Assembly (NCBI GenBank): GCA_001938485.1 | Contig: MQRK01223189.1 | Location: 1-55,677 of the forward strand | Source of the DNA: Girardia tigrina | Lineage: Eukaryota | Length of the DNA stretch: 55,677 nucleotides | Direction: 5' to 3' | Shown here: in pieces, positions 1-55,677 of the stretch | Numbering within the stretch: position 1 is the stretch's first letter | Layout: each line of letters opens with the position of its first letter | The notes under the pieces: model-generated | Seen by the model: only the letters and a program-made list of their open reading frames with translations | Database searches by the model: none | What the model was told of the DNA's origin: nothing | Program-made: the position numbers and the translations under genes

Positions 1-865
1 AAGGGAAAAAATCTCAAGTTTGAACTCAGAGACACTATTACAAAACGCTTTATTTAAATGTATTTAAATCTTAAATATAAATATAAACTTCACTAACAGA
101 AATATATTTATAAATTACAAAAATATAAAAGAATTGAAATCTGTCCCATAATAACTTCCTAAATCGAAATTCATCTCAAATCTGTTTGAATAATCATAAA
201 CATTTATTCCATAGAGAATACGTTCTGTTAATATTTGAATTAATTGTATTATTTAAGTAATTTAATGTAATATAATTATTAATTTCTTTTATTCAAGTTC
301 TCTAATTCAATATAAATTAAATTTTCGTAAAAATAAAATATATTTTATTTATAAATTTAACAATGAATCTTTTAATTCTGAAAAATTGATGAAATATTTT
401 AATATGTTTATTTTATATTTTTTACTTTTTATATGGCGTATATTTCTGTTTATAAGATGACCATTTATCCCTAAGAAATTATCCCAAAAATGAGGGTTGT
501 CTAATCTAAAAGAAATTCTAATTGAACCTTTAATCCAGTGATCTTCACAAGAATAAAGGTTCAATTTTTGTTAATAAGACTGTTAACTATATAAATATTT
601 AAAGCCCTAAATATCACAATATCTTTTTAATATACCCAAATTTAAATTAATCTTTGTTTCTTTTATTTAACTAGTAATCATTTTGACAAGTTTTATTATT
701 TAATTAATCTTTTATTTATACTAAAATATTCTAATAATTTAGCTAGAAAACTATTTTTTTAAATTACTAAATTTTTAACTTCAAAAATTTAATTAACTTG
801 AACTACAATTTCGAAAACTCAACATTAATTCCGAATTTTAATACATTCAATGCCGTTTTTGTATA

Positions 866-1642
866 CAGTCTACTCTGGCTAATCCGAACATCCATAATAC
901 ATAGAAAAATGTTCGGATTAGCCGAAAATAACTTCGAATTAAAAAGGAAACTGTCAAATCCAAACAAACGAATACAATTCCAAAACAATTTTATCAAAAT
1001 AAGAATAGAATTGTATTTTTTACTTAAAATATTCAGTAATTAAAGCCTGTCGTTGATTCTGGAGAACGTTGTCAGATAATACATTTTAAACAAAGGTCAA
1101 ACTACTTTCACACTTTTGACGAAAAGATTCTCGTGACACCACGAGATATTGTAGTTGTTAAATGACTTTGATACCTTCATAAGTTTCAATGATTTGATGA
1201 CATCTACTGCCACATCGACATCATCGTCCATCTTACCGCAGTCGCCATTGTCATTTTTATCACCAATCACAGGCACTAAACACGTGTAAATTTAGTTTAA
1301 ATACCTAAAAAGAGAAAATTGACCTAATTGAATTAACAAAAGTTGCTACCCATACTAGAAAAGCATGTTTATAACCTAAATTTTAATTTTATTTATTTTA
1401 ATTAGAAATAGAAAATTGGCATTATTGATTTAAAAAGTACTTTAAAAGTATTGACTTAATTTACGCAATATATATTACGTAATAAAGTATTGTTCGGATT
1501 TGACGAATAAAAGTACTAAGTATCTATTTGTTCGTTCTCATAAAGTCGTTCGGTTTTTGTCAATTTTTCGGATTAGCCAGCGAAAATTATATTAGAAAAC
1601 GTAGAGGAAAATTTCCGTGTTCGGTTTAGCCGGCGTAGACTG
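866..1642. mobile_element. Non-autonomous pogo/Tigger-type DNA transposon (MITE-like)
   Basis: TIRs CAGTCTACTCTGGCTAATCCGAACA / TGTTCGGTTTAGCCGGCGTAGACTG, TA on both sides, subterminal TTCGGATTAGCC motifs. Confidence 0.8.
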
Positions 1643-2902
1643 TATTTAATTTAAAACCTTTTATTTAATATTTAATATGTTTAATTTTTAATTTTAATAT
1701 TTATTGAAAAATATTTAAAATATTTAATTTTAAATCTTTTTTTAATTAAATTATTTAAATTCCAAACAGCGAAATGAAAATTAATTCATTCCCCATAAAG
1801 ATGACCCGAATCTTGAGATATTTTTTAGGGATTAAGAATCGTCTTTTACACCGAAATATACGGTATTTTTAAAGTATATTATTGTTAATTATTCTTTTTT
1901 ATTTAGCATAAAAATGTCAATATAAATGTGTAAATTAAAATATACGATATGAAAAAATAAGTAAAGTATAAACAAATCATTACACCGATACTGAAAATAT
2001 TTTAATATTTTAATTTAATTTTGTTAGAACTTATAATTACGTGGGTAATCTGAAACAAGTCACATAAATATTGTGTTAAGATGGCAAAAATATTTGCTCG
2101 TTTTATGCCATTACTTTTATCTTATCTTTGAAAAAGATTAAAGATCCGATCATCACATAATTTGGCTAAAATTTTGGCAAAATGTTTCTCAATTTATTTA
2201 TTTGCATTTCTGATTTTTTATCTGCATTATATATATATTAACATTTTTGAACTATTTTTTTAATTCTTATTTATTACAAAATTTTAATGTGATTTATACT
2301 AAAGCAAAAAACACATGGATAATATTTAACAGCATCACCATTAATTTAATCTTTAATTGTTTTAATATTCAAGATTAAATCATTGCATTTATTGAAAATA
2401 AAATAATAATATGCAATAAAAACTTGTACTAGGTCGTTACATCAAACTCATATTTAAACTTTAAATTTTACATTTAATTTTTTCAAAAGTTATTTAATAA
2501 ATATTTTTTCCAAATCCTCTTATATTTTATGTTTTATTTGGTATACTTAATATGTTATTATTATTACTATTAAGAACACTGAGATAATTTTCATTAGAAT
2601 TTTTATTATTATCAGTGATAATTTATCACATTTAAAGTCATCACAACTTTCGGAAGTTCGTTCACCGTTTTAATTGGTTTTGTTATTTCTGTTTTTAATC
2701 ATGATTATTCGAACAATTTTTCTAAATCTTTTTAAAATATTTAATTTCTAAAAATAATAATTAAATATAATAATTTCATTCATTTCTTTGTAAAAACTCA
2801 AAATAATAAAAAATTTATAAAATTGTTAAAAATGAATTTAATTTACATCTAATTAAATGCTTTTCTTTTTATTTTGAAAAAATATTAAACTTAATTTTAA
2901 TT

Positions 2903-4604
2903 AAAATTCGAAAGCCAATTGAAAATATTTATTAATTTCGATGGTTTAACCGTCATCGTCAGAACAAATGATTTTTCAAACGAAATTCACTTATATAGTG
3001 CAGTTAATGATTATGTAATCAATACGTAATCAGTACATCATTTAAAAAATCTCAACAAAGTTGTAGAGAATGCAGTTTGAACGTTAATTTTAGGATCCAA
3101 AGATCTTATATATAACGATTCACATGTCACTCTCTCCCAATAATTTTTAAATTGAGTGCACAGAATTTTAAAGTGTTGTGAAGTTATATCTCCTTTACAA
3201 TGTCTTCTATGTCCTGCAATGTTACTTCCACCTTCATTGCAACTGTGTTCCTGGATTCTCTTACAGAGATGACATGAAGTCTCTCCAATGTGTGTGGCGT
3301 TACACCCATTACATGTATATTGGTAAATGAGATCCGAACAAAATCCAAATGGCGTTGGAGATTTATTGCCAAACATGCTTTCAATTTTCTGGGTCCAGGA
3401 CATTACTTTTAAACTTATTGCATTATCTAACGCTTTCAAAATATAATTTTTAAATATTTTAAACCCCTCTGAATATGGCACAGTTAACACATAACCAATT
3501 CCCAAACTTTTATCATTAGTGGTGCAAGATTGCTCTTGATCTTGAACATCTAAAATTTTAGTATTACTTTTTTTGCAATTAATTTATCAATAGTTTCCTT
3601 TGTTAATTTCTCCACTATCGATTTTGAATATCCGTTATCATATAATAATTTGTTTAATTTATTTAGGCTGTCAATACATCCTTTATATGTAGATGAAAGA
3701 GCCCACGAGCGAAAAATAAGACCTTTAATCATATTTCGACGATATTTTGATTCACAGAAACTGATCGGTGTTGTATACAACCCAGTGTCAGTTTTCTTTC
3801 TGTAAATCTCCGTCTCATAACGTCCGTTTTTTCTCTCAAGAAAGGACAATTTCTTATCTTGTTCTTTCTCCATAGTAAACTTTACATTTGAATGCAAAAA
3901 ATTCATATAATTTAAAAATGGAGAAATATCTGTTTCATTTTGAAAAATCAAAAAAATATCATCAATATAGCGTTTATATGCTAGAGGTTTCCAACCGACA
4001 AAAGAATCGATTTTATCTTCAATACTCGAAAGAAATATTGAAGCCAAAGTGGGGGCTAATGGTGAACCCATAGCTACTCCATCAACTTGTTTGTACCAGT
4101 CATTATTGAACAAAAAATGCACATCTGACGTGGCAAAACTTAACAATTCACGAAATGCAACTTCAACAAGTATACTATGATTAGTAGTATTACTTCTCCA
4201 AAGATTGCAACACAAATCAATAGTCTCTTTTAATGGAACGTTTGTAAATAAACTGACAACATCAAAAGATGCCATAATTTCATCATTATTTTTAATATCA
4301 AATTTTGAAATAAAATCCACAAATTCAAAACTATCAAACTAGCTTTAATTTCTTCGCGACATCTTTATTTATGTGATTATTATTAGTCAATTTTAATAAT
4401 AGGGAACTCAAATATTCGTCATCTTTCAATGGGGGAAATTTTCCGTTTTATCTAAATTTTTCGATTTTCTTAAATTGAGAACACTTTAGTATTTAATTCA
4501 TTTTCTTATTATAATCAAAATCATTCAATATTACTAACCCATTTCCCTTGTCAAATTTACAAATATTTACTTTTTTTAATAAGATTTTTTAATATTAAAA
4601 ATTC
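2903..4604 (-). mobile_element. 5'-truncated Penelope-like retroelement (RT + GIY-YIG endonuclease), disrupted
   Basis: FDKGNG, SFDVVSLFT, GVAMGSPLAP and YIDD in 3550-4560; IYQYTCNGCNATHIGET...RIQEH (GIY-YIG with CCHH) in 3038-3505; apparent TSD TTTAATT at 2896-2902 and 4605-4611. Confidence 0.93.
2927..2965 (-). ncRNA. Minimal type I hammerhead ribozyme in the Penelope 3' region
   Basis: GUU-CUGACGA-U-GACGG(UUAAA)CCAUC-GAAA-UUAAUA-AAU; one stem II mismatch; palindromic stem III AUUAAU. Confidence 0.7.
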
Positions 4605-6439
4605 TTTAATTGTTCATTTTAAAAATATAAACTTATCACATTATTATTGTAATTATGTTCGAATAGTCAATCACTGTAAATTTAAAAAATACCAATTTCC
4701 ATCTGGGTGGGAGAATCACCATTCTAAGTTCAACATACTCAAATCAACATACAGCATCAATACATTCACACATTCAAACAATTTAATATATTCCTCACAA
4801 TTACAAATGGGAAATAAAATGAAAAAAAATAAAATAATAACAAGAAATTTTTGCTAATAGTATTTATTACTTAGGACCAAGATGGTTGAGCCATTGCACA
4901 CAAAAATATCAGGCAAATTAATTGTTGATTACTTCCAGTAGTACCTTGAAGAATCATTGATGTCTACATTGGAATCTTCTCTTTGATTCCATCGAAAAAT
5001 GTCCTCATTGAAAGGTGGTAGCATAGTAAAAGAGATTGGAGACTTATATGCAATCCTTCACATATGTTTGTAGTATTAACTATTTGTTCCATTGCCGAAT
5101 TCTGTTTGTTCTACAATGTTGTAGGGTATAAAGCAGGTTTGTGATTATATCCACGTCCCGTAGGTCACCGATCACTAATTTATGTGTGCTCAAAGTGGAT
5201 TTTCAGTTCACCCAAACCTGTATAATATGGCATAGAAGAGACCAATCCACCAAAGGCTTCTAAAACTTCAGAAACCAGGAACATGTGCTAAAAATTTGTA
5301 TGTGTAGAATAAGTGCTTCATATTTCATGATTCGTGTCACAAATACGACCAAGAGCAAGTTCCTGTGTTTCCCGGATGCATCTATAGCAAAAATTTCAAG
5401 GCATTTGTTAGAATAATATTAGGGTTGGCGTCAGGTGTTTAACTCCTTAATAAAATTATGTATAGCTCGGTCAATATTTTGTTTTATTTGGTAATAAGCA
5501 AATGATACTAATACTATTTGCTAATTCATAGTTAATGGTATATATCTAAAAGAATGGGCTAGAGAATTACTTAAACCTCCCATCTGCTAACCAACCTAGC
5601 ATTACTCTTAAACCATCCATGAGATTTCTTTCACTTAGTATCGTAATACGTCTCTCCTTATCAGCATCTAAATCACGTATAACTAATTCCTTGTATCTAT
5701 TGGGAACATCTGAATCGATTCCTCTTGAGAGCGGTAGGAGAGAAGGTGGTGTAGTGTTGTCTTTTTTATACAATTAATTCTGTTAAAGTTTAAATATAAA
5801 ATACGTAGAAAAGCTGGGAAATGTTATTAATTAATGATTTTTGAGTTTTTCTAAAAAAGATTAACTTTTTCGTTCTCTCAATCAAAGCCAGAAAAAAACC
5901 TTTTCATAAGCTTTAACCTGACGAAAAACATTTCTCAATGTAATTGAGGTGTGAGGAATACAGAATTTTTAGATCATTAAAGATTTCTTTGAATTAAATT
6001 ACTTCACCAACAATTTACTATAAATAATAAGGCGAAATCCTATTTTTATTGAATGATAAATACACCTTAACAAATACTTTAAGGGCTTTTAACAATGGAT
6101 TTTAAATAGTAGATAGTATATTTCTTTTTATGTTCTGGTTGCCTTTCATATGAAACCACAACGATTTTTTACTGGGATAAATAAGTTGCCATAAATACGC
6201 AATATCAAAGAGAGACGATTATTTATTGTTTACTAAGGCAAATTGGAATATCGTAATCTCCAGTTTCATCTCTTCTCCGCTATTCCAACAAATATTAACA
6301 AAACACATGTGTAATTATGCTATTCAATAACAACCGACAGTCCTATTACTATTACTATCAGTGTATTACAAAAAATTAACAAAATTTTTAATAAAATAAT
6401 GTCCAAAACATTTGAATTAAGACATTAGAAATGGCCTAT

Positions 6440-6645
6440 GGGGCTGTCCATAAATGACGTCACGCGATTTTAGTACATCTTCAACCTCCCGCCCCTCGTC
6501 ACACTTCGTTTAAGTTTCTTCTTTCACTAAATACTTCAGCATTTCGATTTGACGTCACATTTCCCAAACTCCCTCTCCACACACGTCACATTTCGTCACA
6601 AAATTCTGCTCCCCCTTTCTTGCGTGACGTCATTTATGTATATCT
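6440..6645. mobile_element. PIF/Harbinger-like MITE, right end eroded
   Basis: GGGGCTGTCCATAAATGACGTCACGC ... GCGTGACGTCATTTATG (17-bp inverted match); internal GTCACA repeats. Confidence 0.65.
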
Positions 6646-7361
6646 AATAAACTTAAATTTATAGTTATTCTTAGAGAACCCGGATCAAGTTTACTTACAT
6701 TTCATGGAAAAGTATTAAAAATAGAAATGTTTTTAAATATTTGACTAGAAGAACAATTAAATTTATCAATCTTGAAAATCATTTTAACTGTCCTATTTCT
6801 GATGATTCTTGAACTACGAAAATACATTTTAATTCAATTTATTACATTTTATATTTTTTTCTTAAATTTTAAGTGAAAGATTCGATTTCCTCAAAAAAGA
6901 ATCAAATTTTTAAGAGGAAATAAACAATTCCCTTTGATATTATTTTTTTTAATTTTTTAATCTTTTTTTTGTGTTTTCTTTGAAAATATTTTTTTAAATT
7001 AAAACATCTAAAAATTAAACAAAAAAGCAATGAAAACATTATAAAATTGAAAAAAAATCTTTCCTTTGAAATGATTCGAACGCTCAATTATAATCTTCAC
7101 ATGAGAAAAATTATTCGTGAGAACACTAAAACATACACCTCTCGTCCATTGTAAAATGTATGGAGAATTGAAAATTGAAATTTGGATAACTAATTTATAG
7201 AAATTTTAATTAAAAAAATATTTTCAAAAAAGCAATCAAAAATTAAAAAAATTCTGTTGCCCAAGTAGAGTTCTGTCCGCAAAAAATATAGATATGAAAA
7301 AATATGTTTTTGATTTATTAGTGTGAAAATATTTTTGCGAATTTCTTTATATATATATATA

Positions 7362-8387
7362 AATTAGTGTCACCAACCCATATAGTATCACAACCCAAAT
7401 AATATCACCAATTTAAAAAATTTTTAGTGATACTATTTAATTTGTACCACGACCCTATCAGTATCACTATTTAAGTTTTTAAAAATCACTGGAAAAAAAT
7501 CATTAATTTTTAAAATCATTTAATTAAATTGAGAGTAACAGCATTGATTTCTATTTGGGCAGATGGTAGGAAGGTAATGCCTTTGGTAATCCATAAAGGA
7601 AAGGATGGAAGTCCTATTTGTACACAAAATCGTATCTTGCATACTACTCAATCAAAATCCTGGGTTAACCAAGAATTAATTATAAAGTGGATCGACCATA
7701 TGTTTCCTTTGATTGATTTAAGCAACGGTAAGTGTATTATTTGGGATTCGTGTCGAGCTCATTTAGGCCTACAAGTAAAAAAAAACATTGTATTAAGAGA
7801 AATTTTGAAATGATCGTGATCCCAGGGGGATCGACACCTTATCTACTGGCAGGAGATATAGGAATTTTTCGTTCCTTGAAAGATATGATATATTTTCGTA
7901 TTAATGAATGGAAGAACTCTGATGCTGTTGTTTATTCCAAAAATTGTAATCCAAAACTACCATCGAAGGAATTGGTTAATTCATGGGTCGGAGAATCTTT
8001 GAATGAATTGAAAACCGAAACTTAATAATATCATCAGGATATAGTTTGAACCCTGGCGATTGGCATATAGCAAAGCCTGATGTGTATGGTAGAAAGTTTT
8101 GCGAGGCTTGGGCTATTTCAAACCAGATTGAACAATTTCCCTACGAGTCTATTTCCGGGGAAGATATAGATGATCAGGATGTAGACTGTTTAGATGATAA
8201 TGATGATGTCGAATGTTTGAATGTCGTTAATGAATAAAGTATTATTGACAATTGTTTTCTTTTTTTATTCATATTTTGATATTTTTGTTAATGGGAATTG
8301 AAAGCACCAAATAGTATCACCAACTTAAAAAAATTTTAGTGATACTATTTAAATAGTATCAGTGATACTATCTCGCGATATCCGTTA
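7362..8387 (+). mobile_element. Internally deleted pogo-family (DDE_1) transposon, copy 1
   Basis: RVTALISIWADGRK, IIWDSCRAH, IPGGSTPYL...DIGIF; repeated AGTATCAC subterminal motifs at both ends; frameshift in the A-run near 7790. Confidence 0.8.
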
Positions 8388-8624
8388 TATACGTATATAT
8401 TATTTTTTTGACATTTCGTTCATTACTCTAATTTGTTACTCGTTCGAAGGCAATTAAGGAACAACGGTCTGTTATTAATTTTTTACGTAAAAAGAGACAC
8501 AAACGTCACTTAAACGGGTAAAATGACGCAAAACACATATACTATTGAGTGTTTATAATGATCAACGACTTTTTNNNNNNNNNNNNNNNNNNNNNNNNNN
8601 NNNNNNNNNNNNNNNNNNNNNNNN

Positions 8625-9516
8625 AAAAATCATTAATTTTTAAAATCATTTAATTAAATTGAGAGTAACAGCATTGATTTCTATTTGGGCAGATGGTAGG
8701 AAGGTAATGCCTTTGGTAATCCATAAAGGAAAGGATGGAAGTCATATTTGTACACAAAATCGTATCTTGCATACTACTCAATCAAAATCCTGGGTTAACC
8801 AAGAATTAATTATAAAGTGGATCGACCATATGTTTCTTTTGATTGATTTAAGCAACGGTAAGTGTATTATTTGGGATTCGTGTCGAGCTCATTTAGGCCT
8901 ACAAGTAAAAAAACATTGTATTAAGAGAAATTTTGAAATGATCGTGATCCCAGGGGGATTGACACCTTATCTACTGACAGGAGATATAGGAATTTTTCGT
9001 TCCTTGAAAGATTTGATATATTTTCGTATTAATGAATGGAAGAACTCTGATGCTGTTGTTTATTCCAAAAATTGTAATCCAAAACCACCATCGAAGGAAT
9101 TGGTTAATTCATGGGTCGGAGAATCTTTGAATGAATTGAAAACCGAAACTTAATAATATCATCAGGATATAGTTCGAACCCTGACGATTGGCATATAGCA
9201 AAGCATGATGTGTATGGTGGAAAGTTTTGCGAGGCTTGGGCTATTTCAAACCAGATTGAACAATTTCCCTACGAGTCTATTTTCGGGGGAAGATGTAGAT
9301 GATCTGGATATAGACTGTTTAGATGATAATGATGATGTCGAATGTTTGAATGTCGTTAATGAATAAAATATTATTGACAATTGTTTTCTTTTTTTATTGA
9401 TATTTTGATATTTTTATTAATGGGAATTGAAAGCACCAAATAGTATCACCAACTTAAAAAAATTTTAGTGATACTATTTAAATAGTATCAGTGATACTAT
9501 CTCGCGATATCCCTTA
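8625..9516 (+). mobile_element. pogo-family (DDE_1) transposon fragment, copy 2 (near-identical duplicate across a 50-N gap)
   Basis: ORF 8659..9153; 8625-9703 repeats 7495-8574. Confidence 0.8.
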
Positions 9517-9529
9517 TATACGTATATAT

Positions 9530-10040
9530 TATTTTTTTGACATTTCGTTCATTACTCTAATTTGTTACTCGTTCGAAGGCAATCAAGGAACAACGGTCTG
9601 TTATTAATTTTTTACGTAAAAAGAGACACAAACGTCACTTAAACGGGTAAAATGACGCAAAACACATATACTATTGAGTGTTTATAATGATCAACGACTT
9701 TTTAGGGATACAAACTACTTGTTGGACGTAAACAATCAGTGGAGGACAATGAATTACAGGGAAGGTCAAAAACCTTTGCAATGACTGAGTCGATTTAAAA
9801 AATCTTGGAATTCGAATTCAACGATTGCTAAGTGATACTAAAGATTATGGAAGACATAAAATATCAACAAAGAAACAGTTTGTGAAATTCAGGAAAAGGA
9901 TATTGACAAAACGAAGGTCTGAGCTTCATTTGTTCTGTACGTACGAAAATTTCCATCAAAAATCAATCCAGTACTTTCTTAATTTATTTGAAAGGGATAC
10001 AAAAAGGTTTATTACTTGCAATGAAAAAGACATTTTGTAG
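9530..10040 (+). mobile_element. Highly decayed mariner 5' half
   Basis: Remnant peptides VEDNELQGRSKT (cf. D..RSGRP.T), KV*ASFV (cf. K..ARWVP), RFITCNEK (cf. ITGDE.W). Confidence 0.5.
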
Positions 10041-10175
10041 ATAAAAAATATTTCTCCATTAAAGTGGTAATTTTCGAATTTTAGTTCGCATTTAAATATT
10101 TTCGAAACATGGAATCCATTTAATAATCCTTTCTTTTCATATTGAAAATAAATAAATGAATATTAAACTATTTAC

Positions 10176-10373
10176 TCGAGTGGTAAGTTCCAATTTTGCT
10201 CCTGCTTCAATAAGAACTCGAGCGGCTTCAACATGATCTTCTTTAGCAGCTATATGCAAAGTTGAATAATTGTCTTTTGTTAGGTTGTTTGGATTCGCCT
10301 TATGTTCCAGCAAAATCTTGATGATGTCGATGTTGCCCAGCCTGGCTGCAATATGCAACGGAGTTTGTTGTTC
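10176..10373 (-). CDS. Ank: Ankyrin exon: [14 protein letters not shown]...GAKLELTTR (repeats 15-16)
   Basis: TAG acceptor, GTAA donor, 198 nt; overlaps ORF 10137..10358. Confidence 0.95.
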
Positions 10374-13300
10374 CTAAACATAATTTTCAATTAATTCAGT
10401 TAAAATCGGAATTTATTCATCAAAATTAATAACCTAAAAGAAATTTAATAATTTATTTTTATAATAAGAATTTCCGATTCCAATATTTATCATAATTCTG
10501 TCTTACAGACTAATCAACATTAGTAAACATTGAACATAAATTTCTAGCAAATTAAAAAATCAAATCCAATACTTTTTTTTAACTTTGAGTTCTCTTTCAA
10601 AGTCTCCTTTGTAAATATAGGTTCGTTTCTTAAATTAATTCAAAGTCATTCATTTTCCATCTAAGTTAGGGTTACCAGATGTCCTGGATCTGTCCAACAT
10701 CAGTATTTGTCTTGAATATTTACAGAATTTCGGGTTTTTGACCTGATATATCTTGACTCCATCGAAAAGACTTGAATACGAACTTATTCATAATATTTAT
10801 TGTCGAACGCTAAGTTCATCAACTAAGTGGAAACATTTATAAAACTAATTGTACTCACGGCTTCATACTTTGTGAGTGTAAAGTGAATTGCCGTCAATCG
10901 TACTTTGTCAAATCAATGTATTTTGTGATTAAGGTGGAACATTTGTTGTATTGTGAACATAACAGTAAATTTCAGGTTATTGCGTAGTGTATACAGTCTA
11001 GTCCGTTATAAAAGTAAGAAAAACGTTATAGGGAAAGGTACTACAGTTCACAACATGATTTACATCAACACTAAAGATTCCATTAACATATACAATAAGC
11101 CTTTAGGATAAATAACGATTGATTTATAAGAATCAATTAAGAGATTAGGGAGAAATGCCTTCTGATCATCCCATACATGATAAAAGAATTTGGTGTAAAT
11201 AAATACACTACTTATTCTACAGTACAATTCTGATTCCGAAAAACCTTAAATAAATATTATTTAACATCCATAGGATATGTAACTACTTGCGATAATGTAA
11301 ATGAACGTGGCAAAACTTCAGTAGATGATATGTAGCTGTACCGATATGATACAAAATTACCCAAACCATATTCTACAATGGCAGCTCTTATAAAGCGGAA
11401 TGCTGCTTTGCTCATTGTGCAAAAAAACAATAATTAAGTGACAAACTTTATCTCCCTGAAAGGAGCCGCTGAAAATCTCGTCGCGTCAGTTCGACATAAA
11501 ATCGAGACACAACCATGTTTTATGAATTTTAAAATGTAACAACACTCCGATTATATGTAAGGGTTAACCAGATAACTGAGGTTATCGAGATCATGAAATG
11601 ATGTTACCAGAAAAACAATAGATAAACCTTCAGAGAAATATTGATATTCTTTTACCTGAAATTAAGAAAACATTTTGTATTAAACGCGATTAATTTAATT
11701 ATTATATTATAAATCTAAATTCCCTTGTAATAAATGTCTAAAGCTGTGGTTCTTAACGGGGTGCAGATGGGAGATGGAAATTAAATTCGAAGGAGTGAAA
11801 ATAAGTTAACTGGAGAATTAGGAGTGAATGCGGAATTATGGGGAGAATTGTAATTCTTATGCTTTATAAGACAGCATTTCATTATCATTGCATATTGTAG
11901 GTTGTTTTCCTGTAATTTCAATGCACTGTTTGCAATAAATATATTCTGTATTTTGGATCAATGTTAATTCCTTTATCAAAAAAAGAAACATATTTTTAAT
12001 CGGGGTGTCAGAACACATTTTCATATTGAAGGGAGTGTGGATCATTATAAAGGTTAAGAACCACTGGTCTAAAGGAATCTGCACTAAATCACCACATCAT
12101 TACATAGTAGTTTTCAATGACGAATTAAGAAGTATTTTACAGATTATATTATTTTTTTAACCCTCATCCATCCCTCAAATCGACTGTACACTAAAAAGAC
12201 TGTACACTTCGGGTCGAAAAAGACCCGAGGGACGGATGAAGGTTAATGCAAAATTTTATTAGTGTGTAAAATTCAAATTATACCAATAGAGAAAATAAAT
12301 TATTTTCAAATTCAAAATTCCTTAAATAAAAAACGTAAAATAAATTTTAAAAATTAATACATAAGTACCGATTATTTAAATTTGTACAAAAAATTTTATT
12401 GAAAAATATAATTATAATATATAATTATAATATTTTCCTACAAATGAGATATTTAAATATTTTTAAAGTAGCAATTATATACTTAAATGCTTCCGGCATT
12501 TAATCAGAAGATACGTAAATATTTTTTACTAGCGTATAATAATAATAATAATAATAATAATTATTATTATAATTATAATTATTATTATTATTAAAATAGA
12601 TTCTGTTTTTATGTGGCAAATACGTTTCGCAAGAACAAGCATAAAAAAACCGCATAAAAAGGTACTAATTCTATAGTAAAACTATATATATATGCGTTCT
12701 AAAATTTCTAAGAACCGCATAAATATGATATAATGCAATAAAATCACAAAAATGGTAATAATTCCATAGTAAAACTATGTTAACGTTTTATAAGGTAATA
12801 AAATAATTTAATAAAATAAAATTTAAAATAATTCAATGAAATCACAAAAATAAAAATGTTTATTTTGAAAATTATATCTTTATTTACGAAACATCAGAAT
12901 CGAAAATTATATTTGCATCGTCAGAAAATACTTGTATGTTGCTCATTTTCTTAGGATTCGGTATACAATCACTTTTGTCACTTGAATGTACACATCTGAC
13001 GTATAGGTGATGCAAATAGTTCTATATTTGCAGGGTTAGCATTTCTGATGTAATCTGTGATGAGATTTTGCTTATACCATTTTTGTTTATACAATTCTGA
13101 AAATATTTTTTTATACACGCATTATCTAATAGATTTTAGGATGATTAGAAATCGGTTGATAAAATATTCTATTATATTATATTATCCGGGATGTGAAACT
13201 GGTTGTTACAAATTATTACATCTTAAAACCACCAAGACCCGTAGCTAACATGGAGCCTGTCACCCTCAGATAATAGTTTGACTCCCTCAAATAAGTTTTA

Positions 13301-16300
13301 ATGGACCATTTTAAGAAAATGTATGTATCTTCAATTATATTGATTAATATTGTTTTTCTCAAGTTTATGAACAACACACAGGCATTCCATAAGTACAAAT
13401 TAATACAACACAAAAGACTACTCAGTCAAACGCTTGTTCTTTCTTCGCAACATTTCAAAAAATTCTTCTTCAGTGATCTCATGCGTAATTTCCTTCTCAA
13501 TTGATATCAGTACTATATTACTCAGATGGATAACAACCATTAAGTATGTAATACAAAAAGAAAGTCAGATATATACCATATATCTAAAGATGATTTATGC
13601 CCCCTCTGAATTTCAGCTGCCCCCCTCATGGACATGAGGTTAGCTACAGGCCTGAAAAAAAACAAAATCGATTTACTCAGTATATCCCATTCGTTCAAGA
13701 ATATACATCTTAATACACATCTTGTGTATGTTAAACTCTAAACTGGATTAAAATACGAATAATAGTTAAATTTCCAAAATTCTAGCTGATTGTTAATTCG
13801 CTCTTAATTTTATTTCGGTTTGACTTTACTTTTGAAACAATTATATAAATTAGAGATCATTTGGACTTTTACCTAAAGATATACATAAATATTTGAAATA
13901 TTAAAAAAAACGAACGAAAATATTCCCAACATAATGTATGTAATAATAAAATTAATAAACAAATTAATTTTTTAAATGATTTAAAAATTTTCGTTTTATT
14001 AAAATTAATTTGCTGTTTTTAGTTATTATTGCAAAATCATTTGCGTTTTTGAGAGATTCCAATCTTAAATATGATACATAAATATTTATATTTCGCATCC
14101 CACAAGTGTGGATAGATAGATTTTCATCCAAGCACTATTAAAAATAATATTCGCCGCTGTATTCATTAATTAAAGTTGCAGTCATAATTTGGGGTAAAAT
14201 TCACAAATTATATTTTAAGAAAACATTACAAATGTACAAGAACTGGGGCAAAGTATCATATATGAGGAAAATTTATTATTATTTTATATTTATTAGTTAA
14301 AATCTATGTAAATTAAAGTCTTTCAAGTGATCATAGGTGTTATAAAATGCAACACTTAAATGTAAAGGATTTTGACTAAATACATCTGAAATAAGAAAAA
14401 TACATCGAAGAAGCTCAAAAAAACATGTAAAACCGCACTTATAAAGATAGTTTTTCGACAAAATGTTTTCCATTTCTCAACATTCTCTCCTGTGATCTAA
14501 ATATATTTCGTCTAATGTTTCTCAAATTTTTTTATTTCTTCCAAATATTAAGATTGGCATGAGCAAAAGATAAGGTTTGTTTGAGCAATGTCTTTATCGT
14601 TGGAATCAAATCTCTTTCCACCTAACCATTTCTTCAGGTGTGGAAATAGAAAATAGTCACCGGAGAATATGGATGATGACGGAGAATTTTGTAGTGAATT
14701 CATATAATTTCGTGTGCGCCCGTGCATTGTCTTGATGAAATACGATTTTCTTCACAATGTCATTAAACCGATCTAATAAGTTTTCACAATATTTTCCGTT
14801 GATTGTTTTTCCCTTTCGAAGCTAAGTACGGTGGATTATTCCATGTGCATCCCAAAAATTGTTGGTATGACTTCTTTTACCGATAAAACTGCCTTGGGCT
14901 TCCTTTGGAGGCGGTTCGCCGCGAGAAGTTGGTCTCTGATGTATTGTAGTGTATCCTTGTGTTGTCTAAGGTAAAAAACCAGTGCGAAATTTCGTTTGGA
15001 TTGTGATTGAACATCGCCAAAATACCTTCGCATTTTTCACACAATTTTGTTTATTGTCAATTGTGAGCAGGTGCGGTACGCATTTTGTACAAAGCTTTCT
15101 CATACTGTAATAATCACTCAAAATCGAAATCCCTGAACCATGTAATATGCTTGTTGTTTCTACAATCTTTTAATCTCTGATCGCCCAACACTTTATTGTG
15201 GATTTTTGCAATAGTGAACCAAATTAGGCGTCAAGAACGTTCAGCGTCACTTGCATTTGTGCGAACATAAAGAGTTTATTCTTGGTTTAAGTGATGGTTT
15301 TTTCCTCAAAACATAAATGTTTTATACAAAATTTATTATTTTCCATTTTCACGAAAATTCACGCAGTTGTCTGCTTTAAATGACATTCAAACAAATTCAA
15401 TGGAACAGCTAGCTAAAAATATCAGTTTTCTTTTGACAGAAGGTTGTTGATGTGAATGGCATTGCTGTTCTTGCTACAAATCTGGAAGTTCATAAAGTCA
15501 CGGACTTATTGACCATCCATCATATACAATTAATATATATCACCAATGATAATGACAATCATGAAGTGTTGAAAAAGCAAATATTAAACAGCAAAGCGTC
15601 ATTTGAACTCATAAATCAAATATTATAAGTAACAGAAATAAAGACATTTGCCATAATATAATTATTTTATTTATTTTTCGTAGAAAATCTCGATAATTTG
15701 TTTCTCAAATTGACTCCGCGATTTAGAGAAATACTTATGAATCTCTGATAAAGTATTATCATTATGAAATAAGTCATAAATCAATTATCTACTAAAAGAT
15801 AATGAAAATAATAATTAATCAAAAATAATATCACGATACACTTAAGATAAAAGTATTAAAAAAACTTACTTTAGCCCGTGCATCGACAAGCGAACCATTA
15901 TTCAACAGGATTTTTATCATTTCTTCTTGATTCGCTCTGGTAGCAAGATGGAGTGATGTTTCACATCTGATGGTCTGTAAATTCGGATTGGCACCATTTT
16001 GAATGAGAACCAAAGCTATATTTGTGTGACCCATAAAAGAGGCAACATGAAGTGGTGAAAGTCCGGACTTTATTGATTCAAACGAATTAATATTTTTTAA
16101 AAATTATATAACGTACTTCAGTTGTAGCTTCAATAGATGCACCACTTTTCAAAAGAAGTTCCACAACTTTGATTCGGTTTTTCTTACATGCAATATGGAG
16201 AGGAGTAAAGCCATTCTTCAGATAATAAATATTAAAAATATTCATATACTAATTCAAATCATACGAGTGCTCTTGCATTGATCTCACAGGCGCGATCAAT

Positions 16301-19300
16301 TAACAATTTGGCCATTCTTACGTGGCCGCAGTGGGCAGCAACGTGAAGCGGGGTAAGATAATCCTAAATGAAAAAATAATTAATTTAATCTAAAAGATTG
16401 CAAAATATTAATTTATAAATCATTTTCAAAAACGATGTTTTCTTCAACGTATCAAGTATTTATTGAAGAGTTTTTGAATTTTTACTTGCTCGACCTTGTT
16501 ATCATTAGAGAGTTCATATGAAACACATCCAGTCAATTTTAATATTTTTTCCTAGTTTTTTGAGTGGCCTAACAATGGTTCATTATTGAATTACTCGGCC
16601 AATATTACTATCACCAAATTTTTCTAATCGTCAACCACATGTAAAAAAGTTTAATCATCGAAATCAGACTGATGAGATCTTTCTTCCTCATCTAGTACAC
16701 TCGAGTTGGTGTATTTGAAATTTCGAAAACCCTCTTGTAATGTGTCTTTCCACTATTCATCCTTCGACGCGAAATGCTTTAGTAACTGTGTGGCCTTTCT
16801 TATGGTTATCAAAGCGCACTATTATTTAATGAACTAAGAAATATAATATAATAATGAATATTACAATTAATTTTGTTTGGTAATTCATTTGAATTCAATA
16901 AAATTTTTTTCAAATTCGATGGGTTAGAGATATTGGTTAAGGTAAGAGTTTATGTTAGCAAAACTTAATCCCGATCAAAATTAATTTCAAAGCAAAAAAT
17001 CTTAGGTTACAATATTCTTTTATATTATTTTATATTTCATGTTCAACGATTTGAGTTGTCAGTATCGTCTATTATATATATATTTAGTATTTATTTATAT
17101 TTATTAAATATTTATATTTCACTGAGCATTGAAGAGTTATCAGATTTAATTGTTTAAAGGATTTATTTCTTCAAAAGGTGAATCTTTAATTTTGCGTCAT
17201 GAAAGGGGGTTTTCTAAATTTCAAGATATATAATTAGACCAAACTTTATGAAGAACAGACAAAGTAACTATCTTTGAACAAAAACATCTTTGGAAGATGA
17301 TTTTAATTTAAATTAATATACATTGAAAAATAAAATTCCCAAGGATGAAGAACTTTCGGATAATTCCTTTTTGTTAAAGAATTTGATTAGTCGAGTATTA
17401 AAAAGAGCATATTTGTGATAAGTTTAAAATATTATTTGTCCAAAGGCTATTGGGAAAAAATAGAAAGAAAAATATTGAAAAATAGACAGAAAGATTTATA
17501 AACTAGTCTTGGATATAGACCATCAGGTTCAAGGACCTAATTTCAATACCTAAACTCTCATCCTCTATTTATTCTGGTTTTCGATAATTTCATAACGATT
17601 TTGGAAAACAAATTATTTCAACTATCAGCTATAAAATCCAATCACATTTCCCAGCAACAAACCATATAGTACCCGATAAAGTTATCTTATTTTCTCAAGA
17701 ATCCCATAAATAACAATAATCATTCTCCTGATATATGCAGTCTCCTCTCAATGTCAATTAGTACTTTACTTTATTGCAAAGTTTACACGTTATATGTTTG
17801 GGTATGTCTTTGTTAACAGTTCTATTCGTTTATATTTATCTTAACAATTATTAATCATTTAGTTACTACAGTTGGTTTCCATTTCTCGGGACAAAATTTT
17901 ATAATTTTGTTCTGTTTATTTACTTGTACCGTGAAATAATTTTTTAATATAACGATGTATTAAATTCAGCTTTAAAAATATAATATTTTAAATTTATATT
18001 TTTGATCAAATACACAAAATATTTTTAAAAATTATAAATTGAAAATATACCAAAAGTTAATTATTTATTTACATTAAAAATTAATTTTTGATTTTTCAGG
18101 AGTTTACTGATGATAAATAAATTAAATAAGTTAAATAATAAGTTAGCATGAAGTCTTTTGTATTATACTTAATAGTAAAAATAATTCAATTATGATTAAA
18201 TTTTTGAATAAATCAGCGTGATGATAAGATTAAAATAAAGACAAACTATTTTTACAATATATATATATATATATATATATTAGGGTTATGCATAAGTTCT
18301 CGACGTTTTTATTAGATATTCATAAACGAGTTACAATATAATGATTATTATTTTGAATATATAACCTTTTGCCATTTTCTGGCAAAAGATGAATACCCCT
18401 AGTATAAAACCCTTAATCCTTGGAATCGAGGAACTCGTCTATGCAATTTCTGACCTCATCACTATATTTGAAGTGTCTGCCAGCCAGGGTATGTTGTAAT
18501 GATCGGAAAAGGTATTAATCCGATGGTGCAACGTCTGGTGAGTAAGCTGCGTGAGGCAGAACTTACCAGCCCAACTACAATATTGCTTCTTTCGTTGCTG
18601 AAGCAACATGAGGTCTTGCATTATCGCGGAGCAGTATGATCTGCTTACTACCCTGGCAGGTTAATGGTCTTTTTGCCTCGATTTCTTGTGCAAAGCATAA
18701 TAGTTAAATACTATATCGTTGTGTAGTGACTGTTTGACAAGGTTTCAATAGTTCATAATAGAGAGGTCCCAAAGAATCCCACCAGATGCATAAAAAGACT
18801 TTATGTCATGAATATTGCGTTTCGGTGTTGATGTTGTTGTCTGACCTGGATCTACCCATGATTCTTTGTGCTCTGGATTGTCGAAGTAAATCTACTTCTC
18901 ATCTCCGGTCACGATTCTTCATAGGAATGATTTATTTTTGTGGAGGGCAAGGAGCGATATGCATGTTGTTAAGCGCTGGTTTGTGTTGCGCTCGGATAAT
19001 TGATGTAGAACCAATTTTCCGACCTTCTGGATGTTTCCCACAGCTTTCAAACTTCTTACCACTGTTGATTGATTGTATCCAAGCTTCTTGGCAAGAATTG
19101 TGGTCGATTGGGTGGCATCTTCATTAAGGAGTGTCTGCAGGTCTTCATCGGTGTTTTCTTTTGGGCGACCACTTCTTGCTTTATCCTGGATATCTTTCTC
19201 ACCATTTCTGAACTTTATAAACCATTTGCGACACATAATGCACCAATAATTCCTTCGCCATAAGCTTGGTCAATCCATTGTTTTGCTTCGGCAGGGGATT

Positions 19301-22300
19301 TATCTAAATGAAACATGAATAANNNNNNNNNNNNNNNNNNNNNNNNNNNNNNNNNNNNNNNNNNNNNNNNNNNNNNNNNNNNNNNNNNNNNNNNNNNNNN
19401 NNNNNNNNNNNNNNNNNNNNNNNNNNNNNNNNNNNNNNNNNNNNNNNNNNNNNNNNNNNNNNNNNNNNNNNNNNNNNNNNNNNNNNNNNNNNNNNNNNNN
19501 NNNNNNNNNNNNNNNNNNNNNNNNNNNNNNNNNNNNNNNNNNNNNNNNNNNNNNNNNNNNNNNNNNNNNNNNNNNNNNNNNNNNNNNNNNNNNNNNNNNN
19601 NNNNNNNNNNNNNNNNNNNNNNNNNNNNNNNNNNNNNNNNNNNNNNNNNNNNNNNNNNNNNNNNNNNNNNNNNNNNNNNNNNNNNNNNNNNNNNNNNNNN
19701 NNNNNNNNNNNNNNNNNNNNNNNNNNNNNNNNNNNNNNNNNNNNNNNNNNNNNNNNNNNNNNNNNNNNNNNNNNNNNNNNNNNNNNNNNNNNNNNNNNNN
19801 NNNNNNNNNNNNNNNNNNNNNNNNNNNNNNNNNNNNNNNNNNNNNNNNNNNNNNNNNNNNNNNNNNNNNNNNNNNNNNNNNNNNNNNNNNNNNNNNNNNN
19901 NNNNNNNNNNNNNNNNNNNNNNNNNNNNNNNNNNNNNNNNNNNNNNNNNNNNNNNNNNNNNNNNNNNNNNNNNNNNNNNNNNNNNNNNNNNNNNNNNNNN
20001 NNNNNNNNNNNNNNNNNNNNNNNNNNNNNNATATATAAATTTTTATTTATAGTTTTCCCGTTTATTTTATATAAAATATATCTTATTTAATATTATAAAT
20101 TTTGGCTTTCGAAAAATTTTCTCATTTATTTTCGTTGTCCCGTCCCGTTTATTTGTTGAATGGAAATTTGTCCCGAGAAATGGGAACCTACTGTAGTCAT
20201 TTCTTAGCACGTTCGCGAAAGGCTGCTGCATATGCAGTGCATTAATTATGTATTTTTGGTGCAACATAGTAAGATGTATCAAAATTTTATTGTCCATTTT
20301 TATCGAACAAGCCTGGAAATCGCATTTATGGAAAGTGCTCATATCAGTATCGTAGCTAAATTCAGGCCGTCCGCGAACTTGTTAATATACTGTTATATTT
20401 TATTAGGTTATTCTATTTTGTTTATTTTTCTAGTCACAAGAAGATTTGTCTATCGCAAAAGTTCAATTAGTAAATCTCCTTCAACTGATTTAAGAAGGAA
20501 AATTATTTCAGTGTTATAAACTCATTTAAATAAAAAGCATTTATATTGTTTGGATCATAAACACGATCACATTTGTTTAATTCTTAATATTCCTCCCAGA
20601 AATCACATTACTTGGTTATTTTCATTTAATATATGTATGACATTTTATAATGGCACTTAAGAAAATTATATTTCCCAGCTAGTCTTCTCTAGAGTTGTAT
20701 TATATTGTTAATTTAATTCTAACTTTTGTTTCTCTCCCCAAAAAATTACTATTTGCCAAACATCGCATGCATATACACGTTGCGCAATCCGATTCCGGGG
20801 CTGAGAGAGTGTTAAAAATGAAACGAAACGATTTTTTAAATCTCTGTTTCCCTTAATCAAAGTCAATAGATTGATTCAAATTCATTCTCAGGCTCTTTTT
20901 TCTGTATTGCCTCTAAGGTCCGCTTGGCACTTTTTGAATGGCCTTAATATTGTACATGGAAGACACATATCGCCGTTTCCGTACTCATATTAGTGAGCTC
21001 ACAGCTGAGTCGAAAAAGAGAGTCTATGAACGTGTAATGTTGTGTTAGATTAAAGAGTAAACAGGTTTGAAAAATGAATTCCAAACACTTATTTCGAATT
21101 TTGATACGCATTATGAATGATAATTTTGCGATAATAATGATAATTTTTTGATAATTCTGAGAAATAATGATTTCTCAGACATCATAATCCTTCCAAAGAA
21201 AAACATAGAAGCTATTAAAATGTTTTAATGTTGTGTCCAATAACCATATTTAATTTTTTTATATTTTTATGAAAATATTTCAATTTACTTTGTATTTTCA
21301 TAAGGTTTTAACCCTTAGTAGCCTGATTTACGCCTGATTCACTTTGCCGCGCAAGTAATGTCATAGATAAAATAAAACAATAATGACATTTGATTTTTTT
21401 TATTTCGTTGGAAAGAATATTATACGTACAGCCAACCTATAAAAAAACTAATAGTAATGTGAACATTCGGTTTAAAAGATTGGTATCAAAATTGAAACTC
21501 TAGGTTATTAAGGGTTAAATTTAAAATTTCAATCGACGAGTATTCATTTCATTGATTAAAATAAAACTCTTAACATAAAAAAAACATAAAAAAAATTAGT
21601 TTTGATTTTCAGCAGATTCAGTTTTTGATTTGAAGTAGATATACTAAATTATTTTTCTATGTTTAGAGTTTAATTTGAATCTTTCTCAATGAAATTATTG
21701 CTCAACGATCAGTATTTTTCGTTTATATCCTGTAGTTTTAGAAACGTTTTAGTGTTGTAAGTTTTTGTATTTTTGTACACATAAATCAACTATGGTTGCG
21801 GGGACGTTTTTACTTTTTGATGTGTAAATTTCATTTTTTGAGCACCTCTCTTCTAAATTAAACCTGACAACTATTTTTTGGTGCGTTAAACCAAGATATT
21901 TATTAAATAATTGTGAATAAATTGAAATAAAATTGGCAAGTTATCAAATAAAAAATTCTTAAGCCAATTAAAGTTTATTAATTTCGACGGTTTAACCGTC
22001 ATCGTCAGAACAAATGATTTTTCAAACGAAATTTACTTATAAAGTGCAGTTAATGATTATGTAATCAATACGTCATCAGTATATTATTTAAAAACTCCCA
22101 ACAAAGTTGTAGAGAATGCAGTTTGAACGTTAATTTTAGGATCCAGAGATCTTATATGCTTCACATGTCACTCTCTCCCATTAATTTTTTAAATTGAGTG
22201 CACAGAATTTTGAAGTGTTGTGAATTTATATCTCCTTTATAATGTCTTCTATGTCATGCAATGTTACAATGTTAAGGTGGAAGTAACATTGCAGGACATC

Positions 22301-25300
22301 GAAGACATTGTAAAGGAGATATAAATTCACAACACTTTTAAATTCTGTGCACTCAATTTAAAAATTATTGGGAGAGAGTGACATGTGAAGTGTTGTATAT
22401 AAGATCTTTTATCATCAGGTAAAAAAATTCAATACTAAGTCAATACTAAATTCAATAAAAATTCCTAATTTAACGCTTGAATTAAGTATTTAATTTAATG
22501 TGATTGGAAGGGTTTTTACCTGATCCAAATTTTGACAATGGAGCACTACACACCGAAAGAACGAGCAGAAATTGTGAAATTTTATTTCAAAAACCACTCT
22601 TCAGTTGTTCTAACGCAGCACGCGTATAAAAGTAAATACCGCAGTCAAAATGTACCAACAATGAAGACAATTCGACATTTAGTGGCGAAATTTGGTGACG
22701 TGGATCAGTGGCAACATCAGAGCCTAAAGTTAAGAAGCGTCCAGGCCGAAGTAATGAAGTGCTTGAGGCCGTAAGTACCGATGTTGCCCAAAGTCTGAAT
22801 GTGTCGTATCGGCGCCATGCTTAAAAGTTTAGCATGTATCCATCGACTATGTGGAAAATTCTGAAGGTAGATTCGCATGTTTTTCCATACAAAATGCAAT
22901 TGACTAAACGATTGTTGCCCGCTGACAGGCCTCGTCACGCCCAATACGGTTGAAACATGCAGAACATCGTAACTGGCGAACCTGACTTTTGGAGACGTGT
23001 AATTATGTCGGACCAAACCCATTTCACGCTATGTTGAAGTGTTAATACACATAATGTCCGTTACTGGGCCACTGAAAATCTACAATTAATATTCCAAAAT
23101 GCCATTACATTCACCAAAAGTTACAGTCTGATGCGGTTTTTGCTCCGACAGGATCATTGAACCATACTTCTTTGTTTTCGGCAACGGTGAGCGATATCGC
23201 GTTATGCTCTGCGAATTTTTGACTCCTGAACTGGAAGAAAATTGCATGGATGACTATCGGTACCCGCAGGATGGTGTGAAGCGCCACACATCAGGTGAAA
23301 AATATAATTTCTTGAAGGAAATGTTTCCTCAAAGATTGATTTTCGAATAATTGATTTTGACTGGTCTATGCGCACTAAAGATTTGAATGCTCCTGACTTT
23401 TTTCTGTGGGTTTACTTGAAAGGAAAGGTTGATATCAATCAACCTCAATCTTTCGAAAAACTTAAGACCAACATTCGCAATGAAATAGCTGGAATTGGGC
23501 CCGAAACACTCCAAAAAAGATGGAAAACGCCGAAAAACGGGCTGATTTGAGCGCAGTGGCCGAAGGTGACTATTTGCCAGATATTGTTTTCAAAAAGTGA
23601 CCCAACAAATTGTAAAAGTCCATATTTTGATGAAATAAACAAACAAACATGAAATTATTTCATTTTTTATAAGAAAGCGCCCTGTAGAATACTTTATTTT
23701 TTATGGAAAATATTCATTTTTCAGATCAACCTTTATTTTTTTGTTTAAAGCGTAAAAAAAGATTAAAGTAAAGAATTCCTTTTATCGATATTTTAAAGTT
23801 TTTGTTTTGTAAAGTTTATTAGTTTATTTAAAATAAAATATTTTTATATTAAAAATTAAATTTTGTGTAGTAATTTGTAAAAAAAGTTTAAGTTAATTTT
23901 TGTTTTAATTTATGAAAAAGTTTTTGTTTAATTTTTTTAATTAGGAATTTTCTTTAATAATTATTTTATAAATTTAAGTTCTTGATTGACATTATTTTTT
24001 TATTAACCACCAACCAAAATTCAGTACATTTATGTATTTTAATAGACTTTCACTTTAAAGTTTTGTGAAAGATTTTTATTCTTTCAGTAGACAGACGTCC
24101 AGATGATGATCTGTTGAGAACGAAACATGAGAATTTTATTCGATTAGTAAACGATTTGCAAAATATTTTATTTTATCAATTTTCGACTTTGTAATTTGCA
24201 AAATATTTCATTACAAAATCAAATTCTGTAGCAAAAGCAACCAGATGTCCAATATTTCCCAGAAGTTACTTTTAATCATTTACATTTAGACGGTGTATTT
24301 TAAATATTCATAATTTATTGAAAGAAACTGATCGAAATTTAAATTTTACTATGTATTTTTTAAAAAATTTAATAAGTTGATTTACTAAAATACTTTGCAC
24401 GAAAATAATGCCTCTTTTTATGATCTATTTTATCAGTGGTTAAAGTTTTATGGTTGTGAGAAATATTTGGAATGTTTGATGTTTTGTGTTTGAATGTGTA
24501 TGTTGATTTGGAAATGTGTCTCTCCTACCCAGATGGATGATTAATATTGGAATTCTTATAATCTAAAAATATGTAATGTTTAAATTTATTTTTAATTTCA
24601 AATAATTGTAAAATTTTAAATAAGTTTTAATAAGTTTTTAATTTTAATAATTTTTAATAAATAAATCAAATTAATATTTTTTAAATAATTAATAATCATT
24701 TTAATTATTATCCAATAAGTTTTGAGTAAATATTTTAACAAATTATTTATGTCTCCGTTTGCTAAAAATAATAAGAATTAATTCATTAATCAATTTAGTT
24801 TAGAATGCAATCGTACGAAATCTTCGACAAAGATTGTCTTAAGGACAATCAAAATTGTTGTGTAAATAAAAATATGAAAAGTCAAATTGTTCTTAATAAG
24901 GGTATCTTTTTTTCTGGTTTTATTCTTCAGGCAATTCTGCATATTGCGTACGCTGTCTTTCCGAGTTAAGGAAACAGGCAAAGAATATGAGATATTCTGT
25001 ATTAGGAATTGTTTTCATACCAGAACCCTTTATGGATGTACACCATCTATCGATGATTTTAAACGAAGAAAACATTGAAACAAGATTTTATATCTGAATT
25101 AAAAGATGAATTGATACATAACTTCAAAATATATAAACTAAGCAAAAAACAAATGTTGAAAATTATTATTCTTGTAATTATTATTGTTCGTACTACAAAT
25201 TGCAGTTGTAAAAATAACATTTAAATATTTATCTTAGGTTTTTAACTAATATTCTGACATATTTTCATCTTCACAAATTTTAATGTTATACAAGAAAAAA

Positions 25301-28298
25301 TATATTTCATTTGAAAAATATGGTTCATCAACAAATTATTTCAACATATGACAATTCAAAGTCCTTACCAATGTTGTGTCATTCAAATTAGACCCATAAT
25401 GGATTAATAACTGGCCGCACTCCACATGGTCTCCTTGAGATGCCATATGGAGAGAGGTAAGACCATTCTAATTCCAGAAATAATTAAAGAATATTAATGA
25501 TATAACTACTCTTGTTTTGGCTGCATGGTTTGAACCAGATTTCAGAAGAAAGGAAGTGATATTGTCATAGCCGGACCGCACTGCACAATGAAGAGGTGTC
25601 AGGCCATCTCTGGTTTTACATTCCAACTGGGCGCCTTTTTCAACGAGACGCTCTGTAACTGCTAAATTACCCCATTTGGTCGACACATGAAGTGGAGTAA
25701 TATTATTCTTAAATTAAAAAAAACATTAATAAGTATGAAATGGTAATTGTAGTATATTAGTAGTACAAAATAAGTACAAATTTGTATCCAGTTACACACA
25801 AATATTTCTATCATGTCCATGGATTTAGATCAGTATTCAAGCAATAATATATTAACAATTGTCGAATGGATTCAAGAAATTTACTTTCAATTCAAAAATA
25901 TTATTCACATTTTTATAGAAAAAAGAAAAATTTAGTTTGAGGATGTGAGAAGTGGTGCGCAACATCAATATCTGAATTCATTTTTTTAACACCAAAATTT
26001 ATTAATATAACAACAATTCACATATTGAAACAAATTTTTCTGTTAATTCAATTATCTCGCCACAAATTAATCTGTTAACTTCTTTTCAATTCAATTTTTA
26101 AAATCTTGCAAATTTATTAAATACATTTCACATTAAAACTAAAAATTTATTTAAAATTGTTTCATAACTTATATTAAAATATATAAATTTTTATGACTGT
26201 AAAAATATTTTTATTTATAAATAAATATTTAATATTTAATGGTTTTCTTATCATTTTTAATTTTAAGATATTTATTAGATACATTAAAAAAATATTTTTT
26301 ATTTTTAAATAGATATTTAATTTTCTTGTGATTTTCTTTTATTATATCATTTTTAATTTTTTAAAATATTTAAAAAACACATTAAAACATATTTTATTTT
26401 AAAATACGTATTTGATTTTTTAATATCATTTTATTATATCATTTTTAATTTTAAAATATTTAATAAGCATATTAACATTAAAATATTTGCCTTTTAAATT
26501 AAAAAAATAATAAATTATTCTGGCGAGATGAAAATTTAAATTAACCCCTCATAGAGGAGATCTCAATGTACCGGTGTAATGACCTCTACCTACCAATTCC
26601 CCATGAAGGTCACTCCAGCTGAGTCTGAGAGGAGTCTTCCATTCGTTGCATGGATGTATCATTTGTTGAATGGATTGGACATTTAAAAAAATTGATTAAA
26701 AATAAAGTTCTCATAGGAATACTTGCTGAAATGAATGTCGAATCAAATAATATTTCTCCTAGTTTAAACATAAAAAAACACCAGAAACAATTGATACATT
26801 CAAATTACAATTAGAAATGTCTGGAATTTATTTATTTTGATTTATTTTGTACTGAAAAATTTCAACATTTTTTATAAAATTTTTATTAGTAAATTTTCAT
26901 TATTTTTATGCTGGAATGTATATTTCGTTTAAGTTTGAGACCTTAACAAACTAATAAATTTAAATTTAAATAATAAAATAGATAGGTATTCTTTGACTAT
27001 TGTTCTTATTCTTTTACATTAAGAAGTTTATATGAGGTTTTATCGGGGTCTTGATCATATCAAAGAAAATGAATTATTATAAATAATCACAAAATTTTAC
27101 TAATTTGTTATATTTTTTAAATAGGATTTGTATCTTATATTTATAAATGATTTATTATTTGAAAGAATACGATATTGTTTTGATAGTCTGAATTTTCCTA
27201 TTGTAAGTATTGATAATGTACGACTCAGTTTAATTAAATTTATAAAAAAAATCTTGGAACAGGAATAAATAAATAACTTTTTGCATGAATTTAGATATAT
27301 AAATTTAGGTATATTAAGTGATTCTATAGAAAAAAATAAATAAAATTAGATTTCGATTTCCTTTCAAACCATTTCTATTCAATCTATTTTTGAAATAAAA
27401 CTACATTCTTGCTTGAATAATTGAAGAAGAAGCCGTCAAAACGGAAGTAAAATTTGTACAGGAGAAGTACATAAATTGTTCTGTAGTTAATAAAACATTT
27501 TAATGATTTTCTGATTCGTAAATAAAAGCGAAGACTTAATAAGTCTTTGTAAATTAATTAAAAAAATATTGTATTGATGGAAATTTTGATCAAAATTGCT
27601 TTACGTAAGGACGGAAAACGTTCATTAGAGTTCTACTAACATTGAATGACAATGACTAAATATGAAGTCGTTTTGAAAAAAAATTATATTATTAAAAATT
27701 ATTAAATAAATCAGTTAATAAACCTTTGCTTGAAAATTAACATCTCCTCCTCGTTCTATTAGCAAATTCGCAATATTAACATTTCCATAATGTGCAGCAA
27801 TATGTAAAGGTGTAAATCCACTCTACAGAAGAAGAATTCATTCAATTTATTCAACTCAACTCATTTACAGCAGACTGGTGGTCCACATCAGCATCATTGG
27901 TCAAAAGTAAATTAGCAGCTTTTACATCATCTTTCTTTGCTGCAATATGCAAGGCCGGCAAACGTATTCGACCTCTGGAATCGTTTTCTAAAAGTATTGC
28001 CACAACCTTTTCGTGACCTTGTTGAAGAGCTACCGCAAGAGGTGTAAAACCATCCTGTTAATTAGTTCTAATCTCATGATACTGAGAAATTGTAAATTAT
28101 TTACATCTGTCGCGAGAGTTTGACTGGCTGAATTTAGTAACAGTAGTTTCACGACTTCAACGTGATTTTCTTGTGCAGCCATATACAAAGGCGTAAATCC
28201 ATTCTAAATAAATTATGAACTAAATTTTTATCTTATAAACTATTGGAAAAAAATTGTAAATAATTCTTAATTTGATAATTTTTTAGCACGCCATATTT

Positions 28299-28345
<47 letters not shown>

Positions 28346-31300
28346 TAATATTTTAGTAAACGATTTTAACTTAAATTTAATTTATTTAATTTATTAAATT
28401 TAATATATTTTAAAAATTAATGTTCATTTAAAAAATTACATAATACCTTTTTATTCAATAAAATTTAAGAAATTAAAACTTAATATTAAAAAATTTTTCA
28501 TTCATTGTTTTTTTAGATTTGAATACTTAAACAAAAACTATATCAATCAAAGAAAGATGACCTCTGAAAATTGATGTGAAGAATCTGTTTGTGTTGTCAA
28601 TAAATGTTTGCATTCAAATTGTGATGTTGTTAATAGTCCATATTTCAGGTGTCTTCTATCATTATATGCCTTTTTTCAATACGAAAGAAATTATGGGAAA
28701 ACTTGGCTTTATCTACCAAGCTTCTAATAGGCTTGATGACCATATTAAATATTGTTTTATTATGTAAATTTAAAAAACTTTCTAAGATAAACAATTAAAG
28801 CAATAATTTTGCTTAATGTGGTAAATAATAAATATCAATAAATAAAAATTGTTGAGATTTATGCAAAATAGATTATTTATTAATTATTCTTACTTGGGAC
28901 TGAACATTCACTTTTGCCCCATGTTCAATCAAGAAATTGACCACTTCAGATTTTCCAGCTAAACATGCAATGTGAAGAGCTGTATTTCCTTTTTTCGTTG
29001 CCGCATTGACATCAGCATTTCTGGCTAAAAGAATTTTGACTATTTCAACTAATCCTTCTTTAGATGCTATATGTAATGCATTTAGTCCATTCTGTAATAA
29101 GTCAAAAACGTTATAATTTTGTTAAAAATAAATAATTCATTTATAATTAAACTTTATAAAAGTAGTATTTTTACCTCCTCAAAAAGCATCATCATTTTCC
29201 TTCTTTTTTTCAATACTTTTATCAATATAAAATTATGAATTTAAAGTTATTTAATTTCAATAAATTAAAATCGTGAAGACATTTCCTAGAGGGCAGTTTG
29301 AAAAATATGAAAAGTTAAAAAATTATAAAATTGATCATTCACAAAAATCGTAAGAAAGACAAAGAAACAAAAAACTGCTTATTTTAATAAAGATTATTAA
29401 TAATATTGTATTATTGTATATTATTAATAATATTCTAGGAAATTTATACGAAGGAACTTTATACGATTGGAAAATTATACAATCGGAAATTTATACAAAT
29501 AAAATTAATACAAAGTTTTTTATACGAAAAATTCATTTTAAACGAAATTTTTGCGACTAAAAAATGAAAATTTATGCGAATGGAAATTTATAAAAATAAA
29601 AGTTTTTGAATAAAAATTTATTTTGATTTTAAAATACAAAATATGTTTTGTGTTCGAAATTTTTAAAGTATTTTCAATAGCTACAATAACTTCTGTTCAA
29701 AAGGTTTTGGAAACAAGTTTAAAATACACAACATTTACTGCATTCAAAGGCGAGTTTAATGTAATATTACATTTTATTTTATTTTATTTACATAAGATTT
29801 TGGTAAATATTTTTACAATACAATCAAAAAAGACAATCTAAATTTAGATATATATTAATAATTAAAACTAATAAATAAGCCAATTTAGAATTTAATGTTA
29901 TGAGCCACTCCACGTAAATAATCTCATTGTCATTGTGTAAATTTCCGTTTTTATAAATTTCTATTTTTTAGTCCTAGAAATTTCCATTAGTATTAGGTTG
30001 TGAAAAATAATGTCGTTTTTTGAATGGTCCTGATTTTTGATCATATTTTGAAATAAATCTTTATCATTTATTTATGTTTTATACATAATTTCAAAGCTTC
30101 TTTAAAACTCTATATTTCTATGATACTTTGTTTAAATATAAATTTTAAAATAACGTGTTTATTTAAATAGTTGTCAATATGCAAAAAGCGCAATTACGAG
30201 CAATTTTTTATATGAATTCAAACTTGGCCACAAAGCATCGGAGGCCGCCGAAATATCAACGGTACATTGGGCGATGGAATCACAAACGAACGTATGTTAC
30301 AACGTTGGTTCAAAAAATTTCAAGAAGTAGATGAGATCTTCAAAGATGATGATGGCCGCGGACGGAAACCTGTTATTGAAAATGAAAATTTGAAGGCTCT
30401 AGTAGAAGCAAATCCACGCACAACAGTTCGACAGTTTGCGGAGGAACTAGGTGTCACGATAGGAACAATTTCAAACGATCTGCGTGACATTGGGAAGTCG
30501 AAAAAACTAGATAAATGGATTCCTTACAAATTAACTGACAATCAAAAAATGCGTCGGTTTGAGGCATCCTCTTCATTTCTTCTGTGGAACAAGAATGATC
30601 CGTTTCTGGACCGAATTATAACGTGTGATGAAAAGTGGATTCATTACAACAATCGGAGATGTTCTTATCAATGGTTGGACCACGATCAAGCTCCGCAACC
30701 CTTTCCGAGGTCGAAATTGTACCAAAGAAAGATGATGGTAACTGTTTGGTGATCTGCAGCCGGTGTTATTCATCATAACTTCCTAAATACAGGAGAAACA
30801 ATTACGGCAGAGAGATACGGTCAGGAAATTGTCAAAATGAACCAGAAACTCCAATAACAACTAGTATTAGTCAATAGGAAGGGGCCTATTCTTCTACACG
30901 ATAACGCTCGGCTACACATCGCACGTCTGACAATGTAACTGTTAAACGAACTTGGCTACAAAATTTTGAGTCATTCACCATACTCACTTGACCTCTCGCC
31001 TACTGATTATCCCTTTTTCAAACATCTTGACATTTTTCTCCAGGAGAAATACTTCAAAAATCAAGGGGATGCTAAAACTTTCCTCAACGATTTCATCACC
31101 TCCAGAAAGCCAGAATTTTATGCAACCGGAATAAATAAACTTGTGCCAGGTTGGCAAAAGTGTATTGATGCAAAAGGTTGTTATTTCGATTAGTAAAAAT
31201 GATTCTACGCTGAGATATTTGTCTTTAATTAAGGTTAAAAAACGACATTATTTTTTAAACAATCTAATATAAATTTCCTTCGTATAAATGTTTTCGAAGA

Positions 31301-34300
31301 AAATTCCGGACACGTAATAAAATTACTCTGTAAAAATATAAACTTAAAAAACATATGCTCATGAATATTTAAAGTTATCGGCTGTTGTACTGTTAATGTT
31401 ATATCTACCTTATTGAAATAGCCCATGATTTTAATTAATAATTTAAAATTGTGGGTGAATGTGGTGTGTTTATTTGAGTGAACTGAAATTGGAATTGTGA
31501 GTCTCCCACCCAATTGGAAAATTTGTGTCTTATTGTATTTGAGATAACTGATCATTTGAACAGAATTGACATTTTTTTAATTAATGAAACCTTAATAATC
31601 CAATAAACTTTAAATTTAAAAAGTAATAAGTTAGGATATTTTTTAAATTTAAGTATTTTTTTAAAAATTCAAATGAGCATATTTAACGTATTAATTAAAG
31701 ACATTTTAGAAATAATTTTACAATTAGTTTAAATTAGCTTTTATAATTTAAATTAAATATTTGTAGAATAAATTAAAACATAAACTACGTAAGTTTTTGC
31801 AAAGTAATTGTATTTTAAAATATTTTTACATTGTGAATTTTAAATGAAATATAAATAAAATAATTTTCAAGTTAAAAACTCTAAACTGATTAATTTAATA
31901 ACGAATATCTAAATATTTTAAAATTAAATAAATATTAAATTTTATTGAAAAATGAGAAAATTTGTTCTAATAATCATTATTAAAAAATCTAGAAATAAGC
32001 AGAGCACGCCACTATGGTTTCTCCACGCCAATGCGCCAGTGCACACCACGAGCATTCCTTGGGCCACAATGATAATAAATGTTTTAATAATAATTGTGTC
32101 AGTGATCTTAACAACACCTTTGGACTATGTGAGGAATATTTTAAATTGTTTGAATGTGTAAATGTAGTGATGCTGTATGTTGATTTAAGTATTAATATGG
32201 CAAGAAAGTTTTTTCCATTACTCTCCACTTCTAAATAAGAAAGAAAATTACCATTCTAATGCTATTTTTTGTTAATTCATGTTTATAAATATTTTTGGCA
32301 AAAAAATCAATCGATATATATATACATATATATATNNNNNNNNNNNNNNNNNNNNNNNNNNNNNNNNNNNNNNNNNNNNNNNNNNNNNNNATATATATAT
32401 ATATATTAATTTATGTCATATGATCACTTTTCATATTGGATTTAAAAGGTTGTCGGTAAAAATGAAGTTTTCAAAATCTAACAGTCGATTCTATGCATAC
32501 GTTGAGTGGAAAAATTGAACGACTGCAGCTGAAACCTATAGAAATTTGTTCAATGCCTTCCCTGATGATTACCCAACAAAAACCGTACAAGAAATAAGAA
32601 GATTCTGTGGCATGGTCAATTTTTTACCACAAATATCTATTGTATAGATATTTCTTGTACGGTTTTTAGTGGTTGTACTAGAAATATCTATACAATATCT
32701 ACAACCACCAAAAACCGTACAAGAAATAAGAAGATTCGATATTACCTTTAAAATTTTAAATGTATTTCTTCACTTTCTCTTTTCAAGAATTCACAGCCTA
32801 AATCTGAATAAAATATCTGTTCCGCACAATAAGAAACTGGTTCTCTGATTTTACCTCAGGCAAGCGGCTATCATTGGACGATCACCCACGAAGTGGACGT
32901 CCTTCAGCAGCAACAACTGATGATTTGATTGAAAAAGTTAGGAGCATAATTGAGCAGGATGAAAGAATGTCTTTAAGACACATAACTGAAATGCTTGATG
33001 TCAACAAAGAATCAATAAGGACAATCCCCCATGAAAATTTGAACAGGAAAAAGATTTTGAGCATCTGGATGCTTTATCAACTGACTGATGATCACAAACG
33101 ACAACGTATTGAATCCTCAAGAAATGTTTTGCAACTTGTGCAACAATATGGGAAAGAATACTTGATGAAACGATGGATAACAGTTGATGAAACGTGGATA
33201 TCATTTTCCCCTACATTATGGAGATCCGACTTACGAGTATGGGCAGTGGAGATGATCCTCGACCACGTAATGTTCAAAACAAAAATTTGGACGAAGCACA
33301 ATGCTTATTTTGGCATTCACAACTGTTGGTAAGTTTCATATCGAAGTAACAAAATCTGCTGAGGCTTTCAATTATGAAAGATATACAGAATTCATTCAAA
33401 ATAGTCTTTCGAAGTTTAGTAAAGACAGACGACGAGTGAATATGTGAGAAATTCTTTGGCAGCATGATAATGCTCGACCACATTCATCCAAGTTTACCAC
33501 GGAGTTTTTACAGAAAAAAACATGTTGAATTGATTAAACGAGCTCCATATTCGCCTGATTTAAATCAGTGTGACAAATGGCTATTTAAATTTTTAAAAGG
33601 ATCACTAAGAACAACATCATTTGCAAGTGAGGAAGAGGTCTTACAAGCGGTCAGTGATATTCTGAGGAATCTCTCACGAGAAAAACTTTCCACATGAATT
33701 TGATAAACTTTTTACACATGCTGAAAATGTTATTTTTTGTAATGGTGAATATACCGTTGTGTAGAAATATATACTTGTTGTTTTATATTTGTTTTATTTA
33801 GAAATTAGAAATACAGAGGAGTAACGGAAAAAACTTTTTTGCAATATTAATATGTTGAATTTAGAATGGTGATTCTCCCACCCAGATGGAAATTGGTATT
33901 TTTTCATTTAAATTTAAAGTGATTAACTATTCGAACATAATTAAAATAATCATTTTATAAGTTCATATTTTTAAATTAACAATTAAAATTAAGTTTAATA
34001 TTTTTTGGTAAAATTTAAATTAAATGTATTTTTAATAATTTGAAAACATTTGTATTATTTTGGGATTTATTGAGAAATGGTAAAATTTATTATTTTTAAT
34101 TAATATTAATTAATATATTTAAAAAATAATTTAGAAAAATTGTTCGAATAATCATGATTAAAAATAGAAATAAGAAAACCAATTGGAATGATGACAAACG
34201 ATGAAAGACTTTCTGAGAGTCATAATGACTCTAAATGTGATTGTAATAAAAGTTCAAACGCGACTTGTCTAAATGTTCTTAATAAATTATCCTAATATAT

Positions 34301-34592
34301 CTAAATCATTTCACGATTTACCTTCTTTTTGTGGAAAATATTTTTTAAATTCTCTTGAGGTGAGTAAATTATTTCAAGGATTAATTCGTTGTTTGATCAT
34401 GTCAAACAAAATCACATCTGAACATTATTACTTAAAAATTGAACAATGAATAATAAAAATATCTGGAATTAAATACAAGTAAAAACAAACGGCATTTGCT
34501 GTGGCTATATCTCCTCCGCTATCGAGAAAATCAATTATTTTTTGCGTATTTCCTGACCGAGCCGCTCTCAGAAAACTCTGGCCACCATCCAT
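10176..34592 (-). CDS. Ank: Ankyrin (Ank2/unc-44-like), N-terminal membrane-binding domain, partial; exons 34491-34592, 28894-29091, 28105-28203, 27869-28054, 27724-27822, 25510-25707, 25369-25467, 16265-16363, 16117-16215, 15870-16067, 10176-10373
   Basis: Manual splicing gives 1575 nt / 525 aa with no stop, all introns GT-AG and phase 0. The sequence follows canonical ankyrin repeat order ([79 protein letters not shown]). The gene continues beyond position 1. Confidence 0.95.
11744..12066. mobile_element. hAT (Charlie/Buster-type) MITE
   Basis: TIRs CTGTGGTTCTTAAC / GTTAAGAACCACTG; perfect 8-bp TSD GTCTAAAG at 11736-11743 and 12067-12074. Confidence 0.9.
12161..12242. mobile_element. 82-bp piggyBac micro-MITE
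   Basis: TTAA on both sides; 16-bp TIR CCCTCATCCATCCCTC with 2 mismatches; internal CGGGTC..GACCCG palindrome. Confidence 0.8.
13234..13654 (-). mobile_element. Deleted hAT element with transposase C-terminal remnant
   Basis: TIR CAGGCCTGTAGCTAAC vs AAGACCCGTAGCTAAC; minus-strand [34 protein letters not shown] resembles the end of the hAT dimerisation domain. Confidence 0.6.
14420..15522 (-). mobile_element. Decayed mariner transposon
   Basis: [45 protein letters not shown] remnants; one TIR-like end GGTCAATAAGTCCGTGACTTT. Confidence 0.8.
15870..16067 (-). CDS. Ank: Ankyrin exon: [14 protein letters not shown]...GSLVDARAK
   Basis: AAG acceptor, GTAAGT donor, 198 nt; overlaps ORF 15831..16034. 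Confidence 0.95.
16117..16215 (-). CDS. Ank: Ankyrin exon: [33 protein letters not shown]
   Basis: AAG acceptor, GTACGT donor, 99 nt; both flanking introns 49 nt. Confidence 0.95.
16265..16363 (-). CDS. Ank: Ankyrin exon: [33 protein letters not shown]
   Basis: TAG acceptor, GTATG donor, 99 nt. Confidence 0.95.
16430..16840 (-). mobile_element. Short decayed mariner N-terminal fragment
   Basis: [25 protein letters not shown] remnants. Confidence 0.4.
17100..17810 (+). mobile_element. Decayed RLE-clade (R2/NeSL-like) non-LTR C-terminal remnant
   Basis: Broken peptides around IVPDKVIL and [10 protein letters not shown] resemble the PD..D restriction-like endonuclease region. Confidence 0.3.
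17869..20193. mobile_element. TA-flanked MITE with CAGT termini, carrying a nested mariner
   Basis: TIRs CAGTTGGTTTCCATTTCTCGGGACAAA / TTTGTCCCGAGAAATGGGAACCTACTG; TA on both sides. Confidence 0.75.
18280..19322 (-). mobile_element. Mariner pseudogene inserted in a (TA)n tract; 5' end lost in the N gap 19323-20030
   Basis: KWFIKFRNG...RSGRP (ORF 18919..19236), [18 protein letters not shown]; TIR TAGGGTTATGCATAAGTT. Confidence 0.88.
21312..21514. mobile_element. piggyBac MITE
   Basis: TTAA|CCCTTAGTAGCCT ... AGGTTATTAAGGG|TTAA. Confidence 0.75.
21955..22407 (-). mobile_element. Penelope 3' fragment with head-to-head inverted duplication
   Basis: 21955-22267 matches 2905-3225; 22275-22407 is the reverse complement of the GIY-YIG segment ~3102-3233. 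Confidence 0.9.
21973..22011 (-). ncRNA. Minimal type I hammerhead ribozyme (intact copy)
   Basis: GUU-CUGACGA-U-GACGG(UUAAA)CCGUC-GAAA-UUAAUA^AAC; perfect stem II, stem I GUU/AAC, palindromic stem III. Confidence 0.78.
22430..23684 (+). mobile_element. rosa/DD41D Tc1-mariner transposon pseudogene, left TIR missing
   Basis: [41 protein letters not shown]..(41 aa after repairing a 1-nt deletion)..DFFLWVYLK; right end GCGCCCTG|TA. Confidence 0.85.
24455..24560 (+). repeat. Diverged relative of the family A LTR 5' end
   Basis: TGTGAGAAATA... TGTATGTTGATTT... TCTCCTACCCAGATGGA; 3' end not defined. Confidence 0.55.
25369..25467 (-). CDS. Ank: Ankyrin exon: [33 protein letters not shown]
   Basis: TAG acceptor, GTAAG donor, 99 nt; preceding intron 42 nt. 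Confidence 0.95.
25510..25707 (-). CDS. Ank: Ankyrin exon: [13 protein letters not shown]...GSNHAAKTR
   Basis: AAG acceptor, GTAG donor, 198 nt; overlaps ORF 25468..25686. Confidence 0.93.
26245..26475. repeat. Degenerate AT-rich tandem repeat, ~94-bp unit x ~2.5
   Basis: ATCATTTTTAATTTT recurs at ~26250, ~26346 and ~26437 with similar downstream sequence. Confidence 0.55.
26585..26740 (+). mobile_element. hAT dimerisation-domain remnant
   Basis: [13 protein letters not shown] ... ILAEMNV. Confidence 0.4.
27724..27822 (-). CDS. Ank: Ankyrin exon: [33 protein letters not shown]
   Basis: TAG acceptor, GT donor, 99 nt. Confidence 0.95.
27869..28054 (-). CDS. Ank: Ankyrin exon: [18 protein letters not shown]...[10 protein letters not shown]
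   Basis: CAG acceptor, GTAA donor, 186 nt; flanking introns 50 and 46 nt. Confidence 0.95.
28105..28203 (-). CDS. Ank: Ankyrin exon: [33 protein letters not shown]
   Basis: TAG acceptor, GTAA donor, 99 nt. Confidence 0.95.
28303..28342. repeat. (TA)n microsatellite
   Basis: Direct observation. Confidence 0.9.
28894..29091 (-). CDS. Ank: Ankyrin exon: [13 protein letters not shown]...GAKVNVQSQ (repeats 2-3)
   Basis: CAG acceptor, GTAAG donor, 198 nt. Confidence 0.95.
29437..31296. mobile_element. Foldback-like element built of ~15-bp GGAAATTTATACGAA units, right arm interrupted by a mariner
   Basis: Direct units at 29437-29595; inverted units at 29935-29992 and 31268-31296. Confidence 0.6.
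29993..31267 (+). mobile_element. Full-length mariner (DD34D), 1275 bp, transposase pseudogene 30179-31193
   Basis: TIRs TTAGGTTGTGAAAAATAATGTCGTTTTTT / AAAAAACGACATTATTTTTTAAACAATCTAA, TA flanks; [29 protein letters not shown]; stops and a frameshift. Confidence 0.95.
31450..31972 (+). repeat. Possible diverged solo LTR related to family A
   Basis: Starts TGTGGG, contains TCTCCCACCCAATTGGAAA, ends GTTCTAATA; TSD not convincing. Confidence 0.4.
32128..32194 (+). repeat. 5' fragment of the family A LTR
   Basis: Near identical to 46943-47006. Confidence 0.8.
32410..33845 (+). mobile_element. Mariner-type (DD34D) transposase pseudogene with a foreign insertion at ~32576-32815
   Basis: [40 protein letters not shown]. 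Confidence 0.88.
33851..34284 (+). repeat. 5'-truncated family A LTR
   Basis: Colinear with 47004-47415; ends GTTCTTAATA. Confidence 0.85.
34491..34592 (-). CDS. Ank: Ankyrin exon: [34 protein letters not shown] (repeat 1)
   Basis: TAG acceptor directly before ATG and GT donor at 34490; 102 nt. The acceptor implies a further upstream exon. Confidence 0.92.
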
Positions 34593-35089
34593 CTAAATTA
34601 ATGGAATTTAATCATTAATATTTCAATTTTATTTAAAAAAATATTATTAAAATAATTTATAACTTTATGAAAATTGAAAATTATAATAAAAATAATTCTT
34701 GAATTATCGAAAGTAAATAAACAAAATTAATGATTAAAATTTTAGAATTTCGGAAATTTTAATTTGCCAATTTTTCAATGACACGAGTTTACAATTTGTA
34801 CCTAAAATTATTTTATATAATTAATACATTATTCAGTTTGTAAATTTGAGTCTTTTAAACGCTAATTTGATATTTTTGAAAAATAATTTTGTTAAAGCTT
34901 TTTTAAGCAATTGATTATTGAACATTTTTCAGAATTTCGTATTCCATCAGTAGCAATTATAACTTAATATTTGTAAGTTTAATGTTAATTTTATAAAATT
35001 TTAGTTTAAGGGAATGACTTTTTTTAATTATTCAAGATATTATTGGATAATAATGGCGAAATATTTCTCAATGTTATTAAATTTAATTA

Positions 35090-35738
35090 TAGAATATGAA
35101 ACCCCACTCAATATGTATTTGCTAGAAACAAAGCGTGAGTCAGCAGAGTAGAAACTAACTGGATAGAAGCCATCTTTGGAGATGCGAACCGGGACAATTC
35201 ATGGACTAGCGATGATGTCTTCCATTTTACGGGATCCTAAAGGTGTTATTCTTATGGATTGTGTGGATAAATGCATCACCATCAACGATACTTATTATAA
35301 CCAACTCGTGACAACCGCCAAAAAGAATAGACCGAAGCAGAAGAACTTAATACTATGGTTTTTCCACGACAATGTGTCAGTTCACGCAGCGGGCATTTCT
35401 CGGGTCTTAATTGAAGGTGCTGGAATAGTGCTTGTGGATCATCCACCGTACAGCCAAGATTTGGCACCGAACGATTTTTACCTCTTCAAACACCTTAAGA
35501 AACATTTGAGATGCATCCAGTTTGAATCCAAAGAAGATTTGAAGATTGCTTTGAAGGATTTCTTCTCCGAATACCCAAGAACATTTTAAAAGTTGTTTTC
35601 TGAGTTGAATATTCTTTGGAAGAAGTTTGTGCAATGAAATTGAAATTATGTTGAAAAATGATGCCTACTTACTTTAAGCTTGTTTTGCTATAAAAATAAC
35701 CCTTTTTGGAATTAATTTTACACATTGAACGTACCACA
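35090..35738 (+). mobile_element. Mariner 3' half (same family as 52740-54006)
   Basis: ORF 35176..35589 FFHDNVSVH, HPPYSQDLAPNDFYLF; eroded TIR ending GTACCACA|TA. Confidence 0.88.
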
Positions 35739-35829
35739 TATACAATAGATGTATATATGTTTTTTATTTGAAATCAGAACAATGAGAAAATATTCATGAA
35801 ATGACATATACTTAGATAGAGCCCTGTCT

Positions 35830-36420
35830 CCTTCAAAATGAAAAGTAAACAAATAGATTTCAGACTTTAAGAAATGAAGGAAATCCGTGCATCACAACTT
35901 TTTGAATGTTTTTGAATGTCTGCAAATCGAGATTTTGAACATTTTTGCGCATTATGAATCTGTTCTGATCCTTTTACCCATGACTACAAGCGTAATTCAA
36001 GTGAGTGACGAATGATTGGTGAATAACCTTCATTGAAGTTGAAATCAGGACTTTAACATCGCAATTGTTTGATGTTCTTTGTGAGTGTTATTCATACATA
36101 TTTCACACATCGAATACATTCTATTAAAGATACAATCGATTCAGTAATGTTAAAAGAATGCATGGAAAAGATGTAAAGAAACTCGCAAATTTGTGTGCTC
36201 ATTGACAATACATCTCTTATGTTGCAATTTCAACTGCGTATCTGTCTCTCAGATGGAATCTTGTGACTTCAGATATTTATTTATTCAAGCACATGATAAA
36301 GGTCATTCGTGGAAAGCATTTTAATGAGACTAATGACATATAAAAGTTATAAGATAACTGATGTGCTAAAAAGCATCACCTTTTGTTCATGAAAGCATTT
36401 GATGAACTAACACTACACTG
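35830..36420 (+). mobile_element. Decayed Tigger/pogo-like transposase remnant
   Basis: Broken peptides CVLIDNTS and MKAFDELT resemble DDE_1 motifs. Confidence 0.35.
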
Positions 36421-38514
36421 GAGTGAAAGTTTTCGAATGAGTCCCCGGGGCTTAAGAACGGATCTAAATCGATGCTATCATCAAGTCATGTGCATTTAAT
36501 CCGTTGAGATGGCGATATCCTTCACCATAATAACACGAGACTACATGTCGCTTAACAGATACTTCGAAAAATAAAAGATCTAAATTACGTTTTAAAACGT
36601 TGAGACACAGATGTAGAAAATAATGATTACTACAAAACTGATTTTGCTGAAAAAGTGTTTTGCGTTATTTTATTTCAGATCAGGAACCAACCTCTTCAAT
36701 CACAAAACACTTCAATTCCCTAAAGACTAATAGGGGTTAATGTCACTTAAAGTTATCTAAATTGAATTAAATTGTAAATTAAACTAATATAAATGTTTAA
36801 TCATTAATTTTTCCTCATATCTTATTTTAAATGTTTCTGCTTTCCCTTTTTAGTTATATATTCAAAGATGAAATTCTAGTGATATCTTTTTTTAGAACAT
36901 TGAATTAAAATTATTGAAATTGTCGGAAAAAATTAACCAATTTTATAATAATTTCAATTGCTGTAAGTCGCGGAGAAGCTCAATTTATGTTAAATTTTCA
37001 AGTCAGAATAAAATTTAATAAAATTTAATTTGTTTGATAAATCTGCCATTATATATACTTATTTATATACGAACATTAAATAAACAGTTAAATGGTTTTC
37101 TGTTGTGTTTTCTTCTTTCAGGGGAAATTTTCCATTTAGATGTTTTATAAATAAATAAAAAATATAAATGGGAAATCTTAAAATTTTATATTATTGTTAT
37201 ATTTTATATTTTATACAAAATATAATAACAAAACTAAAGGTCCAAAGAAACATTCTTTGCAAAAGAATAAAAATCAAAATTAATTTTGCAATAAATATGG
37301 TTAGGATTTTGGAAGTTTACGTAATTTTTTGAATTTTTGTGTTTAAAATCGATCAAAGGAATTTTCAAAATATTTAAAATTATGTTTTTACAAATTTAAA
37401 ACATTGGAAATTTCAGATTTGAAAATATTTTAAATTAAAGCCTAAAATTATTATTTTAATTTTAAAATTATATTTTATAATAAGAAAAATGAAAAAGTTT
37501 AGTTTAATATTTTTCAATTGAAAAATTTTTAATAATAATTTGGAAAAGTTTAGTAAAGTTTTTTTTTAAATAAAAGAAAATAAATGTTTAACGATTAAGA
37601 TAAAAATGTTTCATATGATGGTTTATAAAATGAGTTAAAATAAAAGAATTTTAATAAAATCATAAAGGATAAAATTTTAATAAAAGTTATGCTGTAAAAT
37701 TAATTTTTAAAATTTCCAAATTTAAGAAATACTAAATTAAGTATTTGTAATTATATTTCATTATCTTAGTATATAAATGATTTGTACTGTTATAAAAGCG
37801 AATCTCTAAATAACAACAATATATTTGAATTACAGTTTACAATACTGATTATTAAAACAACTTACATATTAAAATACATGTATATTTACATAATTATTCC
37901 ACATGTACAAAAGAAAAATTGTTCCTAGAAAATTTGCTCGAAAAATATGTTCTTGTGATTATATTAATAAAATTTTGGTGTTATAACTTCAACTTTTGAT
38001 ACTGAACTTAAAAAATATTATTAATTAAATATTATTAATTAGAATTAATTTATGTTACATTCATATAATTAGCTTTGTTGAGTTTAATTTGTGATATATA
38101 ATTGACATGACATTCGTGGGTAGGTTCTTCTAACAATTAATATCCTTCGAAAATCAGATTCATCATACAAAATTGATACTCTAAAAGGTGTCATTGTTTT
38201 CTATCAACCTGATATTACAAAATAAGAAAAAAAATGAAAATTCATGTTAAAACACTTTTGCTCTCTATTAACGAACAAGCCTCCCCAAATCATTTGAAGG
38301 ATTCATTTATATTTATTACATATAAATAACGAAGAACTAGAAAGAAATTGGTAATGATTATAAAATACGAAAGAATCGATGCTTTCTTAACAAAATCAGA
38401 TGCTCTATCATGAATCGAAATTCGTCCATCTTTAGACATGAAAAGTAAAACAAACTTGCATATTCAAACAACAAATTATTTCATACATGTCATTATTTAT
38501 ATTTATCCTAATTA

Positions 38515-39077
38515 CAGGATAGTTAAACGAGCACGAAATCTCCAATTTCTGCTAAATTGAAAGTTTAGAATATATTGGGAAGACAAAAATACCAGATAAA
38601 AAATTTTTAGAGTACCTTCACATAAATATTATTTAACAAAACTTTTTTTAAGTAAATCCAAATTTTGAGTCAAAATTTATATCTATCGATAGAGATCGAT
38701 TAGTAAATAAAACTTTTTGGCAAACTAATAGTTAGAAACGAATAGAAAACAAATTAAACAATAAAGTTCGATAACATGAAAAATTTTATTTGAACAAAAT
38801 TTCATTAAATTGATTTTATTATTCTTTATTTATTTTCAATGAATTTTGTTTAAAAAAATACTTATTCCTATTATCGTATGAATAGTTTTATTTACTAATC
38901 AAACTATATCGATAGATACAAAATTTGACTCGAAATTTGGACTCAAAATAAAATTTATATCGTAATATTTATATTAAGGGACTCTTTAAATTTTTTCTCC
39001 CCATTTTTGTCTTCCTGATATTCCAATTTCTCAATTTCAACAGAAATTGGAGATTGCGTACCCGAAGGGCCACCCTG
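38515..39077. mobile_element. Near-palindromic Tc1/mariner-type MITE (~563 bp)
   Basis: TA|CAGGATAG...CACCCTG|TA; arms stay reverse-complementary for >=200 bp (AATCTCCAATTTCTG, GAAGACAAAAAT, TATCTATCGATA, GATTAGTAAATAAAACT). Confidence 0.8.
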
Positions 39078-41669
39078 TAAATAAACTTACTTTTAGATTA
39101 AATGATATGTGAGAATAAAATTTCAAAACAAGTAAAAACAATTGATGTGTCTTTGGGAAAATTGGACATTTATAAATCACAAACAAAATATAATAACAAA
39201 CCAATTTGACAACTAAAATTAATAAGAGAATGTGAAAGGAAAAATTCATTAAATTCAGTCAAATGTCATTTGAAAATTGATAATATTTCAATGAGAATGT
39301 TTTATGTATTTTTGAACAAAAAATGGAATATTTAATTGCATTTATGAGACAATATTTATTTAACTTCTCGGTCTATGGAAAGAAAGTTAATTCTAGTGTT
39401 CAGAATATTGATGGTCTACTCCGTCATTCAGTTTCGCCAATCTTTGAGAAGTAAATTAAACACTCGGATATAAATATATATTTTGTTAAGATTTAATGAG
39501 AGTTTGTGATAAAGAAGGAAAACGCTCTTTTGTAAAAATATTTACAGAAAATGTTTCGCCATTAAAGTATCATCAGTTGTGAAGAGTTTTAAAAAATATA
39601 AGTCAATTATGCCATATTTTATCAATAAAGTTCGATTTATTTTGAATATAAACTCCTTTAGGTTTGTGAAATTTGGAAATAAATATTATTGTTTGTCATT
39701 AACAGTCTCAGCATCAATAATGGCTTGAATATTTTGTCAGGGTTTGGATGGTAAATCTAAATACTTCTAAGGAAACATAGCAGTATTTTGCATTTGAAAT
39801 TTTCATGATATTTTTCTGGGCATTAAAAAAGAAATTCATGGACGACTTCTTAAAATTTATGAATGAACCACGTAAGAATGTGGAATTTTAATGAAAAAAT
39901 AGCTTGATTTGTGATTACATTTTAAATTTAAAACCGATTTAAGCTTAATTTTGACTAAATTCACAATTGTAAGAAGAAAATAGCCCGTCAAGAGAAAATA
40001 GTCACCGAAAATATAATAATGTATTTTAAACCATGCTTAAATGTCGAAAGTGATCGGTCCAATCAAATTTAAGATTTTAAAATTGATTAATTACATAATA
40101 GTTGACATGACATGTAAATGATTTGTAATTTTGACAAGTGTTCACCATTGATAATGCATGATAATGGCAATATATGTTCTGGAAAGTAATTTTTTAAGAA
40201 ATGACGTCCTATTTTTTATTATGTATAATTTCAGCAACAACAAATAATGATTTATTTCAACGAAAAAATAATGATTTTTAAAATCAAGAATATTCAAACA
40301 AAATAATGTTCATTCTACATCTCCCCCAGATTCGACAGAATCTATATCGTCCCATGAGACGTAGTCCTGAAATTTCTTCGAAGGTCGATGCTCTCGAACA
40401 ACTGATTCCGCGTCGACTGGAATCGTGGTGGTATGTTCACTCGGTGATTCGTCTGGACGAAAAGGATAATCAATCAGCTCCGAGACAATCAACTCGGATC
40501 GCGGTCTGTGGTCGGCGACATGACGCAAAGAATCGACGTTTCTGATGGAGACAAGAAATTTAACAGGACTAATCACTTCTTTGATGACTCCTTCTGTCCA
40601 TTTTTCACTACAACACTGGATCTAATTTGGTTTAACCCAAACCTTTTCTCCCACTCTAAATTTAGATGAACAAATGGTTCCCTTACTTGCTTGATCGGTT
40701 AAGTTAACGATCAACTTCAATCAAGGCTTATACCCATACAGGAATTTAACTGGTGGACTATTGTTTATTCTGGGGGTGGTTTTCATCCAGTAAACCGCTT
40801 CCTGGATCCCTTTTCCAGCTCTCGTGGCTAACGCCTTAACGGTCCGGTGATTTCTTTCGATAATACCATTCCCGCTCGGTCTATTCACGGCTCGATACAC
40901 GACATTGATATTCCAGGCCTTCATCTCAGCAGTAAAAGCTTCGGAATGGAAAGACGAATAATTATCTACTAATAACTCGGCAGGGGCTCCACGTTCGAAA
41001 AATACATATCTCAGATTCTTGATAACTTCATGTGCTCCTTCGTCTCTGATGAGTCTCCAAATTGCAAATCTCGATGGCCCACAGTCAATGATGGTGAAGT
41101 ACCTGGACTCCTCGAACTTTGTGACATCAATTGCTATTATTTTTTAAGTTTCAGCGACATCCAAACTCCCTTTTTCTCATCGAACGGGTGCTGGGTATAT
41201 AGATTGACATCGATTACACTGAAGAATGATTTGCCAAATTTTTTCATCGCTGATGTTAACGTTAAATTCCTTCGCCAAAAAATTGATCTCTGGAGTCCCA
41301 TGGAATCGGTCGGCCCTTTCTCTATCACAATCATCAACTGCAACGCAATCCATTTTCTCACAACCAAAAAGCGCTTCTTTATCAATTTTCACATGCCCCA
41401 GCTGTTGGATCACGTCGAGACCAACGATGGCGTTATACTCCGGCAGCAATTTATCAATAATCAAACCCCACGTAATGCATTTGACATTACCGATTACCAC
41501 CTTAAACTTAGTCTCTGAGGCTTGCACTTTACTACCATCCATCATTGTGATCCACCTGTTGAATTTCTTCGGTGCACCAACGACAGTGGTTCTAGACGCG
41601 CCAGAATCAATTAACGGATCAACTTCACGACCGTTTATAATAAGAGACATGGTAATTAAGTTCGCTCCA

Positions 41670-41716
41670 GGAGTACATCCGGCCACTACTGCGACGTACT
41701 CCGGTCCCCGTTTCCC
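41670..41716 (-). promoter_or_regulatory. -1 programmed ribosomal frameshift signal (gag-pol)
   Basis: G GGA AAC heptamer in the gag frame, 7-nt spacer, 10-bp stem GGAGUACGUC/GAUGUACUCC; the pol ORF is in the -1 frame. Confidence 0.8.
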
Positions 41717-42481
41717 GCATGACAATTTCTGGCAGAATAACCATTACCATTACATGATTTACATTTTAGCGCGTTCCTCAACTCGTAGACAAAATGGCCT
41801 TTCTGGGGGCATTTAAAGCACCTGACGTTGGACTTTGAAAACGGTGAGGAGCCTTTCAAACGGTTTCCTTCCGCCGATCTGACCTCACTGTCATCAGGTT
41901 CATGTGACCTAGCATGGGCTTTAGCCTTGCCAGAATTGAAACCACCACGCTCTCCCGAGATGTTAGGTCGAGACGCGACCATTGATAAGTCCGTTAGACC
42001 GCTCCTTTCGACCTTCAGCAGCTCCCTGACCAGCGTCAGCATCTCCGAGAGCGATGTAACCTGGCTTCGTCTGATCTCCCTCTTGACATTCGCCGGCAGG
42101 CCATTGTAAAAGGCACGTATGGGTAAATTTTAAATAGGTCGAGCAATTTAATCAATTTCAGTGCAATACTCGTCGACAGTCTCACCGACTTTCAATTTAC
42201 GATCCAACAACTGCTTAAAAGTGCCGAACTCATCTACATCGAACGATTAAATTAAAACTGACATTACTTGCTCGCAGCTTCTTTACTTCTCTTCGATATT
42301 TTCGTAGATCTTGAATACCGCTCCCTCGAGGATTAACGGTAAGATTTTAGCCAACTTTTTGGGATCGGAAATTCCCTGACATCCGGCAATGATTTCGAAC
42401 TTAGTTCTCCATTCTCTAATTGGAGTCGACTTTCCGGCGAATCGAGGAATAACGGTCAATAACATTTTTAGATCTTTATTT

Positions 42482-42493
42482 GCCCGGATAGCT
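42482..42493 (-). other. Primer-binding site complementary to tRNA-Lys(UUU) nt 1-12
   Basis: AGCTATCCGGGC abuts the 5' LTR end; its complement GCCCGGATAGCT is the conserved 5' end of animal tRNA-Lys(TTT), from recall. Confidence 0.72.
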
Positions 42494-43859
42494 TGTAATT
42501 CCAGCAACAACAAAAAATGATTTATTTCAACGACAAAAGAATGATTTTTAAAATCGAGAATATTCAAACAAAATAATATGTCTCATTCTACATTATGTAT
42601 CTTGAATGACTATATAAATATTTATAACAGAATCATATATGATTTGATGTTTTTTTAATTGTTTGAAAAGAAATTATTATACTAAAATCTTTTTTTCAAA
42701 TAAACTTTATTAAAAGACAAATAGGCCGACAAAATAATAGTTTCAAATGGATACGATCAAAAGAGAACAAATTTAAATTTATCAAAGACTTTTTCTTATT
42801 TCTTTTACAATTTTACCTCAAATAATTCAGAGGTGAAGTAATGAAAAGGCTGAAAAGAACTGTAATTTTAAAAGGATTATAAAAATTGTTAAAAAAATAA
42901 TGGATATATTTTAATTAGGATAATAAAATATTTAAAAAGATTAATTGAAAAAGTGGGTTTTCCTGTACTATTTAAATTTTACTAATTGATTGTACTATGG
43001 GTATGGGGTTCGATATTGTAATAGAAAACCTGCAGTCCTGAATACAATAGTCTCTGCTCGGCTACCAATACCTAATAAATAATTAATATTACTCTCAATT
43101 GTTATACTTATTCGGTCAATGATATTAGAATAAATCATACTCTTTTAGTTAGCAATACAACGCAATCAGAATTTATATATGATATTAATAAACATTCCTT
43201 ATGAAATCTTTTCTTGATACAAACTTTAGTTTAAAGAATAGACATACAATCATTGTTCGTTACAACCAGAAAACAATAACCTTCCTTCCTCGATATTGAA
43301 CGGCTTCTGAACTTAAATCTTATATTTTAGTAACAAATTATTATAATTAACATATTATTTTTTATTATTTTCACATTAAAAAAACATTTTATTTATCAAA
43401 ATATAAGGGAAATAGAGCGTTGTAACCAACTGTCGGACTTAATTCCACATTAGCTTGTTTTGAAATGTGGTACAGGTTATTTTCCATTGATGCATTCGCT
43501 TTAGATCATTATTTTAAGGATAAGTGATAAGTCAATAAAAATTAAGTAAAATTTTGTCATTTTTAATAGTATTAAATACCTTTTATTAAATTTGCCTTAT
43601 TAAATACGTTGAACAATATGTTCCCGTAGTTTTCGTTGAAAAAAAAGTTTGCGTAAAATTAAATAAACATTTTCTTCAATGTTCACAACCCATGGTCAAT
43701 TTGTTGAAGTTTTTTTTGAAGAACGAATACAGAAAAAGCCGTTAAGCCAGTTTTCGAGGTTCTTTTTATTGTCAAAGGTAAGTCCGCTCATTTGGTTCGA
43801 CAGTGACAAAAATATACTGTAGTGATGTTTTATTCCTAGCTAAAAATAGCTGTCGTTTC

Positions 43860-43995
43860 AGGAATAGTGGATCGAAATTATCACACTTGAGCGAGGAATT
43901 CCCAGTAAGTAAAAGTCACTAACTTGTGCTGATTACGTCCCTGATCTTTGTACATACCGCCCGTCGCTACTATCGATTGAATGGTTTAGTGAGAT
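43860..43995 (+). pseudogene. 18S rRNA 3'-region fragment (decayed)
   Basis: CGAGGAATTCCCAGTAAGT...GATTACGTCCCTG.TCTTTGTACA(T)ACCGCCCGTCGCTACTA.CGATTGAATGGTTTAGTGAG, with substitutions in universally conserved positions. Confidence 0.9.
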
Positions 43996-45254
43996 TTTGA
44001 TGATATTATTTTATTTTAAATATTATTCGGTAATATTTTTTACAAATAATAAATTATTAATTACTAATAGTTATCATGGAAGATTTAAACATATACAATT
44101 ATAATTTTTTATAAATTCCTATCATCGAATGTTTATTCAAATAATATGTAATTAATGGAATTATCAAAAATAATCATATTAATTATTAGAATAAAATGAT
44201 TAATAAATTAATTTAGAATTTTTACCATCAATATAAAAAAAATAATTAAAATGTGAAAATAAGTAATTTTATATTATATTTAACGTTAATTAGAATGAAA
44301 ATGACTTATTCCAATTTTGTAAATAGAATCGAAAGTTTCGAAATTAAAGTAAATTTGCTTTCCTTGTTTTGCTTTAAAAGAATTTTCCATTGTAAATTTA
44401 ATTTTTAATTCTTTTTTGAGATTATGTTGAAAAAATATGCTTAAATAGGAAATAAAATTTCATTTTAATTTGATTAAAAATTTATTTATTGGAGACAAAC
44501 TGTCCAAAAATTTTAATAATATTAAAATAAAATATTAAAATAAAAAAAATTAAAAATTATTATTAGAATATTATTAAATCCAAATTTTCCCAATTAATAG
44601 GAATTTTTACTGAAGAAATTCAAATGATTTGAATATCGTTTCACTGAATAAAAAACAAGTTAGATTTTCATAAATCGGTTTTCTTATTTATCTGTTAATT
44701 CCAAAAAAAATAAATGAAGAGATAAAATCTTTTGCGAGATATTTCGAAGAGACGAAATTAGTTTCTAATCGTCAATGGTCGCTACAAATTTTAATTTAAA
44801 GTAATGGCAGAGATTAAAAATTACGCTTCATTTGATTCACTAATTAATTGGATTTACCGAAATGGAGCCATAGGAATGACACATACTTCAAGATATTATT
44901 ACCTTTATCATTTTTGGGTTTTGAACTCTAAATTCATTTTTTGCATCAAATTCATAATTTTGAATTACAAATTTATACATTTAGGAAATTTAAATTTTTA
45001 AATTTAAAAACATTTGTTTAGTTTCAATATTTGTCACAAAATTAGAAATTTTAAAGTTAATTATTTGTTTAAATTTAAAAATTTAAATAAAATACAGAAC
45101 GAATAGTTTGTCTACTGGAGAATCAAGTTCATTGCCGCAAGAAAAAAGTCGCAGAAATTTACCTATACCAAAATCTTCAAGTTATTCGGAAATTTCACAG
45201 CAAAGACATTCACTTATATTTTGTAAGAAACTTTATGCTAAAATAGGTTTACAG

Positions 45255-46680
45255 TAAGGCATGCAGAACCGTACATTTTTTTCAAACCCGGGTTTCCGTT
45301 GCTGAATTTATTGAAAACCGGGTTCCCGGTTCCGACCCGTTCTGAGAAAAGCTGAAAAAAGGTAGATATTTTAAATAAATATTTAATTTATTATCAAACA
45401 AAAAAAATACAAAGAACAGTTATCAATTATTTATTTTCCGATTTAAAATGTGATTTCAAAAAGGATAACATATCCAGTGTGTCATCGTTCAAGGATGATC
45501 TTATTTATGGTACAATATGTCCACACCCAGCGAAAACTCGTTCTGACTCTACACTTGCCAGTTTTATTGAATTTAAATTATTGTAACATCTTTCGAGGTG
45601 TACCCCTCGGCTACCTTCGACCTCAAAAATTGAAATTTCGTTTTTGATTATGTTTGTAATACTTTTGGATGTTCGGTTTTTAGCAATAATTTTACAATTG
45701 TTATCCTTTTCTATGGCATTGTCTAGTCTTTCTCGTAAGCTCATGTTACGGTTATCTTCGTGAATGACTTCGTCTTGCGATTCAGAATCAGATAAGTTGT
45801 TTTTATCGGACAATTTTGATACCTGAATTGCCATATATGTAATAGTTGCCTTGGATAAACGTTCAAATTTTAGCTATGGATATAAATCGGCATATTCTTG
45901 GTTTTGTTTGTTCAAGAATTGCAACAAACTTGATGCGCTTGTTCGTCGCTCGTTTATTCGTATCGCAAGCGATTTCTTTACTACCCACATTGTTCAACAT
46001 GAATGAAATTGTTGTATCAGCAGAAAGTAATGTTGCATCGAGACGACATAATGCATCGACACCTAATTTCACTGGTTCAAGTGTCGTTGCCAAATTGTGA
46101 ATTTTACAAAATTCGTCTTCTTCAAATGACCAGTTTGACTTCAGATCAATTAAAGCTTTGAGCGTACAGCTTTTAAGTTCAATAAATCGTTGTAACATTA
46201 AGTAGAGACTATTCCAACGCGTCTTTATGTCAATTATCAAGTGAATTTCTTTTCCAAACTCTTCTTTTACATATTTTTGTAGCAGATCATTTTATTAGTG
46301 GGTGATTTTCGGAATAATTTTACTACAAACCTGACCTTTTTGATCATTGAAGGGAATTCAGTCACCAGTTCCGGCTCAACCGCAATATTTTTAACTTGAA
46401 GTTCATCGTCCGACTCAGAATTAACGTGAGATTCATCGCACGAGTAAGAATTATTGTCACTAACATCAATTTGTTCATTCCGTAAATATTTTGGCTTTTT
46501 GTACAACACATCAGTAACTGCCAGATTAACTGTATGGGCGAAGCAAAGTTGATGTTCGCAAGAAAGTAATTTTCAAACTTTTTGAATCACTGAGGCACCG
46601 TCAGTTGTGACATATAACGTTTTCATGCAAATTGAGTCCATAAATTTCCAATCTCTTCCCCTAAATATCATTTGTTTATT
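45255..46680 (-). mobile_element. hAT transposase pseudogene, 3' portion with one terminus
   Basis: TTDGAS, CFAHTVNLAV, DIKTRWNSLYLML, SVESERVF; subterminal AACCCGGG/AACCGGG repeats at 45255-45340. Confidence 0.9.
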
Positions 46681-46689
46681 GTTTCATTA

Positions 46690-47415
46690 ATTGTTATAAA
46701 TAAGCTTTTCATATTGTGATGAGAAAAAGGAAATAAAAATACGATTGAAACAAACCGAATATTTTAGGTCGGAGATAAAGTCTTGATAAAAAAAGTTAAC
46801 CCAACAAAAGATGATGACCGTTATATGGGACCAGCTAAATATATAAAGCAAAGACACGAAAGAAGTTCTGAGATACAACTAGATGACTGCAGAATCTTGA
46901 TCAGAAATGTAGAATGGCTAGAACCATTTGTTCCGAGGGGGATGTGAGGAATATTTTAAATTGTTTGAATGTGTATATGTATTGATGCTGTATGTTGATT
47001 TAAGTATGTTGAACTCAGAAATATGATTCTCCCACCCAGATGGAAATTTTTAAATTTAAAGTGATTGACTATTCGAACATAATTAAAATAATAATTTGAT
47101 AAGTTCATATTTTTAAAATTAACAATTAAAATTAAGTTTAATATTTTTAATAAAATTTAAATTTCATTCAGTTTCAATAATTTGATAACATTTTTATCAA
47201 GAAATGGTTTAAATTATTGTTTTTAATTATTGTTTTTAAAAATTAAATATTTAATAACGATTTTAAAATTTTGTTCGAATAATCATGATTAAAAAAAGAA
47301 ATAATAAAACCAATTAGTAAGATGTCAAACGATGAAAGACTTTCTGACAGTTGTAATGACTCTAATTGTGATAGTAATAAAAATTCAAATGAGACTTATG
47401 TCAATGTTCTTAATA
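46690..47415 (+). mobile_element. Gypsy 3' end: integrase C-terminus, PPT and 473-bp 3' LTR (family A; LTR 46943-47415)
   Basis: VGDKVLIKKVNPTKDDDRYMGPA...LIRNVEWLEPF; PPT GAGGGGGA directly before TGTGAGG. Confidence 0.85.
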
Positions 47416-49259
47416 TGCGACAAGGAAGATTCATTAAGAGTCAAATTCCAATTATGGCATGAATGAAAGATCCTGATGAAGTGACACTTATCGAGAAAAC
47501 ACGGATATTATGGCAAGAGACAAGAAAGACCGATGGCGGCATGATGTTAGTGATCAGATAGGGATATTATCAGTACATATAAGAGATTCTCGGACAAATT
47601 TTGTGTCTCGTTTTACACGGTTACATTTGATATGAATTTTCCAGAAAGACGTCTGTAGTATAAATCATGGGATGTCTTGAAAATAACTTATTTATTAAAT
47701 ATATTTGTTTATTTTATAGCAACATTTCATTTACATAAAATAAAGAATATTTAAATTTAAAAAGTTCTTAATAAATGCAAAAATCTTAAAATTTTTTCCC
47801 ATTATATTATGTCCAATATTTTTATTTTCATCGGATTTTTATTGTTGAAAATTACCATTTTATAAAGGCAAATGTCTGAGAATCTTGAGAGATGTTTGAG
47901 ATTAATCAGTTTAAATAATCGGTCTTTAAGAAAGAATTGCTTTTAAATGCGACTCTGATTAACAATTTGAATGTAAAACAAACCAAACTTTTAATAATGA
48001 ATTAAAGACCTATCGTAATACTTAATAGTTACATAAAATTAAATATCAGGAAAAAAATCCATGACTTAACTAAACTTAATTGTCACTTGAAAAGTCTTGG
48101 ATTTTAAGGAAAACAAAATTATGAAACTAAATTAAAAAAGACTACAATGGCAAATGAAAAAGATTAATTAGTAATTGTACTTTTAATACATGAAGAACAA
48201 CACGTTGCAGGCCCTGACGTCGTATGTCCCATTTTCAACATTATGCTATATATGCGGTACTTTCATATGGAGTATTCATAGCACCGGAATAGTACCTTAT
48301 ATCAATAATAAAAAACTTTTTAATTTATCTATTTCCATTAATAGAAGATTTGATTAAAAATTGAACTTTTATGAAACACCTGGTGCCCATCGCATGTTAA
48401 AGTAAGTCAGAAGAATAAAAGTATGATAATTCTTTCAAAAGTAATCTTAATACGAGACATGGAATTTATACACATGTGATTCATGAGTTTATTTCTTGCC
48501 ATTTCTACCGCTTCTGACAAATAAAGAGGTACCTAAAGGAGTAATGGAACGTTTCGTGGATCACCAGTCACCAGATATTTGTAAAAAATGACATGTGAAC
48601 ATATTTAGCGTTAGAAAACATGAGTGTAAATGATTCATTAGTTGCACAATGATGTTAACTAAAGCAATATGTTTTTGATGAAACTTTTGGTGTTTCTGTT
48701 TACCTTTTATTTAGTTTGGAGTATAGTGGGGGCTTCACTCAACAGTTGATTTTGGACGTTGAAAGATATATGATTGATAATAATGTTAATCATTTATCTA
48801 ATTTTTGAGAATTAATAGATAATTGACTTACAAGAATTCTCTCACTGACCACCTGAGTACAACTGAACTATTATAGTTCTTTGATGTAAAGAAACAAAAA
48901 AAACAAAAGCTCATTAACTGCACTACACGTTTTTGGAAACAGTAAAACTAGTGATCAAGTCAAGAATGTCATCCCGATCTGGGCTCATGATAAACAAACA
49001 GTTTACCATATATGGAGACTTAATGAACATTGAAGAGTACATTATTATTGCTAGATTGATGAAAGTCATAGTCCGTCAATTGAAATATAATTCTGTTTTC
49101 ATTCAGTTTGGAAATACCAATCGTATTTTTGTCGTATATACCTCCTATATATCCTATATCTCCTTCAGTCTCAGTCGGTATATAAATCGTACAATGGGAA
49201 TCATGACATCCGTCCCGGTTCTTCGTTTGGCTGAAACTTTCAAACGCGAATCATTTCTT

Positions 49260-50880
49260 GTTCTAAGATTGGATGTTTGATACCATGTTTCATTTTATCT
49301 GTTAAATTAATAAGTTTTAAATATCTTCATTATTGAGAAACCATGGACCAATTAGTCCTCCAATAAAGACAAATAAGTTGACTTCATAACCAGGAAGTGC
49401 CCCCTTAATCATTTCCTTTAAGGGAGTATAGTGATTTATGTTCCTCTCATCAGTATATTCAATTGAATCTATTGCATCAATTGAACAACTAAAATCAATA
49501 AGGTGAAAATCGTCCAGCAACAAACTATTTCATTCATTTAACATAATGAGAATTAGAAATGCAAAATCTGGGAGCAATTTAATAATTGCTGTCGGTATTT
49601 AAATAAAATAATATCAACATATTCATAATCGTCAATCGATTGCCGGATATGGAATGTAAAGTCCTGGTTTTACCAGCGGAACTCAAGTTGAATACAGTGA
49701 ATTTTATTTTAATTTTACAATACCATGTGGCATTCTATTCTACAAGAAGTCGCATTAGCAAATATTTGTAGTCATTTTAGATATATTATAGGTTTCAGTC
49801 ACAGTAGAGTCTTCATAATCCCGAGGAGATTGAACCTAAAAATACAGATTATGTTGTTATGTTTTCGATGAGTTTATCCTATAAAAGGAATTACTTATCG
49901 TTTGTAGTAAAATACTTCTCAAAAAGAAAATCGAAGTCTTAAAAATAGAAATTTCAATTGGATAGAAAAGGAGTAATGTTTTGATAACCACAAATGTGAA
50001 CATGTAAAGAAAAAACTAGTCACAGATATGTAAGAAGGAGATAAAGGTGTTAAGAAACGGATAGACAAGTTTCAAATGTAGGTAGCAGTGACAGACATGG
50101 ATTATTTGGTTTAGGTAAAGATCGGATTTTGAAATAACGTTAATGTATTTTATGTTTTATGTGAGGTACTTAGTAATTGGTCTTCTTTAAGACGGGTATT
50201 TTTCTTTTAAATGAAATGTGGAAAACATTCAATGAAGACATTCTGGTGTGAGTTATATGTAAAGTTGAGGTAAATGCAATGCGATGGTTGAAAAAATACA
50301 TTCCAAAACCTTTGATAAAGTCCGTTGAAATATTAACTAATAACTGAAATGAAGTATCGATGTTGACACAAATGGAAATTTCGTCAGTATATACCATTCA
50401 AAGTGTACGCCTGGAATCTAATAGGACACGACTATTTTTGAATTACTCAAGTTTAACAAGTAGTGGATCCATCCCAATATTGAACCTTAGCATAAAAAGC
50501 GGACATACTTTCAAAAGAGGTGAAGCTTCGTTAATACATATTACTTTACTGCAGGAAACCACGATATGATTTTTTTTATCAGATCAGAGAGTTCTGATCA
50601 AAATCCCTATACATGAGCGTTTGGTTAATATAATCAACAGATATGGTGTCAAATAATGATTTCATATCCATAAAGTTGGGATAGAGAAATTCACCCATAT
50701 AGTTTTTGCAGTAATCAATAATAACCTATACATAGACATTGTGGTCGGTACAGGAATTAGATGGACCCATACTCTTTTGAAGTGGATGTAGACGCCCATT
50801 TAACTTCATCAAATAAGGCTTTTGTGAGCAATGTATATTTGTGAGGAATTTAAAAGGCCATTCCAATAGTGATATACCAC
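49260..50880 (-). mobile_element. Decayed RLE-clade (R2/NeSL-like) non-LTR retrotransposon
   Basis: PDFAFL followed by LIDFSCSID...HYTPL...YEVNLFVFIGGLIGPW (ORF 49317..49523, restriction-like endonuclease); broken RT-like peptides upstream. Confidence 0.6.
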
Positions 50881-52739
50881 ACCATGTTGAAGAAAAACAA
50901 AACAAATTAAAAAAAAATTAAAAACCTATTACAAACAATTTATTCAGATTTAAAAATAAATTTTTAAAAATAATATTGTAATTTTTTTGGGAAATCAGTT
51001 TTAATTTTTAGAAATTTTTTAAGAATATAAAATGTATTAACATTGAAAATTATTCATTAATTTTGTCATTGACATTTTGGCGACAAAATAATTCATTTAA
51101 ATAACAGTAAAAAAGTAAATTTAAAAAATATTTCTTTCTTGTAGGGAAGAAATCAAAAAAATTTTTATTAATAAATATTTTTATTTAATTTTTATTTTTA
51201 ATATTATGAAAACAGGAAACAAATTATCCTGTTGAATCCTCAATTTTTTAATAAATTATTTCGTAAGTCATAAATTTTAATTTATAATTACAAATATCAA
51301 CGTTCTTATGCTAGAAAATTTTCGAGATAACATAAGAAAAATAAGAACGTATTTCTCAAAGTAACAGACCCTTAAAGACATCTTATTAATATTAAACTTT
51401 TAACATTTTGTTTTATTAAAAACTAGCGTTGGTAACCACCGTGCATTTAGAAAATCTGGTAGTGCGTATTTAACGTAACAGAAAATGATCTCGCTATAGT
51501 CACGTCGTGATTCCAATACACATTTTTAATATGAAATATACAGATAGAACGCTTGAATTGCATTTGATAAGGGCTTAAAGGCCTTCAACCGCAAACACTG
51601 CTGATACATTGATGTTTTGAAATACTTCAACCCTATTGTTCAGTTATATTTACAATATATATATAACAACTGGATTGTTGGTCTAAGTAAATTGAACGTG
51701 TTAAAGAAAGAAAATTGGTACTCAAACGTCGTTGTTTCTTCAAAAGATGTTTAATAGTTTCGTTTACTTTTGAGTACAATGTAATCAGTTACTCGATCAG
51801 CGTATCATGTGTTTCCAAGAATGAATGTTATTTTAATTTGTAAAAAAAGTTAAATTTGCATTAGGATCTTCAAAAATTTTCCTTTGCTTTATTCTGTCGT
51901 ATCATAAATTATTAAAGTCAATTTACAACAATTCGAAAATGCTACAATTATAAAATAGAAAACTCAGAATTTTCTGAGGTTGTAAATCATTTCTTTCGGA
52001 AAAAAATTGACGGAAATGTTCTCATGGACATGAAGAATCCTTGTTGAAAGTTTGACTTCATATGATCGTACTGTCTCAAAATGCACAGTGAAAAGACAAA
52101 TATACATTTTTCTTTATATAAATGAATATTTATTTTTTTCCTTTGTGTTCCCTCAATTGCAATTAAAGATATCTTTATTAATAATTCGTTAGTGGGACTC
52201 ACTGTTTTAACTATTTGCTTAATTTGAGACCAGAGTTACTGGATTTTTATGATAGTATTCTGAATTTCATATTTTAAAATTATAAAATACATTAATTAAT
52301 ACGATTGATTTTTCAATAGAAATGTATTTTAAAGTTTTTACAATTAAATCTGTATAATTCTAAAGAATTTAAGTCTTAATAGAGCAGAATGTTTACCAGT
52401 TTAGTAAAGTTCAGTTTGTGATCAACAAATGCCTAGATATAATTGGGGTTTTTCGACCTTTCTTAAATAAAAACGTTATCGAAATGGAGACAATTTTTAA
52501 ACATATCAATAGAAAATCTCCTAATAATGAAGATTTCAAGCGATTTTTAGCCATCTAAACTGCTTTATTCACTGTGAAACTTTGAAATTGTTTTTAAATA
52601 CCTTTTATATCCATATAAAAATTTTCTTATTTTTTGAGTCCGAAATTTTATTTTTATAAAGTACTAAAACAGTATTTTATATGGGCTAGTCAAGTCAGAA
52701 AAATTTTAATTATGGACAATAATAAAAAATGTATTCGTG

Positions 52740-54006
52740 CGTGGTGCATTCAATATGTAACCGACCTGACAAAGAAAACGAATTCTAAAAAGGGTCATTT
52801 TCATAACACAACAAGATTAACACAAGTAGGCATCATTTTTCAATATAATGTCAATTTCTATCAACGCACTTCCACCAACGAAAAATCAACTCAGAAAACG
52901 CCTTTTTGAAAAATTCTGTGGGGCATACGGCAAAGAAATCCTCCACCGCAACTTTCAGATCGTATTTGAATCAAAACTGGATGCCTCTCAAATGCTTCTT
53001 TATGTGTCTAAAGAGGTAAAAATCGTACGGTGCCAAATCTTGGCTGTATGGTGGATGAGCTACAAGCACTAGTCCAGCACCTTGAAATTGTGGCCCGAGA
53101 AATGCCCGTTGTGTGCACTGGCACATAGTCGTGGAGAAACCATAGTGGTGTGTTTTGCTACCGCCTATTTTTTCTGGCGGTTTCCACGAGTTTACCGTAA
53201 AATACAGCGTTCGAAACAATCTCGAAATCCATGAGAATAACATCTTTATAATCCTAGAAAATGGAAATCATCATCGCTTGTCCCTATTCTCATCTTCAAA
53301 GATGACTTCTCTCCAGGTAGTTTCTACTCTGCGGATTCAGGCTTTGTTTCTGGCAAATACATAATGAGTGTTGTTTCATTCTCTATAATTAAATTTGTCG
53401 GGAAATTCTCACCATGCTGGTCCCACAGGTTCAATTTCTTCTAACTGCACTCAAAGCGATTTCGTATCATTTCACCAATTAAGAAGCGGGGTACGAATCT
53501 GCAGCAATAATTTCTGATTTCAATTTGGCGTGGGCTGTACCAACACTGATGTTGAGCTTCGTTGAAAGCATTTTCATGGTAATTCGACTCTCTTCTTGGA
53601 GAGTCTTCTCCAATTTTTTAACAACTGTGTCAAAAATTTCTTGTGGCAGACTTAATTTTTCTTGATTAAAAACGGAGATACGACAACCTTTAAACTGTCT
53701 TGCCCAATATTTAACAGCTGTCAAAAATGGGGAGTCAAGTGCTTAAGTTGACTGCAAAAATTTCGTAGATTTCACTGCCCATACTCTTCTGCAACACAAA
53801 GAACTTGATAACACTGCTATATTTGACAACTGAAATCATCGCACTTACAAAAATTTAAAATACCGCAATAAAAATTTTAATGCTTTCGATAAAATGAAAC
53901 AATTACTGAAATTAAAACCGATATTATCTTATTTAAACACACAAAAAAACAAAAATTTTCTATTACATTTTTTACCTTAGGTCGGGTACTTAGAGAATGC
54001 ACCACT
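52740..54006 (-). mobile_element. Full-length decayed mariner (1267 bp)
   Basis: ~28-bp TIRs (C/A)GTGGTGCATTC...GTA.CCGACCT; VKYWARQFKG, HPPYSQDLAPYDFYLF. Confidence 0.9.
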
Positions 54007-55677
54007 TATCTTTCATTTAAAGTTTAAATGTAGTCATAAATTTGAGTATATAATACCATAGTTTTACAAAAGCTTTTCTGACTTTTTAACAGACTTAACT
54101 AAAGGCGGACCATGCTTTATCATTTTGGGAAATTTGAGGCAAGCGTCTTTCAATTTTATTTATATACAAAGTTCATTTTTCATCAGTTCTAAAGAGCAAC
54201 TGTTAAACAGCAAGTCTACTCACAAGTCAAATCATTCAAGAGACAACTACAACTGAGAAGGCGACTCAGTGTTTCACTAATTTGAATATGACACTGGCTC
54301 CTGAAAATTATAGGCTGTATTATATGTATTATATAACCATGTTTTTAAAATTTAATACGTAACATTTGTCAAGTTGGCACATTATCGTCAAATATGTTCC
54401 CTTATTCTAGATGATTCTAGATACAAAATGGTCCTACCTTGTAGGAAAGCAAATAACGATTTAACAAAAGGAATATGGATTCAAAGCAATAATTGGAAAG
54501 ATACATAATCGCATTCTTCTCATAAAAATGTTGATGCTATTTTTAATTATCTATTTCAATTTTTGTGTAATTTGTTCTGTATTTTATAACATTTTCTATG
54601 TATATTTTAGGGATTTATAAATTTTTTTAATTATAATTACTTTTAGGTGCGACCATTTACTGAAGACCGCTGCTATAGTAATTTAAAATTTATTTTTTCG
54701 GATTACTTTTATAAAGTAAAATACATTATAATATATGATTACGCTTAATATATTTTAAATTTTATAAAAATTAATAATCCTCATTCTTCATTTTTACAAT
54801 TTTTCGAGCTCTTGATTATTAATATAAGGGTCGAATAAGTTGTGAGACTACCACAAAAAATAATCAAATTATTTAAATGATTTTTTTCTAATAAGCAAGT
54901 GATAAAACATCAATAATTATATTTTGTTTCATAAATTCTTTTTAATTATTTTACAATGCATAGATGTTTAAAAATTTCTTTTGAAAGTGTTACTACTAAA
55001 TAGTCATTTGTTCTTTGTTCTTAAAAGGAAAAATCTGGGAAGAGAAATTTATAGAGTTGAGTTCCAGTTCTAGTGAAGAAAATCCATCAATGGCTATGTA
55101 GTGACCATCAAATGTCAATATATTAACTAAATAAATTAATTAAAAAACTGTAAATAATAAAAAAACAATTACTTTTGACAAATTTAAAAAGAAAATTTTC
55201 ACCATTTTACAAAAATCGTAAATTTATAAATCTAAAATTTAATTACTCCTTTTGAGAAATTTAAAAAAGAAAATTTTCCTTAAAAGAAAATTTTTACATT
55301 TTGCAAAACTCTTGATTTCAAAACCTTTTAAAAAAATTAAAAAAATCAAAGAAAAATATATGTTTATGCAAAAGGAAAAGTGAACCGAAAAGGACAGAAC
55401 TATATTTTCAACAAATTACGATCAAAGAAAAAAAATGTCGAACTAAAATTAAATATACTTTGTTTTAATAAAAAAAAGAAAAAGAAGCGAAGAAATATAT
55501 TAGGGAATCACGCTGAAACTACAAACAACTGTCAATCAACGTTAAAACTTGGAGCAGCAAGAGTGCAGATGTATAAAAAAATTGTTTATGTGAATAAACA
55601 TTGACAACTAACCGAATTCGTTTTATTTATTTTCGTCATATTCAATTATCGACTACTAATGGTTTTTGAAACACGCG

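Follow-up and report, generated by a model that had tools for sequence, protein, structure and literature searches.

In Girardia tigrina, a lineage of LTR elements very probably starts its minus-strand DNA at the 3'-OH of nucleotide 12 of a host tRNA, likely one freed by a cut in the D stem, and the 12-mer that stands directly behind the LTR would be its primer-binding site. One decayed member lies in the window, by which we mean the whole 55,677-nt stretch of contig MQRK01223189.1 analysed here. The position of the site, its complementarity to the head of the tRNA, its conservation and the occurrence of two tRNA-matched types in one host can be read directly from the sequence. Two independent kinds of copying accident, preserved in genomic copies, support a primer site that is real and lineage-wide. 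The first-pass annotation of the window had proposed minus-strand priming from a 5' tRNA piece of about 12 nt or from a tRNA cut at U12, a proposal that gains support from the match, its conservation and these copying accidents.

The element occupies 2,369 bp of the window's minus strand, running from 42592 to 40224 between two copies of a CATAA target-site duplication (left copy 42593..42597, right copy 40219..40223). Its 5' LTR (42494..42592; 99 bp, TG...CA) is very AT-rich and devoid of the CC dinucleotide, and its 3' LTR (40224..40319; 96 bp) is about 91% alike; both were delimited from the sequence and by LTR comparison, the second copy fixing the LTR boundary. The candidate primer-binding site, complementary to nucleotides 1–12 of host tRNA-Lys(UUU) by sequence comparison, adjoins the 5' LTR at 42482..42493, and a polypurine tract (40320..40327) adjoins the 3' LTR. 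Between them lie a gag region interrupted by stops and frameshifts (41722..42462; tblastn to residues 8–234 of P0033), with a zinc knuckle that gives a weak zf-CCHC_3 match (E 0.03), and an aspartic protease region with a LIDSGA motif (41486..41659; domain match E 0.012). A broken integrase follows (40505..41275), made up of a zinc-finger remnant, an rve core (E 2e-6) and a C-terminal part; the core carries the IIDCGPSRF motif by which the first-pass annotation had recognized it. RT and RNase H are gone. Comparison with sister copies places the deletion junction at 41302..41304 and its size at no less than 1.16 kb relative to one of them (L536). The deletion is private to this copy, being spanned otherwise only by two 100% identical assembly duplicates, and sister copies encode RT. 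The window copy is thus a dead member of the lineage with its primer site still intact. A 3.6-kb stretch around it (window 39450-43050; L534 and L535) is present in three assembly copies that are 100% identical including their flanks, and raw site counts in the host assembly given below include duplicates of this kind. Elsewhere the window holds other mobile-element fragments at 3550-4338, 8644-9153, 30216-30752, 32808-33332 and 35167-35589 (one RT and several DDE/mariner-type transposase pieces), as well as a tandem duplication of about 1.13 kb at 7495-9580.

The 12-mer AGCTATCCGGGC reads from 42493 to 42482 on the minus strand and follows directly on the LTR end ...TTACA (42494); it lacks TGG, and no spacer intervenes, as had been noted at first sight. 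The start of animal tRNA-Lys(TTT) to which it was then matched agrees exactly with the start of the host's own tRNA-Lys(UUU): a 15-nt tRNA-start pattern has four matches in the 1.43-Gb host assembly, and all four are tRNA-Lys(TTT) genes. Pairing ends at nt 1 and at nt 12 of the tRNA, with nt 13 (C) standing opposite the last A of the LTR. A 12/12 match has a chance of about 3e-8 at a given site, or about 1e-5 when 60 tRNAs and six offsets are allowed for; the earlier judgement that coincidence is unlikely holds up. The site is found 2,183 times in the genome. The best matches to host tRNAs all lie at the tRNA 5' end (Lys(UUU) 12/12, Lys(CUU) 11/12, others 10), in a compared set that is incomplete and lacks Asn, Gln, Glu, Gly, His, Leu, Trp and Val. 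The 12-bp duplex comes to -25.5 kcal/mol, against -14.9 for the 3' 25 nt of the tRNA. In a model without the true cloverleaf fold, about 14 is needed to open the unmodified tRNA.

Across the host genome, the count of 2,183 refers to the dinucleotide CA followed by the Lys-type 12-mer, for which a reversed-pattern control gave 0. A second type of site, AGCTATCGCGGC, is the complement of the host tRNA-Phe head and occurs 995 times after CA (control 0). Both types stand behind many unrelated LTRs. The conservation check proposed in the first-pass annotation comes out in its favour: the 12-mer is kept at the LTR boundary across many host LTR families. When loci were chosen by their Pol protein alone, 14 of 30 had the site at the LTR end, 11 of them exactly; the remaining 16 may stop short of their 5' LTR. 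Neither switching between Lys and Phe types inside one family (30 loci read out of 44 matches) nor a Thr-type copy (44 matches) was found.

No intact tRNA-Phe gene was found in the host assembly. Contig C181207 holds both 5' parts of host tRNA-Phe and 3' parts with the GAA anticodon arm, with acceptor strands complementary to each other. The two parts lie about 1.8 kb apart (G000:C181207:89-1960; L252, L254; also L201, L202, L253, L255) and some 16 bases are present in both, as would follow from insertion of an element into the gene with a long target duplication; there are several such units.

A perfect 12-mer can also stand away from the LTR boundary. One family has the Lys-type 12-mer inside its RT frame in 23 of 30 loci (L553-L581). 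On the contigs of examples such as G000:C184889:8262, C202697:16103 and C207798:7273, it follows a Phe-type site of the same strand at a distance of about 1.57 kb. This copy of the motif may be chance or a relic.

The first kind of copying accident concerns a single letter. Over their first 12 nt, host tRNA-Lys(CUU) and tRNA-Lys(UUU) differ only at nt 7. Among 40 genome matches read in Lys families, duplicates removed, the letter facing nt 7 is G in 18, C in 12 and A in 3, and G at this position makes a perfect complement of host tRNA-Lys(CUU). Phe families, in which the same neighbouring letters occur and G brings no tRNA match, serve as the control: there the counts are G 0, C 7 and A 8 (17 matches, duplicates removed), so that the G excess is 18/33 vs. 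0/15 (p=2e-4). It is also significant against the background T>G share in the elements (25/159; p=3e-7). A neighbouring T gave G 2, C 13 and A 10 (n=25), an imperfect control because G there makes CpG. The G copies are scattered over five families and form no clades. In the four families with trees, each G copy needs a separate change (2/2, 3/3, 5/5 and 5/5), on trees that are short and weakly resolved and with a shuffle test compatible with some shared descent.

The simplest reading of this pattern is that tRNA-Lys(CUU) occasionally primes and that its letter is then copied into the site. The alternative to copying is that mutants with a restored perfect match were selected, and this too requires pairing with the tRNA head. 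Double variants at the site without any tRNA match occur as well. One insertion (L337, L354, L359 and L360) has two letters changed, so that its site exactly complements the head of host tRNA-Ile(UAU), and as a single insertion it is anecdotal. Two further positions were inspected. At the last base of the LTR, into which tRNA nt 13 might be copied, four of the seven LTR-type loci among the first 30 of 159 matches have G. Two families are A/T-polymorphic at the base after the site, and in one of them the pattern follows the subfamily; a mutation hot spot there is not shown by the counts (8/121 vs. 91/2,903 elsewhere, p=0.06).

The second kind of accident consists of deletions and jumps at the far end of the site. 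We selected 31 matches with an unusual base behind the site and read 30 loci, which mostly had point changes. Three deletions begin exactly at the site's end: one of 1,588 bases that rejoins behind GGC (L591), one of 2,931 bases that rejoins behind GC (L600/L604), and one of 10 bases that also rejoins behind GC (L602). The Ile(UAU)-type insertion has the same 10-base deletion from the site's end as L602. Random positions are preceded by GC in 3% and by GGC in 0.9% of cases; such deletions were counted at the site's end only. Another locus (L599) rejoins after 13 extra bases, and in one (L026) the site turns back onto an inverted LTR. In retroviruses, deletions at the end of the primer site arise from faulty plus-strand transfer.

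In one insertion (L586/L605), the site is followed by the complement of tRNA-Asp nt 45 to 1 on the sense strand, and then by pol. Its junction has a 6-nt identity, host tRNA-Asp nt 46-51 being the same as tRNA-Lys nt 1-6. This polarity is the one expected if plus-strand DNA had ended at the copy of nt 1 and then jumped to a second tRNA. From these junctions, the end of the plus strand seems to lie at tRNA nt 1. An insert of about 550 nt at the site's end in another locus (L606) may be an unrelated insertion and was left out of the count. Further tRNA-Asp 5' pieces of about 22–41 nt occur within non-tRNA sequence (L613-L616, L618, L620).

The mechanism that these observations suggest would begin with the 5' strand of the tRNA acceptor stem, U8-A9 and the first D-stem strand pairing with the site over 12 bp. 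A cut in the D stem would create a 3'-OH at U12, and minus-strand DNA would start at the last base of the LTR. Judging from the genomic fossils, plus-strand strong-stop DNA would then copy the whole 12-nt primer and run off at tRNA nt 1, in which case no modified base is required as a stop. Because the site would be rewritten from the tRNA, this would also explain how it tracks the tRNA of the host. Tf1 reportedly uses an 11-nt self-primer freed by an RNase H cut, and by analogy the element's own RT-RNase H, acting on the annealed tRNA, is narrowly favoured as the maker of the U12 3'-OH, at somewhat short of an even chance within this explanation. A host-made, trimmed 5' fragment has nearly as good a claim, and other nucleases are an outside option. 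The proposed mechanism predicts a 12-nt RNA joined to strong-stop DNA.

Four other explanations of the site were weighed. An intact tRNA might anneal by nt 1–12 and, uncut, use the 2'-OH of U12 for priming, which would yield a branched RNA-DNA like that of retrons. This would fit all the genomic observations equally well, since plus-strand copying reads only nt 12 to 1, and it would give the exact register without a nuclease. We consider it unlikely all the same: the Pol of these elements folds like retroviral, foamy and caulimoviral RT, enzymes that prime from 3'-OH ends, and DNA-templated copying would probably have difficulty in crossing a 2'-5' branch to enter the primer.

Less likely again is that the tRNA head binds for packaging or for control of translation at the gag start codon, with DNA primed in some other way. 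Almost no leader precedes gag: at 49 sites from host and metagenomes, the median distance from the site to the first long-frame ATG is 4 nt, so a bound tRNA would cover the start region. Against such a role, the LTR boundary offers no other primer site, and both the copying of the Lys(CUU) letter and the junctions at nt 1 need the tRNA head as a template joined to DNA.

Self-priming of the Tf1 kind, or from a splice junction or hairpin in the element's own LTR, would reduce the tRNA match to a relic or chance, and is very improbable. Its appeal lies in the 12-nt length and zero spacer, which resemble the 11-nt self-primer of Tf1; hairpin sites, moreover, exist in fungal GalEa (available text of PMC5445492). 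Yet the 400 nt upstream of the site hold no complement to it longer than 3 nt in the window copy, or than 7 nt among 78 distinct sites, and LTRs diverge freely whereas the site tracks the tRNA. The first-pass annotation had likewise seen no complement in the LTR and taken Tf1-type self-priming to be unsupported. The sense strand of the loci gave no near-complement of the site either. Self-priming and a hairpin site are largely ruled out at the sequence level by the want of an adequate upstream complement, and a splice-built primer by the absence of CC from the window LTR, from which a splice could not build the primer. Finally, the recovered host tRNAs do not make up a full set, but a primer of the ordinary 3'-end or anticodon-half kind, from a tRNA outside that set, is barely conceivable for a site that does not start with TGG and finds its best matches among the recovered tRNAs exclusively at their 5' ends.

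Members of the family encode gag, protease, RT, RNase H and a DDE integrase in the order PR-RT-RH-IN, and resolved elements measure 3.7–4.3 kb. The 5-bp target duplication is exact in eight of 13 resolved elements; two are off by one base, and three have LTR starts misplaced by the script. Direct TG...CA LTRs, a polypurine tract and a target-site duplication mark them as LTR retrotransposons of Ortervirales type. A GATC- or GAATC-like word stands ahead of the G-run of the polypurine tract in many host and metagenome members. The family is also present in four contig-level sequencing runs, in which element ends are not visible.

Every one of the 33 scanned Pol proteins has DUF7047 and an rve core; none of them has the Gypsy RNase H domain (PF17917/PF17919) or the BEL/Pao domain (PF05380). 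RVT_1 scores in these proteins are weak (best E 2e-8), and a profile of the family RT reaches about 30 bits on five host Gypsy RTs and about 20 on two host BEL RTs. An RT tree with only those five Gypsy and two BEL sequences as references has saturated branches and is uninformative for placement. The predicted structure of one protein (P0003; pLDDT 79) matches retroviral, foamy and caulimoviral Pol at 8–19% identity, with 12–19% between the RT and its best structural matches. Sequence searches of the PDB returned retroviral and Ty3 chains at low scores, the NCBIfam profile search only transposase-type matches, and the protein atlas search only unnamed or generic RT clusters.

The element in the window had initially been called Gypsy, an assignment that the marker domains do not bear out: the layout works like that of Gypsy, and the Pol lacks the marker domains of both Gypsy and BEL. 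Ty3/Gypsy (Metaviridae) and BEL/Pao (Belpaoviridae) share with the lineage TG...CA LTRs, a 5-bp duplication, a zinc-knuckle gag and the PR-RT-RH-IN order; they differ from it by their marker domains and by the DUF7047 that every one of its scanned Pol proteins has, and further differences are the low RT scores and the small size of the elements. DIRS-like elements, which have a tyrosine recombinase and no target-site duplication and whose RNase H motif that of the lineage may resemble, are ruled out by the DDE integrase and the 5-bp duplication. Our fullest and most tentative proposal, with perhaps one chance in three of being right as a whole, is that the elements form an unplaced deep animal LTR branch, characterized by a DUF7047 Pol, whose RT-RNase H would anneal mature Phe or Lys tRNA by nt 1–12, cut it at U12, Tf1-like in trans, and recopy the 12-mer in each cycle. 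On that proposal, tRNA priming and self-priming would be linked, and the elements would be either a source or a target of very short 5' tRNA fragments.

Relatives occur well outside this host. Among 400 candidates, 240 longer proteins are integrase-related, with names from barnacle, leafhopper, whipworm and crab; no relatives were found in viral contigs. We fetched 78 metagenome loci by integrase alone and scanned them for shared gapped words. The site was the top shared word, present in 33 of the 78 loci and in 0 on the reverse strand. It occurs there in five variants (11, 9, 6, 4 and 3 loci) that differ only opposite tRNA nt 4–6, in the acceptor stem. The fly and human tRNA-Phe heads, as given in the available text of PMC7038984 and PMC11706605, are complementary to the commonest variant, and the second variant is the Phe type of Girardia tigrina. 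No tRNA match was seen for the other three variants (13 of the 33 loci). The strict motif was missing from 45 loci. A gag-start match was lacking in 34 of these; the other 11 comprised eight near variants and three incomplete or unclear cases, and none had TGG.

A midpoint-rooted gag tree, with 141 sequences grouped into 45 clusters, places the seven Lys-type clusters on one branch (96/98) among Phe-type families. The 17 host Phe-type clusters fall in several places, some of them among metagenome clusters, and yet have the common host variant. Because Lys forms one branch and Phe appears in several places, the ancestral primer was likely Phe(GAA), with a single switch to Lys(UUU) in the lineage of the host. 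The earlier claim that nt 1–12 of tRNA-Lys(UUU) serve as primer is thus supported for the Lys families, but for the lineage as a whole the primer is most likely tRNA-Phe(GAA).

If this interpretation is correct, the lineage adds a fourth kind of primer to the whole tRNA, half tRNA and self-primer listed for LTR elements in the accessible text of a survey (PMC6317226), one used by more than 3,000 sites in a single genome and by relatives in many metagenomes. A search for primer-binding sites at tRNA 3' ends only, which is the first step described in that text, would miss such sites. Very short 5' tRNA fragments would acquire a concrete role and target, and the elements themselves would probably be beyond the reach of 3'-tRF silencing. 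They would also offer a model of a possible relationship between tRNA priming and Tf1-type self-priming. The first-pass annotation knew of no clear description of the mode, and our literature search agreed, finding none of priming by tRNA nt 1–12; it covered literature other than subscription journals and supplements, with Repbase, Dfam and GyDB outside its scope. A search of the literature for six site sequences listed 16 papers, none of which has a title on transposons. The accessible part of PMC6238403 does not mention primers.

Among known systems, canonical priming from the 3'-CCA end is used by retroviruses, Ty1, Ty3, most Gypsy and BEL elements, and tRNA-Phe and tRNA-Lys3 also serve IAP, ETn/MusD and HIV (available text of PMC7472051). 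In retroviruses, according to the same text, the site is rewritten from the primer and a switch from Lys3 to Lys1,2 is possible, which resembles the copying and switching that we infer for the present lineage. The two differ in that the lineage uses the opposite end of the tRNA, without CCA, and that its plus strand would stop at the 5' end of the primer, not at a modified base. Canonical 3'-end priming is ruled out here by a site that lacks TGG and is complementary to the tRNA 5' end.

Half-tRNA priming is closer. It is described for Drosophila copia, yeast Ty5, plant Osser, Bryco and Bianca, and fungal Copia/Helenus and FunCo1 (PMC6317226, PMC10886601 and PMC5445492, in their available portions); the latter two sources also include anticodon-half variants, and PMC5445492 a hairpin site. 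These systems are primed by a 5' portion of a tRNA, so that a cut tRNA supplies the 3'-OH, and the present one probably is as well; in both, the site has no TGG. In half-tRNA systems, the cut falls in the anticodon stem-loop, only the end of a half of about 40 nt pairs, and the mode is reported in these texts only for Copia; in the lineage described here, pairing would span nt 1–12, in the acceptor strand and D stem, right to the 5' terminus, the matched tRNAs are Phe and Lys, and the genes stand in the order PR-RT-RH-IN. A copia/Ty5-type half-tRNA site was rejected, the best host-tRNA matches being at the 5' end and not in the anticodon stem-loop.

The remaining comparison is with the self-priming of Tf1 and sushi elements (named in the available text of PMC6317226 and PMC5445492). 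In both modes the site abuts the LTR, and the primer would be very short, would come from the 5' terminus of an RNA and would need a cut right behind the paired stretch. The Tf1 primer comes from the element's own transcript, whereas the lineage in Girardia tigrina, whose LTR holds no complement, would take its primer in trans from a host tRNA.
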